13,190 nucleotides of DNA. It comes from Candidatus Hydrogenedentota bacterium (GTDB lineage: Bacteria; Hydrogenedentota; Hydrogenedentia; Hydrogenedentales; SLHB01). The notes beneath the pieces are model-generated. The model had not been told where the DNA came from and did not search any database. It worked only from the letters and a program-made list of their open reading frames with translations. Location: NCBI GenBank assembly GCA_045863335.1, contig BTVY01000085.1, positions 1-13,190 on the forward strand, in the 5' to 3' direction. Shown here in pieces: positions 1 through 13,190 of this stretch. Numbering within the stretch: position 1 is the first letter of the stretch; every line of letters starts with the position of its first letter. The position numbers and the translations under genes were made by a program.

Positions 1-51
1 TGTTACCTATGTCTCCGGTTTATTCTGTTACCCATGTCGCCGGTCAGTACC
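1..51. mobile_element. Terminal region of an IS481-family-like insertion sequence; the element body lies left of the window
   Basis: Two 19-bp direct repeats, TGTTACCTATGTCTCCGGT (1-19) and TGTTACCCATGTCGCCGGT (26-44), are 17/19 identical and are followed by CAGTACC. Tandem TGTTACCyATGT transposase-binding sites are typical of IS481-type ends. No transposase is visible in the window. Confidence 0.7.
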
Positions 52-92
52 GGGGATGTTCGTTGGCTTATCTTTGATCATTAAGGTCACAT

Positions 93-2084
93 CTACACCG
101 TGCGCGAGAGGACGATGAGCTGGTAGGGCTCCAGGACGAGTTCCTTGGCGGCGATGACGGTGCGGCCGGAAATGAGGTCGACCATGGTTTTCCGCATGCC
201 CAATTGCCGGAGCCGCCAGGCCTCAACCGTCTGCGGCTTCTCGCTGAAATTGGCGAGGACCAGTGCGCTGTGGTTGTTGTGGGTGCGGAAATAAGCAAAC
301 ACGTGATCGTTGCCGGTTTCCACAAACTCCGTTTCGGCCCGCGAGAACGCGAGGTTTTGCTGGCGCAACTGGACGAGCCGCGCAATGCCGCTGTAAATCC
401 GCCCTTCCACGCTTTCCGGCTCGCGCCGTTTCTCGGCGCGCTCCCAGTCGAATTGGGAACGATGCAGCCATCGGCTGTCGCCAATCTTGTCCAGGGACCG
501 CTCGTAGTCGTAGTCATTGAGCGTGCCCAACTCGTCGCCGAGATAAATCAAGGGAATGCCGCCGATGGTCATGATGATCCCGTGCAACAGCAGGATTCGG
601 GCAATCGCGAGATCGACGAGCGACCCGTCTTTCTCTTCGATGGCTTGCTCCAGCCCGGCGAGCGAGGCACACATTCCGGACACACGGGCATCTCCCGTCT
701 TAGGGTCCTCTTGAAAGGGGGCGCCGCGCGCGAAGGAACCTTTGTAGTTCCCCGTGTAAAACTTCGTCAGGAAGAGCCGATGTTCGACTGGACTGAAATC
801 AAACTTCTCGACCTCGTCATCCGCAAAGCCCCAGCCGATGTCGTCATGACAGCGCACATAGTTGATCCACGAGCAGCCCTCGGGGATCGCAAAGCGCTGG
901 CGCATGGCATGACGAAGCACACGGATATCTCTTGTTGCCAGGGCTTCCCAGAGCAAGGCCATTAGCTGCGGATTGTAAGACAACTCGCACTCGTCTTCCC
1001 GGATGTACTTGCGCACTTCGTCGGGATGGACGATGGCCTCCGACTTGAACACCATCGCCGGCGCGACGATGCTCGTGACGGCATTGAAGGCCTGCACGAT
1101 CGTGTGGGCCTGCGGCAGGTTCTGACAACCCGTGCCGAGTTGCTTCCAAATGAAGGCGATGGCGTCAAGGCGCAACACTTCCACACCGCGGTTCGCGAGA
1201 AAGAGCATCTCTTCCAACATGCGGTTGAATACGACCGGGTTTGCATAGTTCAGGTCCCACTGGAAGTTGTAGAAAGAGGTCCACACCCATTTCCGGATCG
1301 CGTTGCGGTAGGTGAAGCAACCCGGCAATTCGTCCGGGAACACGGCGGCGATGCTGCGTTCGTACGCGTCGGGCATTCGCCGATCCGGAAACATGCGGTA
1401 GTACTCCTGATACTCGGGATCGCCCGACAGGGCGCGCAAGGCCCATTCGTGTTCGTCGGACGTGTGGTTGAACACGAAGTCCAGCACGAGCGAAATCCCG
1501 CGATGACGCAGTTCGGTCGCGAGAAGCTCGAGATCTTCCATGGTCCCCACTTCGGCGTCCACTTCCCGGTAGCTGCTCACGGCGTATCCGCCGTCGTTGT
1601 CGCCTTCGGGTGATTTGAAGATGGGCATCAAGTGCAGATACGTGATGCCCAATTCAGAGAGATAGGGGATCTTCTCGGTAAGCCCCTTCAGATCGCCGGC
1701 GAAGAGATCGACGTAACTCATGGCCCCCACCATCCGGTGCGACTGGTACCAGTAGGGATCGGTCTCGCGCAGCGCGTCGAGGGCCTTCAGCTCCGCGGGC
1801 CGGTCGAACCACATCTGCGTGGCGGACGTGAGGATGTTCTCCATGTGATAGAAGAAGTCATACTCGGCGCCGTATAGACTGTGCAGCGCGCGGAAGAGCT
1901 GATCGAAATACTTTCGCAGCCGTTCGACGAAACCAAGCCACTCGTCTTCATCCACGTGCGCGGCAAACTTCGCCTCGAGTCGCGGCAACAACCGGCGCAG
2001 GGTCACCGCACTTTTCTTATTCAGGAGTTCGCGATCCCGGATCGCGGCCTCGCTCGTTTTGTCGTCCAACATCGTGTTTTCCAT
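93..2084 (-). CDS. ams: Amylosucrase / sucrose hydrolase, GH13 subfamily 4
   Basis: 663-aa ORF with GH13 motifs DFVFNHTS, LRLDAIAF (nucleophile Asp), FKSEAIV (acid/base Glu) and YVRCHDDIGW. Amylosucrase-type segments include YVDLFAG, DGGYAVS, QWDLNY and RVSGMCASLAG. An alternative start lies at 2072. Confidence 0.9.
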   Translation of the reverse strand: MENTMLDDKTSEAAIRDRELLNKKSAVTLRRLLPRLEAKFAAHVDEDEWLGFVERLRKYFDQLFRALHSLYGAEYDFFYHMENILTSATQMWFDRPAELKALDALRETDPYWYQSHRMVGAMSYVDLFAGDLKGLTEKIPYLSELGITYLHLMPIFKSPEGDNDGGYAVSSYREVDAEVGTMEDLELLATELRHRGISLVLDFVFNHTSDEHEWALRALSGDPEYQEYYRMFPDRRMPDAYERSIAAVFPDELPGCFTYRNAIRKWVWTSFYNFQWDLNYANPVVFNRMLEEMLFLANRGVEVLRLDAIAFIWKQLGTGCQNLPQAHTIVQAFNAVTSIVAPAMVFKSEAIVHPDEVRKYIREDECELSYNPQLMALLWEALATRDIRVLRHAMRQRFAIPEGCSWINYVRCHDDIGWGFADDEVEKFDFSPVEHRLFLTKFYTGNYKGSFARGAPFQEDPKTGDARVSGMCASLAGLEQAIEEKDGSLVDLAIARILLLHGIIMTIGGIPLIYLGDELGTLNDYDYERSLDKIGDSRWLHRSQFDWERAEKRREPESVEGRIYSGIARLVQLRQQNLAFSRAETEFVETGNDHVFAYFRTHNNHSALVLANFSEKPQTVEAWRLRQLGMRKTMVDLISGRTVIAAKELVLEPYQLIVLSRTV

Positions 2085-2287
2085 CTTGGGGTCACTGCAG
2101 CAGCGTAAGCACTTCTAGTTTAACTACCCGGAATTGGGCCTTGTTATCAACCCTAACCCGTGCTACGGCGGAAATATGCCGCAACGTAAGACTGCTCTTG
2201 TAACCAGGCTGAATACGCGCGCGACGACGAATTTGATAAGCTTGTGAATGCGAATTCCGAACCCACACCGACGGGAGGTTCCGTATC

Positions 2288-2443
2288 ATGAACAATATCG
2301 AACTGCGCGATTTCTTTGCCGCCGCGGCCATGGCCGGGCTATTGGCCCATGGCGCGCCAAAACTCGCCAACGCGGACCAGTGGCTGTCGGAGTCAGCTTA
2401 CAGATACGCTGACGCGCTACTTGAGACGCGCAAAGAGAAATAG
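2288..2443 (+). CDS. 51-aa protein of the phage-associated LRDxFAxxAM...AYxxADA family (absent from the ORF track)
   Basis: GGGAGG RBS at 2273-2278, ATG at 2288, TAG at 2441-2443. Translation: MNNIELRDFFAAAAMAGLLAHGAPKLANADQWLSESAYRYADALLETRKEK. It ends 3 bp from the convergent stop at 2447. Confidence 0.85.
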   Translation: MNNIELRDFFAAAAMAGLLAHGAPKLANADQWLSESAYRYADALLETRKEK

Positions 2444-2446
2444 CGG

Positions 2447-3709
2447 TTACTTCTCCAAGAGCATGACGTACGACGTGCCCGGCTGGGTACGGTCGCCTTT
2501 TCCGGTGGCGAGCACGAGTTCGTTCCGGCCGTCGTTGTCGGCGTCGCCCACGGCGAGCCAGGATGATTCGGCATAGTCGGCGTTCAAATCCGCGAGGAGT
2601 TCGCGCTCGACCTCGCCGCCGTCACCGAGGGCATAGCAGTACACGCGGCCAAGGTGCTGACTGGTGATGGATTCAGACAGATTGTCTCCCCGAGTGGAAA
2701 CGACGAGATCGTTTCGCCCATCGTTGTCCACATCGGCAATGGCCATCATCTTCTCGAAGTAGCCCATATCGAGGTCATCGGTGTCCCGCTCGAAGGTATA
2801 GGCTACCGCGGCCTCTTCCCTCACGCGATACCCAAGCAAGGTGGTTTTGTTGATGACCTGATCCTGCTTCCACCCCACGACCATCTCGTTCGCACCGTCG
2901 TTGTCCACGTCGCCGATCACGATCGAAGCGTAAAAGCAGGGCGTGTCGTCGAATCCCGCCACCATGATTCGCGGCGGCATCACGAGTTCGCCCGCTTCAT
3001 CGAACTCGAATATCTCCACGCGCGCCTCGCCCGGGCGAAAGCTGTTGGACGTGATGTATTCGACTGCACCGTCATTGTCCACGTCGGCGATCAGGGATTC
3101 CTCGCCCGAACCGGACAGAGTATGCAGAAGCCGCGCGTCAACGGCGCTGAGTGTGCGGTCGAGATCGTACCGCACGATCTCGCCGCCGCCGCAGTAAGCG
3201 GAAATCACTTCATCGATGCCGTCTCCGTCGAGGTCGTGGATCGCCAGGTTGTGGGTAAAGGCGCTCTGGTTGCAATCCGGCCGCGACACTGCGAGGGGCT
3301 TTGCTTTCTCGCCGTCGGTGCGGAACACGTAGAAGAATGCGGTCCCCCCGCCCTCCTGGCCGGTGCCCAAGAGCACCTCGTTCGCACCGTCGCGGTTCAG
3401 GTCCGCCACACGAACGGCCAATCCCATGCCCGGTCTGTGTTCCGCGAGATTCTCCGCCAGCATGCGCGTATCCCAGCCTGCGCCGTTATGCTTGAACAAA
3501 TACAAGCGGCTATCCGGACATCCCGTCGTCAGGATTTCGTTTCTGCCATCATTGTCGGCGTCGCCAATCTCGACATCCCACCCCGCGTAGCTCTGATCCA
3601 CCTCGGCGACGACGGTCGCCCGCCATCCTGGCGCAACCGTGACGAGATCGCTTGATTCTACGTTCGTTGCAGCGCCGAAAAGCACAATGATGGTGACGAA
3701 TGCACTCAC
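2447..3709 (-). CDS. Secreted FG-GAP/VCBS-repeat protein, probable 7-bladed Ca-binding beta-propeller
   Basis: Seven DxD/NxDGxxE/D motifs: GDADNDGRNEIL, ADLNRDGANEVL, HDLDGDGIDEVI, ADVDNDGAVEYI, GDVDNDGANEMV, ADVDNDGRNDLV and GDADNDGRNELV. The start is re-called to GTG 3709 because GGAGG lies at 3721-3717 and a hydrophobic signal-like N-terminus follows. Confidence 0.85.
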   Translation of the reverse strand: MSAFVTIIVLFGAATNVESSDLVTVAPGWRATVVAEVDQSYAGWDVEIGDADNDGRNEILTTGCPDSRLYLFKHNGAGWDTRMLAENLAEHRPGMGLAVRVADLNRDGANEVLLGTGQEGGGTAFFYVFRTDGEKAKPLAVSRPDCNQSAFTHNLAIHDLDGDGIDEVISAYCGGGEIVRYDLDRTLSAVDARLLHTLSGSGEESLIADVDNDGAVEYITSNSFRPGEARVEIFEFDEAGELVMPPRIMVAGFDDTPCFYASIVIGDVDNDGANEMVVGWKQDQVINKTTLLGYRVREEAAVAYTFERDTDDLDMGYFEKMMAIADVDNDGRNDLVVSTRGDNLSESITSQHLGRVYCYALGDGGEVERELLADLNADYAESSWLAVGDADNDGRNELVLATGKGDRTQPGTSYVMLLEK

Positions 3710-3804
3710 GGTATGTCCTCCCCCCTTCTTGTTGCGCACGGACAGTATGAACGTTGCTCCTCCACGTTCACAACCGCGCTCGCCATCGATCTTCAACGCG
3801 CAGC

Positions 3805-3820
3805 GGCCGCACTCCATAGG
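3805..3820. repeat. Single arm of the GGAGTGCGG-type REP-like repeat
   Basis: GGCCGCACTCCATAGG. Its reverse complement matches 8786-8799 (CCTATGGAGTGCGG) at 14/14, and GGCCGCACTCCA recurs at 9021-9032. Confidence 0.7.
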
Positions 3821-3892
3821 TTGCCCGCACGAAATTGTATACTTTGCCGCGATGACGCGTACTATGAGTGAACAGACTTGGGGGAACAGACG

Positions 3893-4951
3893 ATGATACC
3901 GACGATGTCACTGATCGCCGCGGCACTTGCCTGCGTCGTAACCCAACCCGCCGAGACTAACGAGAACCCTGACGAGCGCATCAAGGCGTTCTGCATTGAC
4001 TTCAATTGGGGCACCGAGGGATTCGCGCCACCGGGCATGTATGCGCAGGCATCTGCGCAGGAGCATTTCGAATGGTACCGGGACATGGGGGTCAACACGA
4101 TCCAGACCTTTTGCGTGAGTTGCCCGGGCTACGCGTGGTACCAGAGCAAAGTCGCCCCCGTGCAACCGGGCATGCAAGGCGATTTCCTTACGGAGCTGAC
4201 GCGGCTGGGTCACGAGGCCGGCATGAAGGTGATGGGATACTTCTGCGTGGGGGCCAACACGCATTGGAGCCAAACGCACCCGGAATTGAGCCACCCGTTT
4301 CCGAACGCCATCGCGATCCCCTTCACGACGGAGTACCTCGATTATCTGTGCCGGGAAATGGAAGAAGTGCTCACGGTTACCGGCATCGACGGGTTCATGA
4401 TCGACTGGGTCTACAATGCGAGCCACCTTTACCCGGACCGCGAGTACACGTGGCTGGAATGCGAGAAGCAGATGTATCAGGAGCTTTTCGGCGAGCCGTT
4501 TCCAGGCGAGGGAGAAATGGATGAGGCGCGCACACTCGAGTTCAACCAACGGGCGCTTGCTCGTTGCTGGGAACGCATCCACGCCACTGCGAAGACGGCC
4601 AAGCCGGACTGCATCATCTGGCTAACCTGTTTCGACCTGCAACATCCGCAGTTGGAAGGATCGCGGATGCTGCGCGAAGTCGATTGGCTGATGAACGAGC
4701 ATTTCGATACGCAGAAACTGCTCGACATTCGCAAGACCGTCGGACCCGGACCTCGCCTTATCCAATGCGTCTGCGGCTGGGGCGACCAACACAACGCCGC
4801 TGCCGTGCTCGCCGACCCGAACCTGAAGGACATTGGCGTCTACGGCTTTGCCCGGCCCGACCCCGAGACGACGCTCCCTCCTGAGGACGATTCCGGCAAC
4901 GCGCGTAACATTGCAGCCATGCGCGAAGCCTTTCGCGAGAGCACGGAATGA
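3893..4951 (+). CDS. Secreted glycoside hydrolase, GH29 (alpha-L-fucosidase)/GHL6-like TIM barrel
   Basis: Signal peptide MIPTMSLIAAALACVVT. The GYAWYQSKVAP..GDFLTELTRLGHEAGMKVMGYF segment and the IDGFMID strand with a putative nucleophile Asp resemble GH29-like barrels. ATG 3893 is preferred over TTG 3878. Substrate unknown. Confidence 0.65.
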   Translation: MIPTMSLIAAALACVVTQPAETNENPDERIKAFCIDFNWGTEGFAPPGMYAQASAQEHFEWYRDMGVNTIQTFCVSCPGYAWYQSKVAPVQPGMQGDFLTELTRLGHEAGMKVMGYFCVGANTHWSQTHPELSHPFPNAIAIPFTTEYLDYLCREMEEVLTVTGIDGFMIDWVYNASHLYPDREYTWLECEKQMYQELFGEPFPGEGEMDEARTLEFNQRALARCWERIHATAKTAKPDCIIWLTCFDLQHPQLEGSRMLREVDWLMNEHFDTQKLLDIRKTVGPGPRLIQCVCGWGDQHNAAAVLADPNLKDIGVYGFARPDPETTLPPEDDSGNARNIAAMREAFRESTE

Positions 4952-4987
4952 CGTTTCGACGATACAACGCAGAGAAAGCGTTGAAGC

Positions 4988-5147
4988 AACATCTCCCTTG
5001 GTCCCCCTTCAAAGGGTGAATTGTGGTTAACTCCGTCTATTGCTCTTTGCGCCGAGCCACGTTTGGAGGCTGGTCTTCGTTCGTGTTAAACGCAACGCGA
5101 CGCGTTGCGAGCCATTCCCCCTTTGAAGGGGGATCAAGGGGGATGTT
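4988..5147. repeat. REP doublet (REPIN/MITE-like) with 34-bp terminal inverted repeats
   Basis: AACATCTCCCTTGGTCCCCCTTCAAAGGGTGAAT (4988-5021) matches the reverse complement of 5114-5147 at 31/34. Each arm has its own hairpin (CCCCCTTTGAAGGGGG in the right arm). Confidence 0.85.
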
Positions 5148-5330
5148 CTTCTGGTAGGGTATGACGCTGGTTTCGTTCCGTCACCGTGACGTGTTCCCCG
5201 GGTCGTAGTGTGGTCTGACTCCGTTTATTCCTTGCCTCGGCGGCGGCGCTGTGGTTGAATAGGGGGACTTGTTGAACCGGGAACCGCCGTTTCGGCGGAA
5301 GACACCCTCACCTCGAGAGGAACCGCGACT

Positions 5331-6707
5331 ATGAAGACTCCGGGCAGACACGCACTCGATAGCACAATGAAACCTTCTACATTCGGGCGACGGGAATTTC
5401 TCAGGGCCGGCGCGGCCGGGGCAGGTTTGCTCATTCTGCCGAGCGGGACCTTCGCGAGCGCCCAGGCGCCGAGCAACAAGCTGAACATCGCGTTGATCGG
5501 GGCCGACGGCCGGGGCCGGGCTCATTACGACGTGCTGTCCAAGGAAAACGTGGTGGCCCTGTGCGACGTGGACGAGGAACACCTCGACTTTGCGTGCAAC
5601 GTGTTCCCCGATGCGAAGCGGTACATCGACTGGCGGGAATGCTTGGATCATCCGGACCTCGACGCCATCGTCTGTTGCACGACGGACCAGACCCACGCCT
5701 TCGTGTCGGTATGGGCCATGAACCGCGGGCTTCACGTCTATTGCGAAAAGCCCGTCGCCATCAGCGTGGAGGAATGCCGGCTGGTGCGCGAGACCTACCT
5801 GAAGAACAAGGACAAGATCGCGACCCAACAGGGCACGCAGCGCCACATGTTGGAGAATTTCAATCGCGTGCGCGAACTGATCGTGGACGGCGCCATCGGC
5901 GAGTTGCAGGAAGTCAGCGCCTGGGGCACGCGCCAAATCCCGAAGCCGGGGTACCTGCCCGCCGCGGGCGATCCGCCGAAGAACCTTCACTACGACCTGT
6001 GGATCGGGCCCACGCAGTTTCACCCGTACAACCCCGAGTACTTCTCGGGCACGCCGGGCATGAACTGCCTGCAGTGGAACATGTATTGGGACTTCGGCGT
6101 GGGCCAGATCGGCGACATGGGAAGCCACACGATGGACCTCGCCTGGAACGCCATTGACGCGAAGATCCCCACGTCGGCGACGGGCGTGGGCGAACCGTTC
6201 AACCCCGAAGTCACTCCGGTGCGGATGACCTCCAGCTTCGAGCACCCGGCCAACGATTGGCGGCCCGCCATCAAGGTCAACTGGTACCAGGGCGGCGACA
6301 TGCCGGAGTCGCCCGCGAAGTACATCAACTTGAACGACGTGGGCCACGGCGTCATGTTCCACGGCTCGAACGGGTATCTCATCGCCGGATTCGAGACGCG
6401 GGTCATCCTTCCCCTCGCGGACAAGGACAACATGACCTACTACAAGCCGCGCCCGGAGAAGAAGCTCATCCCGCCCCTGGGCCATTTCCAGCAGGAATGG
6501 ATCGATGCGTGCAAGGGCGATCTGAAGACGACCTGCGACTTCGAGTACAGCGGCAACATGATCGAGCAATTGCTGCTCGGCCTCGTCGCGTACCGCCACG
6601 GAGAGCGCATCGAATACGACGGCGCCACGGGCCGCATCACCAACAACGAAGCTGCCAACGAACTCCTTCGCCGCACCTACCGCGACGGCTGGGTCTTGAA
6701 CGGGTAG
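5331..6707 (+). CDS. Gfo/Idh/MocA family NAD(P)-dependent oxidoreductase with Tat signal
   Basis: Twin-arginine signal GRREFLRAGAAGAG, Rossmann motif LNIALIGADGRG, HVYCEKP and GQIGDMGSHTMD. GAGAGG lies upstream of ATG 5331; an alternative start is at 5367. Confidence 0.93.
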   Translation: MKTPGRHALDSTMKPSTFGRREFLRAGAAGAGLLILPSGTFASAQAPSNKLNIALIGADGRGRAHYDVLSKENVVALCDVDEEHLDFACNVFPDAKRYIDWRECLDHPDLDAIVCCTTDQTHAFVSVWAMNRGLHVYCEKPVAISVEECRLVRETYLKNKDKIATQQGTQRHMLENFNRVRELIVDGAIGELQEVSAWGTRQIPKPGYLPAAGDPPKNLHYDLWIGPTQFHPYNPEYFSGTPGMNCLQWNMYWDFGVGQIGDMGSHTMDLAWNAIDAKIPTSATGVGEPFNPEVTPVRMTSSFEHPANDWRPAIKVNWYQGGDMPESPAKYINLNDVGHGVMFHGSNGYLIAGFETRVILPLADKDNMTYYKPRPEKKLIPPLGHFQQEWIDACKGDLKTTCDFEYSGNMIEQLLLGLVAYRHGERIEYDGATGRITNNEAANELLRRTYRDGWVLNG

Positions 6708-6792
6708 CAACTACGGGAACAACAGAAGGCGAATTACAAAAGCGCTGCGGGTTTCCGGGCGATACGTTGATTCGCAGACCACACGAGACATC

Positions 6793-6862
6793 GTGCTAAA
6801 AGGAGCATAGGCGTCTCGCCTGTGACGGGTACACGGGCGGGACGCCCATGCTCCTTTAGCGC
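6793..6862. repeat. Long REP-like palindrome between convergent genes; may act as a bidirectional terminator
   Basis: GCTAAAAGGAGCATAGGCGTCTCGCCTGTG (6795-6824), a 7-nt loop, then CACGGGCGGGACGCCCATGCTCCTTTAGC (6832-6860). The stem is about 29 bp with two G-U pairs, one mismatch and one bulge. Confidence 0.8.
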
Positions 6863-6964
6863 CAACACAATCCGAAGATCCTCAGAGGAAGACCTCGCCC
6901 GCCATGGAAGGCGGGCGCTACAGTTGCCGCACGCGCACTTTCGCCACGAGCCGGCAGCGATGAA

Positions 6965-7315
6965 CTACTGCCGCAGGATCTTCTCCATCGCTTTCCCCTT
7001 TGCCAGCTCGTCGATCAGCTTGTCGAGGTAGCGGATCTCCCGCATGGTGGGTTCTTCGATCTCTTCGATGCGGACTCCGCAAATGACGCCCTTGATCAAG
7101 GTCCGCGAGGGATTCATTTCGGGAGCCTTCGCAAAGAAGGTCTCAAAGTCGGTTCCTTTTTTCAGCTCCGCTTCCAGGGCTTTCTGACTGTATCCGGTTA
7201 GCCAGCGGATAATCTCGTCGACTTCTTCTTTCGTGCGTCCCTTCTTCTCCGCCTTCTTTACGTAATGGGGGTAGACGCTCGCGACGCTCGTGGTAAAGAT
7301 TCGGTGTTTTGTCAT
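6965..7315 (-). CDS. DUF2200 domain-containing protein
   Basis: 116 aa with the family signature [31 protein letters not shown]...[43 protein letters not shown]. Confidence 0.92.
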
Positions 7316-7420
7316 GGTTTCATCCCAACAGTGATCGTACGAGGACGTGTCTTCAGGTAGGATCTTCCGCGATGATCCTCTGATGTGTTCGCGATGCCAG
7401 CCTTGCGTTCGATGTGAACC

Positions 7421-7450
7421 ATTGTACTAGCGCCAATCACGAACTTGCAA
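7421..7450 (-). promoter_or_regulatory. Putative sigma70 promoter for the DUF2200 gene
   Basis: On the minus strand: TTGCAA (7450-7445), an 18-nt spacer, then TACAAT (7426-7421), about 100 nt upstream of ATG 7315. Confidence 0.5.
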
Positions 7451-7503
7451 AAGAACCAGGTGCTGAACCGCATCGCGGTCACCGCCGAACACGAAGAATT
7501 GCC

Positions 7504-8622
7504 CTACGAGGCCGTGGCGAAGCTGGGCAGCCCTGGTTTCTGGTAGGGCTTCAGGGCCTCGAACCGGTATTCGATCTCGGCGATTTCTTCCTCGCTCAGT
7601 TTCAGTTCGGAAATGATGGGCGACTCGGGGATGGTTCTGCCGGGTCCGTAGTGCCGGGAGACCATGTTCCGGAACACGCCGCGCTTCTTCCAGAGGTACA
7701 ACTGGATGCCGCGCAGGGAATCTCCGGGATGCGTCGTGCTCAGGTTCGTCATCAGGAGGAACTTGCTGTACGCGTCCCTCATGGCGGCGGGGTCCGCTCC
7801 GCTCTTGTGGAGGTCCCAGATCCGGGTGAGGACGTCCGCGTAGATGGCGCGCTCCGTGATCAGGCCTTCCGCGCCGAGGTGCAACTCGTAGAGCCAGCCG
7901 AGTCCGCCCCGGGCGCCGAACACGCGACGGATCGGTGGCCGTGCCGCGAGCAGGGTGCGCATGCGGGAGATGACGGAGCCCGCCTCTTCTTTGACGTAGC
8001 CGAAGTTGGGGAAGTCCCTGGCCAGTTCGATCATCAGCTCCGGCGAAGGGCTGGGGCCCTTGTACGTGACGCCGCCGGTGGTCTGGAGAATCACGGGCCG
8101 CTTCGTGACGGCCGCGAGCGCGTGCCAGTACTGACGCATGTCGTCTTCGGTCGTGCCTGAATCCGGCGGACGCGAGATGATTGCCGCCGGCGCCAACTTC
8201 TCCGCGTGCTCCGCGTAGTCGAGCATCTCGGCGGTGTCCTTGCCCTGAACACCGAGGCAGAGCGCCGTGCGAAGGGTGGCCGCCGCGTGGGCCAATACTT
8301 CCATGCCCCGCCGCTTTTCCTCGGTGGTCAGCAGATCGACGCTGTCCCCCGACTGCGGCCAGATCATGCCCGGACAGCCGCACCAATCCACGTAACGCGC
8401 CTGGTTGGCCAGGGCGTCGAAGTCCACTTCGCCCGATTCGGTAAACGGCGTCGACAGGATCAAAAACGGCCCTTGGACCTTCGGATCTGCATCGCCCGAA
8501 GCGGCAAGCGGGTCCGCGCCCTGGCGGGGTTCCTGCGCACTCGCTCCGAGCGCGACCCCCGCCGCGCCGGCCACAGCCAGCCCGATCATCCGTCTCCTCG
8601 TCATGTGCTTCTCGTCGGTCAT
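7504..8622 (-). CDS. Dihydrodipicolinate synthase/NAL-family class I aldolase-like protein with Tat signal
   Basis: Motifs STPFTESGEVDFDAL, LLTTEEK and FPNFGYVKEE (Schiff-base Lys). The N-terminus TRRRMIGLAVAGAAGVALGASA is a twin-arginine signal. The start is re-called to ATG 8622, with RBS AAGGGG at 8636-8631. Confidence 0.85.
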   Translation of the reverse strand: MTDEKHMTRRRMIGLAVAGAAGVALGASAQEPRQGADPLAASGDADPKVQGPFLILSTPFTESGEVDFDALANQARYVDWCGCPGMIWPQSGDSVDLLTTEEKRRGMEVLAHAAATLRTALCLGVQGKDTAEMLDYAEHAEKLAPAAIISRPPDSGTTEDDMRQYWHALAAVTKRPVILQTTGGVTYKGPSPSPELMIELARDFPNFGYVKEEAGSVISRMRTLLAARPPIRRVFGARGGLGWLYELHLGAEGLITERAIYADVLTRIWDLHKSGADPAAMRDAYSKFLLMTNLSTTHPGDSLRGIQLYLWKKRGVFRNMVSRHYGPGRTIPESPIISELKLSEEEIAEIEYRFEALKPYQKPGLPSFATAS

Positions 8623-8695
8623 TATCGTGTCCCCTTGCGATTCGGGCGTGTTTCGAAATTTGTCCGGCATACGTTGCCCACAGTTTGACCAACTT

Positions 8696-8717
8696 GTGGT
8701 GCAGGCTTCCAGCCTGC
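8696..8717. repeat. Short REP-like unit GTGGT-GCAGGCT-TCC-AGCCTGC
   Basis: Perfect 7-bp hairpin preceded by GTGG, the tetranucleotide-plus-palindrome layout of REP sequences. Only one copy is in the window. Confidence 0.5.
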
Positions 8718-8785
8718 CGCTCGATATATGCATCTCCAGCGAGTGGAGGCAAGAGCCCCGCTGTCGAAACACATCAATGGAGACC

Positions 8786-9037
8786 CCTATGGAGTGCGGG
8801 CGCTTGCGACTGCTTTGGTTCGGTCTGATGAGGATTACCTAAGACAATCAAGGGCTGTTTCTAAAGGCTATGGCGTCGTGTCGGGCAACAAGGGATCGCG
8901 ACGTTGCGTGGCCTGTGAGGCAGGCTTCAAGATGTGCAAGGTCTATCGGTTTTCCCGCATTGCTCCGACGGGGTTAGGGCGGATGGATCAGACTAAACAA
9001 AAGCAGCCACGCTGAGGCGTGGCCGCACTCCAAAAGG
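8786..9037. repeat. REPIN/MITE-like element with GGAGTGCGG-type inverted arms
   Basis: Left arm CCTATGGAGTGCGG...CTGCTTTGGTTCGGTCTGAT (8786-8829) and right arm ATCAGACTAAACAAAAGCAG...CCGCACTCCAAAAGG (8987-9037). The TGGAGTGCGG block is complementary at 10/10 and the inner block at 17/20. Confidence 0.8.
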
Positions 9038-9087
9038 TGCCCGATCATCCGCTGCAACAAGTTGTTCGACAGCGGACACCGCAAGAT

Positions 9088-9264
9088 TCACGATGCCTTC
9101 TGAGCCGTTTTGGGCTTGCGCGGATGCAGTCGCACGGCTCTCTTGCCACTCTGTGCTTGCCGGGCTTTTGCCGCCTCGGCAATCTTCCGGATGTCATCGC
9201 CAGACGCCTCCGACAGCGCCGCGCGAATCTTGTGGATCTCGTCGATAATCGGATCGGTTTCCAT
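9088..9264 (-). CDS. 58-aa small protein of the DPIIxEIxxIR type found downstream of PIN-domain genes (absent from the ORF track)
   Basis: ATG 9264 lies 5 nt after the PIN stop, with AGGGA upstream. Translation: METDPIIDEIHKIRAALSEASGDDIRKIAEAAKARQAQSGKRAVRLHPRKPKTAQKAS; TGA at 9090-9088. Confidence 0.8.
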   Translation of the reverse strand: METDPIIDEIHKIRAALSEASGDDIRKIAEAAKARQAQSGKRAVRLHPRKPKTAQKAS

Positions 9265-9269
9265 TGCAG

Positions 9270-9500
9270 TTATTCCCTTGGCAGCTCAAGCGGCGTACAT
9301 ATGAGCGGCGGCTCGAAACCCTCGTCGCGACATAAATCTTCGATCTTGCCTCGCAGCGTTGCGTTGGCGAGGTGCCTGCAATTCCAGGTCAGCAAGAAGT
9401 CTATGCCGTGGACCGCCGCGATCGCAACGTGAAGCGCATCGATACGAGCGCTCGGGGGTAGACCGCCACCGGAACAAGGCGCTCGGCCAGCAGGACCGAA
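9270..9500 (-). pseudogene. 5'-truncated, frameshifted PIN-domain (VapC-like) toxin gene
   Basis: The C-terminal PIN motifs DALHVAIAAVHGIDFLLTWNCRHLANA...PPLICTPLEL are intact. The preceding helix SVLLAERLV is in a neighbouring frame, implying a 1-nt deletion near 9473. No N-terminal half or RBS is present. Confidence 0.8.
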
Positions 9501-9565
9501 GAACAGTAGCCGCAAGCGCTCAAGACATGTTTCACGACAGGGGCTTGCGGCAGGACGATTGTGAT

Positions 9566-9594
9566 TTGCAATTCAGTGCGATGTGCCGTATCAT
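9566..9594 (+). promoter_or_regulatory. Sigma70-type promoter upstream of the NYN leader
   Basis: TTGCAA (9566-9571), a 17-nt spacer, then TATCAT (9589-9594). The predicted transcription start is near 9601. Confidence 0.75.
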
Positions 9595-9600
9595 TACTTA

Positions 9601-9690
9601 AGAGTTAGCTAAATCAATCCCCTGGCAGTACGCGCCCCCTTGTTATGGCGGGGTGGCCGACCCCAGGGGATTTTTTCGGGCAGAGGGGGC
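9601..9690 (+). ncRNA. Candidate structured leader RNA / attenuator upstream of the NYN nuclease gene
   Basis: A perfect 10-bp stem, AATCCCCTGG (9616-9625)/CCAGGGGATT (9663-9672), runs into T6 (9671-9676). An inner stem pairs GCCCC (9634-9638) with GGGGT (9650-9654). GCCCCCT (9634-9640) is also complementary to the RBS AGGGGGC (9684-9690). Confidence 0.6.
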
Positions 9691-9697
9691 TGTATCC

Positions 9698-10396
9698 ATG
9701 CCAACAGCTATACTCATCGACGGGGAATTCTTTCTTTGGCGGCATCAAGCGGTCTTCGGCAAAGCACCCGCAGCGGACGTTGCCAAGGCTATGCACCGAA
9801 TGTGCTTGGAGCACCTGCGCCAACCCGTGGCAGGGCAACGGAACAAGGACCGAAAGAAAGAGTTTGAACGGCGGGATCTCTACCGCATCTTCTTCTACGA
9901 TTGCCCTCCGTTGACTAAACGGGTTCACAACCCCATCAGCAAGAAGCATATCGATTTCTCCAAAACGCCAACCGCTGAGTGGCGCCTCGCCTTTCACGAC
10001 GAACTGAAAAAACTTCGCAAGGTCGCCCTACGGTTGGGATATCTGAACGAGCGCAGCGGAAGTTGGGTACTCAAACCGACCAAGATGAAAGAACTGCTGG
10101 GTCGAACGATCACGGTCGATGAGTTGACGGACAACGATGTCCGCTACGATGTGATGCAGAAGGGCGTAGACATGCGCCTTGGCCTGGATATCGCCTCGCT
10201 CGCGTTCAAGAGGCAAGTTGACCAGATCATCCTCGTCTCAGGCGATAGCGACTTTGTTCCCGCCGCCAAGCTGGCTCGTCGTGAGGGAATTGACTTCATC
10301 CTTGATCCACTATGGGCCTCCATTCGTCCGGACCTGTTGGAACACGTGGACGGCATGCGCACAATCTGGCCGAAGAAGAGCGAACGTGACGGGTGA
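9698..10396 (+). CDS. NYN domain (LabA/DUF88, PIN-like fold) ribonuclease
   Basis: Motifs ILIDGEFF, YRIFFYDCPP, QKGVDMRLGLDI and LVSGDSDFVPAAKLARREG retain the acidic metal-binding residues. The start is re-called to ATG 9698, after AGAGGGGG. Confidence 0.92.
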   Translation: MPTAILIDGEFFLWRHQAVFGKAPAADVAKAMHRMCLEHLRQPVAGQRNKDRKKEFERRDLYRIFFYDCPPLTKRVHNPISKKHIDFSKTPTAEWRLAFHDELKKLRKVALRLGYLNERSGSWVLKPTKMKELLGRTITVDELTDNDVRYDVMQKGVDMRLGLDIASLAFKRQVDQIILVSGDSDFVPAAKLARREGIDFILDPLWASIRPDLLEHVDGMRTIWPKKSERDG

Positions 10397-10453
10397 TGAA
10401 GGTGCCGAACCCTCGCGAAAAGGGTTGCGACCTTGCGGAAATGTGTGTAATTC

Positions 10454-10493
10454 GTGGCCTGTCCCTTCTTTTCTCTTCTCCGTCCCTTCTTTT
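10454..10493. repeat. Pyrimidine-rich direct repeat (GTCCCTTCTTTT x2) at the GC boundary
   Basis: Exact 12-bp copies at 10461-10472 and 10482-10493. The first is part of GTGGCCTGTCCCTTCTTTT, which loosely resembles GTGGTCTGACTCCGTTTATT at 5210-5229. Confidence 0.55.
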
Positions 10494-10618
10494 GCAAAGT
10501 TTTAACCAGCACGCTACCTCATTGGGTCTAAGGGAGCCTTAACAATATAGTTCTGGACAAAAAGATTCTCACGGAATAAACTACTACCGGAAAGCCCGAC
10601 TTCCGGGAGGGGATGAAC

Positions 10619-12097
10619 ATGAGCAATCACGTCGCAATACTAGTTCTATCGCTATTTGTGAGCGCTGCAGACCCACGACTCAGCGTGCCCGAAAAACCGT
10701 TTACAGCAGAAGTACGTGCCGTTTATCACGCAGATTCGCTAAAGCTTCAAACGCCCGAGGGACAACTTCTAGTTTCGCTGTACGGTGTGAAGGGTGATCC
10801 CTTGGACCTGACAAAGATGAATGAAGCCAAAGAATTCGCTATCGCGGTGACAAAGGACCAAACACTGGAAATCCGGCCCGTCAAGACCATATCCGGCCTA
10901 AGTTATGTCGAGGTAATACTTCCTTCTGGCGAGGTACTCAACAAGCTATTGCTAGAAAAGGGCTTCGTTAAACTCGACACCCTCTCCGCGAGCAAAGACG
11001 AGGTATACACGGAAATTGCATCAAAGGCCGAACAGTTCGGTCCAAATGAAGAAAATGTAGACCCAGATATACCATCAGACGTCGCAAAAAGTGAAAGGCC
11101 CGAGGATTCGCGTCAAGCGCTTGCCAATTTCAAGTTGAAGAAGCAACTCACTGAAATTGCGCAGTTTGAAGCCGAAGTGGAGAAATGGCGGGCATTGCCC
11201 GAAAGTTATAGACGATCAATCGCCGCATCGTATGGTTACACACTCCGATCAGGAACCGCAAAGCTTTCGGAAGAGACAGCCAAGAGACAGCAGAAAGTTG
11301 AAGGAACGGTTCAGAAGCTCGAGGACAACCAATCGAAAATCGTCGCACACCAGGAGGCGATTGCTTCAGTGACCGCATCAGAGCAAGACGCATTGGCTGA
11401 TGTATACGATGATTTTGATCTAAAGTGGGATCAAGGGATGGCTGAAGGGTTTCACAAGAATATTCTTGCCGACGTGGCAACTGGTGACGAATACTCCGCC
11501 GGAATTAATGCTCGCCTCTTAGACAAATACAGCTATAAAGTCATGCTTGACCGATCTCGTGTTGACTCCGAAGCCTCGGCTGTTTCGGCGGCCCATGAGA
11601 ATATGCGAGCGGCACACCGAGGTGAGATAGCAAGTCTTGAATCTCAACACAGCGCAATCATCGGTATGATCAGGCGTGCGGAGGCGGATGCGCAGGCAGC
11701 CGCATCTATCACGGCAAAACATGAGAAGCACTATTCGGATGCACTTCAACGCATAAAAATGCTTGACGAAGCAGTGGGACAGGACTTACAGCCCTCACTG
11801 TTCCCAATTGTTACCGAACAGTTTAGAGGGAACAAGAGTGACAAATTCGCCAAATTCCCCGTTGAGTCAATCATCTGGCGCATCGATTGGTACGTGAAGA
11901 AAGCGGACAACAGCGCATCATTCTCGATTGACCTTTATGAAGCGCAAAACGATAAATTCCTCCAACACGTTATTACAGAACAGCCACCCTACAAATCATT
12001 TCTTATCTGCGAAGAGCCCGGCGAGTATTATTTGAAGGTAAATGCCGATGGCGCCGTGGAGTTCATTATTACTATCGTACAATTTGGGCACTCATAG
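10619..12097 (+). CDS. Exported protein: degenerate thermonuclease (SNase)-like domain, long helical/coiled-coil region and C-terminal beta-rich domain
   Basis: Signal peptide MSNHVAILVLSLFVSA. The segment FTAEVRAVYHADSL..LYGV..EAKEF..V.LPSGEVLNKLLLEKGF follows the SNase pattern. The middle is Ala/Glu/Lys-rich and the tail (WRIDW..FSIDLY..PGEYYLKVNADG) is beta-rich. GGAGG at 10606-10610 favours ATG 10619 over 10613. Confidence 0.7.
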   Translation: MSNHVAILVLSLFVSAADPRLSVPEKPFTAEVRAVYHADSLKLQTPEGQLLVSLYGVKGDPLDLTKMNEAKEFAIAVTKDQTLEIRPVKTISGLSYVEVILPSGEVLNKLLLEKGFVKLDTLSASKDEVYTEIASKAEQFGPNEENVDPDIPSDVAKSERPEDSRQALANFKLKKQLTEIAQFEAEVEKWRALPESYRRSIAASYGYTLRSGTAKLSEETAKRQQKVEGTVQKLEDNQSKIVAHQEAIASVTASEQDALADVYDDFDLKWDQGMAEGFHKNILADVATGDEYSAGINARLLDKYSYKVMLDRSRVDSEASAVSAAHENMRAAHRGEIASLESQHSAIIGMIRRAEADAQAAASITAKHEKHYSDALQRIKMLDEAVGQDLQPSLFPIVTEQFRGNKSDKFAKFPVESIIWRIDWYVKKADNSASFSIDLYEAQNDKFLQHVITEQPPYKSFLICEEPGEYYLKVNADGAVEFIITIVQFGHS

Positions 12098-12141
12098 AGT
12101 TCATCGCGAAACACTTTGTCCTTGTCGGCGGGAGGATAAAC

Positions 12142-13146
12142 ATGCAGTACATGTGCGAACAGTGCAATACCTCCTTGCAGATTCCCGACGAGTTTGCCGG
12201 TAAGGAGGGCGGGTGCAAGAATTGCGGTGCAAGGTTCGTTGTGCCACCGGCTCCTCAACAAACAAGTGACGTTACTCCTAAGAAGTCTGGCTTCAAAGCT
12301 GTGTTGCTTGGCGTAGCAGCTGTTTGCTTACTAGTGCTTGGGGTGGCGTTTGGCATCCAGCTAGGAAGAAGCGAATCGGACTCCACGCCTAAGGTTCCAA
12401 AAGAAGTGATGACCGCAATACGAGAAAACGCAGAAAGACAGCACCCTGGCAATAAAGAGGAACAAAACACAACTATTGCTGCGCAGATCGAGGCTTATCA
12501 TGCCATCAAGAACTATAGTACAAAAGCGTTTTCAAATGAAGAGTTGAATGATCTCCGATTTAATGCCGAACGAAATTACCCTGGTGACTACGTTCGTCAA
12601 AAAGACGTACTCGATACGGTGAGCAATGCAAGTGCAATGTTGAAGGGACTGGAGGCGGCACACAATATTCAAGTTGATACGCAGTTAAGCACATCGTCCC
12701 CTGACCGGAACACTACAGACTCTTTTCCCAGGCCCGCTTCTCCAACAGCCGTACTGCCGACGCCAAAGTCATCAATTTCCACCGTTCGTTGGCGAAACAA
12801 CGATGAGGAGATGAATAAGTCCTTAATCTCCTCCGAAGATCACGAGGACTACAAAGAAGTACTTTCTAAACTTAAAGCCATCAATTATGTCGAACGCACG
12901 GAATTTGATGGCGTACCGACAGTGTGGGTGACAGATAGCTTCTTAAGTACCAGTCAATATAAACAGGAGAATTTTCTTTTCGCGCTGTATTGCTACTGGA
13001 TGTGCGAACGACCTAGAGAGTTTGGGTACGTAATGATAGATAAGGATAGGGTAACTTGGGATCCGATGTTGGTGAAGCATACGAATGGAAAGTCCGTAGG
13101 GCAGTATCGGTTGCTCAATGAATGGCATGCCCAATGTGTACAATGA
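12142..13146 (+). CDS. Hypothetical single-pass membrane protein with N-terminal Zn-ribbon
   Basis: GGAGG at 12131-12135. CEQC-x16-CKNC zinc ribbon, TM helix AVLLGVAAVCLLVLGVAFGI, two internal helical repeats, a Ser/Thr/Pro linker and a C-terminal globular domain. Confidence 0.8.
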   Translation: MQYMCEQCNTSLQIPDEFAGKEGGCKNCGARFVVPPAPQQTSDVTPKKSGFKAVLLGVAAVCLLVLGVAFGIQLGRSESDSTPKVPKEVMTAIRENAERQHPGNKEEQNTTIAAQIEAYHAIKNYSTKAFSNEELNDLRFNAERNYPGDYVRQKDVLDTVSNASAMLKGLEAAHNIQVDTQLSTSSPDRNTTDSFPRPASPTAVLPTPKSSISTVRWRNNDEEMNKSLISSEDHEDYKEVLSKLKAINYVERTEFDGVPTVWVTDSFLSTSQYKQENFLFALYCYWMCERPREFGYVMIDKDRVTWDPMLVKHTNGKSVGQYRLLNEWHAQCVQ

Positions 13147-13156
13147 TCGTATTCGC

Positions 13157-13184
13157 CTGACACCTGCCCCTTTGGGCGGTTCAG
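13157..13184 (+). terminator. Imperfect hairpin after the last gene, possible terminator
   Basis: CTGA-C-ACC-T-GCCC-CTTT-GGGC-GGT-TCAG begins about 10 nt after the stop. No clear U-tract is visible before the window ends. Confidence 0.3.
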
Positions 13185-13190
13185 ATTATA

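Follow-up and report, generated by a model that had tools for sequence, protein, structure and literature searches.

A predicted NYN-domain ribonuclease gene of Candidatus Hydrogenedentota was found to lie directly behind a small, conserved structured RNA, and the two together can be envisaged as an RNA-controlled toxin or defence module in which the small RNA restrains the nuclease, a reading to which we assign a probability of about 0.5. The gene (232 aa, positions 9698 to 10396, + strand) is stand-alone, and the full match of the RNA element to our covariance model, R1, spans positions 9614 to 9678 on the same strand of the window, the term used here for the whole 13,190-nt stretch of DNA that was analysed. 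As judged by sequence comparison, the hairpin is a well-supported new RNA motif, shared across phyla and tied to a defined protein context. A type III-like antitoxin role for the RNA is plausible, while the toxicity of the NYN protein, its binding of the RNA and a role of the module in defence are what we infer from the arrangement.

The leader, all on the + strand, opens with a sigma-70-type promoter (9566 to 9594) in which a -35 box, TTGCAA (9566-9571), and a -10 box, TATCAT (9589-9594), are separated by a 17-nt spacer; this site, with 9 of 12 matches to the consensus, came from a promoter scan of positions 8500 to 11000 that returned 5 sites against 0.9 expected. Transcription of the NYN unit would start near 9601. 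The closing stem, P1, is formed by a 5' arm at 9616-9625 (AATCCCCTGG) and a 3' arm at 9663-9672 (CCAGGGGATT) that runs into a T6 run (9671-9676), the 3' arm and T6 together (9663-9676) having the shape of an intrinsic terminator. Between the two arms lie the 5' strand of an internal loop (CAGUAC, 9626-9631) carrying a sarcin-ricin-type AGUA, an inner hairpin, P2 (9632-9657), which is variable in sequence with covarying pairs, and the 3' strand of the loop (CGACC, 9658-9662), which carries GA with a nearly invariant A. A Shine-Dalgarno-like GAGGGGG (9683-9689) stands 8 nt before the ATG. Promoter, hairpin with T6, ribosome-binding site and NYN ORF are all where an earlier note, made from the sequence alone, had placed them, as judged by the sequence itself, the promoter scan and Pfam; the start codon of the gene is corrected here from 9699 to 9698.

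The 65-nt element folds at -32.8 kcal/mol (z = -3.70), which none of 200 shuffles equalled, and the fold of the whole 105-nt leader is unexceptional (z = -0.54). A GC-rich stem with a U-run directly behind it, placed ahead of the NYN gene with no promoter in between, has the form of an attenuator, and P1 with its U-run is by its shape a predicted intrinsic terminator. The hairpin was missing from the terminator scan because that scan allows loops of 3-8 nt only. No tRNA or tmRNA was found within the window.

Model R1 scored the window at 63.9 bits (E 1.8e-16), the window being a row of its seed. At E <= 0.0023 the model matched 81 places (49 seed rows and 32 non-seed), namely the window, 79 of 80 genome loci and phage phiE202, and the homologous loci with the RNA extend over about ten phyla in addition to this phage. 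All 81 matches lie on the strand of the NYN gene and 80 of them directly upstream of its start, the sole exception being L057, where RNA and gene are split by an IS insertion. The R1 search gave one RNA copy per locus, and no further copies were detected on either strand of 511 kb.

In alignment A2, 89.3% of the paired cells can pair, against 73.2 +/- 0.9% in shuffles, and 128 cells carry double changes against 38, with alignment A3 behaving similarly; sliding the partners on A2 lowers pairing to 61% or less. Compensatory changes are seen in all 8 modelled P1 pairs in both alignments, while helices 2 and 3 are paired in 84.7% and 85.0% of cells on A2 (83.5% and 83.1% on A3), with double changes in all 5 of their pairs on A2. 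Across the family P1 is a closing stem of 8-10 bp that leads into a U-run, at least 6 T being found within 9 nt after it in 74 of the 81 copies. As G.U cells number 93 and A.C cells only 26, the fold is selected on the sense RNA. Conservation with compensatory changes across homologous loci makes the element more than chance, and the earlier prediction of a conserved, covarying RNA upstream of homologues was thus strongly borne out by the covariance model and the pairing statistics. An integron attC site or an IS end was rejected as an identity for the element, which is strand-specific, gene-linked and marked by the same excess of wobble over A.C cells. Clostridia and Verrucomicrobia loci have a further 5' hairpin, P0, which the window lacks and which is not a general feature (mean z -0.57 against -0.19 in controls, p = 0.067).

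These data also dispose of the simplest explanation, that the hairpin is the ordinary terminator of an upstream transcript, or a chance structure, unrelated to NYN. Its terminator shape and the small ORFs upstream on the + strand would suit such an origin; however, those ORFs belong to no family, the sole real upstream homology is a minus-strand vapC remnant, and the same element, conserved loop nucleotides and covarying stems included, is found with NYN at 79 of 80 loci that have unrelated genes upstream. Covariation and linkage thus refute this explanation, the likelihood of which we consider negligible.

The internal loop between the two helices is, by its sequence, of the sarcin-ricin (bulged-G) type. 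AGUA is present in 50 of the 81 copies and GUA in 73; GA occurs on the opposite strand in 71, its A in 80, and the AGUA and GA words occur together in 48, the window included. A kink-turn reading of the loop was dropped by eye, the GA words being out of k-turn register. More distant homologues (E. coli phage ev099, some Campylobacter plasmids, a Thermus plasmid and locus L078) keep the hairpin and U-run and have no clear sarcin-ricin loop.

It could be argued that what such a loop binds is not NYN but a small molecule or some factor from the host or a phage, and that this binding tunes termination and NYN expression in the manner of a riboswitch. A compact conserved loop between two helices, with a terminator within the closing stem, would fit a sensor of this kind, and some small riboswitch classes do have that shape. 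The loop corresponds, however, to a recurrent module with a protein-binding or structural role and not to a ligand pocket, and distant homologues that retain the hairpin do not conserve it; P1, being long and GC-rich, would need no ligand to form; inspection of the leaders revealed no conserved anti-terminator pairing, and Rfam gave no riboswitch match. We regard a sensor as very unlikely.

The loop module is shared with the ribosome, the window strands AGUACG and GACC being identical to E. coli 23S positions 2654-2659 and 2664-2667, and the 14-nt loop word occurs once in rrlH (L083, 2713-2726). In the element, however, a helix takes the place of the GAGA tetraloop of 23S rRNA. The element as a whole was rejected as a homologue of 23S rRNA, as model R1 does not match rrlH, so that only the bulged-G loop module is common to the two; this module recurs in many unrelated RNAs, as described in part of PMC13085918. 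One may still envisage a new class of RNA-antitoxin system, for abortive infection or addiction, that works by target mimicry. In such a scheme the RNA would imitate the ribosomal sarcin-ricin loop, or some other S-turn RNA, as a decoy that cannot be cleaved, and NYN, once free, would kill by cutting the 23S site. We think this unlikely; if true, it would make the family a previously unrecognised ribosome-targeting defence.

The protein matches the Pfam NYN family PF01936 at 44 bits (cut-off 24.2; E 4.2e-11), with no other Pfam family within it, and phrog_5783 at E 1.3e-87. NCBIfam gave only weak partial NYN matches, and PADLOC only weak matches to NYN and HEC-09 (E 1.7e-5 and 1.7e-3) over some 40 residues. 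Five aspartates, D8, D68, D158, D183 and D185, are invariant in 18 homologues, in agreement with the earlier view that the acidic motifs are intact. An AF2 model of the protein (pLDDT 83.5) found its best PDB folds in VPA0982 (2qip) and the NYN domain of MARF1 (5yaa, 6fdl), with Foldseek E values against solved NYN structures of 2.8e-6 to 3.4e-4 and TM scores by target of 0.63-0.65; a PDB sequence search with the family profile returned 0 matches. By profile match and modelled structure the protein is assigned to the NYN family, with a PIN-like fold and its predicted acidic metal-binding residues kept. It shares the core fold and acidic pocket with the solved NYN RNases, the Asp residues of the MARF1 domain being described in the portions of the literature consulted, but the family is some 80 residues longer than their cores of 150-160 aa, at about 15% identity. 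HEC-09, an NYN defence candidate that gave no defence in the tests described in the part of its source used here, has another N-terminal domain, matches only weakly and belongs to a different family. In the sections of the sources compared, no RNA partner is described for HEC-09 or the solved NYN RNases. The family of the window protein comprises at least 200 clusters at 50% identity, from about ten phyla, phages and conjugative plasmids.

The position of the gene relative to the hairpin suggests how it may be expressed. The NYN start lies 5-63 nt after P1 (median 23.5), in most loci too close for a second promoter to fit between, so that NYN can be made only by read-through. At loci L001, L005, L007 and L009 the only SD-like word is inside the P1 3' arm, and here the hairpin should also block translation. 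At the equivalent position, promoter-like sites were seen in 36 of 79 homologous loci and in 3 of 76 control windows; the corresponding counts for the Bacteroidota TAnnTTTG box are 13 of 79 and 1 of 76. The layout proposed earlier, in which promoter, RNA, terminator and RNase follow one another and a protein partner is lacking, is seen throughout the loci that were compared. The NYN unit in the window contains no second ORF, and no conserved protein partner was found in the homologous loci, which agrees with the earlier claim that a protein antitoxin ORF is lacking.

Under the reading of an RNA that restrains its nuclease, the dedicated promoter would drive an RNA of about 60-75 nt. Since the closing stem with its U-run is a predicted intrinsic terminator, most transcripts should end at about 9676 in the host and accumulate as a small RNA, and the NYN RNase would be translated only from the minority that read through. 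The conserved sarcin-ricin-type loop may be the docking site for the cognate NYN protein, which the RNA, being in excess, would hold in check as an antitoxin-like inhibitor, by feedback on read-through, or by both. A collapse or titration of the RNA supply, for instance on phage infection or loss of the element, would then free NYN to cut RNA.

An RNA related to this family may already be catalogued. The Firmicute copy L052 matches RF03535 (TEG147) over its full length at 38.3 bits (E 1e-6), a score below the RF03535 gathering score of 56.1. In a scan of 20 loci (19 Firmicute-type loci and the Elusimicrobiales locus L038) none reached the gathering score, and that scan gave no TEG147 row. RF03535 and L052 have in common a 9-bp closing stem, an AGUA/GAA internal loop, an inner hairpin and a U-run, and model R1 places L052 and the window in one family. 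The window element itself did not match RF03535 even at E <= 10, Rfam on the whole window and the element gave chance-level rows only, and a Bacteroidota copy had no Rfam match. Loop 1 of RF03535 is a sarcin-ricin match by JAR3D, with 100% acceptance, in the part of PMC13085918 that treats it. For Teg147 itself, which in S. aureus NCTC 8325 lies around 386,294-386,353 (+), the relevant section of PMC5826253 gives a length of 60 nt in S. aureus HG003 and a place among the "bona fide" sRNAs, a class taken to act probably in trans; the available portions of its sources place its expression in a genomic island, give its function as unknown and state no link to NYN. Rfam names the family for Staphylococcus and types it as Cis-reg.

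That typing bears on a further explanation, namely that the RNA is a purely cis-acting autoregulatory leader, a 5'-UTR attenuator through which NYN binds or cleaves its own leader and so caps its synthesis. The short RNA would then be a by-product that does nothing in trans, and NYN would have its role elsewhere, cellular or in the mobile element. It is well established that genes for RNases can carry conserved feedback leaders (the rne 5' UTR, Regnase-1), which favours such a leader, as does the location of the SD inside P1 at some loci. Because the RNA is always in cis, directly upstream on the same strand and never apart from its gene except at the IS-split L057, and was never found alone in the 511 kb, a leader acting only in cis is equally consistent with the same data. 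Against such a leader, a strong and conserved terminator should yield short RNA in large excess, a wasteful outcome if feedback were the only purpose; the S. aureus relative was placed among the likely trans-acting sRNAs and not among UTRs; and the sporadic, mobile spread of the family through defence hotspots is typical of toxin and defence modules. On balance a purely cis-acting leader is possible, although we doubt it.

The restraining-RNA reading finds its closest parallel in the type III toxin-antitoxin systems (ToxIN, CptIN, TenpIN), which likewise place a promoter, a non-coding RNA and an endoribonuclease gene on one strand with no protein antitoxin, are carried by phages and plasmids, and follow a read-through logic that leaves RNA in excess of protein. 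Type III loci carry a terminator between the RNA and the toxin gene. By its shape, the NYN locus likewise has the RNA immediately upstream, on the same strand and with a terminator; however, it has neither the tandem-repeat RNA nor the ToxN/AbiQ-, CptN- or TenpN-family toxin of those systems (their properties are taken from parts of PMC8860590 and PMC13682666). The antitoxin of type III systems consists, as one of their defining features, of tandem repeats that the toxin cleaves into units, while the NYN-linked RNA is one 50-60-nt hairpin with an internal loop, and neither tandem repeats nor a direct-repeat family was found in positions 9400-9800; the protein, in turn, is NYN/PIN-like by Pfam and fold search. 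The AbiF/AbiD1-type genes, which are controlled by an adjacent RNA according to part of bioRxiv 10.1101/2025.04.15.648962, offer a second likeness: there too, one effector gene carried by a mobile element is under the control of an RNA encoded next to it. They belong to another protein family, and the comparison covers gene arrangement and protein family. The literature search found no paper linking the RNA to NYN, also under the Teg147 aliases, and the main texts of Weinberg 2010 and 2017, as far as they were available, contain no NYN, DUF88 or LabA term. The earlier note's statement that no described RNA-antitoxin system is known to use an NYN/PIN-fold toxin agrees with the literature search.

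Strict co-inheritance of RNA and protein across phyla could be expected of a positive cofactor, that is, a scaffold, guide or activator needed by NYN to find or cut its targets, and the sequence variation of the inner hairpin and its own loop could in principle give specificity. However, the variation in P2 is compensatory and stem-like, unlike a free guide segment, no sign of target-derived sequence was seen, and a gene placed behind a terminator would yield little protein for much RNA, as would suit an RNA that inhibits. We regard a cofactor role as unlikely.

The genomic setting of the NYN gene and its RNA was also considered. The family was found in 65 phage records and 165 plasmid records (129 conjugative), and Campylobacter conjugative plasmids carry it, as do prophages, Stx-converting ones among them. 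In the E. coli lambdoid phage ev099 the module lies between a cI-like repressor and N, the position of rexAB, and in phiE202 it is flanked by a TA pair and the integrase. Integrases form the largest neighbour cluster (13 loci); restriction-modification, Fic, Schlafen and transposase genes are neighbours in some loci, and many loci are set among housekeeping genes. In the window the NYN unit abuts a truncated vapC, on the minus strand upstream, which was identified by protein search; Pfam and NCBIfam gave no match on the upstream minus-strand frames. The small + strand ORFs upstream could be given no family, and the ESM Atlas offered no usable lead for the two downstream genes beyond a weak SNase-like structural row. 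As read from these sequences, the module is self-contained and horizontally mobile, made of one RNA and one protein, and found in mobile and defence settings.

As the unit is self-contained, measures less than 850 bp and has natural versions in E. coli phages, the hypothesis is directly testable. If the RNA does restrain the nuclease, the module would be a fourth, structurally unrelated family of RNA-antitoxin (type III-like) systems, and the first in which the toxin has a PIN/NYN fold and the antitoxin is a single hairpin that also serves as the terminator. It would also give a role to the S. aureus sRNA Teg147, which is now without one, and to the widespread family annotated as "NYN domain-containing protein". 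Even as a cis leader only, the element would be a new, well-supported and protein-linked RNA motif that crosses phyla.

The promoter that the earlier note had read ahead of the NYN gene was recovered on the + strand as TTGCAA (9566-9571) and, after a 17-nt spacer, TATCAT ending at 9594, with 9/12 matches in a promoter scan of 8500-11000 that found 5 sites against 0.9 expected. The perfect stem followed by six T residues was found as described, AATCCCCTGG (9616-9625) being fully complementary to CCAGGGGATT (9663-9672) as the 5' and 3' arms of the closing stem P1, with the T6 run at 9671-9676. The ribosome-binding site and reading frame were likewise confirmed, GAGGGGG (9683-9689) preceding the ATG at 9698 of a gene, assigned by Pfam and PHROG matches, that ends at 10396 and encodes 232 aa, all on the + strand. 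The predicted folding energy of the 65-nt element is -32.8 kcal/mol (z = -3.70; equalled by 0/200 shuffles), and the folding of the whole 105-nt leader is unremarkable (z = -0.54). The hairpin was not listed by a simple terminator scan, since that scan admits only loops of 3-8 nt.

A first hint of conservation was P0113, a metagenomic homologue whose annotated 48-residue N-terminal extension resembles the window hairpin translated in frame; the extension is an annotation artefact of an ORF called across the RNA element. Eighty loci encoding relatives at 47-67% identity were taken from Planctomycetota, Verrucomicrobiota, Acidobacteriota, Beta- and Gammaproteobacteria, Bacteroidota, Clostridia, Spirochaetes, Elusimicrobia and Synergistetes, and inspection by eye placed the element directly ahead of the start codon in nearly all of them. 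The seed alignment held 49 rows, the other 31 having been left out over wrong hairpin-finder coordinates and not over absence of the motif, and covariation was assessed on 13 pairs, comprising P1 (8 pairs) and two short inner helices. In the seed, 89.3% of cells were paired as against 73.2 +/- 0.9 in shuffles (0/500 as high), 128 cells were changed on both sides as against 38.3 in shuffles, a double change was present in 13/13 pairs, and sliding the partners by 1-3 columns reduced pairing to 61% or less. A covariance model of the element, R1, was searched against the window and 82 loci (511 kb, both strands) and gave 81 matches at E <= 0.0023, namely the window (63.9 bits), 79/80 genome loci and the phage phiE202; 49 of these are seed rows, which match by construction, and 32 are independent. 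All 81 lie on the same strand as the gene, and the three other rows (E 0.02-0.6) correspond to short fragments resembling terminators. The covarying RNA predicted upstream of NYN homologues was thus borne out. The model-fitted alignment was 89.1% paired against 75.4, with 195 double-change cells against 43, and the excess of G.U wobble cells (93) over A.C cells (26) argues for selection on the fold in a sense-strand RNA and not in DNA. A chance hairpin or ordinary terminator is excluded by the covariation and by the linkage of R1 to NYN, and we are highly confident that the data establish a two-part module of RNA and NYN gene.

The element is replaced at one genome locus (L078) by a hairpin of another kind with a U-run, and the E. 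coli phage ev099 locus carries a hairpin and T7, 17 nt ahead of the ATG, without a clear loop motif. Plasmid copies from Xanthomonas (32.5 bits), Thermus (32.3) and Aeromonas (23.5) matched R1 at the right place; at the NYN position of one Campylobacter and one Pseudomonas plasmid its matches were at chance level only, and at that of a second Campylobacter plasmid there were none. An apparent degenerate loop motif lies upstream of NYN on a Campylobacter jejuni plasmid (L086, ~2380-2480), followed by a separate hairpin with a U-rich tail; this region is at chance level against R1 (E 0.97).

The element runs from P1 (8-10 bp) through a 5' loop strand, the inner hairpin P2, a 3' loop strand and the 3' arm of P1 to the U-run. 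The 5' loop strand is conserved, usually C-AGUA-M, and the 3' strand is usually C-GA-N-C; P2 is variable in sequence, with AU kept in its loop. Among the 81 copies, AGUA occurs in 50, GUA in 73, GA in 71, both words in 48 and the A of GA in 80, while Bacteroidota copies carry an AACGUA variant. The consensus of the sarcin-ricin (bulged-G) module is AGUA opposite GAN. It is supported by the identity of the window words AGUACG and GACC to E. coli 23S 2654-2659 and 2664-2667 (located in rrlH), and by a 2026 JAR3D survey, which lists loop 1 of RF03535 (TEG147), the Rfam family of S. aureus Teg147, as sarcin-ricin at 100% acceptance (score 95.63; PMC13085918). R1 found no match in 23S rRNA, so the likeness to the ribosomal loop is local only. 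That the RNA should be a riboswitch-like sensor seems to us improbable. Clostridia and Verrucomicrobia loci (e.g. L061, L067, L077, L040, L076, L006 and L010) carry a further small hairpin between the -10 box and P1, ~10-35 nt ahead of the latter. Since the palindrome is kept though its sequence varies among loci, this hairpin probably forms a 5' stem of the RNA; it is missing from the window and is no general feature of the loci (p = 0.067 against control windows).

Rfam already covers the RNA in part, through a Staphylococcus-only entry without assigned function. One copy (L052) scores 38.3 bits (E ~1e-6) against RF03535 in a full-length match that shares its stems and loop. This is below the gathering score of 56.1, which was reached by 0/20 loci scanned (19 Firmicute-type and the Elusimicrobiales locus L038); RF03535 did not match the window or one Bacteroidota copy. 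For S. aureus HG003, Teg147 (386294-386353, +, 60 nt) is one of ~50 sRNAs listed as "bona fide", a class defined there as likely trans-acting and not antisense to a gene (PMC5826253), and a review locates it on a genomic island (PMC3053349). Through its likeness to L052, Teg147 is the sole, indirect transcript evidence for the module RNA.

The window protein matches the Pfam NYN domain at 44 bits (cut-off 24.2) and the phage family phrog_5783 at E 1.3e-87. A word-index search gave at least 8000 relatives, the best 61-69% identical among the matches listed, and an exhaustive scan of 50%-identity representatives gave 210 clusters at E <= 1e-30, 1067 at <= 1e-10 and 1906 at <= 1e-3, with members mostly single-domain and of 220-250 aa. 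D8, D68, D158, D183 and D185 are invariant in an 18-member alignment, in motifs such as GDSDF. The closest folds to the AlphaFold model (pLDDT 83.5, pTM 0.78) are VPA0982 (2qip) and the MARF1 NYN domain (E 2.8e-6 to 3.4e-4), and no sequence match to any solved structure was found. As these solved cores span ~150-160 aa, the present family has ~80 extra residues. It is known so far only by the annotation "NYN domain-containing"; HEC-09, the one tested NYN defence candidate found, is of a different family and reportedly gave no protection.

At least six T residues follow P1 within 9 nt in 74/81 copies, and the start codon lies 5-63 nt from P1 (median 23.5; 80 loci, L057 left out), so that most loci have no space for a separate NYN promoter. 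At four loci (L001, L005, L007, L009) the start directly follows the U-run, and the sole SD-like word (AAGG) lies inside the 3' arm of P1. Sigma-70-like sites (>= 9/12 matches) occur within 62 nt upstream of P1 at 36/79 loci against 3/76 control windows, and the Bacteroidota TAnnTTTG box at 13/79 against 1/76. From the promoter enrichment, the U-run and the short spacing we infer that the unit has its own promoter, that the RNA is transcribed first and that NYN would depend on read-through. The main rival reading, a purely cis autoregulatory leader, we consider rather unlikely. At L057 (556-3001), two DDE transposase genes stand between the RNA element (556-620) and the start of NYN (3001); the perfect 18-nt inverted ends and 9-bp duplication indicate that the IS landed exactly between SD and ATG. 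The insertion uncouples NYN from its promoter and, as an anecdote, fits a cost of expression.

Clustering of 592 ORFs from the loci revealed no conserved protein partner; neighbours recurred in two clusters only, one of integrases (13 loci) and one repressor-like (8 loci). Among the 115 of 124 immediate neighbours scanned (a duplicate locus, NYN-overlapping ORFs and phage loci made up the nine left out), 10 were tyrosine integrases and many were ordinary housekeeping genes; others were R-M methylase or specificity subunits, Fic, a Schlafen/AlbA_2 protein, transposases, a plasmid replicase, an antirepressor and Cro/CI-type regulators. At L017 (12-5037) the module lies between the genes for the E1 and E2 components of 2-oxoglutarate dehydrogenase and is thus inserted inside a housekeeping operon. 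Several Firmicute loci have the order NYN, integrase, tRNA or tmRNA, and at L050, L067, L068 and L076 the module lies at the edge of integrated elements, with a tyrosine integrase and a tRNA or tmRNA gene beside it; a skipping-rope RNA (RF02924) is present in L067 as well, at 1801-1879. In ev099 the NYN gene lies between a cI-like repressor and N, the place occupied in lambda by rexAB, and in phiE202 between a toxin-antitoxin pair and the integrase. NYN genes were present in 65 phage records, including 48 Stx2a-converting phages, and in 165 plasmid records (Campylobacter 134, conjugative 129). The ev099-type module (query L082, 3880-4850) was found in 275/5426 complete E. coli genomes, at full length in 74; many O157:H7-type genomes retain just its first ~457-464 nt, some annotated as a PIN domain protein.

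Within the window, the immediate neighbour of the module on the opposite strand is a 3' remnant of a VapC/PIN toxin gene (9273-9476, -) holding the last 68 of ~158 residues at 90% identity to the database protein P0271; the first 90 codons and the antitoxin gene are missing, and the module promoter starts 90 nt beyond the break. Pfam and NCBIfam returned nothing for this remnant, which was identified by protein search only. Just downstream of it on the same strand lies a 58-aa ORF from ATG (9088-9264, -; 65 codons stop to stop) with no family match. For two genes 3' of NYN (10613-12097, 494 aa; 12142-13146, 334 aa; both +), Pfam, NCBIfam, PADLOC and PHROGs gave no family. Their G+C is ~0.48 against ~0.60, and they are not kept beside NYN in other loci; a weak structural row of the 494-aa product to SNase-type nucleases is the sole lead for the pair. 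A lone hairpin at 6885-6921 (-) shows a sub-threshold resemblance to CRISPR direct-repeat families (30.1 bits, gathering score 45) and is probably just of terminator type, since it stands without a surrounding array, between a GFO/IDH/MocA gene and a DUF2200 gene. Two long intergenic inverted repeats occur at 4988-5147 and 6799-6857; in one the arms are 34 nt long, 91% complementary and separated by 92 nt, in the other they are 26 nt long with a 7-nt gap.

We put at about 0.5 the probability of a joint reading in which the RNA is the cognate partner of the nuclease, throttling NYN synthesis in cis and also restraining the protein through its loop. The RNA would act in cis as a terminator, in some loci also by hiding the SD, and the abundant terminated RNA would restrain the NYN protein through the sarcin-ricin-type loop; that it serves NYN instead as a positive cofactor is very unlikely. 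The earlier note knew of no described RNA-antitoxin system with an NYN/PIN-fold toxin, and our literature searches, at the level of main texts, agree. No published link between the RNA element and NYN was found there, including the main texts of Weinberg 2010 and 2017, and an unnamed earlier description is possible; viral and metagenome contig collections and S. aureus chromosomes lie outside the comparison. Type III toxin-antitoxin systems (ToxIN, CptIN, TenpIN), as now defined, have repeats, whereas the window module has none, and their toxin fold differs from NYN. Thus while the module, whose toxicity is predicted, stands outside the type III class as currently defined, the proposed mechanism would follow the same logic and fits the mobile and defence settings in which the module is found.
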